Part shown: positions 1 through 64,000 of the stretch, one piece after another
Layout of the letters: every line of letters begins with the position of its first letter
How positions within the stretch are numbered: position 1 is the first letter of the stretch
Notes under the pieces: model-generated
The model's input: the letters and a program-made list of their open reading frames with translations, nothing else
Told to the model about the DNA's origin: nothing
Databases searched by the model: none
Origin: Podarcis tiliguerta
Lineage: Eukaryota
Direction: 5' to 3' (one strand)
Length of the DNA: 64,000 nucleotides
Assembly (NCBI GenBank): GCA_965153285.1
Contig: OZ229122.1
Made by a program: the position numbers and the translations under genes

Positions 1-969
1 ATGCAAAAGGTCCCAGATTCAATCCTTGGTATATCCAGGTAGGGCTAGAAAAGACTCTTGCATGAAACCCTGCAGAGCTCTTGGGGTGCAAAAAACACTG
101 AGCTAGATAGACAAAGAGCTGAACTTGGTAGTTAAACATATGTTCCCCTTTGAAATAATCTCCCTTTTCCCTGTGAAATTATACTACTCTGGAAGCATAT
201 TTCAAAGGCTCTTTCATAATAAAAGATCATGCTTCAGTCCACAGACTTAGATCTGGATGACTGCACCTTCAGCCTAAAAGTCTGTCTATACTGGCTAAAA
301 TGTGACAGAAATGCACCCATACCGCACACCTCCAACAGAACATGAGACACTCAAGGGCAGATTCAGATGGAATTCACCACAATACTGATGACATAATTCA
401 TAGCCTTATATCAAGGCTTTAAAAAAAATACAATAAAATAAGCACAATCACTGCTGTATTTTAAAATTTGCACTTCAAATACCATCTATCAGCACAATGG
501 TTTATTTTAGGTCTCCTAGCCAAACTTGCATTCAGTTACAATGAATTTTGCATAATACAAGATCCCTTGGCGGAGACAGGCATTCTCTTCAGCATCAAGC
601 ATCATTCTAACACTACTCAAAAGGGTATGAATGTAGCAAGTTAAGTGGCTACATCTATACATCTCACTTGAGGTTGAAGTTTGCACACTCATTCGTGTAT
701 TTATTCCATGTATTTGTATGTACTTTGTAGACAGGCCAGCAATTGCAGACACATCTTAAGTGGCTATTAACATTCTAATGCACCATATTAACCAATTAGT
801 AATTAACATATATTTGCAATTAATTAGTATTTTTCAATACCTCCAGCATATGCCCATGAACTAAATTACCTGAAATGATGAAAGGACAATTGCTAATTCC
901 ACTGAAATAAAAAGTATTTCTTAAAAATTAAGATTTATAACCTGTGAGATTGTTATACTTTCTACCTAC

Positions 970-1147
970 CACAACAGTTAGGACAATCTGGATGTAGTAG
1001 AGGATTTATTCCATAACCTGGAGTACAACGATTAACCCACACCATTTGCAGAGTGCCTTCAATATAGTAGATCTCAGGCAGCGGTGCTGTCCGTTTCCCA
1101 AGAACTTCAACTTGCTGGCTAAAAAATTTCTCTATTAGGTCTTTTGC
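970..1147 (-). CDS. ZPBP: ZPBP exon 7 ([59 protein letters not shown])
   Basis: 178 bp, read by hand (absent from the ORF track); [16 protein letters not shown] is characteristic; the terminal exon was not found in the window. Confidence 0.96.
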
Positions 1148-4100
1148 CTGAAGTAAACAGAAATGGTTTTCTTGGGGAGGGAGAAAATAAAAAGCAATAC
1201 TTTTCTTATCTAACTAGATAAGAATACAGAATACATTGATATTCTGTACAGTACGGATATTCTGGCAAGTTATCATATTCAGTGCAATGGATTCCTATAG
1301 TCTGAGATAATACATAATTTGTTAAAGGTAAAGTTACAGTGGTTTCAGTCCTCCTCTGAATCGCATAAGGGGCAGCAATAAATAACCTTCTAACTGTAAC
1401 TAAATTTTATCTGAAATTTATCCTTCCTGTTTTTATGTATTAATTTCACACATGGAAAAATAAATGTGTCATATGACTAACTGAAACAATATTGATTTCA
1501 GTTATGGGTAGCTCTACAGTTTGACATTGCATCAACAAGTCCAAGGCTCATTCCCCAGAGGCTCCTGGAGGACAGCCTTTACGCTGCGACGACTCCTCTC
1601 CTCTGTCTGGACAGGCAGGCAGGGTCTCATGAAGATCCTTGCTGGGGGAGGAGTCATCCCACGGTCCCCAGACTGTCCCTGCCTTTCGAGATGGGCGGGT
1701 GGGTTTTTTTTCTCCAGTGCTGAACAAATTCAGTGACCCTAAAAACTTCATTTCTTCTTTGCTTGGATTTAACTTTGCCTTTCTATGGAGTTATTTTTCC
1801 TTTTGGAGGGTTTTCTTTGGATTCTACCTGAATTTAATTTACTTTTACAGTCCTCCTGCTCCTCCAAGGCTTTGTTCCTTTCACTTCCCTTTTCCACCTG
1901 CCTCAATTCAATGCCGCAGAGATAGCACTAGAGCAGACTCAGGGGAATTTTGGAACGCTCCCCTTTTCCATGCCTCAGACTGCCTGCAAGAGCAAGGGAG
2001 AGCTCTACCTCTCTCTGAGTAGCAGAAGCGTTCTGGGTCAAGAGGGACTGAGCAAAGTAGGACAGAGCGATCAGGAGAGATGCACACCAGCTCCACTGAA
2101 AATGTGTTTCCCACCTCTCAGCTGTTTTGTTTAGCACAGGGAGCTCCCGTGTGCATGTTTAGCCTGCGCCGTAGTCTCTATCATTGACAAAACCAAAGGA
2201 CTGCTTTTTAACCTGAGAGTCTTCTTCCGCCTGCAAGCCAACTGCAGATCTGGAGGCTAGCAAGGGGTAGGAGAGCAGTGTGGCCCATGTCCATCGCCTT
2301 ATTGGCCAACACAGCTGCAGGCACCATCTTGGGCCTACCTTGCCCACAAGGACCCAACTCAATGCACTTCCCTCCTCACCACAGGCCAGAGAACAGGGTA
2401 AGAGGCATTGCCCAGCACCCAATCTCCACCATCAGAGGGTGCCCTCTCAGAGGAGGCTGGAGAGCAGGAGACAGGATCCAGCTGCTACCAAGGCCACTCA
2501 AACCGGTACCAGGCACCACTGACACAGCCATCGGAAGGGGAATGTTCCCTAGGACCCAATGGGGCAGCATCCACATGACCAGGGGAGAAGATTCCTAGAT
2601 TCATATCCTGGGTAAGAGGAATAATGACGCAGGGGGCTCAGGGGATAGTAGTGGCCCAACTGGCATCAGCTACCCAAACCTCCACTCCAGCACAGGCAAA
2701 CTCACCACCCCTCCCCAACTAAGTCCCACCCCAAACCAGCAGGAGAGAAGGGGACGGGGAAGAAAGGGCACAAGGGAAACCCATAGCTCAAGGAGGCAAC
2801 AGAGGGCATCTCCTTTCAGCCCATACTCATCTCTTTCACCATTACTATCACCAACCTGCTCAGTATCAAGGGAGTCCCTCTCATCCTCAGTCCCAGTACC
2901 GGAAGAAGGCCGCACAGGAACAAGCAGCCTAGGCAGATAAACTGCAGGTCATGCAGTGACAAAGCCATAGTAAAAAGCAGCTTGAATAGCAGGTGGATGG
3001 CTAATGCATTAGGCTTGGTCTCATCAGATGATCTGGATCATACCTCAGAGGAGGAGGGAGAGCTTTCAGAGGAGGAGATCGAAGTCACTCCCTACCCAAG
3101 GGTAGGCTTTTCACCTCAGAATACTTTTGATCCATGGTAGCCAAGGCGAAGAGGATTTTGGAACTACCCAAAGAGAAGCTGAAGGAGACAGGGGGGACCA
3201 GCACCTGAGGAGGCGGAGCTAAGAATGCCTTCCCAGACGGCCAGTCACACATCTTGGTGCTACCTCTCCCAAATTATTTTCTACAAATGTGACTCAGAAT
3301 GGGACACTCCTAGCAGAGTTCAGAGATGGCCAGAGTGACCATGCTTTGGACAGATCAGCTTATGAGGAGGACATAATAAAGCAGATTAAAGGCTAGATTT
3401 TGATAGCATCTACATTCCAAGCCAACACCTCCAAGGATGCCATGCAGATGTCAGCCAGAGTTACGGCAGCCAGGACAATCATGAGGCAGAATCTGTATCT
3501 ACGCATTTGTGATGCCAATCCCGGTTCCCAAGAAAGGCTTGGCAATTCACCCTTTGGAGTTGGCAAGTTATTGGGGGGCGCCCTGGGGAAGGTCTTGGTG
3601 GAGACCAGGGGCAAAACAGAAAGCACTGCCAAGGGAAAGGGAAGTGGAGTTCTAACTCCTTCTGCTCACATTGGGACAGATCAGGCACTCCAAGACACGA
3701 TCAGGCAGGGGGAACCGTGCTTCAGCAAGGGCTCCAAGAAAGGGGGCAATGCTCAATGACACCATGCAACAAATAATGGAGCCCCGATAGGATGCAGACT
3801 CCTACACTTTGCCCACAAGTGAGCAAGGACAACATTGGACTGAAGGATCAACTGTATGATTTCCTCAGGATACCCTTTGCAGTTTTCAAGAGGAGAGAAG
3901 TCTTGCTCCCAGAAAGCAGAGAAGCACAAGGCACACATGAAAGCAAAAGAACACCTAATGAATGTACAAGCAATCAAGCACGTCCTATGTAGGGAGAGGG
4001 GTGGGGCTGTCTTCAATTTTTTTCTGGTGCCGAAGATCCTAGATCTCAAATGGCTCAACAAGCACATCCAGTATGAACACTTCAAGATGGAGACACTGAA

Positions 4101-6803
4101 CTCCATTTCAGAGGCGATAGAGTGGGAGGACTAGACAGCCTCCATAGCTCTATCAGAGACAGACCCACATACCGCATACACAAGAGCTAAAGGAAACACC
4201 TCAGATTCTGCTACAGAAATCTACCTCTGCAATACTGGGCATTATCTTTGGCCTCATGTCCATGCCAAGAGTATTCAGCAAGGTCTTGGCGGCATTAGGG
4301 GCTTACCTCCATACCTATACAACATTCTGATCTGGGCCCTGACAAGAGACAGATGTCAGAGGGATATTGAGAGTACGCTGGACACACTCGGAAGACACAG
4401 CTTCATGCTAAACATGGAGAAGAGCTCGTCGAATCCCTCACAAAACATAATTCACCTGGGAGTGCAGATAGCCTCCAAAAAAAATACCGTCTTCACCTCA
4501 GAGGAACAAATCTAGAAGCTCAGATCTTTAAGCCAACAGAGACGTGAGGCAGAAGAGGCAGACATCATGCTCCTGGCCCAACTTCAAGGCATGATGGTCT
4601 CATGCAAAGGATTGGTGGATTCTTCAGATCCTTCTACCATTTCAGGACCACATCACATCAGCACACCATTTGCAGACAGCAATTCCAAAGTCTATGTGTG
4701 AAGAACTGAAATGGTAGCTGGCCCCAAACTAATGAAGGGAGTCAGCCTACAGAATGCCCAATGGAAAGTCATAACCACCAACGCCAGCAAATCAGGCTGG
4801 GGAGCTCACATGCAATGCCACACAGCTCAGGGAACTTGATCCAGAGCAGAAGTGAACATGAGTGTAAATTGGCTGGCCCTGAGAGAAGTACACTTGGCAA
4901 TACTGCAGTTCGGAACTATGATCAGGGGATGCTGATACATTCAGACAATATTTCCGCCAAGGCATATTTGAACTATTGGGGGGATCTGATGGAAGAGGCC
5001 AAAAGACTGGTCAAATAGGCAGAAGGGAACATCCTTTCTCTGAAGGCAAAACATGTCACTGGGGTGGAAAACAAAGACTGGCTCAACCACCAAACCATCA
5101 GAAACAGACTGACACACCCTCAGGTATTCCAGCAGCTAGCGCAGCTCTTTGGATAACCAGTCATGGACAAAACACTCAGACAGCAATGTTTATGTCACAT
5201 TACAATGTTCAGGGAACACAGGGCATGGACACTGGTGACAGAACAGCCAATGGGTCTCCTATATGCATTCCCACCATTCAGTCTCCTGCCAAGAATGATC
5301 CAGAAGATCAAGCAGCAGAGATGATCCTCATCACCCAACACTGGTCGAGGAGACCATGGTTCCCAGAACTCTTGCATCTTTCCAGACCAGCTCTGTGGTG
5401 ACTACCAAACAGGAGACATGTACTCAGGCAAGGACTGCTCCATTCCGACTCAGAGCCTTTCCACCTAACTGCTTGAAGACTAAGAGCCCGGGAGGGTCCT
5501 AGAAACACTTCTGGCTTCACACATGGCCTCGACTTATAGAACATATAGCTCTATGTGGAAGGTCTACCTAGAGTGGCATGGTCAGAGTAAAAAGGACCCT
5601 ACAGCTAAGGGTGTCTTTGACATCCTAGAATTACTCCAGGTGAGACTGGATAAAGGGTTCAGCACCAATTCTGTGAAGAGGCAAGCAGCACCCCTGAGCA
5701 GCATCCTGGGATGCAAAGGGGAGTTTTCTGTCTTCACACCCACCCCTCTGCTCCATAGGTTTCTAAAGGGGGTGAACCAGAAAAACCCACCAGTAGTGCA
5801 TAGACTCCTCTATTAGAATATGAACTGGGTGCTAACAGCCTTAACAGGCTCACCCTTCGAGCCCCTGGCAACAACAGATACCTGTCTACTAACCCTAAAG
5901 ACGGTGTTTCTGGTTGTGATCACATCAGTGAGGAGTTTCAGATAGGAGCCCAATCCTCAGACACCCAGTTATGCATCTTCCACCAGGACAAGGTGGTCTT
6001 ACAGCTAGACCCTTCATTCCTAAGGTTAATTCCCTATTCCACAGGGCACAAGAGGTAGTACTGTTAGGATAGTTCCGTTCCACCTTAAAATAGTCAGGCA
6101 TGATTGTTGTGTATCACATGCCTATTTACGTCCAGCACTGTCTGCTGGGAACTTTCTCTTTTGCTCTGGCTGTTTTCCTGGACACGGAGGAAGCAGTCAT
6201 GTTTTTCCTTTGTTCTGAACTACGTTAAATAAAGCTGTAAATATGCTCTCCTGTCTGAATCTTTCATTGTGGAGACACTGTTGAAAGGGTGTGCATGCGT
6301 CTTGGAATGTCTCTGAGGCTTGTGTCGCTAATTGACTGATGCTGTTCCACGGGAGACCAGTGATCGTCCGGAGACCACTGGGGGCCTGCCTGATGCCTCT
6401 GTCTCCCTGGCAATATCCCAACAAGTACCACAAGAGGCAGTCTTTAGAAATCTGAATCCCTACTGGTCTCATTCAAGTGTGGAGATAATCAGGGGTGTAA
6501 AGTTTTCACCTCCTCAATCTCCAGATAGCTCCAGGAAGCCATCTCAGTGTCGACCACACAGTGGGAAAAACACCCTTGGGAGGGCTGACAGCACATTCCA
6601 AGGCGGAAGCGGGGGGGGGGGCATCAACAGCATTCAATGGGGCCATGGATGTTTCCGGCTGACATCACAATTTATGATGATCGTGCTCTGCTGCCCTCCG
6701 GGGCAGTGGAGCTGTTTGGGCAGGGGAAAGACAGGATTTATGAGGTAAATTCCTGGCAAGGCTCCTCAGGAGGTTCTGGGGAGTTTACTGCATCCTGCAG
6801 TGT

Positions 6804-9300
6804 CATAGAATCATAGAATCATAGAGTTGGAAGAGACCACAAGGGTCATCGAGTCCAACCCCCTGCCAAGCAGGAAACACCATCAGAGCACTCCTGACAT
6901 ATGGTTGTCAAGCCTCTGCTTAAAGACCTCCAAAGAAGGAGACTCCACCACACTCCTTGGCAGCAAATTCCACTGTCGGACAGCTCTTACTGTCAGGAAG
7001 TTCTTCCTAATGTTTAGGTGGAATCTTCTTTCTTGTAGTTTGGATCCATTGCTCCGTGTCCGCTTCTCTGGAGCAGCAGAAAACAACCTTTCTCCCTCCT
7101 CTATGTGACATCCTTTTATATATTTGAACATGGCTATCATATCACCCCTTAACCTCCTCTTCTCCAGGCTAAACATGCCCAGCTCCCTTAGCCGATCCTC
7201 ATAAGGCATTGTTTCCAGGCCTTTGACCATTTTGGTTGCCCTCCTCTGTACACGTTCTAGTTTGTCAGTGTCCTTCTTGAACTGTGGTGCCCAGAACTGG
7301 ACACAGTACTCCAGGTGAGGTCTGACCAGAGCAGAATACAGTGGCACTATAACTTCCCTTGATCTAGATGCTATACTCCTATTGATGCAGCCCAGAATTG
7401 CATTGGCTTTTTTAGCTGCCGTGTCACACTGTTGGCTCATGTTAAGTTTGTGGTCAACCAAGACTCCTAGATCCTTTTCACATGTACTGCTCTCAAGCCA
7501 GGTGGCACCCATCTTGTATTTGTGCCTCTCATTTTTTTTGCCCAAGTGCAATACTTTACATTTCTCCCTGTTAAAATTCATCTTGTTTGTTTTGGCCCAG
7601 TTCTCTAATCTGTCAAGGTCGTTTTGAAGTGTGATCCTGTCTTCTGGGGTGTTAGCCACCCCTCCCAGTTTGGTGTCATCTGCAAATTTGATCAGGATGC
7701 CCTTGAGTCCATCATCCAAGTCGTTGATAAAGATGTTGAATACGACCGGGCCCAAGACAGAACCCTGTGGCACCCCACTAGTCACTCTTCTCCAGGATGA
7801 AGAGGAACCATTGATGAGTACCCTTTGGGTCCGGTCAGTCAGCCAGTTACAAATCCACTGAGTGGTAGCATAGTCAAGACCGCATTTTACCAGCTTCTTT
7901 ACAAGAATATCATGGGGCACCTTGTCAAATGCCTTACTGAAATCAAGGTAGACTACATCCACTGCGTTCCCTTCATCTACCAGGCTTGTAATTCTGTCAA
8001 AAAATGAGATCAGGTTAGTCTGACATGACTTATTTTTCAGAAATCCATGCTGACTATTGGTGATCACAGCATTCCTTTCTAGGTGCTCACAGATTGTTTG
8101 CTTAATGATCTGCTCCAGAATCTTCCCTGGTATTGATGTTAGACTGACTGGGCGGTAATTATTTGGGTCCTCTCTTTTCCCCTTTTTGAAAATAGGGACA
8201 ACATTTGCCCTCCTCCAGTCTGCCGGGACTTCGCCTGTTCTCCAGGAATTCTCAAAGATGACTGCCAGTGGTTCTGAGATCACATCTGCCAGTTCTTTTA
8301 ATACTCTTGGATGCAGTTCATCTGGCCCTGGAGACTTGAATACATCTAAACTAGCCAAGTATTCTTGTACTATCTCCTTAGTTATTCTGGGCTGTGTTTC
8401 CTCTGCTGAATCATTTGCTCCAAATTCTTCAGGTCGGGCATTGTTTTCTTTATCGGAGAAGACTGAGGCAAAGAAGGCATTGAGGAGTTCAGCCCTTTCT
8501 GTGTCCCCTGTTTGCATTTCACCATCTTCTCCTCTGAGTGACCCCACTGTTTCTTTGTTCTTCCTTTTGCTACGAACATACCCATAGAAGCCTTTTTTGT
8601 TGCTTTTAACCTCTCTAGCAAGCCTGAGTTCATTCTGTGCTTTAGCTTTTCTGACTTTGTGTCTACACGTGCTGGCTATTTGTTTGAATTCCTCTTTGGT
8701 GGTTTCCCCCCTTTTCCATTTTTTGTACACATCCTTTTTTAATCTTAACTCAGTTAAAAGTTCTTTAGATAGCCACCCTGACTTCTTTAGGCACCTTCCA
8801 TGTTTCCGTCTCATTGGTATTGCCTGAAGTTGTGCTTTTACTATCTCCCTCTTAACAAACTCCCAGCCATCATGAACTCCCTTTCCTTTTAGTATTACTG
8901 TCCATGGGATCTCACCCAGCACTTCCCTAAGTTTTATGAAGTCGGCTTTCTTAAAGTCAAGAAATTGAGTCCTAGTATGCTTGGCTGCTCCTTTCCGTTG
9001 TATAGTAAACTTCAGAAGAGCATGATCACTTGCGCCTAATGATCCTTCCACTTCTACCCCATTAACCAGGTCATCGACATTGGTTAGGACCAGATCTAAA
9101 ATGGCTGTTCCTCTTGTTGCTTCTCCCACTTTCTGGACAATGAAGTTGTCTGCAAGGCCAGTGAGGAATCTGTTTGACCTTATGCTCTTGGCTGAGTTTG
9201 ACATCCAACAAATATCTGGGTAATTGAAGTCCCCCATTACTACTATCTCCCTTCCTTTTGCATGCTTGGCCATCTGTTCCAGGAAGGCATCATCTATGTC
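6804..9300 (-). mobile_element. Young 5'-truncated CR1 LINE; stop-free ORF2 (partial endonuclease + RT)
   Basis: 812-aa ORF with [19 protein letters not shown] and KFADD; (ATTCTATG)n 3' tail at 6804-6823; TGTCA at both junctions. Confidence 0.97.
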
Positions 9301-9486
9301 ACTTAAGCCCATATCTGTCACCTTGAAAGGCAGAATGGGTGCGACCTGGGAAGTGTGTCCCTGCCATGGACCAACCTCTGTCTCCGGAATGATCTGTGAT
9401 CAGTTCCTCACTAATTTGGAATATTGGTGTTAATTATGAGGCGCTCCTGAAACGGCATATAATAATGGGCTGCAATAAATCAGCTG

Positions 9487-9516
<30 letters not shown>

Positions 9517-9527
<11 letters not shown>

Positions 9528-10294
9528 CATTATGGTGCTGGAGGAGACTCTTGAGAGTCCCATGGACTGCAAGAAGATCAAACACATCCATTCTTAAGGA
9601 AATCAGCCCTGAGTGTTCACTGGAAGGACAGATCGTGAAGCTGAGGCTCCAATACTTTGGCCACCTCATGAGAAGAGAAGACTCCCTGGAAAAGACCCTG
9701 ATGTTGGGAAAGATGGAGGGCACAAGGAGAAGGGGACGTCAGAGGACGAGATGGTTAGACAGTGTTCTCGAAGCTACAAACATGAATCTGACCAAACTGC
9801 GGGTGGCAGTGGAAGACAGGAGTGCCTGGCGTGCTCTGGTCCAGGGGGTCACAAAGAGTCGGACACGACTAAACGACTAAACAACAACAACAAAATGTAT
9901 AAGACGACCCCTATTATTTTTAACCCAAAATTAAGAAATTAAGTTGTTTAGCTTTTTGGGGTCAGGGAGGTCATTTCCAGCAATCGCTCACCCACCTGTC
10001 CGCCACTGCTGATTGCACACCTCGCCGCAGCCACCAATTGTCTGCCCACTAGCTGCCAAACAGCCCACCTGCCCACTTGCAGCAGTCATCAATCGCCTGC
10101 CCGCCTTGCCACAGCCACTCGCCAGCAGGCCTTGCTGCAGCCACCAATTACCCGCCCAATTGCCGCTGCCAATCTCCTGCTTGCCGCTGCCATTAATCAC
10201 ATGTCCTCCCTCTGCAGTCACCATCCGTGTTTAAGAAGACACATTCATTCATTCATTAGCAAAAAGCATTGTCTTATACACGGGAAAATATGGT
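9517..10294. mobile_element. Tc1/mariner-type MITE (CCGTATTTT-class termini) split by the BovB insertion
   Basis: CAGTATTTTTC...TATAAGACG left end, GTCTTATACACGGGAAAATATGG|TA right end. Confidence 0.6.
9530..9893 (+). mobile_element. BovB (RTE) LINE 3' fragment
   Basis: RVPWTARRSN.SILKEISPECSLEG...YFGHLMRR..SLEKTLMLGK; (CAA)n tail. Confidence 0.93.
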
Positions 10295-12017
10295 ATATAG
10301 GCCTTGGACATATGCAGAGCACTAGACACTACAAACTAGACAAATGAGCATCCACTGACGCAGCCTTCAGTAGGAAGGTGCTGCAAAGGGTGGTACAGCC
10401 ATAATGCCTCTAGTTAGCGAAGCGCAGGTAGTCCCAGCATAAAGGCTGTCCTCCAGGAGCCTCTGGGGAATGAAAGGAAATTCTTACCGTGAATTTCTAT
10501 TCCCAGAGACTCCTGGAGGACAGCACCCACCACTCTGGGAGAGTCACACATGGCTGGGGATATAACCAAACTCTTGAACTTAAAGTGGACATGAACGTCA
10601 CGAAAGATGCCAACCAAAGCGGGGTACAGCAAAGTACCTGCAATGTGGCAATGTATGGGGAGGGGTTCTTTCCTGCTTGATCAGCTGGTCTGGGGACCAT
10701 GGAATGACTCCTCCCCCAGCAAGGATCTTTATGTGACCCTGCCTGTCCAGTCAGAGGAGAGGAGCCATCCCAGCATAAAGGCTGTCCTCCAGGAGTCTCT
10801 GGGAATAGAAATTCACGGTAAGAATTTCCTTTCGTTCCCTCTTCCATGGTAAACCATAAGTCCCATTCAGGCATTATTAGAACTAGTCTCTGGGCCACAA
10901 GAGGTTGTCGGTACCATTCTGAATGCTAAATGAGACAGTTTGCTCAATAGCCTACAAGTACACTGACAAAATGTTTAGCCATTTTTATTGAGTTTCCACT
11001 GAAAAATACCAAACATCTTACTTGCATAAAAAATAGCCTAAAATACATTTCACACATTTTGTCCATAAAGATTCCAAGGGCGCCAATTGATCAGAAGAGA
11101 TCCAGAATATATTGATATCATTTGAGAGGTATCACTGATATTTTGAAGATAGTAAGTGATGGGGGGGGGGGAAATCTTTTTTGCATTTAACTTGAGCATA
11201 AAAATGGTCTTGGAGGCACAGCTTTAGTCTGTCCTCTGCATATATTACACCAAAACTATCTATATCTAAATATGGTTATTTAAATTGGGCATTTAAACAA
11301 AGTACTTTATTTCTTAAATAGCCTATAACCTTAGTAAAATTTTTAGCCATGACTGACATGGATAATGAGTAGCGTGCGTACATGCATACGCGCACACACA
11401 CACACGTGTAAAACTCAAGGCAACAAAATAATTTAATGTAGCACTGGTGTTCAGTTTGGTTAATCATGTAAAGTTGGACTCAGTCCAGCAAATTTACCTT
11501 CTCCACACAAAGGAAGTGGGGATGGTCTTGAATAGCTGGGATTGAACAATTCTTGTCTATGTTTCTGTGCGATCACACACAGAGCAACCTTTTGAGAAAA
11601 CCATAGCTTACAGGAAGAGTTTAGTTCATAGCCCAGCACCTAATTGAAGCTTATTTATACATGGGCCCTGTTTAGCGATCCTAATGCACAGCTGTAGGTG
11701 CCACTCTTGCATTCCGCATGAAGGGTGGGGGCTGGGTGCCATTTGCAACGCCTGCAACTCTTCTCTTCCCTCCACCCACAGCCCCACAACAGGCAACCAG
11801 CAGCGGGAGACAGCGCTAATCACCTGTGTGAAAATGTAGCTATAACGGTAGGAGTGAGATGTTTCCACCCACTAGTGCTCAATACAGAGTTCCTTATGGG
11901 TAGGCTCACATTGGGAAGACTGATCTGCAGATGGAAGCCCTTTTCAAGATAAGAATTGCTGTTTGGAGTACAGAAAACCTGCAAGTTCACAAATTTCTCT
12001 TTTTGAAATGCAAAGTA

Positions 12018-12369
12018 CAGTGGTGCCTCGCAAGACGAAAAGAATCCGTTCCGGGAGTCTTTTCGTCTTGCGGTTTTTTCGTCTTGCGAAGCAAGCCCAT
12101 TGACGGAGTAGCGCTATTAGCGCTATTGACATTTTAAGGGCTAAAAACGGCTTTTTAAGGGGTGGGGGATTAGCAGTTTTGCTGCTAAAATGCTTTTAGC
12201 AGCTTAGCGCTTCAGGAAAAGGGGTTTTGGAGCAAAAAAAAAAATTCAAACTTTTTTGTCATTTTTCGTCTTGCGAAGCAAGCCCATAGGGAAATTCGTC
12301 TTGCGAAGCGCCTCTGCAAACGGAAAACCCTTTCGTCTTGCGGGTTTTCCGTCTTGCGGGGCACCACTG
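12018..12369. mobile_element. Tc1/mariner (Tigger-like) MITE with GCAAGACG subrepeats
   Basis: TA|CAGTGGTGCC...GGCACCACTG|TA. Confidence 0.9.
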
Positions 12370-13476
12370 TACTATGTGAGAGATGACTTTTGCCTTTCCC
12401 TAAGTAAGAAGGAAAACCACTGGTCAGAGTCTTCTTGATCATAGCCATTGTGTGTGACTGCACAGAGACCAAAGAATAAGTTCAATTTATCTTATTCTTT
12501 GCTTAATTAATCTGTGTATGTGGATACAGCTTCAGGGTTTCCAATGTTTTTCTAATACTCTCAAGTTAATATTAGAAAATATCATGAAAAAATACCTCAT
12601 TAGTAGCAATAGCCAGTAATATTACTACAAATTCTAAATAGTGAGAAGTCCATCATTATGACCGGCAGGATATTTGTGGAAAGACTGTATGCTGGGGAAC
12701 CTCTGCCAGATAAAATTGTAGTGATGGATAGCTTTTGCTATGCTGTTTCTTATTCAGTGCTTTGTATTTCTCCATATGGATGAATGGTGGTCATTCACCT
12801 TTATGGGAAAAAGCAAAGGATTTCAGTCAGAACCACCATTTCATTGGAGCAAAATCTGACATCCTGTAGTCTTTTCAGCTTGAAGCCAATTCTGCCCTCT
12901 CTCAGCTTTGTAGTTCATTCAGTTTACCCACTATTGCACAATAAAAGCCATGGAGAACTCAACATGCTGCAAGCAATTTCTTCCTCCTTCCATGAACATG
13001 CTTCCATTATGCATTCAAATCCATTGTGTGATGCTACTGTATAATGTGTGTCAACAACTGGCTTCTAAAACTATATTTTGAGGGTGCAAGGACTTATTAG
13101 GAAATTTGGAACCATCTTCTCATAACCTTACAATGCAACAGCACAGCTAGATCAGACCAACATCTATCTAGTCCAGCACCCTGTTTTTTTACAGTGCCTG
13201 ACTAGGTACCTTGGGAAATCTTATAAACAGAACACAAAGACTAAACACCACAGTCCCCAGAAACTTGTATTCAGAGGTCTACTGCCTTTTAACCCAGAGG
13301 CTCCACATAGCTAACAGTTGTTGACAAAGCTATCCTCCATGAATGCATCCCATCCCAGCCAGGGGTCATCATTATTACCTTTTTAAACATTCCAATCCCT
13401 TTTTAAATGATGAAGAGTTAGAAACAATGGTAAACTTCTGCTGACTTTTATTTCCTTTAAGGTGGATCTACACTAC

Positions 13477-13550
13477 CTTTCGTAATCTTCTTGTGACGTC
13501 GCATGCACTTTTCTGACACACACTTTTGCCTTTCTCTGTTTCTGAAGAAA
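13477..13550 (-). CDS. ZPBP: ZPBP exon 6 (VSSETEKGKSVCQKSACDVTRRLRK)
   Basis: 74 bp, phase 1-0, TTTTACAG acceptor, GTAGTG donor; VSS..TEKG...C....C pattern. Confidence 0.9.
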
Positions 13551-15567
13551 CTGTAAAATAATGTTCTGCTTTACAAGGGAAGCAACACACATTGCACAAC
13601 ATAAAGCATTCATGTTTTCCAAGGTCATTAACTGCACCCATTTAAATGCAAACCTTTAAGCCACATTTCTTAATAAATCCCAGGAATTTTATGAAGTTAA
13701 AAATTCTTTGTTGTTTATTTATTTATATACCACTTGATTGTTTTTTAAAAAGGGTCACCAACTGTTAGGAATTTCACAATTATATTCTTATATCCATACA
13801 ACTGAAAAAGGATGTTGCTTTTTCAGGAGTGGAGAAATGTTTGGGCCCGACAGGCGAGTTCTTTCTCTCTCCCACCCTAGTGGGCCAACTATGACAGGTG
13901 AGTGAAATCATCCACCTGTCAATCATCTGACATCATATCGCCACCAGGTAATTGAGAGGTGGGTATTCTTGCCCACCTATCAAAGTTGGAGGTGGGGGAG
14001 GATACTGCTCGAACTGGACTGATGTGCAAGCCTATTTTCTGCAGCCACCAGGTATGGGGCAGGTGAGCATGGTTTTGAGAAAGCAGCCTGGAGGGCCTTG
14101 TATGACCCACAGGGTGGTTTCCCATGCCTGCTGGAAAACATTTTGCACAAAAGTTAACACCTTAACTTACAACTTCAATGTGTTTTTGCACATTTCTAAG
14201 TCCCTTAACTCTCATCTTCATTGTTTTTAAGAAACACATATACATAGTCATACATTTCCTTCCACATACTTTTGATTAGGACTAAGCCCATTCTGATGTT
14301 AAATAGGTTAACTCTGCTCTAGCCCAGACATAGAGCTTAGAATGTTAAAAGCAGTGATAATGCAAAACTGTGGAGATGGATCTTGCTACGAAATTAAGAC
14401 AGTGCTATCGTAAAAAATAAATCAATTGAAAGCCATACACCAATCCTGCAATGGCTTAAAAATGTGGAAAAACTGTGGGTGATATCCAACAGTCATACTC
14501 AGAATAGACCCACTGAAATCAATGCATTTAGTGCACTGATACCACCACCCTGTGTTATTGCTACTAGGAACTAAAATGCTGCCGTACAATAAAAACGACA
14601 TATTAACATTACTCTTCAGTATCATGTCAGTAACATCATTCTCTGTTTCTCTGACCTTCAGCAACAACTCAATTTGCAACTCTATTTGTACCTTATTTGA
14701 GTGAAAGATTTCCGGTATATTCAGAAAATTGAAAGAGCACCCAACTATTTTCAGTGACAACACAGAGACATTTTTTTTAACGTTTGAGTCTTGGAATAGT
14801 TTCAGGATTGGCATCCATTATGGTCTGTGATACAAGCTGCAATTTTTTGCTACTAAAAAGTCTACATTTTGAAGGGCAACTAGATCACTATTATTTTAGT
14901 AGCCAAAGATTTGGTTTGGTTCACCCTAACCAACCTTAGCTAAGCCCTGGTTGAGCAAAACGTGTGTAGGCTCCTGGAGAGGAATTTGCAGCTGTTCTGC
15001 TCATCCCTGGTTCTTTTTCTTGTGCTCTTTCCTTGCTAAACACAAGCTGTAACCAGGAACAAGCCTTGCTTATAGCTCATGGTTAGCGAGAAGAGAACTT
15101 ACCCATGAGCCCCAAATCAGAAAACAGTTCCATGTGGTGTAACAACAATTAGGACTGAGGAGCAATATGGCTGCAAGCTCCTTTCTGGGTATGTGTGGAC
15201 ACACTAAGCCACTGTTTGGAATAGTTTGGCTTGAGAAGCAAGCCATTATGGGTCAATAAATGAGAAAGTGGTTTTTTAAAAGCTGATTAAAAAATTTGTT
15301 CCAAAGAAACAACTGAAATCTCAAACAGTATGTTCTGATTCACAAAATATTTTAAAATAATCCAATCAATTAACAAAATGGGAAAGTTACCAAAAATGCA
15401 GTATCAATTGTGCATTCAAATAAGTTACTTATTATATATACTTTTCAGACAGCATTTGTACAAATAGTGCCTTTCCATGTATCTGGCTGATGGCAGTAAA
15501 ACATTTTTAATACGTGTATCACAACATTTTTTATTCAAGCAATTCTTCAAAAGGCAACAAATTTTAC

Positions 15568-15786
15568 CTGTAAAAGTGAAGAAGATTTCATTTTGCATTC
15601 CAGCTCTCTGCATTTTTACATGATGGCATTCTGATTTGCGTAATGCAACCTCACAGGATAGCTCAACGACAAGCTTGGTCAGTATCTGAAGCAACTTCTT
15701 CTCAAATGAAGTGTTATAGATACTGTTGCAGGGAGCTGCATGATATCGTGCTGTAAACTCATAGTAAAAGTTAGGGTCAGAGTAAG
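15568..15786 (-). CDS. ZPBP: ZPBP exon 5 ([25 protein letters not shown]...NEIFFTFT)
   Basis: 219 bp; [25 protein letters not shown] closely matches ZPBP/Sp38; canonical splice sites. Confidence 0.97.
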
Positions 15787-15852
15787 CTGCAGAAGAAAAA
15801 CACAAGATTAACATTTCAGCTTTCCCCTTCTATTGATGGTATTATAAAATTA

Positions 15853-16220
15853 CAGTGGTGCCCCGCAAGACGAATGCCTCGCAAGACGGAAAACCTGCAA
15901 GACGAAAGGGTTTTCCGTCCGCAGAGGCGCTTCGCAGGACGAATTTCCCTATGGGCTTGCTTCGCAAGACGAAAAACGACGAAAAAATTTGAATTTTTTT
16001 TTTTGCTCCAAAACCCCTTATTTTGAATCGCTAAGCTGCTAAAAGCATTTTAGCAGCAAAACCGCTAATCCCCCACCCCTTAAAAAGCCGTTTTTAGCCC
16101 TTAAATCGCCAATAGCGCTAATAGCGCTACTCCGTCAATGGGCTTGCTTCGCAAGACGAAAAAACCGCAAGACGAAAAGACCCGTGGAACGGATTCTTTT
16201 CATCTTGCGAGGCACCACTG
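15853..16220. mobile_element. Same MITE family, inverted relative to 12018-12369
   Basis: TA|CAGTGGTGCC...GGCACCACTG|TA; body is the reverse complement of the 12018 copy. Confidence 0.9.
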
Positions 16221-17852
16221 TATTTGAGTTACATTTTGAACTGTTGATTAACAAACACATGCTTTTATTATACACCTTTTGGTTTTCACGGACACTTGGA
16301 AAATGCCATCCAAGCAAAAGATTACACCAAAGATCCAAACTACAACAGGCACAACCAAGAGGTTAGGCCATGTGGGTTATTATTTTTACAGTATATCTTA
16401 CATCTAATTGCTTTTGAAACTTCCCCTAGTTTCAAAAGAAGTTTAGCAGCAGCATAAAGGCCGCTCTTCAAGAAACACAAATCCAAAGATTTCTTCATCA
16501 TCCAGGGTTCATGCAGTTCTTCCTATCCAGGCCTACATTACAACTCAATCTCCCAATCTGTTTTGATAAGTCAAGAGAGTTTGGGACTAGAAGTGGAAAG
16601 CCGAAATCCCTGTTTAATCACAAAGTACACTGGATGACCTAGAGTCAGTTATGACCTGTCAACCTATCCTCCCTCACAGGGTTGTTGGGGGAAGGACCAG
16701 GAAAGGCCATGTATGTCACTTCGATTCCCTTGGTGGACGGGGAAGATCTAAATGTAATGATAATTGCAGGGAAATGGTACATAAGAATATCTCTGAGACA
16801 ACAACTTGTTTTAAAAACGAAGAGAATACAAAAGAATGATTGGTTTCACAAAACAAAAAAGAGTGAAACAGAAGCAGTCAGATGCATCTGTTTAGAATGT
16901 TTTATTGGAACTCTAATTGTAATTTTAACAACCTTTTGAAAATACCTCTGTACTGAGCAGTCCAACAGACACAGTGCAATGGATATAATGCCTGACTCAG
17001 CATGCCCATGATTACAGTGGTTGGTTCTAAGCTGTGTTTCTCATGAGCACAGCAGATCAGATCAGTTCCACCATGCTCAGATTTCTGCTGACAGGTGGCA
17101 TCTACACCTATGCAAGCTCTGGGTAGGATGCCAATTGCACCACAGGGCTGCTCAGCTGCTATAGAGAGCCACAATAATATAAGATCTGCCCAATTCAATT
17201 CCTTTCACTCCAATTCCTAGAAAAGTATGAAATAATAAGTTTAGAAGGAAGCAGCAGCAAAACTTTAATTCAAGAAAATAACCAGCTCTCTAGGAAGTGC
17301 TGACTACAGCAGGGATGGGGACCCCTACAGAACTCCAGTCATCCCTGATCAATGGCTAAGTTGGCTTGCGCAAATGGGAGCTGGGAGTCCACAGCAAAGG
17401 GAAAAAGCCCCCCCCCCCCCCGTGCATTCCTAATCAATAAAACACGAACTTTATTTCAGTTGCTTAAAAGTTAGGAAAACTAGGAATTCAGGTATCTGGA
17501 ATATGCTCCCTGTCAACTCAAAAGTCAGAGAGTGCTTCCTGGGGACACCAACAAAGGCCTTTGCAGACACCATGACGCCCATGGGCACCAGGTTGGTAAC
17601 CCCCAGTCTAGAAATTCTGATTGAGAAGACTAAAGAAAATCTGTTTGGGACATACCACGTGTTGTCTATCAACGAGAATCAAATGTAAATGGTTTTGATT
17701 TTGCTCATTAAGGGTGAAATGAGGACAATGAAGCCCATCACCAAACTCAACTGGGATTTTTAACTATGCACTGATTTCCCCTCATAATTCCAACAAATCC
17801 ACTAATATTTTTAAAAGGAAAAATGGTTCAGAAATGAAGGTGAATTTCTTAC

Positions 17853-18002
17853 CATAAATGATATATTTGATTAAATAGCTTTTTTCATCTTGTTCAATGG
17901 TTGGCTTAAAAACAAGAGAACATGTGTAGACTCCACTGAACTCATTTTTGAAGTGTCGGAATAGCAAAGTTCCTGTTGGTGTTATTTTCACAGTCTGATT
18001 TT
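17853..18002 (-). CDS. ZPBP: ZPBP exon 4, Ig-like domain (ENQTVKITPTGTLLF...SGVYTCSL...KYIIY)
   Basis: Within ORF 17782..18072; TAG acceptor, GTAAG donor; SGxYTC Ig motif. Confidence 0.95.
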
Positions 18003-18339
18003 CTATTTCAAAAAATGTAACGAAGTTAGTTTTACTGAAAAAGAAATTACCACCACCCAACTGTTGCTTCATACTGCAACCTTTCCATATTTATTCCAAG
18101 GCTAACTACATCTCTCAGTACCTCATGGATAGTAAAATTATGCATGAACAAGTGATTACACTTTAAGGTCCCAATATCTCACAAATAAGTATAGATTTCT
18201 GTGAATATTGCTTTTTCTATTGGACTCATTAGTTTTCAAGAATAAAGATTAAACTGGCCACATACATTCCTAACTCAGTGAGGCTATACCTCATACCCAC
18301 CCCAAAAGGTATTTCCACAACAGCTTAACACACATACAC

Positions 18340-19717
18340 CATTTTTCTAGGAATACCCAGAAAACGCACCAAGAATATTGTTGAAGAAAATGCAATTACA
18401 AATTAAGGAAGGTGGATTTGGAATTCCAAATTTGGAATTATACCATCATGCTTATTTATTGACAAGTATCAAACACTGGAGACTTGCTGACAGTTGTAAT
18501 CTCCTAAATTGGGCAGGGTTGGAGTATAAATATATAACACCTTTAGTTGGGTGGACAATATTACAATCAAAATATTTGAAAGTTCCAACAAATCTTGAAA
18601 CAAGCCAGTTAGAAAGATATGGAATATATTCGCTAATAAAAATAAATTTGATTCATTTGCACATGCTAAACCTACTCTGAGAGAAAATTCTATTTTAATA
18701 ATTGGAAAAAAGATGGTAATGTGGAAAAACTGGATGATAGCAGGTGTATTGACCCTGGACCAACTGAAAGATGAGGAAGACGAATTCTGTACGTACGATG
18801 CTCTGAGAGAAAAACACCATCAGCCAGAGGTGGCCCAATGGCAATACTTGCAGCTACAACATCTTTTAGTAACTTTGTTTGGTCCAGCAGCCTTCACAGC
18901 ATCTGAGACACCTGAATTTTTGGTGCAAATGGATAATTCATTTGAAACTAAAAAGTCAGTGATTACTTTTTAGAGATATTAATTATCAACAAATATGTTT
19001 CATACGCAGAGCTTAAGAAATTATTGAAATTAAGAATTGGAATGTTCACTATTACCTAGACAATGGGAAAATGTCTTGGCTTTGGTATCAGATGAATCAG
19101 TGGGTCTTAAATTAAGATTTACACAACATAAACTACTACATAGAATCTACTGAACACCCTGACACTTGTATAAGAAAGGCCTATCAAATGTTTCTTTGAA
19201 ACATATGCTTTTACTATGTCCCACACTTACTAAGTTTTGGGAGAAAGTGCTGGACTATATAAAAAAGACACTATGGGAAAATGTAAGATTTTCAGAGGTG
19301 CTCTTATATACCCATTGTATCGAAATTGACATCAGAACAGCAAAAATGGATCCTAGGCACCCTAATGGTGGCCAAGAGACTGGTACTGATGAAATGAAAG
19401 AATACGATTCCCCTTAATCAATGACTTGTCAACATGACAACATTGGGAACATATGAACAGGCAGCTTATAGACAGACTTTCTTTGGATAAATACAATGAT
19501 ATCTGGAATGAGTTTACACAGAATATATTAGGTTACGGACAATTATATGTACATTAGGATAATAAGAATATACACATCTGAATATTAATGTATGGTAATG
19601 TAAGAGTATTATTTTTTTTTTCATTCCCACTTTTTTCTTTCTTTTTTCTCACTCTATCATTTTATAATTGAAATTATCTTAATAAAATGTTAAATAAAAA
19701 ATAAAGATAAAAAAAAA
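18340..19717 (+). mobile_element. Old L1-clade LINE 3' fragment (decayed ORF2, 3' UTR, A-rich tail)
   Basis: EGGFGIPNLELYHHAY, WQYLQL, HMLLLCP..FW motifs; A-rich end 19680-19717. Confidence 0.8.
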
Positions 19718-20749
19718 TGAATTGCTGGGGACACAATAGGTAGACAGTAAGTTATCATGTTCAAATAAACAAAATAGAGCTAATAGACATCCTTTCACTC
19801 ATGACATTCTCCCAGGATGCCTCTCCAAGAATACTGAGCTGAGATTTCTGCCCAGAAAGTATCACTGTTCCGATTTATTGGACAATCCTATATTATTAGA
19901 ACATTGATAACCCCTCTCAAGGAAGTGTAGGTTCAAACTGTCCTGTATCCCACTGGATGAAGAACTGAAAGAACTCAAACTCAGATTACAATTTTTACTA
20001 AAACCTTCAATATTCAAATTGGTACAATACATAGGCAAAGTAGAATTTGAAGGTCCAGCACATACACCCCATGGCTAAGCAAGCAGAGATGTTGATCCAA
20101 CAAGAGTCACAGCCACTTTAATCCCATTATATGGGACTGGGGTGGGCACAACTTAGCATGGAAATCAAGACATTCTGACATGACCATTTAATTCCTATGC
20201 GGAATCTAAGTCAGTACTATGCAGCTGCAGATTGCAATGAACATTTGAGCACAGGTCTTTCAGGAGGAAGTATGGGACAAAGGACAACAAACAAACAAAC
20301 AAGCTATTTTAGTTGCAAAACTTTTAGTAGTAATTATTGGAATATCAAGAAGGTTCTGTTTAGCCTAAAGAGAGAGCAGAAAATAAGTTCAAGGGCAAGC
20401 TTAAAGAAAGATCAGTCAAAATTATTGTACAATAATTATTTTTTTAATCCATGTGAATACAGTCATGATCTCAGACACATTAAGGTTGCCTTAGGCCTCT
20501 TAGTCTCTTGGGAGAAGGAAAATCCAAGAATAAGCAAAGCCACCACCTTGAAATTCCAGATGCAACTAAAGCATATTTAAAAATTGCTTTTGCAATTCCA
20601 CCATTAGAAACCATTAGGATTGCACATATTCTGTACAAGAAAGGCTTTTGAGAGTCCAAATTACTAAATGAAACTTTTTGTACACCAATTCACTGCCATT
20701 ATTGGCTACTGGGATTTTTATTTTCAAATAAATCTCAAGCAAATGAAAC

Positions 20750-21500
20750 TGTCATGTTGTTGGCATCCATCTGTCTGGGGAGGAGTGCACCTTTGCAGGT
20801 GAGGTCAAGCTGTTGGGAGATTGCAGCACCTGCTGTGGCTGTAGAGACTGATGCAGGAGAGACATGTTTTGCTGCAGCTGGGGTAGAGGAAGGCATCCAG
20901 TTGTGCTGTTGCAGATGCACCATGGCATTTCTTCTCTCTATGCTCCACCAGTGCTCATTTCTCCTCCGGTCACTGCTATGGATAACAACTTGACTGTCTA
21001 CGGGTACTGCAGTCCTCTGCAAGGGATTTTCACATGGCAGGATTGATGTTGCCAGGCTTCATGCCAAGTTTGCAGACAACTTTGTAACTCAGAGTTGGTT
21101 TGCCAATGGGCCTGGGGCCAGCTCACCAAAAACATGTCCTTGGGGGAACCCTGCCATCTTGCATCCTGTGGGCATGACCAAGCCAGCGTAGATGTCACTG
21201 AGACAGGAGTGTAAACATGCTCAGAATTTGGGTTTGGGAAAGCACATCTTTGTTTGGAATTCTGTCCCGCCTTGTGACACCCAAAATCCTCCTGACGCAG
21301 CGCATGTGGAAGGCATTGAGGCATCACTCCTGAAAGTTTTAAGTTGTCCACAACTCACATCCATAAAGCAATGGGCTCAACACCTTGATAAAGCCTGGTA
21401 GACCTTCATCTTAGTATTGAACATTAGCATCACATTTTCCCATACCCTTTCGGAGAAGCGAGCCACTGCTATAGCTGCCTTGCCAATCCAGCTCAGCCAA
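20750..21500 (-). mobile_element. Decayed RTE-clade LINE 3' fragment
   Basis: Broken RT C-terminal-like coding (FHMRC.RRILG.) and CAGATGGATGCC near the 3' end. Confidence 0.55.
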
Positions 21501-22181
21501 TACAATTCACTTATGCAACTCCATTGCTAAGGGCAGAAGAATCCAATTCAGTCTTCACTCTGAAGTAGGTCAGTTCAAGTTTATTAATAGTCTGCAGACC
21601 TTCAAATTCCAAAACATTGTATTTGATGCCATACAATGGAAAAATGCAAAGAATAATTCACTTTTCATTGGTAAGAATGTACACAAGATAAAAAAAAAAC
21701 CAACTAGCCCCCCCATCAATTATGTAAAAGCTGCTAGTCAGATGTCAAGCCTTGCCTAGAACAAGCAGCTAAAGGTGTGTGCTTGGGAGAAGCAAACCTT
21801 TCAAGCAAAAACAACAAAATTGACAGAACCACCTCAAGTTTAGAATCTACCCCTAAAATTCACCGTTAGACCCCAGACAAAAGCTATGCCATGGATTTAC
21901 CAACAAAGTCTTTAAGGGCAGGGCAAAACTGGCTCATATATGTAAGAAAACATTTTAACCAGAATTTATCTCTTTTGGGGGGGGGGGGAATATATCACTG
22001 AAACACTGAGTTCTTTTTCCAAGCGGGGGCAGGGGGTGTGGGGGTGTGGGTGGTGTCATTTTACCTCAATTCTAAGCAATTAGAGAGGTTTGGATACAGA
22101 GTAGCTCAGTGACATCTCACTAAACAGTTTGTACAACATCCAAATGCAGCCAGCTGGACTTAAAAGGGTAAGTAACCTTAC

Positions 22182-22307
22182 CTGTAACCAGGTCACCTCC
22201 AGGTCCATGCCACTGAAATATTGGATCGATCAATTCTGAATTTCTCAGACGCTTTGTTACACATAGAATACGTGGACTGTTATGATTCAACCTGACGTAT
22301 ACTTTGA
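22182..22307 (-). CDS. ZPBP: ZPBP exon 3 ([42 protein letters not shown])
   Basis: 126 bp, CAG/GTAAG sites; LCVT..LRN.ELIDP.FQW.GP motif of ZPBP. Confidence 0.95.
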
Positions 22308-22407
22308 CTGAAAATACAGTATAATTTAATCATCAATTGTAGGCAAAGCAAAGTACATCAAAAGTTCAATGGAATTCTACTAATAAAAACAAGGCTATGC
22401 TTTAAAC

Positions 22408-22645
22408 CAGGGGTGCCCAAACATTTTTCAAAGAAGGTCAGATTTGATGGAAGTGAACATGCATGAGGGCCGACCAAAGTTGAGCTTTTTTTTAGGATTG
22501 AAGAGCTTTTGGGGGGATGTCCCCCCAAGGTTTATTGACCTTTTTAAAGGATTTGACAGCAATAAATGAATGAACTGCCACAGGGGCCTGATAAAACCAG
22601 CCGGAGGGCCGAATTGGGCCCCAAAGCAGACTTTGGATATGCCTG
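22408..22645. mobile_element. hAT-type MITE
   Basis: CAGGGGTGCCCAAA...TTTGGATATGCCTG imperfect TIRs, degenerate 8-bp TSD. Confidence 0.65.
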
Positions 22646-24720
22646 CCTTAAGAACTAGCACAAAATAACCCATATATAAAACACAGTACTTGTTGCTTCT
22701 TGTTATGTGTTACATACACACACAGACACATATAAAACACGGTACTTGTTGGTTCTAGCTCCTGAAAGCTCTATCTTAAAAGACCTCCAACCCCTTTGCC
22801 ACCATCTATTTCCCGAATTCTTCCGTTGTCCCCCTGTTGTTGTCTTTTTATAATATAGCATTCATCAAGAATACAAACAACAAGTAATGGATACCGGTCA
22901 CCAGCTACAAAGCGAAATGAGGTGGAAAATAATAGCAGCATGCTAAAATTGTACTTTGGCTTCAGGATCAGTGCTACAAACTTTTCTGTTTGTTTGGTTT
23001 TTGGGGGAGGAAAGCTGCACCCTACTTTGCTAAATTCCGACTTATCCTCATGAGGGAGGTTATAATCCCACTGACACCAGCCCCATATTTTTTCCACCTC
23101 TCTGACTTCCCCCTCTCTCATATCTATATCTATATCGGGGGAGGCAGCCTCGCCTGCACAGTAAGCGATAAAAAAAAGGGCGCTGCTGCTGCTGGGCTTT
23201 TCTTCGCGGGCTTTCTGCTGGGGAGGGTGTGGGCGAGGCGGAGAGCGCTCTGCACATGCTCAGGAGACGCCTTAGCCCACAATAAACACCCTCCCCCCCC
23301 GGAGGCAGCCCGGCCTCTCTTGGCGGCTCCCCACCTGCGCCGCTCCCGGACGAGGCTCCGCCGTTCTCCTCCACTGGCATTGCGCCGCCGCTTCCGACTT
23401 GCGCCGGGTTTCGAACGCCTTGCGGCGCTTCCGGCGGAGTGGGCGGGGGGAACCGCCCGCTTTCCAAATATTACAAGATAAATGTGGCGGCTTCGCGGGA
23501 AACTGCCGAGACAACAAATCCCTAGACTGGCGGCCGGCGGCGGCTACATGGGCCATATGACGAGGTCTGGCGGGCCGGATTCAGCCCGCGGGCCTTGTGT
23601 TTAAACAGAAAAGTATTTTGATTGCAAGATTAATTCTCAAGCCATACGTTGCATCTTCACCTTTTCTTGTGCATTCTGCTCCATATTTAGAAGGTGCCAA
23701 CCCTGGTGTCCCCCCCCCCTTTTTTTTGCCAGGCCCCCAGGATCCTTAGAACCTCAAATAGTCTCTTGACCTCAGAGACTGCCTGGCCCTTACTCCCAAG
23801 GGCTAGGAGATGACTTTTCCTCACAAGAACCCCTTTTTGTTTTTATTTCCTAGGTGTATGGCTTTTCTCCCTGCACCCACATCTAAATGTCCATAGCATA
23901 GTAGTTCCATTCACCAGCCCATGCTATTCTGCAATATTCCCTTACTCCCAGAATCAGTCTCTTTCCTTTCTGGTTCTAATTGCAGCCTGTCTATTTTATT
24001 TCTACCTTCCTGGTCTTGTCCTTTCCCCTCTTCTAGCATCTGTTCCCTTCCACTCATGGCTCCTGTATCCTCCTGGCACTTAAGATACAAACACATAGGC
24101 AGCTCTCCTACAAACTCAGAACTGTTTGAACATGCTTAATGGCACATGCTAAAAAGCCAACTGGTCCTACATACCCTCAACAAAGATATAACCAAGACTT
24201 TCTAAACCATACTAGACACAAGTAGCAGGAAAAAAATGTGTACACGTTAAAGGGGAAACAGGGAAAATCTGGTAATTGTTCTCTCAAAATACGAAGTCAC
24301 GTGTACAACTTCAAACACCTTTTTATATCACTCCATATTGCTTTGGCCACCTATCAAATGAGAGCAGCACTGTTCAAGAATACGTTTTTGACGCTCCCTC
24401 ATTCTAAGTTTTAATGTAGTTAAATACTATTTTTAAAAATTTAGAATTATTTTTGGCAAATATATTATTCTGCAATAGTCAATACCACTCTAACATGGCA
24501 ATCTTATGCATGTCTACTCAGACATGAGTCCCACTGAGTTCAATGGGCTTCCTCCCAAGTTAGATGTTTAGGATTGCAGTCTTAGTGTCACAGAATAATC
24601 ATATAAATAGTATAACTGACCTTAAAGAAAACAGTATTTTAAAATCCAGCCATAACATTTTCATTGTTCAAAAGACTTCAAAAGATTAACATGAATGAAT
24701 TAAAAATATTTACTTTATAC

Positions 24721-24783
24721 CTGGTAAATTGGTTGATCCCACAACTTTCGATGTACTAGAATCTGTACTGGCCAAAGTATGAA
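24721..24783 (-). CDS. ZPBP: ZPBP exon 2 (VHTLASTDSSTSKVVGSTNLP)
   Basis: CAG acceptor, GTATAA donor, 63 bp, phase 1-1; KVVGSTNLP resembles ZPBP KIVGSTSFP. Confidence 0.85.
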
Positions 24784-24888
24784 CTGTCAAAACAGAATTT
24801 TTAAAAGTTAGCATAAAAATTCAAGCTTCTTAGGAATAAAAAAAAAATGACAACTGATCATAACAAAATCAATGAACTTGAGCAAGTA

Positions 24889-25221
24889 CCGTATTTTTTG
24901 CCCTATAGGACGCACCGTCCCATAAGGCGCACCTAGTTTTTTGGGGGGGAAATAAAGGAAAAACATTTTATTCCCCCCCCCCCAGGTGCGGGGCTGGGGA
25001 AGCCTGAGCTTCCCCCGACCCCAGCCCTCAGAACAGGCAACTCTCCGCAAGCCGCGGGAGCCCAGCGCGGGCTCCCATAGCTTGCGGAGATCTGCGCAAA
25101 GCCTGGTGAGAGGGGTCGGTGCACACCAACCTCTCTCGCTCTCCAGGCTTCAGCGAATGCCTGCATTCGCCCCATAGGACGCACACACATTTCCCCTTCA
25201 TTTTTGGGGTGAAAAATACGG
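24889..25221. mobile_element. Tc1/mariner MITE
   Basis: TA|CCGTATTTTT...AAAAATACGG|TA. Confidence 0.85.
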
Positions 25222-25720
25222 TATAATTAGGCAGTGACTGTAACAAGAGACATAATACTGTAAATCATAGGTTATGAAGCAGTGGTCAAGGAGCATGGTG
25301 GCCCATCCCCCTCCCTTCCCACCTGTCACTTGCTGGCTTTGGAGAAGAACCGACCTTGAATTATGCCAGAGCTACCCATCACATCAAAACTCCAACACAG
25401 CCTCAGTGCAGTGCTGTGGATAGAATTTCAGATGTGGATGCTACTGCTGGGATCAAATTCACACACTGTTGGGGTCACTCATTCACTTTCAGACTAAGTA
25501 ACCTTACAGAATGCAATGTAATGATTCCCATGAAAAGCCGTTTGAGCTCCTTGGAAGGGCAGCATACAAGAACAATTTTTAAAAGTCTGAGAGATTTACT
25601 AGAAGAGCTGCTGTAGATGGCAAACACGTAACAATGATAAATATCATTCTATGGTAACCTCCCTTTTATTCCTTTCTTTATCTGCATTTGGAAAGAGGAT
25701 GGATCTTCTTTTAAAAAGTA

Positions 25721-25962
25721 CAGTTGTACCTTGGTTGTTGAACGCCTTGTGACTCAAATGTTTTGGCTCCCGAACGCCACAAACCCGGAAGTGAGTGTTC
25801 CAGTTTGTGAATGTTCTTTGGACCCCGAACATCGAACACAGCTTCCGCTTGAGTGCAGAAAGCTCCTGCAGCCAATCAGAAGCTGCACCTTGGTTTTTGA
25901 ATATTTTCAGAAGTTGAACGGATTTCCCAAACAGATTCCATTTGAAAAGCAAGGTGCAACTG
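25721..25962. mobile_element. Tigger-like MITE
   Basis: TA|CAGTTGTACCTT...AAGGTGCAACTG|TA. Confidence 0.8.
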
Positions 25963-25991
25963 TACTTTAAACATATTCTATATTCAGTAAA

Positions 25992-26351
25992 GGGACGCGG
26001 GTGGCGCTGTGGGTAAAACCTCAGCGCCTAGGACTTGCCGATCGCATGGTCGGAGGTTCGAATCCACTCGGCGGGGTGCGCTCCCGTCGTTCGGTCCCAG
26101 CGCCTGCCAACCTAGCAGTTCAAAAGTACCTCTGGGTGCAAGTAGATAAATAGGGAGCGCTTACCAGCGGGAAGGTAAATGGCGTTTCCGTGTGCTGTGC
26201 TGGCTCGCCAGATGCAGCTTTGTCATGCTGGCCACGTGACCCAGAAGTGTCTTCGGACAGCGCTGGCCCCCGGCCTCTTAAGCGAGATGGGCGCGCAACC
26301 CCAGAGTCGGACATGACTGGCCCGTACGAGCAGGGGTACCTTTACCTTTTA
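25992..26351 (+). mobile_element. Full-length Sauria SINE
   Basis: GGGACGCGGGTGGCGC head, GGTTCGAATCC B-box, (ACCTTT)n tail, TSD TATATTCAGTAAA. Confidence 0.93.
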
Positions 26352-26374
26352 TATATTCAGTAAATAAATTTCCT

Positions 26375-27459
26375 TTTTTTAAAAAAATTAATTTTTATTA
26401 ACCGACCAATCAAATCAAATCAAATCAAATCACATCACATAAATTTCGAATTACAAAGCCGAATTTTAAATTTTTGTTGAGGGGACCCATATTTCAAGTT
26501 CCAAAGGGGATTCCAATCATCTTCTTGCTGCTGCGTTAATATCCACAAATCTGTCCAAATAATGTCCATAATTCTATCCAGTCCTATCTTGCTGTTCTCA
26601 CATCTTGTTCGTATATTTTTCTTTTTTTCTTTATGATCTCTTCTGATAATCTCCTTAAGCAGGTAAACACCAGTTTTAATCCTGTGTGAATTTTCCGTTC
26701 GTCCAATCATCATATCGAGATGGTTTCCACATATCTTCACTTTTATAAATAAAAGCACTCTTTCCATCATCAGTCTCGCATCTGTCGCCTTCTTTAGTCC
26801 CTCTGAGGAGGCTCACCCACAATATGAAAACAGATCTATCCCTCCTCCCAGACATAATGGCGACACTATTTTTTGCTGCGTCATTCCAAAGCTCTTATAC
26901 TTTGCACAGTCTCCTTAAAACATGCTTTGGTTAGAAAATTATCTCCACAGTCTTAAATCCTCAGCTTAAGTCATTTAAACAGCAGTTCTGACTTGTGGGG
27001 GGGGATTCTTGGTTAATCACATAGAGAAAAGAAAGCCCCCCCCCAGTCCCGTTGCCCAACATACCGAGCCTTGGTGTGTCTTCTAATGACTTATTCCTGT
27101 TCCTCCGACCCGTCTTGTTTCTCAGAGATCTCTTTGGTAAGCAGTCTTTACTCCCCCTTCTTCCTTGAAATATGTGCATTAGCTTCCTCCTAATTGTTTC
27201 TTTTCAAGTTGCTGCAGCTAGAGGCGCGGATCAGAGACAGCGTCCAGGAGCGCCAAAGTCCGCACAAGGGCTTTCTGCCTAGTGCCCCACGCCCTCAAAT
27301 TCGGGGGTGGTATAGGGCACAGCAGGCAAGGGCAGTCCCACCCACCCACTGGGGGGGGCAGGAGGCTGTTTACTCCCATCACAGCCTCTTAATTACCTCG
27401 TGTGGGTCGGAGAGATGTTATTGTCAGCCATCTTCCGATGCGCCCCTAGTGGCCCCTCC
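26375..27459 (-). mobile_element. 1.1-kb polyA-tailed non-autonomous retroelement with an L1-like 5' end
   Basis: 18-bp TSD TCAGTAAATAAATTTCCT (26357-26374 / 27460-27477); AATAAA plus A tail; 5' GGAAGATGGCTGAC. Confidence 0.8.
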
Positions 27460-27812
27460 TCAGTAAATAAATTTCCTATTGCAAAGTGCAAGATGCTCTC
27501 AGCAAAACTACTAAAGCTCCTGATTTTACAAGCGTCAAACATGAAGAGATCTGATCTAGCTAAAGAAAAGGTTTGCAATTATGGATAAACTCTGAAATTA
27601 ACAGGAAATCCCATATGGCCTTTGGCACAATAGACTTGTGTGCTTAACTATGTGTTAACCCCAGACTAATCATTGGTTTGTCATGGTCTATCTACTAGTT
27701 AATATATTAATGTGAAAGATACTGCTTTATTTCTTTTTTCTAAAACTCTGCTATGTTTATATTAAAATAGATATTTGATACTTAATATTCAACACATTTA
27801 AGATTTCACTTA

Positions 27813-28012
27813 AAAAGGTAAAGGTACCCCTGCCCGTACGGGCCAGTCTTGACAAACTCTAGGGTTGTGCGCCCATCTCACTCAAAGAGGCCGGGGGCCA
27901 GCGCTGTCCGAAGACACTTCCGGGTCACGTGGTCAGCGTGACATCGCTGCTCTGGCGAGCTAGAGCCGCACACGGAAACGCCGTTTACCTTCCCGCTTAG
28001 TAAGCGGTCCCT
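27813..28012 (-). mobile_element. 5'-truncated Sauria SINE
   Basis: AAAGGTAAAGGTACCCCTGCCCGTACGGG is the reverse complement of the SINE tail. Confidence 0.88.
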
Positions 28013-28438
28013 AATCACAATTCCGTATTACTGAGACAGCAAACTTTAATAAATGGATTAATAAATAAGACCCTTGTATTAATGTTTCTGGAATTGAAAT
28101 TTTAAATCTAATTAATATAATTATTTGTATATTTCCTTGGGTGTTATTTACAGGAGAGAATTATAGCGGTGATATAAATATTTAACAAGCAACTAGTTAT
28201 ATGGGAATAAGCCAACTGAGCTTAATAGGATTTATGAGTAGATGTGTTTATAGGGACTGCACCATAAAGGGCAGGGGGCTAAACAAGCAAAACATCAAAA
28301 CACTTTTAGAACTCTATCATTTGAGTAGTGATTTCTTCTAAGCCTAGGACCACAAAACTTCAACAAGTTCTTACATCTTGGAAGTTTTAATCTAATTGCT
28401 ACCAGAGACAATGTGATCCCATCTGATAAAATTAACTT

Positions 28439-28777
28439 TAGGTAAAGGGACCCCTGACCATTTGGTCCATTCATGGCCGACTCTGGGGTTGCTGCACTCA
28501 TCTCGCTTTATTGGCTGAGGGAGCCGGCGTACAGCTTCCGGGTCATGTGGCCAGCATAACTAAGTGAACCAGAGCAGTGCACGGAAACGCCGTTTACCTT
28601 CCCGCCGGAGCGGTACCTATTTATCTACTTGCACTTTGACATGCTTTCGAACTGCTAGGCTGGCAGGAGCTGGGACTGAGCAACGGGAGCTCACCCCGTC
28701 ACGGGGATTCAAACCACCAACCTTCTGATCAGCAAGTCCTAGGCTCAGCGGTTTAACCCACAGCGCCACCCGCGTCC
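28439..28777 (-). mobile_element. Full-length Sauria SINE
   Basis: Head and tail present; TSD ATAA(A/G)ATTAACTT. Confidence 0.9.
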
Positions 28778-28853
28778 ATAAGATTAACTTAATTTGTCCT
28801 TAAAACTTCTGGATCCATTGCATATAAAATTGAGTGCTTGTTAAACAACAAAT

Positions 28854-29066
28854 AGGTAAAGGTAAAGGGACCCCTGACCATTAGGTCCAGTCGTGTCCGA
28901 CTCTGGGGTTGCGGCGCTCATCTTGCTTTATTGGCCGGGGGAGCCGGCGTAAAGCTTCCGGGTCATGTGGCCAGCATGACTAAGCCCCTTCTGGAGAACC
29001 AGAGCAGTGCATGGAAATGCCGTTTACCTTTCCGCCGGAGCGGTACCTATTTATCTAATTGCACTT
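28854..29066 (-). mobile_element. 5'-truncated Sauria SINE
   Basis: Similar to the 3' half of the 28439 copy. Confidence 0.85.
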
Positions 29067-29083
29067 ATAATAACAAATATAAA

Positions 29084-29227
29084 NNNNNNNNNNNNNNNNN
29101 NNNNNNNNNNNNNNNNNNNNNNNNNNNNNNNNNNNNNNNNNNNNNNNNNNNNNNNNNNNNNNNNNNNNNNNNNNNNNNNNNNNNNNNNNNNNNNNNNNNN
29201 NNNNNNNNNNNNNNNNNNNNNNNNNNN
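29084..29227. other. Assembly gap (144 N)
   Basis: Run of N. Confidence 1.
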
Positions 29228-29559
29228 GACGAATGCCTCGCAAGACGGAAAACCCGCTAGACGAAAGGGTTTTCTGTTTTGGAGGTGCTTTGCAGGACAA
29301 ATTTCTCTATGGGCTTGCTTCGCAAGACGAAAATGTCTTGCGATTTTTTTTCGCTCCCCAACCCCTTTTTCAAAGGCACTAAGCTGCTAATAGCCTTTTA
29401 GCAGCTAATCCGCTAATCCCTTAAGCCTTTAATAGCTGCTAATAGCCGCTAAACCGCTAATAGCGCTAATCCGCTAATAGGGTTGCTTCGCAAGACGAAA
29501 AAAACGCTAGACGAAGAGACTCGCGGAACGGATTCTTTTCGTCTTGCGAGGCACCACTG
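29228..29559. mobile_element. Related MITE, left end lost in an assembly gap
   Basis: GCAAGACG repeats and GAGGCACCACTG|TA end. Confidence 0.85.
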
Positions 29560-30123
29560 TATTGTACTGTATTGTATTGTATTGTATTATATTATATTAT
29601 CATATCATATCATATTATAATTAACAACAAATAACATCAGTCCAAATATGAAAAGTGGTTTTGGGGGTTTTATTTTTGAGCAACATACCTGTGCTTTTCC
29701 AGCATCCTGAGCTTGATCTATTATTCAAGCTACTTTCATCCCATCTGTTCAATATTTCTAAGTTTTTAGTTTCAGATTTTCTGAACAGAAAAAACATGCA
29801 GTAGCTAGAGCCACAAGATGGAGCACTTTAACTGCTAATACAAAATACTAGTAGTATAAATAAAAAAACTGATTTATAGAGTATACATCAAACTTCTTTG
29901 AGCATGTTTTCAGTACACATCGTCTATTTATTTATAAATGTACTGATAAAAAAGCTTGGTAATGCACCAACATTATGCATATATGTTTATTTTTAAACGT
30001 TATGTTAAAAATTCTACAAAAAGCTTTTTTTAAAAATCATCAAATCAAAGTTCAGAAACAGTATAAAAGACTGAAAACCAAAACAAAACCAGTTCTTTAA
30101 AATTTAGAACATTTTCCTTGAGG

Positions 30124-30394
30124 AGAAGAAGAAGAAGAAGAGGAGGAGGAGGAGGAGTTTGGATTTGATATCCCGCCTTTCACTCCCTTTAAGGAGTCTC
30201 AAAGCGGCTAACATTCTCCTTTCCCTTCCTCCCCCACAACAAACACTCTGTGAGGTGAGTGGGGCTGAGAGACTTCAGAGAAGTGTGACTGGCCCAAGGT
30301 CACCCAGCAGCTGCAGGTGGAGGAGCGGAGACGTGAACCCGGTTCCCCAGATTACGAGACTACCACTCTTAACCACTACACCACCCTGGCTCTC
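30124..30394 (-). mobile_element. tRNA-derived squamate SINE with CORE/L2-like body and (CTT/CCT)n tail
   Basis: Minus strand GGTGTAGTGGTTAAGAG A-box, GGTTCACGTC B-box-like, GGGTGACCTTGGGC core. Confidence 0.8.
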
Positions 30395-31392
30395 GAGAAA
30401 AGAAATATAATTAGAAAGTTCTTATGACAATACTCAAGGAAAAATATATTAGAAGTGTTGTAATGTGTTTTTGAAACCACTTTGAATATACAGAGATTTT
30501 GAACAGATCTTACACTTTCTCTCTAGAAATACCAACATGCTTTTTATATTTATTCACGGTCCACAGTATACTACTTACTGACCTGGCTCACATGTAATGC
30601 TAAGATAAACCATGGTTTACAACTAGCTGCTTCTCTGGAGGAGATAAATGATGAGCCTGGGTTCAGATGACAGGTAAGGCAAACCATGACTTACCTGACA
30701 GCAATACAGCATGACTAGTGGAACACATTGGCTGCAATCTGTTCTCTGGGAACCTGTACGTCTGTGGGAAGTCATGGTTTGGCTTAGTTTATGTGTGAAC
30801 TGAGCCACAGTACAGTATAGCACATGATATAAGGCAGTAATTGTCAGAGGGGTTTCAAACCTGATGCATGATTTTACACTAAACTTAAAACAATTCAGGT
30901 GACCGTGTGTAAGAAAGTATTTCTTATAAGTTTTTGTTTATTTGAGTGTATATAGCAATATAAGGTAGAGGAAAACAAGGACTGACTGATTTGATTTGGG
31001 TGGTTTGGGAAGGGAAGCAGCTATAGCTCAATGTTTCCCAGTCTGCAAAAAGTTTCTGTAAACTCAATTACTTAGAAGAAAAGTAGAGTTAATGTGGCAG
31101 GGAATTGTTATACCTGACATAAAGATATATTGAATGTATATGTTGTTCATGAAGATGTCAGTCAGGATATTTATAAATTTACTTAAATTTGTGTACAACC
31201 CTTCAATTGAAGATCAAAAAACAAAATGAGAACACAAAATACACAATAAAAAAGCAAATAGATAACCCACTTCCCATGGTTGTAGGATGTTATTCAGCCA
31301 AAGGCCTGGTTATAGAGAAACATTTCCACATGGCTTCTAGAGATACTGGTATGTAATGAAGGCCTACCAGTCAAGCCTCCCATTTACAATTA

Positions 31393-31524
31393 CCGTATTT
31401 TTCGCCCTATAGGACGTACTTTTTCCCCTCCAAAAATGAAGGAGAAATCTGGGTGCGTCCTATGGATTTGGGTTAATTTTGGGTTAAAAAAAATAAGGGT
31501 CATCTTATACACAGAAAAATACGG
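31393..31524. mobile_element. Short Tc1/mariner MITE
   Basis: TA|CCGTATTTTTC...GAAAAATACGG|TA. Confidence 0.8.
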
Positions 31525-31609
31525 TATGTGGGGGGATGAGCTCTTAGGCAACTATTTACAAAAAGGCAGCAGTCTACTTGTCCTGATAACCATAAACCAG
31601 GGAAGGAAA

Positions 31610-33280
31610 TCACAGAATTAATGAGTTGGGAGTCACCTACTAGTCCAACCCGCTATCAGTGCAGGATATGCAATCCAAGATTGCATTATTATTATTATTT
31701 TACTTGTCCATATGACTGGGTTGCCGAAGCCTGACAGATGCCTGTTGAATCTCTGTTCAAATATTTTAAAACTTTCAGGAGAGGTAACCACCTCATGCAG
31801 CAGTTTCACTGTCAAGCAGCTCTTACCTTTAAGTTCCTTCTAATCTTTAGCCAAAATCTACTTCCCTGCAATTTCCACCTATTATATTCTATTCCTATGC
31901 AAAAGCCTTTGACTGTGTCGACCACAGCAAACTATGACAAGTTCTTAAAGAAATGGGAGTGCCTGATCACCTCATTTGTCTCCTGAGAAATCTCTATGTG
32001 GGACAAGAAGCTACAGTTAGAACTGGATATGGAACAACGGATTGGTTCAAAATTGGGAAAGGAGTACGACAAGGCTGCATACTGTCTCCCTGCTTTTTTA
32101 ACTTATATGCAGAATTCATCATGCAAAAGGCTGAGCTGGATGGATCCCAAGCCAGAATTAAGATTGCCGGAAGAAATATCAATAACCTCAGATGACGCAA
32201 CCTTGTTGGCAGAAAGTGAGGAGGAATCAAAGAACCTTTTAATGAGGGTGAAAGAGGAGAGCGCAAAATATGGTCTGAAGCTCAACATCAAAAAAAATGA
32301 AGATCATGGCCACTGGTCCCATCACCTCCTGGCAAATAGAAGGGGAAGAAATAGAGGCAGTGAGAGATTTTACTTTCTTGGGCTCCATGATCACTGCAGA
32401 TGGTGACAGCAGTCACGAAATTAAAAGACGCCTGCATCTTGGGAGAAAAGCAATGACAAACCTAGACAGCATCTTAAAAAGCAGAGACCTTGCCAACAAA
32501 GGTCTGTATAGTTAAAGCTATGGTTTTCCTAGTAGTGATATATGGAAGTGAGAGCTGGACCATAAAGAAGGCTGATTGCCGAAGAATTGATGCTTTTGAA
32601 TTCTGGTGCTGGAGGAAACTCTTGAGAGTCCCATGGACTGCAAGAAGATCAAACCTATCCATTCTGAAGGAAATCAGCCCTGAGTGCTCACTGGAAGGAC
32701 AGATCGTGAAGCTGAGGCTCCAATACTTTGGCTACCTCATAAGAAGAGGAGACTCCCTGGGAAAGACCCTGATGTTGGGAAAGATGGAGGGCACACAAGG
32801 AGAAGGGGACGACAGAGGATGAGATGGTTGGACAGTGTTCTTGAAGCTGCCAGCATGAGTTTGACCATACTGCGGGAGGCAGTGGAAGACAGGAGTGCCT
32901 GGCATGCTCTGGTCCACGGGATCACGAAGAGTCGGACACAACTAAACAATAACAACATTATATTCCTGTCCTTTGAAGCACCAGAAAACAAATATTTTCA
33001 ATCTTCTGTTGTAACAGCCCTTGAGAGATTTGAGGACTGCTATCATGTTCCTCCTTAAATTTCTCTTGTCCATGCTAAACATGTCAGCTGTTTCTCATAG
33101 GACTTGGTTTCCAGCCCCCCACCCCCATCCTGATCACCCTTCTCTGGACCAGCTCCAGTTGGGTAAATGTCCTTAAAATGTGGCATCCAAAACTAGACAC
33201 AGTACTCCAGAAGCAACCCAACTAGCATAAATGGAGTGCAACTATTATGATTTGGCCACAATCTGCCCATTAATGCAGTA
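31610..33280 (-). mobile_element. Old CR1 3' fragment split by BovB (CR1 parts ~31610-31880 and ~32960-33280)
   Basis: Degenerate colinear similarity to 6810-7400 on both sides of the BovB. Confidence 0.65.
31895..32957 (+). mobile_element. BovB (RTE) LINE 3' ~1 kb, frameshifted
   Basis: GVRQGCILSP.FNLYAE, IAGRNINNLR, IDAFE.WCWR.LLRVPWTARRSN; (CAA)-type tail. Confidence 0.95.
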
Positions 33281-33295
33281 TAAGTTTTTCACGTT

Positions 33296-33427
33296 ACAGG
33301 TAGGTAGCCGTGTTGGTCTGCCATAGTCGAAACAAAATAAAAAAATTGCTTCCAGTAGCACCTTAGAGACCAACTAAGTTTATTGTTGGTATGAGCTTCC
33401 ATGTGCATGCACACTTCTTCAGATACC
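33296..33427 (-). mobile_element. Penelope-like/retrozyme repeat fragment with a minimal hammerhead ribozyme motif (33388-33427)
   Basis: Minus strand GGTAT-CTGAAGA-AGTGTGCATGCACAT-GGAA-GC-TC-ATACC. Confidence 0.7.
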
Positions 33428-34049
33428 AACTTTTTCAAGTCATGCTTTAGCTTATGATTAGCTAAGACACACACTGTCTTCATTTACATAATGCTAAATC
33501 AAGGTGTGATATGTTTAAACACAAGCTCTAGCATTCCTCTATTTGTCCACCCAAGAGCAACACAACCATGAACTTGGCTTAGCCGGATATCCAAATCAGT
33601 GTTTGTGGTTTGTTTCTCTCCAAACCACAATGTAAAGCCAAGGTTTGTTCTTGGGTTTCTGAGACTTGTGGGTATAGGGTGGTATAAAAATTTAATAAAT
33701 CACCTTCCTTTCTTGTTATTGCTTCAAATACAGTATAGTGCTTTCTTAGCATTTCTAACAAGAATCAGGTCTTGGTAGGTTTATTGTACCCATTCTTTGT
33801 TATCTGGCCCACCACTTTCAATTATATACTGCTCTGAGATTTTCAGATGAAGGGTGGTATATTAATTTAATAAATCAGAAATATATTGCTTTTTAAGCCT
33901 TGACTTCTTGAGAGATCCTCCTCTCTTTTGAAATAGTTTGCACCCACACTTCCACCATTTCACTGTTCAGAATCCCCAAGTCCCCGTTTTCTCTCTCATG
34001 GCATCCTCCTCACCATCACGAACAACTGCGGGAGTATTTTTGGGAGGAA

Positions 34050-34900
34050 GTTGGGGAAATACATATGGGAGCAGTTACGTTTTGCACTAAACAAACGCGA
34101 GTAAATGCCTGCGCGCTCGCCTCCTATAGTTATAAATGCCAGAAACCTTAATTCGAAAACAAAAAAAGATGGCAATCTCAGGATCGGGGCGCACGATGCG
34201 CACTTTCTGCGCATTTTGAGGAGAACCTGATACGCACGGAGCGCGCGTCAACAGGAGGGCTGGCTTCGCCCGAAGCCCCTCTGGGCCAGATGGAAGCGCC
34301 TCCCCCGCCGGCCCCTCACCTGAGGCGAGGCCCTGCAGCACCGAGAGCGCCACGACCAGCAGCGGCGCGCAGAGGAAGGTGCGAGGCGGCGGCGCGAGCC
34401 TCCTCCGCCGCAGGCGCCGCATTTCCCCCGCCGGAAAAGGCGCCTCCTGCTGCCGCTCGCGCTCTTTCCCAGCCGGGGCGGGAGCGCAGCGAGGTCGTTA
34501 ACCGCCGGCCTTCGACTCCCTCGTCACAATGGCCGCGGGAGGCGCCGCCGAAGGAGAAGAACCACCGCCGCGCGCCTCGGGGTTCCGCGCAGCCGCGGAG
34601 CATTGGCGGACTTTCCGCCTCGCGCCCCGCCCTCTTTCCGAGCGCCGCTGTTTCCCACGCGCCACGACTTTAAGCGCGCGCTGGCCTTGGATTGGTCGGC
34701 TCCGGCGGGGGGGGGGCAGGGCGGCAGAGGCGCCTCAGAAGGTTCCGCTCGGGCCTCCGGCGGCTGCGCCCCAAGCAAATGCCTTGCGGTCTTCTTGAAG
34801 GGCAGCATATCAACTGAATGGAGGAGGATATTGGGGGGGGGGACCCCTGGATCCAGCAAGTGTTAAAATATAAGCCGGGTGATGGCCTGGGTGGTGGGCC
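34050..34900. promoter_or_regulatory. CpG island / ZPBP promoter, possibly bidirectional with SPATA48
   Basis: Dense CpG, GC boxes and ATTGG (CCAAT) at ~34602 and ~34691; lies between divergent genes. Confidence 0.75.
34320..34422 (-). CDS. ZPBP: ZPBP coding exon 1 (signal peptide: MRRLRRRRLAPPPRTFLCAPLLVVALSVLQGLAS)
   Basis: ATG at 34422 inside the CpG island; Arg-rich then hydrophobic N-terminus like ZPBP; G|GTGAG donor, phase 1, compatible with the next exon. Confidence 0.8.
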
Positions 34901-36577
34901 GTTAAGGGAAGAAAGGAAGGGCTCTTTGCAGATACCCTCCCTCAACTGTTAGTTAAAAAGGACAAAAAGAAGACGGAAGGGCAGAGGAGAGTGATGTGAA
35001 CAGCAGGCTAGGAAACCGTAGAGCAAGAAGTGAGGGAACCACGAATCCCAGGCTGCAGCCATGGGGGAAGCAAGACTCTTGGGGGTGTTAATGCTGTCAG
35101 CCCCTCCATCGTAGACTCAGGTTGTATACAGCGGACACAAGTTGTGAACGTGATCTGTGTGGGAGGCACATTCGCAATGTGCTGCATCTGCACACACGCA
35201 GGTTGCGATCCAGTGCTTCTGTGCACCCGCAACGCGCGATTTAGCACTTCTGCTCATGCACGAGCGCCGAAACCCAAAAGTAACCTGTTCCGGTACTTCC
35301 AGGTTTGGCACGGTGCACAACCCGAAAACGCACAACCTGAACCGTCCGAGGTATGACTGTATATGCATAAATAAGTCTTATGTCATAAAGACACCACCGT
35401 GTCTGCTGTACAAAAGGAAACACAAACCCTGGATGAGTGCCTGGAACCTCGCACTGCTCAGAGATTTGGAGTGGCGTGCAACACGGGGGCTAGAAGTGGG
35501 GTCCGTGTTTTCTGGAGGAGGGCCTGTGAGCAAAGTGTGCCTGAATCAAGATGGAGGGAGGAATAGCAACACTCCTTGAGCAGCTTGAGACAATAGAGCA
35601 ACGGCCGAGCCAGTGGTTTGAGCAAATGACCCTGTGGCAGAGCCAGCATTTTGGTAGAGTGTAGCAGCTGCAAGCAGAGTGTGTAAGAAGCCTTCTTGGA
35701 AAGAAGGAATTCATTAGCTTTTAAACAATCATCCATGTAACCTTATTTTGCTAAGTGCCTGAGCTTAAAAGCCTGCCTGAAAGTTAAGTCCTCTGTCCTG
35801 CAAGACTTTCTCTTTCATCGAGATATGCCAGGGGCAACTGAGGGCTCACCCACACTTCCACTGGTCCTGTGTTCTCCACCACTTGTGCCGCCGCCGCTTT
35901 CCCCCAGAAAACCCACTGTTTACTGTTGAAACACAGCAAACATCAATCGGGTTTCCTGCATATGATGTTTGCTCCGATTCAGCAGTAAGCAGCAGGTTTT
36001 CCCAGGGGAAATGATGCAGTGAGCAGTAAACCTCTCAGACCAGTGCCTAGAAAGCACAGGCAAATGGAGGTGTGGGCAAGCAGGAGCAGGGGACTTTGGA
36101 CCCTTTGGATGATGCTGAGCTGTGTCAGCCGTCCGCCTCAGCCTGTGTGGCCAATGACCAGGGATGAGTTGCAGTCCCACAGTGGGGTGGGTAGGGGACA
36201 ACAAAAGTTCCCCATGCCCAGATACTGCTCTAATAGTCGCTGCATTCACTCACCACCTAACAGTTCTGCGATCCAGAATCGGAAATGGAATGTCGGTTTA
36301 GATACTGAACAGTGCCATAAAAACAACTTATCAGTCAAATGTTAATCGCCGGGATGTTATAAACAGATGTACCAGTCATCTGCTGTCATATTATATTCTT
36401 TTTTAATTGCCTTGTTTATATGTTAATTAAATAAAATTTATTATCTTTTTTAAAAGAGAAGGTCCTGCTTGCAGGCTTCCATAGACATCTGGTTGGCCAC
36501 TGAAAATAGGATGCTGAACTAGGTGGGCCTTTGGCCTGATCCATTAGATCTCTTCTTATATTATTAAAAAGAGTACA

Positions 36578-36803
36578 CAGTGGTACCTCGGGTTACATAC
36601 TTAATTCATTCCGGAGGTCTCTTCTTAACCTGAAACTGTTCTTAACCTGAAGCACCACTTTAGCTAATGGGGCCTCCCGCTGCTGCTGCGCTGCTGGAGC
36701 ACGACTTCTGTTCTCATCCTGAAGCAAAGTTCTTAACCCGAGGTATTATTTCTGGGTTAGTGGAGTATGTAACCTGAAGCATATGTAACCCGAGGTACCA
36801 CTG
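36578..36803. mobile_element. Tigger-like MITE
   Basis: CAGTGGTACCTCGGGTTACATA...TATGTAACCCGAGGTACCACTG 22-bp TIR. Confidence 0.9.
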
Positions 36804-38747
36804 TACAATATATTTTTTTAAGCACACTTGGGTTTTTTTGAGGGGCGGTGCAAGTAATATTAATCTTTTAGCTTTTTTATTAAATCTGTTATCAAACTTA
36901 TCAGGTAAAAGATGTGTTTCACAGTTGATTTGGGAGCAGTATAAAGGAATTTGGTCAGCTTTTTTTTTTTAATTAAAAAAAATCATTTTATAAGATTGTG
37001 TAGGAAAGTGGAATTGGAGAGGAAGAGGTGGATCCAGCAACAGAACACTGTAGTACTGTGGAATGTTCTTGTTTACTCTTCTAATCAGGTCTGCCCTGTC
37101 CTCTACTGTACTGTAATCCTTTACCCACCTTTTTCCAATTCATACCCCAAGAGTCAGTCACAACATCCTGTGGAGTGCGCTCAGTTATGCCTGGGCTCTT
37201 TTGGGGGATGGAAGGGGGTTCCTCCTTTAGAATATTGTCCTCTAAAGCTTCTTTGGACTTCTGCAAACCTTGACATTCCCTCCACATCCGCTGGTACCTT
37301 CCTCTTGTATGAGGATATTGTTGTTTTGGCGATGTAAGCATTGGTACTCGCATCTACAAGATGGACCTGCAACAAAATGTTGTTGTGTAGAGTGCTTCTG
37401 TTCAGGAGACTCTCTTCTCCCTAGTTTTCTGTCTACCCCACACACATTCAGCAGTCCATGCACACTGAACCAAAGTCTCATTGGGCTATTTTGAAGGGGT
37501 TCTGTTAGGATTTTTTCTAAAGTTTTTATTTTGTACTTCTGCAAATCTTGGGCTTCCCCAGCACCCGTGTGTGTGTGTGTGTGAGACCATTTTTTTTTAC
37601 TACGTAAGGATAGGCACTTGAAAAAATGAGTCTGTGAGTCTAGTATTAGCATACTAAATGTGGTGGTGGGTTAGAAAGAGGGAAAGCTTTGCAATTCATT
37701 TTTCATTTATCTTCACAGTAATCTTTTGAAAAGAGATAAACAAACATTCCCAAAGCACCAGAGGGCTCTAGTACACTTCCTTCGCTGACCTTATAAAAGG
37801 TGACCCCCAAACATTACCGCTCAGGAAGATGAGGAAGGCCAAACTCTAATATTGTTACAAAAGTCCCTCTTGTTACAAGCCTGCCCCTCTCTCTGCCAAG
37901 TGGTGGCGAGAGCCCATGGGGTCTGTGTCCCTTTGGAGAACAGAAGACACGGTGGAGACTGTCTGGCTTTAAGAAATATGGTTTATTCAGTCTGCATGGA
38001 GGAAGTCCAGATCTTATGGCATAGTCATTTCACGAGGTAGCAGCGCAGGCTGCCTGCAGCCAGCCTCCAAAGATGAATCTGCTCCTCTTCCCCCTTCTTC
38101 TTCCCAGAAACCCCTTGTCCTCCATCAGAGCAGTTACCCTGGCAACCTCCCAAATCCCCAGTCTCTGTTCACACCTGGTGGAAGGAGTTCCCTTGTATTG
38201 TTCTTGTTCCTCAATTATTCCTTGATCACTGTAGCTCAGGAATTCCTTTGCAGCTTGCATTCTCCCATCATATCACAAACAACCCAAATCCTAGCATTTA
38301 TTAATTTCTAGGGCTTACCCTAAATCTATAACACTATATAAGGTGATTATTTTGAACTTTGATGTTTGACAATCTAAATCTTTAATACATTTTAAAACAT
38401 TGCAGTAGGGAAGAAAAAAGCATATAAATTATTTGTGAAGCAGAGAAAACGATTGCTTCATTCATAGATCAGAAAGATCACTGCCTTTTCTCCTGGATCC
38501 AAATCCCTAAGAAATGCATCACTACAACTTCATTGTGTGCTCATGTTCTACTGTCACTAAGCAACAAAGAGACTCTTCTCATTTGACAAGAAGTGTTGAC
38601 TTCTCATTTGACAAGTGTTTTCTTCCATAAGTTGGAAAGGTTTTTGGTTGTGTCGGTGTGCTGTTAGTTTCCGTGTGAGTTCCTGGACAGGATTAGAAAA
38701 CAATCAAGACTCTAATATCTCTACTTGGAAACAATACAAAAATAATT

Positions 38748-39231
38748 ATGACTTCTGGAGTCACTGCAAGGCAGTTCAGCCACTTCAATTCTCACAAGAT
38801 GCATCAGAAGCAGCATGAAGGTCTCTTAAAGAGAATGTATATGCCTTTTGTGAGAGGACCTGAAGACAGACACTTTTTTACCAGTTTCCACGACAAATGC
38901 AGTAATGCTTTTCTCAAATCCAATCCATTCATTCGACCTGAAGATAAATCCTACCTTTTAGCTCCACATCGGGATGATCTGCCAATAATTAACCCTAGTT
39001 CAGGATTTGTGAGCCCAGGAGGTGCAGTTGAAGCTAACCAAATCATGTACAGCAAAAACAAGGAACCCCTGGGGAATGGTAAAGATGTGCAGCCTCCACC
39101 GTCGGCCCCCTTCCCACATACGACACACCAGCCTGCAAACAGAAGACTCTCGGTATTGGAAGAGATAAAGCAGGACCAGCAGTGGAACTCAAGAGCAGTG
39201 CCAGATATTTCTCTCAGGTCCAAACTTGGAG
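38748..39231 (+). CDS. SPATA48: SPATA48 (C7orf72) first coding exon
   Basis: ORF 38748..; LLKRMYMPFVRG, SGFVSPGG and WNSRAVPDISLRSKLGG resemble SPATA48; GT donor at 39232, phase 1. Confidence 0.9.
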
Positions 39232-41486
39232 GTACATGGTGCTATCTTTTACTGTTCTCATTGTATTCACTATATTGTCTGATGAAAGGACACAAGGTGC
39301 ATAAATGATGTCCCTTGAAGTGCCAAAATGCATGCTATGCAGAGTTTTATTTAACTTTCCCCCTAGTGAATGAAAAAGTTGCAGTGCTGAAGGAGAACAG
39401 GTGAGGGGAATGGGTTGTTTAACCTTTTCTCTGCTGACCATGGTTCTACTTAAGTTCAGTTGGCAGGGCGTTTGCAGGGGCAAAATCTGTTTCCTCCCTG
39501 CAGTACTGGGTTTATCAAATGTAGAGGGCGGACTTAACCCTCACTCAGACAGGGTTCTGGGTGCACCCTTTTGGTTTCTTCCATGCAGTATGAGTAAATG
39601 CTGTCATGCACTTCAAAGGGGGAAAGTGGAGTACTGCATTTGAGGACACTGTTCTATGGAGAGCAAATGCACGCATCCCTCTCCTGATCCTGAATAATCT
39701 CTCCTCCACTGACAGAGACAACAAGTTGTCGCTGCAATATACAGGCACATTTCCCACTCCCCACTCCTTCGTGATAGACTGCTTCTGTTGCTGCAATTTT
39801 TATTTCCTGATTTATTTTTATATTGTTTGATATTTTGTGGTTGCAAGCTACCTTGACTTATTTTATAAAGAAAGTAGGTAGAAATCTTAAGTTTTTAAAA
39901 CAAATAAATTTAAATATTGATAGGTGGTTTGTTAGCTATAACATAAGAATATATAAGATGAGATATGGCTTGCCTGTCCAAACAACTCAGATCATGTAAC
40001 TGTTTGCTAAAGTATACGTTGTGTTGTTCCAAAGGCTCACTAATCTAAAGCAGAAGAGAGCTGGTGGTTCATTTTCAATCTAAGAGGCTAAATTTAATTT
40101 CAAGTCCCACCTCTGCCATGGATTCATTATGTGGCCTTGGTTAAATCACCGCACTTCAGCCTCAGATCACATCCACACCACACATTGAAAGGACTCTGTC
40201 ATTGCTTCCCCCAAAGGATCATGGGAACTAGTTCAAGGTTCCAACAATGCTTAGCACCTGTTACAAACTACAGTTCCCAGGATTCTTTGTGGGAAGCTGA
40301 AGGGAGGGTATAAGAGTTCTTTAAATGTATGGTGTGGATGTAACCTATATCTGTGGGAGGGAAATAAAAAGGAACTATATGTACTTCATGGGAGAGTTTG
40401 AAGAACAAACACAGAAAAAACTGTAAAACATCAAATTTAAAATGTTATATAAATTATATTAAAAGGGGGAGCAGCAGTAAAGAAAATGGCACCCTATTGG
40501 GCCTGGTAAACATAAGCAATTGGCTCTCTGGGTCACAACCTCCAGCCTCCTGTCTGCTTCCTGACAGCAGCTCACTGTCTCTTTTGTCTCTAGATCCAGG
40601 GACGAAACTAGGCTTTATTTTAACCGGGCCAAAGACCCAGTTTGGCCCACCCACCCACTCACATTTGTGTACACACCCACCCACCCAGGCTGGGAGCTCA
40701 ATGGGGCTGCTTTAGAGGCTTCACCCAGGGCAAAAAAACCCAGCTCCACCCCCCCCCCCCCGGTTAAGGCACTGTCTAGCTCTCTAGATCCCAAACAAAC
40801 TTCCTTCTTAACCCCTTTTTTCTTCAACCCTGCACCCACTGCCCCATTTCCTTGGATCTTTATTCCTTGATGGCTCTTCCCGAACTCTGCCCACCATACC
40901 ATGTCTTCCTTTGTGTGCCCCCCCGTTTCCTGTCATGCAGCCCCTCCTGACATTATGCGTCTCCGCAGCTCACGCACATTATTAAGTGCTCATTTTGTCA
41001 AGCCCTTTGTTTCTCCTCCATCTGCCCTTCCTTCAGGTTCTTGCTTCTCAGTACCTGCTCTGCCCCTTCCTTCAATTACTCTGCCTCGTTGTTACCTGGC
41101 TCTTAGGTTCCCCAGCATCTTGGGACCACTTTCTCACTGTGTCTGCTAGCCACTGATTTCACTCTCTCTTTTGACCTATAGTGCTCCTTCAGGGTTTTCT
41201 GTGGTATTTTCTCAGCCAAACTCAAAATTCACTTCAACTCATTGAAGTGGACTGCGGCAACCATTCAGTTGTTGATATCATCCCTCATTAGAAAGTATGT
41301 TTGCAAGCATTTCATGGTATAACTTTAGTTTGGCAAATTACTGCCATAGACTGCATTGTTTCCACCACAGTCATCATAAAATCATTTAAGTTAGTTAACA
41401 TAGCAATATAAGAGTTATTTAACTTAGTTGTAATCTTTAATACTGTAGTAGGCTGCATAGAACAAGAAATTCAACATTTTTTTCAG

Positions 41487-41584
41487 GATGGACAAGTCCA
41501 GTAAAAGTTATACCTGCTCCACCTAAAGTCAAAGGAAATTTTTCACCTCATACATTTGCATTTCATGTGGACCCAGACATTAAG
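41487..41584 (+). CDS. SPATA48: SPATA48 coding exon 2 (GWTSPVKVIP...DPDIK)
   Basis: TTTTCAG acceptor, GTATTT donor, phase 1-0; GWTSP.KV motif. Confidence 0.9.
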
Positions 41585-42144
41585 GTATTTTTGTTTCCCG
41601 CTATTGATTTTGTTGTTGGTATAAACCTGGAACATATTTTCAAATTAATACTAGTCCAACAGGCATCTTAAATCTAGGGGGCCGAGGTGTCTTCAGCCCC
41701 CTCTCTATTTGTTAGAAAGGGGCTGGGCCTCCTCAGTGTTGAGAGGGTGTGTTGCAGCTTCAGCAGCTGGCTCCTCCAGAGTGCTCAGCCTCCTCCAGAC
41801 GATGTGCGGTTGTCTGTGTGGGGCGTCATTCACATGTGGCACGCGATGGGCCCCCTCAATTGTAGGGGCAACCTGGCACCTCTGTAGTCCAGCTACCTGC
41901 AATGCAGTATCTTTAGCCCAGCGTGGGGCTCGAATCCATGCTCCTGACATTAAGAGTCTCATGCTCTATTGAATAAGCCACTCTGAACATTTTAGGCTGC
42001 TCTAAAGGTGCAGGAGTAGGAAAAGGGGTGGCAATCTTATGCTTGTGTGCTTGAGACATTACACAGCTTGGAAAACTATTCAGTTAAAGGACTAATCCCT
42101 GCATTATCTTTTATGATTTCTCTTCATCATGGTTTCTTACGAAG

Positions 42145-42218
42145 TCAAGTGATCCGTCCTCTGAAGCCTTCAGAGATGAGAAAGCGCGGAAGTATATGTA
42201 TACCTCAATGGCTCAAAG
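42145..42218 (+). CDS. SPATA48: SPATA48 coding exon 3 (SSDPSSEAFRDEKARKYMYTSMAQR)
   Basis: AAG acceptor, AG|GTGAG donor, phase 0-2 links the flanking exons in frame. Confidence 0.8.
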
Positions 42219-43399
42219 GTGAGCTTCTGTTTCTGGTAAGGAAAGGATTCTTTAAACAGTTGGTGTTCACCTGGATGACAGGATGCTACGTAGGAGCTTT
42301 CGGTTGAACCCCTCCTTTAGGTCTCACTTTGTTTCTGTGATTGTAAGTTGTTTTAAACTGTTTTTAATATTACATTTCAATGATATAGCCTGCCCTGGAA
42401 CATTACAGTCAAGTGAGGGTAAATAATAATAATAATACAAGTTGACATGCTTCTTTTCCAAAGATTAGCCATCAGATAGGGGAGAGCTTGTGAAGGGTTT
42501 TTTATTTAAAAAAAAATTCATGGAAGAACATTCAGTCATATGTATCCCCACTTGTAATCTGAAATGCTACAGCTGAGAAATTTAGGGAAATGCTTCTTCA
42601 GCTCCCACTTCCAAGCTCTCTCCTACCTGATATATCTCAATATATCAATATATCTCAACTGAACTGAAGAAGGCATCCTGTTTCCCTTCCTTTCCCCCAA
42701 TGTTGTGCCCCACTTTCCTCCCCCCCCCTATTACTTTTCTTGCCACCACTGCCACATTGCCAACAATAGCACTCGTAGTTTCTCCAGTGCCTCAGTAACG
42801 CAGGACGGGATCTTTCCTCAGAGCCAACCATTCTGGATGGGGTGGGCAAGGGAAGGCTGTTTAGACTTAGAGGGGTGGAATAAAATAGCCTTTTCTGCTG
42901 CAGTAAACTCTGCCAGCACCCGCACCCTTCCTCAGAGCAACGTAGGGAGAAGAAGAGAAAGGGGCAGCAGAAACCATTCCTTCCACAGGTAGGGGGGTGA
43001 ACAGGTGACTGTGCCCGCAGCAGGGAGAGATGGGGGGCCAGGGGGCATGCCAGTTCACCCTTCCCCTTTGCCCACTGCTTGAGGCAATTGTCTCATTCCA
43101 CTGCATGAGTGGGCTGACTCTGCCTGCACATAAGAAATTGGAGGTCAGGGACAATAATTTTTGCCGAAATTTCTTCATGACATGCTAGTTTCCTGTGTGG
43201 AAGGATTTGGGTTTTGCTTTTGAGTGCGAGACCTGCAGTCTGGAGTGATGCAAGCCAGACACAGGTTTACCACCTCGGTGAATATTAGGCCTAAAACAAA
43301 GATCTGTTGGGATATTTTAGAGCCATTCAGGTACACATGGCCATGTCATTGATCTGAAGGTATAAGATGATGGTTATTGTTTATTAAATTTGTTAGACA

Positions 43400-44220
43400 T
43401 AACATTCAAATGTCAGAATGAGAAAAACTTGGGAAAAATGATTTGAAATTTACAGCTTGTACACTAATTAAATAAAATTTTATGAAAATGATGTACAGGT
43501 GGTATCTAACACCAGTTAAATTAGCACAAATGTATAAATCAAGAGAATACAAATGTTGGAAATGTAAAGAGCTAGAAGGTATGTTTTATCATATGTGGTG
43601 GCAATGTAAAGTTATAAAAAAAATGGGAAATGATATATAAGGAACTGGAAAAAAATGTTTAAAATAACCTTTGTTTAAAAGCCTGAAGCCTTTTTATTAG
43701 GAATTACAGGAAAGCAGATACCAATATATATATATATATAAATCTTTTTATGTACGTGACTACAGTGGCACAAATATTGATAGCCCAATCTTGGAAAGAG
43801 GAAAAGATCCCCACAAAAAAAGACTGGCAAATTAAGTGAATGGAATACGCAGAAATGGCTAAATTAACAGAGAAACTTAGAAATCAAGACAATAACATTT
43901 TGAGATGAATGGGAAATCTTATTGCATATATATCAAAGCATTGTATACAAGTTGATACATTAGCAGGATTTTAAGAAACATTTGCATTATTATGATAAAA
44001 GATAGAACTGGAAACAAATAGATTAATAATATTACATAGACATGCATGAATTGATCATGAAACAATGGAACCATGGGAGGGGGTGGAGGGAAGTCAAGGG
44101 ATTTGAGAAATCCCACATCTGGATGTTTTATTGAATGTATAAACAGCATTGTGAATTTTGTTAATGTTTGTTTTAAGTGATGTTTATTATAATGAAAATC
44201 AATAAAAATATTATTAAAAA
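43400..44220 (+). mobile_element. Decayed L1 3' fragment, same family as 55680-56441
   Basis: [25 protein letters not shown] with frameshifts; AATAAA plus A-rich end. Confidence 0.85.
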
Positions 44221-45245
44221 ATTGTTAGTCGCTTTATCTTGTTCTTGTTCCCAAAGCCCCCTACAACCAAGTAGATATTCCATCATTCTGTGTGTTAACA
44301 TTAAGGCAAATAGACACTTAAACACCCATGTAAATGAAACTTGTGTTCAATGAAAACACAACTCTGTGTGCACCGAAAGTATAATATGCACTGAATGTCC
44401 CAATGCAATAGGTATTGCAAAATACCTATCAAAATAATATCCACACAAGGTATGTACAGTCACAAAGAACTTGAAAATATACATATGCAGGCATGCAAAT
44501 TGCAATGCAATATCACTGAGTTCAATAGTTCGACTCTGGTGTAACTCTAGATAAGACTGTGTACACGAGGGACTCCAGTTGACGAGACCTCCTGGGTGTG
44601 GTCTTTGTTTCGTAGGCCTTCTTCAGTTCAGTTGAGATATATTGATATATTGGGATATATTGATAAACATCAAGTCCGTGCCCACTATTGGGTCAGCTTT
44701 TGATGCCTGGGCGCTCAGCTCCTAGTGTTCAATCAGCAAAGATGCATTTACATCCTCCAAGCTACAGCCCATCCTAAATTACACTTTGGCTGTGAAGAGG
44801 CAGCGGAGGAGTCGCTCAGCATTTCATCCATGTGTGGCTTAGCTTGTTCTGTGAGGGAATAGGGACCTTTCTTAAGAAATAAAGTTAATAGTTTTGACTA
44901 TTAGATGTAAAAAGCCAAGAACTCACATGCTTCTGTCCTGGCTCTCTCCATGTATAATTTTATCATACATTATGGAGTATGCATATTGTATTCTGTGCTT
45001 CATAATACAGCCAGATTCCCCCCCCCCCATGAAATAAGCTCTTCCATCTTAGACACTTTTTCTGTGAACGTATAACATAACTAAGCCCCCTCTGCCCCCC
45101 TCCTTATATGCACAGCCAATGGCTCTTATGGAACCAGCATTACAAAATCTGTCCACCTTTGGGGGGGGTGGAAATCTGTGTTATTTATTTCACTGTCTAG
45201 CCACAACCACTGCTGTAAAACCTCTTTCCCTTCTTTTTAATGAAG

Positions 45246-45384
45246 AGCAAATGAAGACATTCCCTGGGATAGAATGTTGCCCCCCAAAGTCAAGCCTCCA
45301 GATTCGACATTAGAGCCAAGGGCTGATAGAGTCTCGCAGCGTTTTTCAATGAAGCAGTATGAACCAGAAGCAGAAACAAGCCAA
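45246..45384 (+). CDS. SPATA48: SPATA48 coding exon 4 (ANEDIPWDRMLPPK...ETSQ)
   Basis: ED.PWD.MLPPK motif; phase 2-0; GTCAGT donor. Confidence 0.92.
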
Positions 45385-45930
45385 GTCAGTGAACTTCATT
45401 TTAGCTTGTTTATGGGTTGTTGTTTAAATCATAGTCATAGATCAGTGGTAGAACACACACTTTTTATACAGGTCCCCCCCCCCCATGTTTAATCCCCTGG
45501 CTCCCCAGTTAAAAGGATCTCAAGTAGCAGAGCTGGGCAAGAACTCTACTGGAGACCCCCCAGAGCTGCTGCTAATCAGGAATGAACAGTATGAGGCTAG
45601 ATGGATGCTCTGACTAAGTATCAGGTAAGTTCACGTGTAATGTAGGAGAGCAATAGTTCCAACCGTAGATGCTGAGCTGCTCTGCATTTCCCTCCTGCTT
45701 GATTGTGGGTTGATGGCTCTGTTTAAATGCTGTCTCTTTTCATTATGTTTTTTGTAAGTATTTAGCTAAGTTGCCTTGGGGCTCATTTTTAGTGCTGAAA
45801 AGTGAGGAATGAATTAACCAGGCAAGAAATTGGGGACTGGGACAGGATTTTTCCATGTGGAATTTTTTTGTTTACTCTTTTATTAGTAACAAACTTAACA
45901 GAGAACTAAGAAAGGAAAGGAAAAAGGAAA

Positions 45931-45966
<36 letters not shown>

Positions 45967-46743
45967 AGGGGAAGTGTGTGAGGGAAAGCCCATAAGTTCA
46001 CATTATAAATACAATAACCAACCCATCCATCCATATTAATTTAAAAACATAAATCCATATGTGCTGCCCAGACAGGTATCCACATGAAGCTGACGTTCGT
46101 CTGCTCTTAATAGCTGCTCCGTGGGGGAAGCCTTCATGTAGGACTTAGATGAGAGGAGCTATAGTCATTTAAGAAGCCTTTATGTCACAATTAAAGGCAT
46201 CCTGTCCCATGGCAGATCAAACTACCTCAGTGCCAAAACAAGTTTTGTTCCATTCCTCTCATCCATCTTATTCCCACCATGCTCACTGGCTACAGCAAAG
46301 ACCTGCCATGGCATGGTGAAGGTCTTTGCTGTAGAAGTGAAGGTAGGTGTCATAACCTCACCCCTCTCCAGAAGCCATCTTGGTATATAAGCAAATATCT
46401 AAATGAACAAATAATAATCGTAAGAATTCGTGCCTGTGTTGTCTTTCTGTGACACTGAGCGAGCTTCTTGTGATACTTTTTACTCTTCCTGTTCAGAAAT
46501 GTGTGCTGAAATTGTGACCCAGGCATGTCCCAACATCTGCATCCCATGTACGTTCTCAATAAACTTCCAGTTCTTCTTGTCTGCCTGAGAGAGAATAACC
46601 AGCTACAATGTGCCAGACACTTTTCAGTACAGTACTGAAAATTCCTGTGGAGAATGCGATTATTCTTATTGTTACTGTGATTATTAGCAGTAACGGTGTT
46701 ATTCGCACAGGTGGTGATCCCAAAAACATTCTTATTGTTCCAG

Positions 46744-46811
46744 GTTGTTGGAAGCCTCTGGGACAGATTTCAAAGAAGAGCCTTCATATCACCGGACAAG
46801 CCAATTAATTT
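46744..46811 (+). CDS. SPATA48: SPATA48 coding exon 5 ([23 protein letters not shown])
   Basis: CAG/GTGAG sites; LWDRFQ.R.F..P.KPINF motif. Confidence 0.93.
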
Positions 46812-48417
46812 GTGAGCTTCATTGATTTCTATAGTTTGAAAATGTTTGTAGATTTTTAAAAATTATCTGTACTTTCTTTTATGGTTTCACATCATGGGAA
46901 TTTTAAAGTGACACGAAGCAAGATTTTTGCTGTACGCATATGTACAGTTGTTTTGGTGGCACTGAATTTGGGCTGGGAGAGAGAGTGCAACTGAGCTAGA
47001 CGGATCTTTGCTATGACCAGAAGTGCTTTTCTGTGTTTGTAAGGTGGAGCAGGGTGGTGGCAGGGAGCTCTGTCAGGGGCTGGGTCACTCTCTATTAGCC
47101 CCTGACAGAGAGGGACCAGCTGAGGTGGGAATAACTTATACTGCAACATTTGCTGCCAGCGACCTTGAAGGCCAAACTATTTTAGGGGTTGTATTTGGGG
47201 ATTTTTTAAAGGGGAATGCAGGGTACAAGGGCCTGATATGCTGGTTGCAGCAGAGGTGCTTTCCACTATGCCTGATTTTGCTATCCCCGTTACCCTTCCT
47301 CGCAAGAATCCATCTGCTCCCCAGCGCCACCTGGGAAAGGAGTTAATTCTCTCCCAGTACTGCTTCTGCAAAAGGACAGTTCAGATAATACTTGCACATT
47401 TGAAGAATGCACACACACACAGGATTGTGTGGACTAACTCCACCCCAGCTGTCAACTTGCCTAGTACAGGAGGTTGGTGAATCTTGCCCATTTCCGCCTC
47501 TCCCCGTTTCTCTTTTTTCCTAATCTTAAATTCAGTTCTCTACATTTCTGTAACAGTTTGTTTTTCGTTTCGGAAGGTGCAAATCAGGTTGATTCCCTTT
47601 ACGTGCAAGCTGAATTAAATCCTTTGTCCCTACTCTAGGCAGCTTAAGTTCCCCCCAGGCAGCATGGCTTCCTTAAACGTCAGCCACACCTATGACTCTT
47701 CTCATTGACTAAGAAGAATGGTATAAAGCCTCAGAGTTCTGTGATGAGGAGGAGGGACAGACTGACAAACAAACAAACAAACAAACAAACACACGGGAGT
47801 CAAATAGGTGTAACCATGTTTCTTTAGCACATAAACTTAAGAGCGATTAACAATCGCAATGCCCACCCTAACCAGTCCCAAACCCTGCAGGCAGGGGCAG
47901 CCTGTCCTGTTTCACCATCTGAGGCGAAATGGCAAATTGCTGCCTCCTTCACTGCCCCCGAAGCTTCACCTACCAGGCTTCTGGCAAGATCTCACAAGAG
48001 TTCTGTAATTCATTGCAAGATTCCACCCCCAGCCACTGCTACTGTGCAATTCTGCCGCCTGAGGAGCTGCCTCAGTCTGCCTTATGGGTGAGCTGGCCCT
48101 GCCCACATGAAACTTGGCAACAGCAAGTTTGTCGAGCTGATGAATAATGGCAGTTGGCTGCTGCTATAGTCATGTGACAGTCTGTGTCCCTGGTCCTTCT
48201 GTCCCAGGTCTTTCAGGCCACTAGAGTTTGCTTTCCTCCTTGTTCTCTCCTTTCTTCCTCAGATCTCTGTCTCCAGTTTCTTCAGTCTGCTTCTCTCCTT
48301 TACCAACTGCCCTTCCTTAACTGACTCTCCCTCTTTCCTCATTATGTCATTGCCTGACCCTTTGCAGAGCTGCATTCTAAGGAGCAAGCATCACAATGGA
48401 AGCTCTTCAAGACTTGC

Positions 48418-48418
48418 T

Positions 48419-48449
<31 letters not shown>

Positions 48450-48488
48450 CGCGCATGTGCGCACGCACATGCACATTCACATGCACAC
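48418..48488. repeat. (TG)n(CG)n alternating purine-pyrimidine tract
   Basis: Directly visible. Confidence 0.9.
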
Positions 48489-48792
48489 TTTAAGTGAAGT
48501 CTGGTGATCCAGGGCAAGCTGGTGGTGCAAAAGGCACCAGGTGGCAAGGCTAGAATCTGCAGGACCCAGCCGGTCAGGCAATGGTATCACCCTAAGTGTT
48601 GGAAACCCAGAATTAAAGTTTTAACTACCTACCAAGACTGAACTAGGACCCTGCGTCCACTATGTGCTCTTAAAAATATACATGCCATTGTAAATTGTCT
48701 GAAAGTTGTCACATCTGATAACATACCAAATATTGATTGTACATTAGTAGGGAATAAGTTAACCAATTTAATGTGCCTTTCATCTTTAACAG

Positions 48793-48834
48793 TGTTAGTC
48801 CTTCCTCTCGAACTCAACATCTCCCTTTATACAC
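48793..48834 (+). CDS. SPATA48: SPATA48 coding exon 6, 42 bp (VSPSSRTQHLPLYT)
   Basis: CAG/GTAAGT sites, phase 2-2; VS.SSR...PLYT motif. Confidence 0.9.
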
Positions 48835-48937
48835 GTAAGTAAAAGTTGTTATGTGAAGATATATCTTTTCTCTTAAGTAGGGAATTTGTTCGTGCAAAAA
48901 GAGACAAAGCCACGCAGTCTGTTTGCATAAGTGCTCC

Positions 48938-48999
48938 TTGGTCCTATGGATGCCGTTGACTCCTGTCTTCTGATTTACAATGGCATCCATAGATCAAGG
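48938..48999 (+). ncRNA. Candidate intronic pre-miRNA hairpin (unnamed)
   Basis: 30-bp stem, 19-nt loop, basal UG at -14, CNNC at +17; see findings. Confidence 0.5.
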
Positions 49000-49709
49000 A
49001 GCACTTAAGCCTGAGCCACAGAGAAACAAAGCAAGAGCAGTAGGCAACGGATCACAGAAAGAGATTCCAAAAGTGAGGTGGAAATTCAACAATATGAGGA
49101 GTAATGTCATGAATCTGAGCTGAGGAGATAGCAGGACTCTGCACCAGAAGTAAGCCCAGTTGAGCTTGATGGGTCTACTCCCAGGTAAGTGTAGGAGTGC
49201 AGTCTTCTATAATGAGAAAATGGATGTTGTGTGAGTTCATAATATTAGAATTCAGAATCACCAGATAAATTAATTGGCAGGAGGACAGAAGAAAAATACA
49301 TGTATTTATTTAAAGCATTTTTAACCCACTCTACAACCAGAAATAAGGTGGTCAGACACGAAAGAATGCAGGGCTCTTGCACTTTTAATGGCGGTTTAGG
49401 GGAGAAAATTTCAGCAGCCATAGCTTGTTATTACATGTATAGCTACTGAAATTTCTTCTACACAAACATGCATCTTTTGCATCTAGTCACCCTAGCCATA
49501 AAATGTTTTCAGAATGGCTTACAAATGTCATTGATAAGAAAATCCTTGTCTTTAGACGTCCTGTCTCAAAATACATGACAGAAAGAAAAGGGATTGGGAA
49601 GGAGGAGGAAAAACCAAAATCGGGACTCATCAAAACTTCCTTTTCCGCTGCACTTCCGAGGCACAGGTCCATGCTTTAAAACTCCATGTCCGAGCAGTTA
49701 TTGTGTTTT

Positions 49710-49855
49710 GTTTTTGTCGTGGCACTTTCCCTGGGAAAACCTGCATTTTACAATTGAATTAGAGCAACCAGCAATCTGCAGAAAACCCCATTGGCATTTG
49801 CTCTGATTCAGTAGTAAAACGTGGGTTTTCCTGGGGAAAGTGCCAGGGCGAAAAG
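49710..49855. mobile_element. Palindromic MITE-like element (related copy ~35890-36025)
   Basis: TGGCACTTTCCCTGGGAAAACC...GGTTTTCCTGGGGAAAGTGCCA long imperfect inverted repeat. Confidence 0.6.
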
Positions 49856-52068
49856 ACACAGAGTTAAAGCCTGGACCTGTGCCTAGAATGCGGCACAAAA
49901 GGAAGTCTGGATGAGCCCTTTAGCACCATTTCTTAAGTTACAGAATGTAATGACCAGCTGAAATGGAAAGATTTAAAGGAAGAGATAAGCCAAATGTTGC
50001 TGATCTTCCAGTGGAGTCCATGAGGAAACACAGTACATAATTAGCATATTAAATTAATTGCCACAAAATATACAGTATGTTGTGGCCACTAGATTAGCCT
50101 GATATTTAAAGGACTGGACAGATTATAGAGATTTTTTTTTTTACTAAATATCAGCCATGACAGTTAAACAGAACTTTCCCATTCAAAGGCAGTGTGCCTA
50201 TTTATGCTGGAGATAAACAATGTTGACTTCATATGAGCTTCCTATCTAACTGGTCACTTCTAGACTCACTGGATGTTTGGTCAAAATTCATAGAGTTTGG
50301 TCAAAATTTGTAGTTTCTTATACTCGTATATGCTTCTTCTCAGTTTATGGCCGTTCATGGCAGAAAAATCAACTTTGTACCACCCCTCCACCATTTTAAT
50401 ATACATATTTTCCCTACATTGAGATTATCCCAATGTATAGAATTGATTTTAGAAGATTGTCAGTTGAAATGAACTCACTCTCATGCTTGACTTCATATTA
50501 AGAGGGCTGATAAATAGAATAGGCATGCAATTCAGGCTATTACCTGCTGCAAAACCTATCCTATGGCTGTGTGATTTCATAAATCATCTATGAGCAGCTT
50601 GGAAACTGACTTGAGAAGTTGCTCTAGCAATTGTGGTCCTTGTGGACAGTTGAACAGCCAGCTGGGACAAGTCAGACCTATGACAAAATGTTGCAGTGAA
50701 TCTTCCCCTTGAAGCACCATATTGTAAGGCAGAAGGCAGAAGGGGCTCCAGCAGACCACCCCCACCCTTCTCTCCTCTCTCCTTTTCATTGTTCTTTTCC
50801 AAGTAACACTCAATGGGCTATGGCTACTGAGCATACTCAGTTCTCATTGGGCTATGCAGGAGAGGTCCCCACATCTACCGGTGGTTTTTAGTATATCTAC
50901 TCCCCGGTTTCTCAGTGTCCCTTTTTGGCTCCAGTCCTGTTGGCACTTGCCACATGAGTTTTGCCATTCTAAGCAAGAGGCAAAAAACAGGAGGTGGTCT
51001 TTTTTTTTGGGGGGGGGGGTGTTTCACTTGGAGGTGAGGCCAGGCAGTTCTAAATACCAGCACTGAATAGGTTCAAAATGTGCAATAAGGAAGCCCCACT
51101 GGAGGATTTAAGAGGGTCTTATTAACTCCTACATCCCCGGGCAGGGTCCTTGTGTTTAAGAAATTGTGTCTCCAAAGCATAGTGTCGAGTCAGACATGAG
51201 AGAAGAGATGCTTGTCAAAAGGGATAGGAACAAGGCACTACAGAAATGGCGATAAGCGCCTTTTGTGGACCATTCTGGATATACCAAGGCATTTTGTCTC
51301 CAAAATGCAGCAGAAGGTCAAAGATGATACTGTGCTCCTTCCTCTGCACCCGCTGTCCATGTTAGGATGCAAGTGTGTATTAGGGCTTGGCAAGAAACTC
51401 CATCCATGTCTGGTTATTGAGGCCAACTAACATTTATTTGCCCCAGGCCTGCACAACTTGTGATCCAGCAAGCCAAGCACAGTCCGCCAGCCACATCCAC
51501 TGCTTTCCCAGTAGCTTGAGAAACCTCCTGTTTTTTGCCACTTGCTTGGAATAGCAAAAGCATGAGGGGGATTATCAAGCATGTAGCATATCACAACATG
51601 AGAGTAATGGGCTACATTCAGCATTGTGGATCAGAAATCATGGCTTCTGAGACATTGCTCTGCTATTTCCTAGTACTATTACTATGGTTGGTTTTTTGTG
51701 TACTGGATATAGAAATATGGAAGAAACTAATGAATCGTTACAAAAAAATGAGCTATACTAGTTTCTTGGGGCTGAATACAAAAGGCAGTGGAAGCAATGA
51801 TGACTCCATTTCTTTCTCACATTATTTACAGTTTCCCCAAATTAGCTTATTCCACCTACGTGGTAAAACGTTGTCATCCATTTTTTCCTACAAGCACACT
51901 GCCTAGTTTTATGTGTATTTTGGTACGTGACTGCACAAATCTCTGTGTATGTTTTTGTGCACCTTTTAAATAAATAACGAAAAACTTGGAGCTTCAGTGG
52001 CCTCAGCCAGCTGTGTTATAAATAATACATATTTGCCTCTTGATTCATTCCCCTTTTCATCCAAACAG

Positions 52069-52176
52069 GGGCTGTGTTGGTGCAGAGAATCCTGATGACC
52101 TGGACAATCCCTATGTAGATGTAATTGTTCACAGCAGAGTTCGAACTGCAGAACCACAATATGTGAAATCTTCCTA
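52069..52176 (+). CDS. SPATA48: SPATA48 coding exon 7 (GCVGAENPDDLDNPYVD...VKSS)
   Basis: 108 bp, phase 2-2, CAG/GTATGT sites; DD.DNP motif. Confidence 0.9.
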
Positions 52177-52776
52177 GTATGTAAACCTCAAGTTTCCTTT
52201 CTTGTATAGTAATTACTGATTGAGAACCTGAGAGACTCCATATCATGCTGCCAAGCAGGATTTAGGTTTATTTGGAACCAGAGCATATGGGACTGGATGC
52301 AGGTGACTCAACTACAGACTTCTAGGATAGTAAAGGTACCCCTGACCATTAGGTCCAGCCGTGAGCGACTCTGGGGTTGCATGCTCATCTCACTCTATAG
52401 GCCAGGAATCCCCTGGATACAGAGTAAACCAGAGTGTGTACACAGCCTTCATGCTTAAAGTCTTTTAAAAAAAAAGTTTTAAGGTGTAATGCTCAGATAT
52501 CTGATGGCTTTAGGAAGGTGACAGAGTGGGGAGCTCAGCCACATCCGTGGGTCTTGGAAGATGCCACCAGCATGACATAGGTGCCCATGGAGGAATCCTG
52601 ATGGAAAAAAGTGCTGGCAGAATACACACATTTGCCAAGCCTTACACCCCTTCATTTCCCCACCACTCCCAGGCAGACTGTGGAAATTTACAGCCACCCC
52701 AAAGCTGGTGTGAGGAATTCCACTCCCAATGACTTTGGGCTCACAGGAGACTTTAATGGTTTACTATGCATGGTGC

Positions 52777-53148
52777 GTAGTAAGGGACACGCGGGTGGCG
52801 CTGTGGGTTAAAGCCTCAGCGCCTAGGGCTTGCCGATCGAAAGGTCGGCGGTTCGAATCCCCGCGGCGGGGTGCGCTCCCGTTGTTTGGTCCCAGCGCCT
52901 GCCAACCTAGCAGTTCAAAAGCACTCCCGGGTGCAAGTAGATAAATAGGGACCACTTACTAGTGGGAAGGTAAACAGCGTTTCCGTGTGCGGCTCTGGCT
53001 CGCCAGAGCAGCGATGTCACGCTGGCCACGTGACCCAGAAGTGTCTCCGGACAGCGCTGGCCCCCGGCCTCTTGAGTGAGATGGGCGCACAACCCTAGAG
53101 TCTGTCAAGACTGGCCCGTATGGGCAGGGGTACCTTTACCTTTACCTT
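52777..53148 (+). mobile_element. Full-length Sauria SINE
   Basis: B-box GGTTCGAATCC, (ACCTTT)3 tail, TSD TATGCATGGTGC (52765-52776 / 53149-53160). Confidence 0.93.
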
Positions 53149-55679
53149 TATGCATGGTGCACAAAGGGAAATCCCACTTTACTGTCTCATTTGAAAGGCA
53201 AGTTATATGTGTGTACTGAAATGTAACTAAATATATATATATTCATTTCAATTATAAAATTGTCAGGTACGCTTTCAAAACTAAGAATTTTCCAGAGAAA
53301 CACAACCCTGTATTTCAGGGGGCTGGGCTAGACAGAATACCCTTTGGGTCCCCTCCAACAGTTCTATGATTCTTCACCATTAACAACACAAGAAGAAAAC
53401 ATGGGGTTATTTGAAATATACTCTCTGCCCAAGCAAAGTACCTCCATGTACTTTAGGTGTGGAGAGGACATTTGGCCACTAGAGGTCACCTGAAGATGCT
53501 AAAGGTTTACTGCTGTAAAAATGTTGGTTCCTTTAACTTTTCACACAGCTGCTAATCGTGCTTCTGCGGCATGCCATTTCTGAAAGATAGTCTTATATGA
53601 ACTAGAGAATCTTAGTAGTGGAGCATGCCAAAAGGAACAAGAAACCAGAAGAGGAATATTGTGCTACTGCCAAATAATCATTTTTAAACCGTGTGGGGAA
53701 CTCTGCTGTTCCTTGGAAGCCTCTTAGGGATTCCTGAATGAGGAGATCAGTTATGGCTTGCAAGCTTCCCTCTATGACAGCCTGCCATCTGCAGCAGAGT
53801 GGAAAGTGGCAAGGACAGGGCTTGCAGGGGGAGGCCAACTACACCCACTGCTGGTTGCAAGAGCAGTGGGAGGTGCCAGGGACACCACGGGGCCAATCCC
53901 AGGGCCCAGCTGTTGAAAGGAGCAAGTCTTGCCATAGATAACAGAACACTGTCAGTCAAAGCAACACCAAAGATCCTTTGGGGAGATCACAGAATTGTAG
54001 AGTTGGAAGGGACACCAAGAGTAACCTAGTCCAACCCCCTGCAATAAGGGGAGACATACACACGCACACACGTTGGTTTGGCACAGGGATTGGAGTTGGC
54101 TGGGTCTCTGGACACCAGATATCTGTGACTCCTGAGGTGAGAGCCTGGACAGGATTAGCTTTGGTGTGGTGGTATATTTCCTGGGTGAGAGACAGGAGGC
54201 CACTGGAGGAGGGGACTGCTATACTGAGCACTGGCCGCCTATTGCAGAAAATCTTTGGCCATCCCTTAATCAATTAAAGCTGATGGTGCTGCAGGGTGGT
54301 TTGGTTTGGTTTGGTTTTGCAGCATCACACTTTAAGTTGGGTGGGGAACCTCTGGCCCAGGATACAGCCCTGCAGGCCTCTCTGTCGGACCCTCAAAATT
54401 CTCCCCAGGGTTAGCCCATTAGCTCATTAGCCCTGCTTGGCACCAGTTGTTTCTGCATGGCTTGGATGTGCCTGTTCCTTTCGTTTGAAGTTAGAGAGGG
54501 GTGTGCGTGTCACTGGACAAAGGCAGTCTTGGTCTGTCACTCCTGCAACCAACGGAGAGGAAAGAGGCAGCCCCCTTGCTCAGGCGAAGGCAAGCGTGCA
54601 GGCAGGCAAGCAGATGGGAGAGCACCTTCTTAGGCTCCCTTGGCTGAGGCTGGGCTGCGGGGGGAGGGAGGGAGGGATCAGGCAGGAGCTCCTTCACCTG
54701 AGTCAGCAGCAGCCTCCTTCCCTTCCTCCTGGTCGCTTCTCCCTCCCTCCCCAGCCCAGCTGCTTTCTCAGCATTATTTCAGGCATCGTGATATATCACT
54801 ATATCACCATGGTTAGCTGGTGATATATCACTATGTTGAAAAACAGATATTGCCTAGCCCTAAAGGTGAGGTCTTGCACTTGGAACATGGTCCTTTTCTG
54901 TTATTAGATACTTTTATTTCTTCTATATCTGCACTCCATTGCTGCTTGGCACTTAGGCAGTTTTACACAGGGTTGTTCATTACTGCATTTGTTGACTGTT
55001 GCTTGATTGAGAGGAGATGGCGTTGTGTGCCTCGGCTAGGTCCGGGATTCCATTTTTGTAGTGACAAGCATGGGGCCGGTATGACAGTGGGGTACAGTGA
55101 GAGAGTTTTTAATCTATCATTCCTTCTGCACTTGTCATGATTTGGTAGAGCGTGCCAACCAATCCCCTTCTGGTGATGCCACTAACCTCCAGGGTGGTCC
55201 AAAACAAGTGATCTGTCATTCATGATCTGATCATGGGTGAGTGGGCTGACTTGGCATGAGGGGGCTGTGATGACTCAGCACTGCCCCCCCCAGGTACTTG
55301 GTGCAACACCAACCCAGCCAGCCCAGGGGGGCAGGGTGCAAGGCACTGTCATCCATAACATTTCCATTGCTCTCACCAGGAGGCCAGCTTGCTCTGACTG
55401 ATTTCAGGGGTTGTTCCCGGTGTTGGGCCCAAGATGATGTTGGTGTATAGCCCACCCAAATGCACCGCATTTGTGCTGTGGTGGCCTTGTCATGGGCTAG
55501 CTCGCGATTTCATGGTCTCTATGACAACCATGGAGCTATCTCAATATGTCACAGGCCTGACTGATACATAGATGTGGCAGGGCAGCTGTTTGGTCTGCAG
55601 AGTTGGCTGGCACAGATCCAGTGTTAGGAGGGCTTGGGGAGACCAATGTTATGGACAGATCATTCCCCGGTGAGATTTT

Positions 55680-56441
55680 TTTTTTTTTTAATAAATAATT
55701 TTTATTCACTTTCCAATAAACATTTTTTCCAAATTTAACATTTGTTTTGACATAAACATCTTTTTTGACTTCCATCAGCCTATCTGAGAATTCTCCATAC
55801 TCTCACTACGTCTCACATTTCTTACATTTATATTGCACATTATATCTCTTAATCTTAACCTTTCTTTTTAAACAACATTTCTATCAGTCTTTTTCACAAA
55901 GCCTCCTGAAAGCCAACAAGCGTTAGTTGCTCCTCACATTCAGTTTTGATATATTCTGTAAATTTACTCCAGTCCTCGGAAAATCTCTGATCACGTTGGT
56001 TCCTTATTTTTCCAGTCAATTTGTCCATCTCTGCATACTCCATCAATTTCATTCTCCATTCTTCCTTGGTCGGCATTTCTTCCTGCTTCCATTTCTGGGC
56101 CATCAAAATTCTTGCTGCTGTCACTGCATATCTAAACAGTTTCACATCTTTCTTACTAATTTCATTCCCTACTATCCCAAGTAGAAATGCTTCTGGTTTC
56201 TTGATAAATGTATATTTCAACATTTTCTTCATCTCATTATAAATCATTTCCCAAAAGCATTTCACTTTTTTACATTCCCACCACATGTGGTAAAATGTTC
56301 CCTCTTTTTCTTTACATTTCCAACATTTGTTACAGATTTTATACATCTTACCAAGTTTCACTGGTGTTACGTACCATCTATACATCATTTTCATTACGTT
56401 TTCTTTTATTGTAGTACATGCAGTGAATTTCATTCCCTCCT
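55680..56441 (-). mobile_element. Young 5'-truncated L1 (ORF2 cysteine-rich C-terminus, 3' UTR, polyA)
   Basis: 179-aa ORF with CWKCKEKEGTFYHMWWEC; polyA; 18-bp TSD ATTCCCCGGTGAGATTTT. Confidence 0.93.
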
Positions 56442-57225
56442 ATTCCCCGGTGAGATTTTGGCTGACTGGCAGTGTCCCCCAGCATGGATTGTTATGGATG
56501 AATGGAATCTGGTGCATTCCTTGTTGTCATGGCCAGTGCTCCTGCCAAGGCTGTGGTCTTGCTATGGAAGTGCAGAATGGGCAGGGCCAGGGATACAATG
56601 CTTTTCATGTGCCCTAAATGGCTTGTAACAGCAGTTGGGAGATATTGCTTTTAAGAATAGTCCTCATGATGACCTAAATGTCAGAGAAACCCCAAAATAT
56701 AAATAGCAGTAGAAACCCTTCTTCCCACCTATGGTGCGGTTTGACGTTTTATCTGGATATAATACTTATATCTGCTTATGCTGTATATCTCAAAATAGTA
56801 TTGTTTTTTTGTAGTAAAAGTTCAAAACATAGGTGCTGCTGTCTACATTTACCCTAGTAGAGTTTCTGGTTTCCCCCCAATTTATTTTCTATTTATATTT
56901 TTCCTTAGTTATATAGTTATATTCTTCCAGTACTAAGCATACCTGAAGCTACTGAATCCAATGATCTTAATTTATTCAAATCCAGTGCTTTTCACTGGGT
57001 CTACCATAATACCCAACTTTTCCTCTAACTTTAAACAACTGCTGCTCTCAATCTCATGCCTAGTTTTCAAATTAGCAGGGTCTCTTTTTTTAGCTTGATT
57101 GGTGCAACTTGTCATGAGCGTGATGAGAAGCTGCATCTGCAAAATTCTCTTTTTACACAACAATTTAAGGCACGGAAACCCTGTCGTCTTCTGCACCTGC
57201 ATGCTGCTACCTCGATACCCTAGAT

Positions 57226-57360
57226 CAGGCATAGACAAACATGGCCCTCCAGATGTTTTGGGACAACAACGCTATCATCCCTAGCTAACAGGACCAGTGG
57301 TCAGGGATGATGGGAGTTGTAGTCCCAAAACATCTGGAGGGCCGAGTTTGCCTATGCCTG
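57226..57360. mobile_element. hAT MITE
   Basis: CAGGCATAG...CTATGCCTG TIRs; perfect 8-bp TSD CCCTAGAT. Confidence 0.93.
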
Positions 57361-58996
57361 CCCTAGATACGCTCCCAATGAATGGATTTGTAGAGGAGTT
57401 GCTGGACTACGTTCCCATCATCACTCATCACTGATCAGTGATCAAGCTGGGCTGAGGCTGATGGGCATTGGAGTTCAGAAACATCTGCAAGGCCACACAG
57501 TAAGCAGAAACCTCTATTTTACAGGAAGTTGTATCTGGTAATCTGAACCCCTCTGTTCCTTATATATTAAACAGAAAAAACATACTATTAATTTTTCATT
57601 GGCAAACAACAAATGATTCACACACATAAACATAATTGCACAGACTTGATATTTAGCACATTTCTCAGCTTCATTTAGCTGTATCTTATCCTTTTTTCTG
57701 CTCCCCCTCCCCACAATGCTGCACTGAGGTTACAGCACTCAAGAAACTTTGTTCTGCAGGTGTTCTAAGTCAATGGGGGAGAAGCGTCACTAAAGATGGG
57801 GCTTTCCTGTGGAACATTCATGGGAAGGAAGAGGGAGGGCCATGCAACTCTTAGCCAAATGTCATTTCAACAACTACAAATTCCTTTTCATTACAAGTGC
57901 TGCTAACACATCATTGCTTTGTGTGACAATGCTCAGTGCTAGCAAATCTCAAGTGCCCTGCTCTCTAGGCCTGGTGCATGCATGCATATCATTAAATTTA
58001 TCTATGTTGCACCGTGGCAGGGCTGGCCCAAGACATTTTGACCCCCAAGGCAAACCACAAAATGGCGCCCCCCTCTCTGTCAGGGCAGAAGGGGTGAGTG
58101 AAGATGTACATCAGGAACAAGGACAAAATAAATATCTCTATTGGGATCTGCTGCCCAAGTGGATCCTGCCACTGGAGGCAGTTGCCTCACCTTGCCTCAT
58201 GGGTGGGCCTGCATTGCATCACAGTACACTTGAAGACTAGCTAAACCTGAAGTTAAAATTTCCATGCTGGGGATACAAAACAAGTTTCCCAGCCTCTCAT
58301 GTGATTGGATGCTGATTATTGAGCAATGTATCACAATAGCAATCAGGAATTTATCACATCATAAATTGAGAAATCCTAGATATGGGAAGGGGGAAGAGAG
58401 ACACAAGTCCACTTAGCCTTCCTGGTGTGGCAGCGTTGCAGGTGAGTGACGCCTCCCCAGCCTGGATCCAACGTGGTCTTTGGTTGCTGGGCCTGCCCAG
58501 CTGGCAGGTTCCCTGTTGGCTTGTCACTACCCCAACTTCTGCCATTTGAGCTAGAAAAGGCAACCGTTTACACTAGACAGAGCTTTGGGTCTTAATTTGC
58601 AAAATTCACTAGCTCTGGCAAACGGGGCTTGCTCACCACTGTAACCCGGACAACAATCTAGTAGTGATTATCAACCTGCTAGGTATTTGCCCATCAGTTT
58701 GGGAGACAGAGATGAATTTGATGCTTCAATTTTAGTGGCAGTTTCCAATGCTTTCGATGCCATCAAAACAATTATTAATTGTCTGTATTTTTATCTATTT
58801 CTCATTATGTATTTATATATTATCTTTCTCCCCACCCCTGTCTCCTGTTGTTGTTTTGATAACTCTCTACTGTATTTTATGTTTATGGCCAAATAAACTG
58901 AACCTGAAATTTATTTTTTGCCCACAGACTAGACAATTTGTATGCACAAATTCATTCTACATGTATGTAGTTCTGTTGCTTGAATCTAATTTGTAC

Positions 58997-59747
58997 TGTC
59001 AGGGCTGGCTCCTGGTCCCAGCTCACAGAGGACCAACGCTGGCTGGTATTTATGTACAAAAGTCTTTATTGAAGTACAGTATCCATTTCCACTCCGCAGC
59101 GCTCCAGCTCTACGTCTAGGCTTTAGACCGGCGAAGCTCCATCTGAGTCTCCGCCCCCTGTACACCAGTTTAAGACTCTAGCTTTACTCCACCTCTTCTT
59201 TCTCCTCTGGGTCCTGCTGCCCTCCGGGGCCCCTGTCTCCCTGGATTCTTCTGAGGCTGACGATGACCCCCCTGACTCCTCCCGCTCTCTTCGGCGGGCT
59301 TTAGGACCTGGCTCTCTTCCCGGGCTGCCAACTGTGCCTCCCTCCTGTACATTTGAACTTGGCGCGCGCGCGTGTTTAACTTTCCTGATGACCGTTTCCT
59401 CACTCCCCGACGGAGGTGTGGTCAATCCTGCCTCATGTTCTCCCGCTGGCAGCGCGCCACCTGATCCCGATGCCTGGGACTCCTCCCCCCTACTGCACTC
59501 TGGGGGGGACGTGGGCCCGGATTTCCAACTGCTACTCTCTGAGTCCCCTCTGCCCCCTTCTTCCCGAGGTGTTCCCCTGGGCACTCCCCTTGCCCTGACC
59601 ATGGGAGCTCCTTTCTGTGAATCGTCCGATTCACTGGAAAGGCTCAGAGACCTCGGATCGCTGTCATCACTGACATTTCCTTCGGACTCCTCCCCTTCAC
59701 TCTCCATTTCCTCCTTATCCTGTGCCTCTGCTCCTGAACCCCTGACA
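58997..59747 (-). mobile_element. Solo LTR, 751 bp (probably Gypsy or Bel type)
   Basis: TGTCAGGG...CCCTGACA termini, perfect 5-bp TSD TGTAC, AATAAA on the minus strand ~59066-59071. Confidence 0.9.
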
Positions 59748-60469
59748 TGTACATTGGTACATAAGATTCTTTGCTGCTTTATTGTGCTGCTTTATTTTTC
59801 AAATGGGCCTTGTGCTGTCATTTTATGCTTTAGAGCTGTATGTGGGAAATTCCATATCCATGAAAATACAGCTGCCAAGAGTATGTGGCAGTATCTAATA
59901 TCAGTTCTTCTAGAATCAGATGGTATTCCATTAGTGCAAAATGTTGCCCATGGAAAAAAGTGAGAAATCTGATATTGGGGTGTAAAATACAAATATGTGG
60001 AATTTTGCATCCTTCTGTATCTGTGCAGGATAGGGCCTGCCGTCTAGCTCCCAGCTGAGGTGGCCTGTTCCCCCCTCCATCTGCCACTAGCGGCTACTTG
60101 ACCATTTTGCCCTGCATAGAGGAGAGATCTGGCTTTCAAAAAACCCTTCACTCCCCACCCTTGTAGCTTTCCTTGACTGTTTTTGTTTAGCTGATATTTA
60201 ATTGTTTTTATAGTTTAATGTAAATTACTTTGTGAGGTTAAACTGAAAAGTGGTATAAAAGTATATTAAATGTCAACAAGATCCTCATCTAAAGTGATTG
60301 AGTTTTATGAAGATGAGTGGAATAACAATTTTCATTTAGGAAGTAGCCTGGTATTTTCCTGCTGCTGCATCATCTTTTCTCTCCCCACCCACCTCAGATG
60401 CAACAACAAAAGCTTTTGCCTTAATTAGAGCTATCAAGAAGTCATTATTTCAAGCCTGTGCCCATTTAA

Positions 60470-60613
<144 letters not shown>

Positions 60614-61219
60614 TAAGTGTGAGGCACATTACTTAATTTGCTCAGATACATTAGAATTCTAATTATGGTTATTTCATTAAAGAACAATTAAATATTAAGC
60701 ACAACATTTCTTTGGTTTTGAAAAATTTGGAGTCAAAACCCATAAGAAAAGCTTTCAAAATTATTTGACATCTGCTGTAGTTTTCAGATTCCTTTGTATT
60801 TCCTTTGAAATTTGTATTCTTTCCCTTTGAAAACAGAGAGAGAGGGGGAAAGAATTCTAAAGCATGGAGGGTAAAACTGGGCTTCTCCAGATGACCTATT
60901 TATTGAGCCATCATCCTGCCTTGCTAGCTCAGAGTTTTCACAGAGCTCAGCTTGTATGTGGTCCTCACAGAGCATTCATTCTGATGTGTTGGTGAGCAGT
61001 GGGGGTTATACAACAACGAGCATTCCTCTTTTTTTGCTTGCAGGCTGTTTATCTGTCTTCCTAGGAATTACTCCTTCATACCACACTTTTCAATGCATTT
61101 TCCTATTACTTCCTAACCACAATAAGTTGCATGTTTTTAAAATGGATTAGTTGGGCTGAAGCAACAAAGCCCTTTAATTCACTTTAATTGCCGAAAACTA
61201 AAATTCTGGTATGTACATG

Positions 61220-61592
61220 AAGTCCTCCCACAATATACTGCCAGTCTGCCTGAAGGAGCATCTCCACCCCTGTCGTTCTGCCCAGACACTGAGGTCCAGC
61301 GCCGAGGGCCTTCCAGCGGTTCCCTCACTGCGAGAAGTGAGGTTACAGGGAACCAGGCAGAGGGCCTTCTTGGTAGTGGCACCTGCCTTGTGGAATGCTC
61401 TCCCATCAGATGTCAAGGAAATAAACAACTATCTGACTTTTAGAAGACATCTGAAGGCAGCCCTGTTTAGGGAAGTGTTTTTTATGTTCCATGTTTTATC
61501 GTGTTTTTAATATTCTGTTTGGGGCTGCCCAGAGTGAGTGGGGAAACCCAGCCAGATGGGTGGGGTAATAATAATAATAATAATAATAATAA
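61220..61592 (+). mobile_element. L2-type LINE 3' fragment
   Basis: RAFLVVAPALWNALP....F.RHLKA.LF C-terminus; (TAA)n tail. Confidence 0.85.
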
Positions 61593-62170
61593 CGTATACT
61601 CTGGAAGCACCCTATGTGTCATATAGTTTAATGCCATTTGTGTGTGTTTTAAAGTGTAAATTTCTCAATGGCTGCTATCAGGCTTGTGAACATGGCACTT
61701 GGAATGGGGGTTAACTCTTCCCTCCATATCGTGATCCTGAAACTTTTAGGCATCAGAAGTTTACCCCAGAGTGGTGGCAGAGGGACTCGGGAGCGGCAGT
61801 GGCGGCTTCACCTGTGCTATTCCACTGGGTGAAGCAGCCACCCCCCTTGGCCCTCGTACCAGTCCTGGGCAATGTATCGGTGCAACACCCAAGCCTAGTG
61901 TGTACTCGCATGGCTTGGGTCAGGCGTGTGTGTCTTTTTCACCTGACTGCCTTCCCTTCAAGCTAGGCAACAACTGGGGCAGAAAGAGCCACACCACTGA
62001 CCCCAAACACGGGGTGCCTCTGTTTATTTGCACGCATGACACAGCAGTGCAAGATCACGCCAGGAGGAAGCAGCTCTTATGCCTCTGCAGGTCAGAGGGA
62101 ATGACTGTTCTTGCTCATTAAATTTCTATACGGCCCTTTGTACAAAGATCACAGGGAGGTTTACTGTATA

Positions 62171-62396
62171 CAGTGGTACCTCTGGTTATGAACGCTTTGG
62201 GTTACAAACTCCGCTAACCCAGAAGTAGCTGCTCCTGGTTGCGAACTTTGCCCCAGGATATGAAAGGAAATCGTGCACCGGAGGCGCTTGTGCAGCGGGA
62301 GGCCCCATTAGCGAAAGCGCACCTCAGGATAAGAACGGTTTCAGCTTAAGAACGGAGTTCCAGAATGAATTAAGTTCGCAACCAGAGGTACCACTG
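62171..62396. mobile_element. Tigger-like MITE
   Basis: TA|CAGTGGTACCTCTGGTT...AACCAGAGGTACCACTG|TA. Confidence 0.9.
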
Positions 62397-62560
62397 TAAC
62401 TATATAGCATAATAACAAAGAAAAACAACAACCCCTTACAGTCTACAGTTGTTTGGAATACCAGCAAGTTCTACCCACTGTCTCTTGGTGTCAGTAGTGA
62501 TTGTGACCTTGAAATTCACATTCAGGTGAGAAAGATGCTTGTCTCCTCTTGTGATTGCAG

Positions 62561-62684
62561 TTACCTGGCTAAGCATGGGCAACCATCTGAATTTCCGCAT
62601 CTGGGGCCTTTGTCACAGACCCTTGTACCCACTGAACCTCAAAATCCTTTCAATAAGAAGGAGAAAAAAAGAATTGAACTTTGA
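62561..62684 (+). CDS. SPATA48: SPATA48 last coding exon (YLAKHG...PQNPFNKKEKKRIEL*)
   Basis: CAG acceptor, NPFNKK motif, TGA 62682-62684; the nine exons sum to 1245 nt in frame. Confidence 0.92.
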
Positions 62685-63129
62685 AAGAATATCTGTCTCT
62701 GACGGCACAACTCCAAGCTTTAAGAGATAATGGGAAACAAGCAAGGCTGTGGAATGAATGCCTTCTTCAAGAATGGTCAAGAAACAAAACTTCATGAGGG
62801 CATGCCTTCTGTATATTCCAAACGACCATTTCAAGCATACACCGATTAATGCATTTCTTTTTTAATGTACTTTCTCTCTTCGTGTTCATTAACATTTCCT
62901 CATGCCCGGCTGCAGAGGCCACGCGTGTCTGAGGTGCTTCATGCTGTTCAGCCCACACCAGTTGTGAGGCCGCTGGCATTGCTTCAACTGCTGGGGGATC
63001 AACAGGCCTGCCCGATATGCCACCCATCTGCTGCCAGGTGGGACTCCTGTGTGTGCCCTCAAATAATGTTAAACTGATCTTATACTGCAATCATTACTTT
63101 GGGTCCTGTGGAATGTTTTGATTGACTTA

Positions 63130-63135
63130 AATAAA
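63130..63135 (+). promoter_or_regulatory. Candidate SPATA48 polyadenylation signal AATAAA
   Basis: Canonical hexamer ~450 bp after the stop codon, followed by T-rich sequence. Confidence 0.5.
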
Positions 63136-63684
63136 GAGATATTTTTATGAATGTAGCCTAATGTGGAGCATTTTTGCCTTTACCATGTCTGCTCAGCTAA
63201 TTGTGCCTGAATTTAGCCTGCCAGCCACACAAGAGCCTGTTTCTTCAGCCTCCTTGGAGGAGGCTGGCCACAGTGCATGCAGGTGGAAAGCACTGGACTC
63301 GACAGGTCAGAACTTGTGCAGCAGTCTCTCTAGTCCGTACAAAACGTCATGCTTTGTTCCAGGAGCCACGTTTTTTGAAATGCTTCTCAGAAGGTCCCTA
63401 ATCCTAGTTTTACAGCCCCCTATTACTGTCGTCTTTTCCATATGTATGTTGAATTTATGAATGTTTACCCATTCTCCACCTTGTTCCTTGTTATTACAAT
63501 CTTCCCCCCTCCAACACTTCAAAAGAATTAAGCAGAATTTGCACATTCACCCCACTCCAGCATTTTAAGTCCCTGTTGTTCTAAATATGTGCTTTCATTT
63601 TCTTTCTCTCATTATTATCTCTGGCCCAGCAGGTTTTGTATGTTATAGATTACTGACGTGCAATCCTCTGCCTGTATTTCAGTG

Positions 63685-64000
63685 GTGGTGACACACCAGG
63701 AGCAAGACCTTGGGGTTATAGCAGGTAACTGGAGGAAGATGTTGACCAAGTGTGTGGCAGCTGTGAAAAAGGCAAATTCCTTTCTAGAGATCAGTAGGAA
63801 AGGAATTGAAAATAAAACTGCCAATATCATAACGCTGCTATACAAATCTATGGTGTGGCTACATTTGGAGCACTGTGTACAGTTCTGGGCACCTGACCTC
63901 AAAAAGGGTATTGAAGATTTGGAGAAGGTTCAGAAGAAGGCAACCGAAATGATCAGGGGAATGGAGCAAGTCCCCTGTTTGCTGGGGTTAGGGCTTTTTT
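63685..64000 (+). mobile_element. Old CR1 fragment
   Basis: CVAAVKKANS..LYKSMV..HLEHCVQFWAP.LKK. Confidence 0.85.

What the first reader, a model, noticed from the sequence alone, without database searches (positions are those of the whole stretch)
48924..49019. Candidate new intronic microRNA in SPATA48 intron 6 with correctly placed Microprocessor motifs
Seen: 48928-48958 (TAAGTGCTCCTTGGTCCTATGGATGCCGTTG) pairs with 48978-49007 over 30 bp with one bulged C and a 19-nt loop. Both non-Watson-Crick positions are G.U wobbles on the + strand (SPATA48 sense) but C.A mismatches on the other strand. Placing the Drosha cut at 48938/48999 (62-nt pre-miRNA, 2-nt 3' overhang) puts UG exactly at -14/-13 (48924-48925) and CCAC (CNNC) at +17 (49016-49019); the loop also has UGU. 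Established: these are the canonical pri-miRNA determinants. Inference: a testis-co-expressed miRNA ~95 nt downstream of exon 6, with 5p ~UUGGUCCUAUGGAUGCCGUUGA and 3p ~CAAUGGCAUCCAUAGAUCAAGG. I do not recognise the family. The hairpin begins and ends in TA, so it may derive from a mini-MITE.
Basis: partly seen in the sequence, partly recalled or inferred. Interest (0 to 1): 0.8.

Follow-up and report, generated by a model that had tools for sequence, protein, structure and literature searches.

The report
Young intronic hairpin, microRNA status unproven
A real, single-copy RNA hairpin of about 33 base pairs sits in an intron of the lizard sperm gene SPATA48 and is transcribed with it, but nothing yet shows that it is cut into a microRNA, and most young hairpins of this kind are not.

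Summary
The hairpin is real. 48928-48958 pairs with 48978-49007 over 30 bp, with one bulged C and a 19-nt loop. Two more pairs at 48925/26-49009/10 make a stem of 33-34 bp. The + strand folds at -55.6 kcal/mol (z -7.6).

SPATA48 lies on the + strand. A 42-nt exon 6 (48793-48834) is supported by spliced RNA contigs of a sister species, and the hairpin starts 94 nt into intron 6. An unspliced RNA contig runs through it.

It is not a dispersed MITE. In the contig sets of three related organisms it lies at single-contig depth, while nearby repeats attract dozens of contigs. A degenerate third copy (48661-48695, 27/35) lies on the other side of exon 6. Together these point to a local inverted duplication.

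UG at -14/-13 and CNNC at +17 are present (joint chance 1-3%). However, CNNC is deleted in organism C, organism B has a stem-breaking change at the proposed cut site, the loop UGU is misplaced, and the bulge lies in a bulge-depleted zone. No constraint is detectable.

No small-RNA data and no distant orthologues could be reached. Published base rate: 0.9% of such genic hairpins are annotated miRNAs. My estimate that it is a genuine miRNA is about 10%.

The parts
48925..48958 (+). Left (5') arm of the hairpin, L. It holds the proposed 5p from about 48938 and the bulged C at 48944.
   Evidence: 32 of 33 aligned bases match the reverse complement of the right arm apart from 2 transitions; 1 indel
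48959..48977 (+). 19-nt apical loop with UGU at 48964-66, which is 26-28 nt from the proposed cut and so not at the canonical 22 nt
48978..49010 (+). Right (3') arm, R. Probably the older arm, because its similarity to the upstream copy U runs 5 nt on into the loop.
48924..48925 (+). Basal UG at -14/-13 from a cut at 48938
   Evidence: position rule from PMC6004053
49016..49019 (+). CCAC (CNNC) at +17 from a 3' cut after 48999. Present in organisms A and B. Removed in organism C by deletions at 49013 and 49015-17.
48661..48695 (+). U: a degenerate third copy in the orientation of the left arm, in intron 5. It is 27/35 identical to the reverse complement of 48973-49007, including a 14-nt exact run.
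   Evidence: the best background match in 128 kb is 21/35; U-R duplex -30.7 kcal/mol
48793..48834 (+). SPATA48 coding exon 6 (42 nt), with AG at 48791-92 and GT at 48835-36
   Evidence: an RNA contig of exactly 48793-48834 at depth 75 against 10-15 in the introns; the loose end after 48834 matches 52069-52098
48835..52068 (+). Intron 6 (3,234 nt), the host of the hairpin
52069..52176 (+). SPATA48 coding exon 7 (108 nt)
   Evidence: splice target; Pfam PF15073 positions 21-54, E 1.8e-4. The end at 52176 is inferred from the GT and the reading frame.
46745..46811 (+). SPATA48 coding exon 5

Best explanation
The hairpin is a young, single-locus inverted duplication in intron 6 of SPATA48. Most likely one arm (the left, 48925-48958) was made as a reverse-complement copy of the neighbouring older segment (the right arm, 48978-49010). 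A replication template switch or a similar local event could do this. It happened before organisms A, B and C split.

Since then the two arms have picked up two transitions and one indel at roughly the neutral rate. The locus is transcribed passively as part of the SPATA48 pre-mRNA. There it must fold into a 33-34 bp stem with a 19-nt loop.

By geometry the RNA is a possible Microprocessor substrate, a 'proto-miRNA'. Nothing shows that it is processed or that selection maintains it. The default expectation is that it has no function.

Shown: the structure, single-copy status, presence in three related organisms, transcription through it, and the gene model around it. Inferred: the duplication mechanism, which arm is older, and neutrality.
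For: - The structure is strong and far beyond chance.
- It is single-copy. In the contig sets of X1, X5 and X12 the bins 48910-49032 stay at one-contig depth (60.7, 8.5, 102.6). Repeats 100-700 nt downstream attract many contigs at 80-90% likeness, with summed depth up to 4272. One X1 contig spans 48500-49067 unbroken.
- The window holds no other copy.
- A third, degenerate copy U sits 277 nt from R across the conserved exon 6. It matches 27/35 against a background maximum of 21/35. The match continues 5 nt past the stem on R's side, so R is older than L. A single transposon insertion cannot explain the U-R pair, because exon 6 and exon 7 belong to the conserved SPATA48 coding sequence.
- The arms differ by about 6%, against about 2% between the organisms. 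That fits an origin before their split followed by neutral decay. One wobble is a CpG>TpG change.
- No constraint is visible. There are 2 changes in 86 nt summed over B and C, against about 3.4 expected. B breaks a stem pair at 48938, and C deletes the CNNC.
- The RNA run X19 has a 380-nt unspliced contig over 48805-49184. Its repeat bins rise only about 3-fold, against about 60-fold in the DNA runs, so the intron signal is not genomic DNA.
- Published precedent and base rate: template switches create perfect hairpins in one step, and only 0.9% (57/6,054) of genic ones of miRNA size are annotated miRNAs (PMC10710096).
Against: - No outgroup without the hairpin was available, so the one-step inverted duplication and its direction are inferred from one locus.
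- The mismatches between U and R cluster in the middle 12 nt, which simple neutral decay of a 35-nt copy does not predict.
- UG and CNNC in the right register have a joint chance of only 1-3%, and the stem length is near the Microprocessor optimum. Processing is therefore more likely here than for an average hairpin.
- With only about 2% divergence among the three organisms, the test for constraint has almost no power.
- Logan contigs and the tool's filters can hide copies. Copies below 80% likeness were not looked for.
Confidence: 0.6

Rival explanations
1. It is a genuine, lineage-restricted intronic microRNA. Drosha/DGCR8 cut the SPATA48 intron at about 48938/48999, Dicer removes the loop, and one arm is loaded into Argonaute in cells that express SPATA48. 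Its origin could still be the same local inverted duplication.
For: - The stem of 33-34 bp lies within the 36 +/- 3 nt optimum, and the loop is 10 nt or more.
- UG is at -14/-13 and CNNC at +17, with a joint chance of 1.1-3.3%.
- It lies in sense orientation in a transcribed intron, and an unspliced RNA contig crosses it. In PMC10710096, 81 of 99 intragenic template-switch miRNAs are sense-intronic.
- It is single-copy.
Against: - No small-RNA evidence of any kind exists.
- The base rate is 0.9%. The motifs raise this perhaps 4-13 fold.
- CNNC is deleted in organism C, and the first base of the proposed 5p is changed to a C.A mismatch in organism B.
- The UGU is not at the apical position.
- The bulge lies in the bulge-depleted zone.
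- No Rfam family comes near its gathering score. The best is 32.7 against 93 bits, and similar scores appear on both strands, which means generic hairpin shape only.
- No depletion of substitutions is seen.
Confidence: 0.1
2. It is a relic of a very short palindromic DNA transposon, a mini-MITE of the Tc1/mariner type that inserted at a TA. The two arms are its terminal inverted repeats, and U is a fragment of another copy of the same family.
For: - The palindrome begins and ends in TA.
- From my memory only, and not tested, the termini (A)AGTGCT resemble the CAGTGCT ends of Tc1-type elements.
- A related segment U lies nearby.
- Other hairpins of the window are repeats. The arm of 10445-10524 recurs at 1549, and 49566-49700 is high-copy.
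Against: - No second copy at 80% likeness or more appears in three whole-genome contig sets, although the same call detected many 45-55-nt repeat matches below 90% identity.
- Arms that are 94% alike imply a recent insertion, whose sister copies should then be about 94% alike and easy to see.
- The pairing runs 2 bp beyond the TA.
- None of the three organisms has an empty site.
- The window and the metagenome scan give no further copies.
Confidence: 0.12
3. It is a splicing-control structure. U in intron 5 and R in intron 6 can pair and loop out the 42-nt exon 6, while the much stronger local L-R pairing competes with that. The balance between the two would tune inclusion of exon 6.
For: - U and R flank exon 6. 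They lie 98 nt upstream of the acceptor and 139 nt downstream of the donor.
- The predicted U-R duplex is -30.7 kcal/mol, against -53.0 for L-R.
- U is a clear outlier against background.
- Public reptile gene models skip exons 6 and 7. This could be poor annotation or real skipping.
Against: - L-R is adjacent and far more stable, so U-R should rarely form.
- In the fold of the whole region, R pairs with L and not with U.
- No exon-skipping joint was seen.
- No covariation data exist.
- The idea rests on one locus.
Confidence: 0.05

Closest known systems
Hairpins created by template-switch mutations, some of which became miRNAs (Monttinen, Frilander and Loytynoja 2023, PMC10710096)
   Same: Single-copy and near-perfect inverted repeat, with source and copy a few nucleotides apart. 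Size of a pri-miRNA stem. [quoted passage not shown] A few point changes acquired afterwards.
   Different: That test is an ancestral or outgroup sequence without the hairpin, whose change is explained by one switch-and-return event. There is also no small-RNA evidence. A third, older copy across an exon is not part of the published pattern.
MITE-derived miRNAs such as the mir-548 family from Made1 (named from my own knowledge, not tested here)
   Same: Short, near-perfect palindrome with TA at both ends that folds into a miRNA-like hairpin.
   Different: Those hairpins belong to families of many dispersed copies. This one is single-copy in three genomes' contig sets.
Canonical intronic miRNAs processed by Drosha/DGCR8
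   Same: Stem length, loop size, basal UG, CNNC at +17, and sense-intronic position.
   Different: Far fewer mismatches than conserved miRNAs. The bulge lies in a disfavoured zone. The apical UGU is misplaced. The motifs are not kept among close relatives. There is no family match and no reads.
Mirtrons
   Same: Intronic hairpin.
   Different: The hairpin ends do not coincide with splice sites. It starts 94 nt after the donor, and the intron is 3.2 kb long.

Membership tests
Animal microRNA gene (MirGeneDB-type criteria) | Reads of 20-26 nt from both arms with uniform 5' ends | not testable with these tools
   No small-RNA run was offered. All the runs are Logan contigs, which cannot hold 22-nt RNAs.
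Animal microRNA gene (MirGeneDB-type criteria) | 2-nt 3' overhangs between the 5p and 3p reads (the Drosha and Dicer signatures) | not testable with these tools
   Needs small-RNA reads.
Animal microRNA gene (MirGeneDB-type criteria) | At least 16 paired bases between the arms and a stem near 35 bp with a loop of 8-10 nt or more | tested here: met
   30 bp plus 2 bp, 33-34 stem positions, 19-nt loop. Optimum 36 +/- 3 nt.
Animal microRNA gene (MirGeneDB-type criteria) | Microprocessor sequence motifs in register (UG -14/-13, CNNC about +17, apical UGU at 22 nt) | tested here: inconclusive
   UG and CNNC are met in the window. CNNC is deleted in organism C. The UGU is at +26-28. Motifs help processing but do not define a miRNA.
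Animal microRNA gene (MirGeneDB-type criteria) | Conservation of the arms beyond the neutral rate, or compensatory changes | tested here: inconclusive
   Only relatives at about 2% divergence were available. 2 changes against 3.4 expected. One change breaks a pair.
Animal microRNA gene (MirGeneDB-type criteria) | Not a member of a repeat family | tested here: met
   Single-contig depth in three organisms, with a positive control from nearby repeats.
Any described miRNA family (Rfam 15) | Score at or above the family's gathering threshold | tested here: not met
   Best is mir-549 at 32.7 bits against 93. The hits fall on both strands and come from structure alone.
MITE / short non-autonomous DNA transposon | Many dispersed copies of similar sequence | tested here: not met
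   None at 80% likeness or more in X1, X5 or X12. None in the window.
MITE / short non-autonomous DNA transposon | Terminal inverted repeats flanked by a target-site duplication | tested here: inconclusive
   TA lies at both ends, but TA is itself palindromic and the pairing continues 2 bp beyond it.
MITE / short non-autonomous DNA transposon | Presence/absence polymorphism with an empty site in relatives | tested here: not met
   The hairpin is present in organisms A, B and C, and no joint skips it.
Template-switch (TSM) generated hairpin | An outgroup or ancestor lacks the inverted copy, and one switch-and-return event explains the change | not testable with these tools
All three reachable organisms already carry the hairpin.
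Template-switch (TSM) generated hairpin | Reverse-complement copy lying next to its source, at a single locus | tested here: met
   The arms are 19 nt apart, 94% alike and single-copy.
Mirtron | Hairpin ends defined by the splice sites | tested here: not met
   The donor is at 48835 and the hairpin starts at 48925-28. The acceptor is at 52068.

The most novel reading that the evidence does not exclude
The hairpin is a newborn microRNA gene. It would have been created in one step by a local inverted duplication inside a sperm-specific gene of one lizard lineage, and it would already be processed by Drosha and Dicer in the germ line. An older sister copy on the other side of a 42-nt exon would record how the locus was built. 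That would be a dated, mechanism-resolved case of de novo miRNA birth outside mammals.
Probability: 0.1. Interest if true: 0.45.

Novelty: new member of a known kind. Interest (0 to 1): 0.25.

Why it matters
If it were processed, it would be one more lineage-specific intronic miRNA. It would also be a tidy non-mammalian example of miRNA birth from a local inverted duplication, which is useful but not surprising given PMC10710096.

As it stands, it mainly shows that a hairpin with a near-ideal Microprocessor shape and two correctly placed motifs can occur at a locus with no sign of selection. This window alone holds several comparable hairpins.

The check also gave a small annotation gain. SPATA48 exons 6 and 7 are real and are absent from the four public reptile models compared.

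Tried and rejected
Deep conservation and the outgroup test for a template switch could therefore not be run.
- The look-up of sequencing runs returned no small-RNA run and only Logan contigs. Read stacks, RNA ends and strand could not be examined.
- Rfam over 3 kb gave nothing on the hairpin. Over the hairpin alone it gave only generic, two-stranded, sub-threshold hairpin matches. The 9-nt identity with mir-549 is at chance level.
- Pfam on exon 1 gave nothing. The host gene was identified with the search for homologous proteins instead.
- A metagenome scan for the arm gave 0 hits.
- A literature search found no SPATA48 intronic miRNA.
- The strand argument from G.U wobbles was rejected. Its chance is 0.25, one wobble is a CpG decay, and the change in organism B goes the other way.
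- I noticed seed resemblances: a miR-133-like seed if the 5p began at 48937, and a 6-mer shared with miR-183. I dismissed both as coincidence.
- No transposon library (Dfam or Repbase) is on hand, so the Tc1-like terminus is only a recollection.
- The exons were searched one by one by reference. For that reason the 15-residue translation of exon 6 alone could not be scored against Pfam.
The N run at 29084-29227 was left alone.

Full report
**1. The observation**

- RNAfold pairs 48928-48943 with 48992-49007 and 48945-48958 with 48978-48991. That is 30 bp with C48944 bulged and a 19-nt loop (48959-48977).
- Two more pairs follow beyond an A.A mismatch: 48925/49010 and 48926/49009.
- The + strand folds at -55.6 kcal/mol (z -7.6; none of 200 dinucleotide shuffles is as good). 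The - strand folds at -49.8 (z -5.9).
- The two non-Watson-Crick pairs are G48941.U48994 and G48955.U48981. Both are G.U on + and C.A on -.
- UG (48924-25), CCAC (49016-19) and UGU (48964-66) are present.

**2. The gene around it**

- The ORF 38697-39305 finds SPATA48/C7orf72/SPMIP7 of squamates. The best hit is Varanus komodoensis at 66% identity, E 1.6e-59.
- tblastn of four reptile models places exons on the + strand at 38745-39233, 41486-41584, 42142-42219, 45244-about 45390, about 46745-46811, 60505-60613 and 62565-62681.
- Laying the contigs of run X19 (organism B) settles it. One contig of exactly 42 nt covers 48793-48834 at depth 75. The bin total is 123, against 10-15 in the flanking introns.
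- A loose end after 48834, where the genome reads GT, continues with 30 letters. These match 52069-52098 with one mismatch, right after an AG.
- The translation of 52070-52174 hits Pfam PF15073 (SPATA48) at profile positions 21-54. The next two exons hit positions 57-89 and 95-127.
- The reading frame runs through exon 5 (ends TT), exon 6 (42 nt), exon 7 (52069-52176, 108 nt) and exon 8. I inferred this.

X19 also holds a 380-nt contig over 48805-49184. This is unspliced RNA running through the hairpin. In X19 the repeat-rich bins rise only about 3-fold over single-copy bins, against about 60-fold in the DNA runs. The intron signal is therefore transcript, not contaminating DNA. The tissue of X19 is not known to me.

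**3. Is it a transposon?**

The same call is the copy-number test. At 80% likeness or more, the contig sets of organisms A (X1), B (X5) and C (X12) give one contig over 48910-49032, with depths 60.7, 8.5 and 102.6. The stretches 49115-49196, 49279-49360 and 49566-49700 draw dozens of contigs, most below 90% identity and only 45-55 nt long. That shows the method would have seen copies of an 80-nt element. An X1 contig crosses 48500-49067 without a break.

The window has no other copy, and a metagenome scan has none. Arms that are 94% alike imply a recent event, so sister copies of a MITE burst would be similar and visible. The mini-MITE idea is therefore disfavoured. Copies below 80% identity were not excluded.

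**4. A third copy, and the likely origin**

- 48661-48695 (U, in intron 5, in the orientation of the left arm) is 27/35 identical to the reverse complement of 48973-49007. The match has a 14-nt exact run that continues 5 nt past the stem into the loop side of the right arm.
- The best such match anywhere else in 128 kb of both strands is 21/35.
- U and the right arm R therefore form an older inverted pair that brackets exon 6. Exons 6 and 7 belong to the conserved coding sequence, so one transposon insertion cannot have brought both.
- The left arm L matches R only over the stem, and nearly perfectly.
- The simplest history is that R was there first and L was made as a reverse-complement copy 19 nt away. 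This is the product expected of a replication template switch (PMC10710096 and its predecessor).
- L and R differ by about 6% (2 transitions, 1 indel), against about 2% between the organisms (23-24 differences in about 1,200 nt). That fits an origin before the A/B/C split followed by neutral decay. One wobble is a CpG>TpG change in R.

This history is inference.

**5. Is it a microRNA?**

*For:*
- The stem of 33-34 positions lies in the 36 +/- 3 nt optimum, and the loop is above 10 nt.
- With the cut 13 nt from the basal junction (48938/48999), UG is at -14/-13 and CNNC at +17. These are the published positions.
- That combination occurs at 1.1% of positions in this window, or 3.3% if the cut may slide by one.
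- The hairpin is single-copy, sense-intronic and transcribed.

*Against:*
- There are no small-RNA data at all.
- The UGU is 26-28 nt from the cut rather than 22.
- The bulged C lies 17-20 nt from the base, in a bulge-depleted zone.
- Organism C deletes 49013 and 49015-17. That removes the CNNC and lengthens the basal stem (-60.4 kcal/mol).
- Organism B changes 48938 T>C, turning the first pair of the proposed 5p into C.A (-53.2).
- Substitutions are not depleted: 2 in 86 nt over B and C, against about 3.4 expected. This test has little power.
- Rfam gives only generic hairpin matches on both strands, far below threshold. The best is 32.7 bits against 93.
- The wobble strand argument is worth a chance of 0.25 and is cancelled by the change in B.
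- Hairpins of this strength are common here. It ranks about 9th in the window, and 57241-57340 and 10441-10540 are stronger. The latter is a repeat.

*Estimate:* in primates, only 0.9% (57/6,054) of genic template-switch hairpins of miRNA size are annotated miRNAs. The two motifs are worth a likelihood ratio of perhaps 4-13. That uses the 24% UG frequency and, from my own knowledge of Auyeung et al. 2013, roughly 60% for CNNC. The result is about 4-10%. I put a genuine miRNA at about 0.1.

**6. Other readings**

U-R pairing (-30.7 kcal/mol) could loop out the 42-nt exon and compete with L-R (-53.0). But L-R is local and much stronger, and no exon-skipping joint was seen. I give this about 0.05.

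**7. Verdict**

This is a real, single-copy, transcribed hairpin of recent local origin in SPATA48 intron 6. It is a plausible raw material for a miRNA but not shown to be one, and on base rates it is probably not one.
- Novelty: a new member of a known kind (a lineage-specific intronic hairpin, or proto-miRNA locus).
- Interest: low to moderate.
- Decisive data: testis small-RNA reads and the orthologous intron from other squamate families.

Noticed in passing
window 48793-48834 and 52069-52176: SPATA48 exons 6 (42 nt) and 7 (108 nt) have RNA and Pfam support. They are absent from the four public reptile models compared. The Sphenodon model joins exon 5 directly to exon 8, the Varanus and Anolis models stop at exon 5, and the Phrynosoma model reads exon 5 in another frame.
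   Followed up: partly
window 48661-48695: A degenerate third copy of the hairpin arm lies in intron 5 and is inverted relative to the right arm, so the two bracket exon 6. Its mismatches cluster in the central 12 nt while both ends are nearly perfect. Simple neutral decay does not explain this pattern.
   Followed up: partly
window 48418-48490: A (TG)n(CG)n microsatellite gives spurious sub-threshold Rfam hits to mir-297, mir-466 and others on both strands.
   Followed up: yes
window 57220-57366 and 10445-10524 (also 1549-1576): Two stronger foldback hairpins: 51-nt arms at 88% complementarity, and 31-nt arms at 87%. The arm of the second recurs at 1549 on the other strand, so it belongs to a repeat family. 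They serve as a local background for candidate miRNA hairpins.
   Followed up: partly
window 49566-49860: A high-copy repeat, with summed contig depth up to about 4,000 in the DNA runs. It contains a 57-nt inverted repeat (49711-49767 / 49798-49854), and a related inverted repeat lies at 35898-36010. This is probably a foldback or MITE-like family.
   Followed up: no
window 49370-49397 and 48623: Indel differences among the relatives. Organism B lacks 28 nt at 49370, and organism C carries a 20-nt insertion after 48623.
   Followed up: no
window 31900-33060: Long open frames with reverse-transcriptase-like and RTE/BovB-like C-terminal motifs suggest a LINE fragment upstream of SPATA48. The naming is from memory and was not tested.
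   Followed up: no
window 34000-34900: A GC-rich stretch (GC 0.57 in 34001-36000) about 4 kb upstream of the first coding exon may be the CpG-island promoter or a 5' UTR exon of SPATA48 or of a neighbouring gene.
   Followed up: no
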